From Naegleria gruberi (lineage: Eukaryota), in the NCBI GenBank assembly GCA_000004985.1, contig GG739411.1: a stretch of 1,476 nt of DNA. One strand, written 5' to 3'. Positions within the stretch are counted from its first letter, which is position 1, and each line of letters starts with the position of its first letter. Of this stretch, positions 1 to 1,476 are shown piece by piece. Made by a program: the position numbers and the translations under genes. The notes beneath the pieces were generated by a model. That model did not search any database, was not told the DNA's origin, and saw only the letters and a list, made by a program, of their open reading frames with translations.

Positions 1-101
1 TGCTGCATAACACACAACAATGTGGAAATCAATAATAAGCGATGTGTGGCGCATGTTCATTGGTTGAAATAAAAGAAGATGCCTTGCTATTCGCAAAGTA
101 G

Positions 102-119
102 AATGCCAATGTTTGCATT
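102..119. repeat. 18-bp near-palindrome AATGCCAATGTTTGCATT
   Basis: Seven of 8 arm positions are complementary (aatgccaa versus tttgcatt) around a central tg. The right arm is the reverse complement of ATGCAAA, an octamer-like ATGCAAAT core. Confidence 0.4.
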
Positions 120-181
120 TTCAATCTTTATTTAAATGGATGCTACTGTAATGTAAGGAAGCTTCAAAATTTATCAAAACT

Positions 182-400
182 CTAAATGGATATTGTTCTT
201 AATTTGAAACTGTGGTTTCTGTTTGATAATGTGCACAATCTGACAAAGCCACTGCTTAGCAACAAAATGTTCAACAACTCACTCAACCTTTGAGGGATTA
301 TTCCATAATATTGATGGTTGATAGGGAGAGCCATTATTACATCAACCCAAATTGCAAAATGAATAACAAAGGTAGGTTGATAAATTGCATTCTTTTTCAT
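182..400 (-). CDS. hypothetical small ORF (72 aa), probably spurious / non-coding
   Basis: This is the only complete ATG-to-stop ORF in the six-frame track. The product (MKKNAIYQPTFVIHF...) has no recognisable domain or motif. The opposite strand is also open over the same DNA (ATG at 186 to TGA at 291-293, 35 aa), so this segment is open on both strands by chance. The local GC content is slightly higher than in the rest of the window. There is no flanking gene context. Confidence 0.12.
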   Translation of the reverse strand: MKKNAIYQPTFVIHFAIWVDVIMALPINHQYYGIIPQRLSELLNILLLSSGFVRLCTLSNRNHSFKLRTISI

Positions 401-465
401 TACACTTAGAATATTAAAACCTGTAATTTATTCTGGTGATAGTAGACATTTCTTATACTCTAATA

Positions 466-496
466 TCTTTTATTTTCCTCTTTTTGTTGTTTTCCC
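466..496 (+). repeat. T-rich polypyrimidine tract
   Basis: tctttttattttcctctttttgttgttttccc is 31 nt long and has only 3 purines. Confidence 0.6.
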
Positions 497-763
497 ATGG
501 AGAATAATTGTAAAGTTTCTATCATTAACATGGTAAATCTTCAATATGTAAAATTACCACAAAAGATATTTATTAGGTAGAGAGTGGATAGTTTACATGC
601 TTCTTGTCATGTTTCCGAGTGTAAAAGTAATCAACATCATAAGAAACTTAATAAAAACATCAATTATTCAGATATACATTTAATAATTAAATAAACATTA
701 TACGTTGTTGTTTTATTATTGTTTAATTTGTAATTGGGCCATGAATCAACTCTGGTAGATGAA

Positions 764-791
764 ATATCGGAACTTGGCAAATTGATAAGAT
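764..791 (+). repeat. dispersed direct repeat, copy A (TATCggAACTTGgcAAATTGATAAGAT)
   Basis: Copy A at 764-791 is tatcggaacttggcaaattgataagat. Copy B at 925-954 is tatcataacttgaccaaaattgataagat. The two share TATC..AACTTG and then an identical 13-mer AAATTGATAAGAT (779-791 and 942-954), with a 2-nt indel between them. The 13-mer contains GATAAG. Confidence 0.6.
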
Positions 792-826
792 GATGAAAAT
801 CTGATAATAAATATGATGTTTATTAT

Positions 827-838
827 CTATTTAAATAG
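827..838. repeat. perfect 12-bp palindrome CTATTTAAATAG (TATA-like)
   Basis: ctatttaaatag is its own reverse complement and lies immediately upstream of the GTAC cluster. It is AT-only apart from its ends, so it is only moderately surprising in 70% AT DNA. Confidence 0.4.
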
Positions 839-840
839 TA

Positions 841-918
841 GTACTAAAAGACATGATTCAAGTTGGTGAAGTACATGTTGAGTTATGGTCCATGTACTTT
901 TTCAAAATTCACATGTAC
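841..918. promoter_or_regulatory. cluster of four GTAC-core motifs (palindromic CATGTAC three times, AGTACT once) with a 9-bp hairpin
   Basis: GTAC occurs at 841-844 (within agtactaaa), 871-874, 894-897 and 915-918. My manual scan found no other GTAC in the window. GTACATG lies at 871-877, CATGTAC at 891-897 and again at 912-918. An inverted repeat aagtacatg (869-877) pairs with catgtactt (891-899) across a 13-nt spacer. The assignment to a regulatory function is inference only. Confidence 0.35.
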
Positions 919-924
919 CTATCC

Positions 925-954
925 CTATCATAACTTGACCAAAATTGATAAGAT
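925..954 (+). repeat. dispersed direct repeat, copy B (TATCatAACTTGaccaAAATTGATAAGAT)
   Basis: See copy A. Copy B lies 161 bp downstream, the same spacing scale as the roughly 156-bp duplication at 1064/1220. Confidence 0.6.
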
Positions 955-1141
955 AAAGTTCTCCTACCTACTATTGACTATTCCGAACAATGCTACATTG
1001 ACAGTTTTCCAACTTATCCAGTAGATCCAGCGGTGATGATGAATTTAGTGAAAATTTTGACATTTCACCAAAATTACATTACTAAAAATTAATTTCCACA
1101 AATACTATTATTATATTGATGGAAAACAATAATGATGATGG

Positions 1142-1227
1142 TTGGTGAATGATCCGATGATGGAACACCAAATTGTGATTTTCCATCATGAAAAATAAAT
1201 TCCAATTTCATGATGATAATTCACCAA
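1142..1227. repeat. imperfect inverted repeat (foldback) with a nested perfect 9-bp hairpin
   Basis: The left arm at 1142-1165 is ttggtgaatgatccgatgatggaa. The reverse complement of the right arm at 1207-1227 is ttggtgaattatcatcatgaa. The first 9 of 9 bases match (TTGGTGAAT), then ATC matches, then ATGATGG aligns with TCATGAA with an indel. This gives about 19 of 24 matches. The nested perfect stem is atgatggaa (1157-1165) paired with ttccatcat (1181-1189), with a 15-nt loop caccaaattgtgatt. The flanking AATAAT (1128-1133) and ATTATT (1240-1245) extend the foldback to about 118 nt. Confidence 0.55.
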
Positions 1228-1248
1228 TAAAAATTACTATTATTACTA

Positions 1249-1256
1249 TTATATAG
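1249..1256 (+). promoter_or_regulatory. TATA-box-like motif TTATATAG
   Basis: A consensus-like TATATA(G) lies at 1250-1256, about 160 bp upstream of the CT-rich tract. A second weaker TATA-like TATTTTTAT lies at 1392-1400, about 15-20 bp upstream of the tract. The match is to the motif only, and TATA-like strings are frequent by chance in AT-rich DNA. Confidence 0.2.
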
Positions 1257-1315
1257 ATCATGTTGAGATGATGATGTGAAAGTTTGGTGGTTTCATGATG
1301 TAAAACCGCTCCGAG

Positions 1316-1341
1316 AATGGTCATGTCCATAGAGGACCATT
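1316..1341. other. short hairpin AATGGTC-N12-GACCATT inside the only GC-richer patch of the 3' half
   Basis: aatggtc (1316-1322) pairs with gaccatt (1335-1341), with a 12-nt loop atgtccatagag. The patch at 1303-1343 (aaccgctccgagaatggtcatgtccatagaggaccatttg) is noticeably GC-richer than its surroundings. A 7-bp stem alone is weak evidence. Confidence 0.25.
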
Positions 1342-1413
1342 TGTTGAATATTTTTTGATTCTTTTAACGCAATTTTCGAAATAAACGCACCTATTTTTAT
1401 TTTCAACACCTCA

Positions 1414-1476
1414 TTTTTTCTTGGCTTTCTTCTTTTGCTTGTTGGTTTCTTTGACTTGTTTCTTCTTCTTCTTTTG
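1414..1476 (+). repeat. CT-rich polypyrimidine microsatellite-like tract (TTTCTT/CTT units), runs off the window end
   Basis: The tract reads tttttcttggctttcttcttttgcttgttggtttctttgacttgtttcttcttcttcttttg directly. Nearly all bases are pyrimidines, with tandem CTT units at 1461-1472. Its complement is a GAA/AAG-rich tract. Confidence 0.8.

Follow-up and report, generated by a model that had tools for sequence, protein, structure and literature searches.

The stretch of DNA analysed here, hereafter the window, is 1476 nt long and has a GC content of 30%. CpG is strongly depleted (observed/expected ratio of 0.43), and TG/CA are over-represented. The longest stop-free stretch in any frame of the window spans 81 codons, no stop-codon reassignment yields long ORFs, and a Pfam search with all the stop-free translated segments gave no match. 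No match was found either when the window was compared with phages and plasmids by BLASTN. An exact 24-mer from the window was absent from the JGI metagenomes and from collections of viral contigs and prokaryotic genomes, and a degenerate 23-mer was absent from the latter two collections. A prokaryotic, phage or plasmid origin was rejected on the grounds of these failed matches and of the lack of any helpful stop reassignment. The window reads as non-coding DNA from a CpG-methylating, AT-rich eukaryote: the host is assigned to the eukaryotes because the DNA is non-coding, AT-rich and CpG-depleted, lacks phage or plasmid relatives and has k-mers that are absent from prokaryotic and viral collections.

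Two features lie near the edges of the window, both on the minus strand. At 1411–1476, a lysine-rich frame (...QKKKKKQVKETNKQKKKAKKK) crosses the right edge into the window and ends with a TGA (1413..1411), with an AATAAA-like signal just downstream of the stop. This frame, which is short and of low complexity, may represent a gene's 3′ end. At 3–328, an ATG stands in good context (ATAATGGCT, 328), 12 codons come after it, then a GT donor-like site at 291, and a pyrimidine-rich cag acceptor-like site is found at position 3. It is speculative to read this feature as an adjacent gene's first exon and intron; a search with its 81-aa translation found nothing.

The segment of interest, 1020–1310, is a cluster of short repeated words. 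It contains 56 direct 7-mer matches compared with 13.1 ± 5.4 in dinucleotide shuffles, a figure that none of 300 shuffles reached, and 28 inverted matches compared with 12.5 ± 4.6 (reached by 1/300). The remaining 291-nt windows of the same sequence contain 4–18 direct matches. ATGATG/CATCAT occurs 9 times where 1.3 occurrences are expected, while TTGGTG/CACCAA and GGTGAA/TTCACC occur 5 and 3 times, respectively, with an expectation of 0.16 each. Word counts at 1–794 revealed no enrichment of ATGATG, TTGGTG or GGTGAA. The original prediction had proposed that this segment is more structured than random AT-rich DNA and that its short words recur on both strands; the excess of 7-mer repeats over the shuffles and the positions of individual words (Table 1) bear out both proposals.

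A further claim was that two blocks, 1064–1140 and 1220–1276, align end to end with one indel and represent a duplication with an offset of about 156 bp. When the blocks were aligned with a single 20-nt gap, 28 of 57 positions matched (P = 0.028 for that pair alone). Alternative block pairs within the window scored 31–35, and the optimal gapped alignment of the two blocks required at least 6 gaps. The top gapped direct self-alignment across the window (1053–1196 against 1204–1306, score 54) was equalled in 11 of 100 shuffled windows. In a BLASTN self-comparison, the sole direct repeat was one of 19 nt (1100–1117 against 1232–1250, E = 0.27), and the top matches were inverted (1157–1189, 1175–1224 and 1142–1227). 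Tandem Repeats Finder (TRF) reported only 1233–1252, a 20-nt run of (ATTACTATT)x2.2 with a 9-nt unit, and 708–728. The duplication is thus unsupported, and what holds up is an internal direct repeat of ~20–25 nt, at an offset of 132–141, together with small hairpins.

Relatives of the segment were sought via spurious short ORFs of the window, which were looked up in public gene-call collections. An ORF of 40 codons at 1089–1211 (−) was already recorded for an ENA metagenome contig of 562 bp (assembly ERZ929261, run ERR1078381, project PRJEB11402; locus L001), and nine further ORFs of the window were not on record. When the translation of 1092–1220 (−), 43 residues long, was used in a full HMMER scan, two further short “proteins” were retrieved with 74% and 58% identity; they are located on two other ENA metagenome contigs: L002 (513 bp, ERZ12289979) and L003 (3528 bp, from the same sample as L001). 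At least two different samples are represented among the copies, and the four loci are alike in composition (26–31% GC; CpG observed/expected, 0.43–0.55). The sole JGI match to a degenerate two-block pattern, L004, was rejected as a member of the family because the pattern matched by chance: positions 1–740 of this contig (JGI24705J35276_12131827) hold a ACTACTATTACTACTGCC-like, ACT/ATT-rich minisatellite of ~700 nt with no relationship to the window.

Table 1. Positions in the window of the repeat copy, its internal structures and its recurrent words.
Feature	Position	Strand	Basis or remark
Core of the repeat-family copy	814..1318	.	One colinear homology block with the reverse complement of L003 1415–1915
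Stretch common to L002	989..1318	.	BLASTN
Stretch near-identical to L001, best conserved of the family in every pairwise comparison	1090..1296	.	
Right-hand extension	1297..1385	.	L001 ~73% to 1359, weak to ~1385; L002 weakly; absent from L003
Probable degraded left end	795..813	.	Pairwise alignment; equivalent to the left TIR-like motif of L003, TATTATTCGGAGTG, unrecognisable here
GCTCCGAGAAT, window version of the family right-end motif CACTCCGAAAAT	1308..1318	+	Alignment; the motif pairs with the left end in L003
Internal direct repeat, copy 1 (ACAAATACTATTATTATATTGATG)	1098..1121	+	BLASTN; same place in L002 and L003
Internal direct repeat, copy 2 (AATTACTATTATTACTATTATATAGATCATG)	1232..1261	+	132–141 nt downstream of copy 1
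(ATT)n/(GAT)n hairpin	1104..1142	+	Fold z = −4.2 (+) vs. −1.25 (−); consensus helix 2
Short hairpin TTGGTG(1142)...CACCAA(1166) enclosing CCGATGATG	1142..1171	+	Stem invariant in 4/4 copies; consensus helices 3–4
Hairpin CATCAT...ATGATG	1184..1215	+	Consensus helix 5
Imperfect palindrome of 86 nt, outer stem TTGGTGAAT/ATTCACCAA	1142..1227	.	Specific to the window/L001 lineage
TTCACCAA word	1064 and 1220		
TTGGTGAA word	1142		
TTGGTGG word	1284		

The extent of homology differs from locus to locus. L001 matches the window by BLASTN at 1090–1359 with 93% identity, made of two unequal parts: 2 differences in 207 nt at 1090–1296 (99%) and ~17 in 63 nt at 1297–1359 (73%). This abrupt change in divergence could reflect a conversion tract, a mosaic copy or constraint. 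L002 matches 989–1318 (331 nt, 84% identity, E = 1e-101), and its contig ends at the equivalent of 989. L003 matches 814–1318 (510 nt, 68% identity, E = 4.6e-47). Divergence from the window across copies is therefore 1%, 16% and 32%. Beyond the homology block, the flanks of the window, L001 and L003 are unrelated: on its right come the lysine-rich frame in the window, AT-rich DNA of another sequence in L001 and a decayed reverse-transcriptase (RT) fragment in L003. The flanks of the window and L003 hold no extra partial copies, and each of these loci has one copy. In total, four copies are known, two of them truncated by contig ends.

Single-copy status without related loci had been named in the original prediction as an outcome that would count against it. 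The segment does not have that status because L001, L002 and L003 were recovered, and their unrelated flanks indicate that the region belongs to a dispersed repeat family: the window and the three loci provide the multiple copies (two or more), at different sites and with unrelated flanks, that define an interspersed repeat. As read from the alignments, 1020–1310 makes up the right half of a single family member, the dispersed repeat being at least 505 bp long. The repeat unit is thus larger than first proposed, covering at least 814–1318 and probably extending over ~795–1385.

The word clustering travels with the repeat. ATGATG density is 16.9/kb in the element of the window and 13.6/kb in that of L003, compared with 1.3–3.6/kb in the flanks. 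Since both the word enrichment and the internal direct repeat occur in the other copies and not in their flanks, the clustering is not a local feature, and the word architecture is inherited. The internal direct repeat, with the pattern ACTATTATTA..TATAT.GAT.ATG, recurs at the same offset in L002 and L003, and its recurrence at the same place indicates that this short repeat is real and older than the spread of the family. Another exact direct repeat, the 13-nt sequence AAATTGATAAGAT, is found at 779–791 and 942–954, 163 nt apart, and its first occurrence lies at the probable left edge of the copy.

Several small hairpins are also present (Table 1). The (ATT)n/(GAT)n hairpin forms on the plus strand only because its stem needs G·U pairs. 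In the hairpin at 1184–1215, the pair 1187:1212 differs between copies: the window and L001 have C-G, L002 has G-C and L003 has U-A. In the palindrome at 1142–1227, the arms are ~68% complementary, the fold is branched with nested hairpins, and, according to the alignment, L002 and L003 do not preserve the outer stem. The left part of the copy harbors a strong small hairpin at 803–827 (GATAATAAATATGATGTTTATTATC, a 25-nt palindrome with E = 5e-4 and z = −3.8) and another at 869–899 (AAGTACATG...CATGTACTT, z = −2.8) that is partly conserved in L003. Conservation is uneven along the copy: in every pairwise comparison, 1086–1285 is kept at 76–95% and 814–1085 at 40–72%.

The family is non-coding, a conclusion that relies on the lack of codon-position bias in the substitutions between copies (11/10/11, 20/17/17 and 18/18/20) and on the absence of Pfam matches. 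The homology block (505–590 bp) has a largest ORF of 62 codons at most, and in this respect it is short (under ~800 bp) and non-coding as MITEs are. A coding exon in the conserved core was rejected for the same lack of bias and for the presence of stops within the shared frame. Homologous-protein searches with the 81-aa and 40-aa translations of the window and with the RT fragment of L003 found nothing, or the query itself only.

TIR-like ends are seen in L003 only, where the stretch homologous to the window is bounded exactly, on either side, by a 22-nt inverted repeat (P = 0.006). These TIR-like ends are TTCGGAGTG/CACTCCGAA, the full inverted repeat being TATTATTCGGAGT-GTTGTTGAT against the complement of ATGAAGAACCACTCCGAAAATA. 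The right-hand end motif is present in all the copies. In the window, the terminal inverted repeat (TIR) test recognised no left partner for it, and the ends were not significantly complementary (P = 0.62). Homology continues past the putative right TIR by 40–170 nt, in weaker form, in the window, L001 and L002. A systematic scan of the window for TIRs accompanied by a target-site duplication (TSD) gave nothing convincing. No TSD was found in L003, whose flanks give at best a TA dinucleotide that is uninformative because the DNA is AT-rich.

Stowaway elements have the terminal consensus CTCCCTCCGT with a TA TSD, and Tourist elements have GGCCTTGTTCGG-like ends with a TAA TSD. Neither consensus gave a terminal match at two or fewer mismatches, and the sole match of this type was internal (10/12, 983–994 on the minus strand), unpaired and non-conserved. 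P and CACTA terminal consensus sequences gave no match. Resemblance to P-element TIRs (CATGATGAAA...) was rejected as made of isolated short words only, and the same verdict was reached upon reading the sequence for a budding-yeast point centromere (CDEI/CDEIII), a DnaA-box or iteron origin, a CRESS-virus nonanucleotide and a hammerhead CUGAUGA core. A Helitron was rejected because neither side has a CTRR end (none within 1300–1400 on the plus strand or 780–830 on the minus strand).

The original prediction had considered the relic of a MITE or foldback transposon as one option. The multi-copy status of the sequence favours a mobile, interspersed relic; the foldback part of the proposal fails at the level of the family. 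The imperfect palindrome at 1142–1227 and its nested hairpins do recall foldback elements and MITE-derived MIRNA hairpins. Unlike them, however, the palindrome has poorly complementary arms and a branched fold, and the repeat lacks the long terminal inverted arrays of foldback elements. The foldback architecture is not a feature of the family because the palindrome is unconserved in L002 and L003. A foldback element was accordingly rejected, as the best inverted self-alignment was also within the shuffle range and the ends of the block were not significantly complementary.

The nearest known systems are MITEs and other non-autonomous DNA transposons with subterminal motif arrays (for example, Ds-type hAT or CACTA derivatives). 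Similarities include a length of ~0.5 kb, AT-rich and non-coding sequence, dispersal in unrelated flanks, motifs in both orientations, hairpin potential and, in one copy (L003), a 22-nt terminal inverted repeat. On the other hand, no TSD is seen, the left TIR of the window is missing, three copies have homology reaching past the right TIR, the termini fit none of the consensus sequences tested (Stowaway, Tourist, P and CACTA), and the family has no known autonomous partner.

The existence of related copies elsewhere admits explanations other than transposition of a DNA element. One, which we consider unlikely, is that the loci are low-copy segmental duplications, or paralogous intergenic segments subjected to gene conversion, in which larger blocks were duplicated without being mobile and their flanks were later rearranged. 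The abrupt fall in window–L001 identity at 1297 (99% to 73%) resembles a conversion tract, the passage of homology beyond the putative right TIR and the lack of a TSD fit this explanation, and only four copies were recovered from very large collections. Yet the flanks of the window and L003 are unrelated on both sides, homology stops at the inverted-repeat pair of L003, the graded divergences suggest repeated rounds of copying, and more than one sample is represented. Copying via RNA, as a SINE or as the 3′ tail of a LINE, seems quite unlikely to us. Its main attraction is the decayed non-LTR reverse-transcriptase fragment of L003 (1196–1390, plus strand; ...HPAQRGFRRLASTTDQL...; Pfam RVT_1, E = 0.14), which adjoins the repeat ~220 nt upstream and in the same orientation. 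However, neither end of any copy has a poly(A) or simple-repeat tail, and searches at all the loci detected no pol III A/B boxes, no A runs of 10 or more and no tRNA or tRNA-like head (ARAGORN). The features of the SINE/LINE tail class are thereby lacking. In addition, what lies upstream of the repeat in the window, L001 and L002 is non-coding DNA with no relation to the RT fragment, and the four copies share a common end position, which is not the pattern of 5′ truncation. The RT fragment is probably what is left of an adjacent LINE; it is missing from the other copies. Two more features were noticed around the L003 copy: a 56-nt palindrome at 1400–1455, after the RT fragment, with sub-threshold mir-9457 matches on both strands; and 300 nt adjoining the repeat (2130–2420, plus strand) that are enriched in CATCAT and TTCACC (13/kb) and not alignable to the family. 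The latter may be an older, decayed neighbouring copy. The remaining DNA-level alternative, a tandem duplication decayed in place, a microsatellite relic or a satellite-like array, was one of the original options and is now extremely unlikely. Runs of (ATG)2-3 and (ATT)n are indeed present besides the 9-nt tandem repeat, and short words are collinear between 1064–1140 and 1220–1276. Nevertheless, the same internal arrangement is found in copies elsewhere and must predate this locus, the long gapped self-alignment is within the shuffle range, and a satellite or tandem array was rejected because TRF found none and the window and L003 have one copy each.

A different kind of alternative is that the core at 1090–1296 (+) is a functional RNA, belonging to a structured non-coding RNA gene family or to a hairpin RNA locus borne by a transposon. 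We regard this possibility as decidedly unlikely, even if some observations speak for it. The core is the best conserved part in every pairwise comparison, its plus-strand fold has z = −3.4, and G·U pairs in many stems confer plus-strand specificity. RNAalifold predicts a plus-strand consensus in which 94% of 56 pairs are kept, with 5 compensatory pairs, and the covariation score is 0.122 compared with 0.069 in shuffles (1/500), although it was computed on the same four sequences, representing 3 lineages, that were used to derive the structure. Furthermore, the (AUU)n:(GAU)n helices are tolerant to slippage, ~60% of the pairing being left after a ±3 slide. The predicted consensus structure should hence be taken as a lead and not as evidence. 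Comparison with known RNAs argues against this alternative too. All the Rfam matches retrieved at E ≤ 10 were below the gathering thresholds and amount to noise, including weak C/D matches (sR20, E = 0.44; snoR1, E = 8) and the only miRNA match for the window (E = 7). Like box C/D snoRNA clusters, the plus strand has five RUGAUGA C-box-like words within 270 nt; unlike them, it has no C...D unit with a terminal stem. A canonical C/D snoRNA is excluded because neither strand of 1020–1320 contains a CUGA D/D′ box (no CTGA or TCAG). A MIRNA precursor was rejected because folding at minimum free energy gives branched structures (z = −3.1 and −2.2 for 1138–1231) and no single miRNA-like hairpin. Finally, motif scans detected no promoter elements. 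The narrower idea that a ~200-nt core (1090–1296, plus strand) is a selected, conserved structured RNA rather than neutral transposon debris is very unlikely in our judgement; such a core could represent either a family of non-coding RNA genes specific to the lineage or a functional RNA module on a mobile element. If true, this idea would explain the better conservation of the core, the compensatory changes in some of its stems and the drop in identity at 1297.

The explanation that we prefer, to which we give slightly better than an even chance, is that a MITE-like, non-autonomous DNA element has left an old copy of itself in the window, and that its motif-rich interior yields the word cluster. 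Segment 1020–1310 is the right-hand, best-conserved portion of one non-coding interspersed repeat copy, and GATGATG, TTGGTGAA/TTCACCAA and TTCATGATG are words inherited from the family sequence, placed in an internal direct repeat of ~25 nt and in several small hairpins. A few changes in the window/L001 lineage have sharpened the 86-nt palindrome. Transposition, as a non-autonomous MITE-like element, is the most likely way in which the family spread, with TTCGGAGTG...CACTCCGAA as putative short terminal inverted repeats. The motif-rich interior would then be the kind of subterminal motif array that is bound by transposases, and the window copy would be old and would have lost its left terminus. 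Both the mechanism of mobility and the class of element are what we infer. A simple history of neutral transposon decay does not predict the much better preservation of the core (1086–1285) or the step in L001 identity at 1297. Ectopic conversion between copies, or else constraint, could account for both.

Nothing in 1020–1310 falls outside the known kinds of sequence, and any wider interest is limited to the minority reading of a selected structured RNA core. The value of the finding lies in annotation: the stretch is to be masked or labeled as an interspersed repeat and not as a regulatory module, a snoRNA cluster or a local duplication. Should the family turn out to be abundant in the source genome, the repeat library of that genome would gain one unclassified element through the family consensus.
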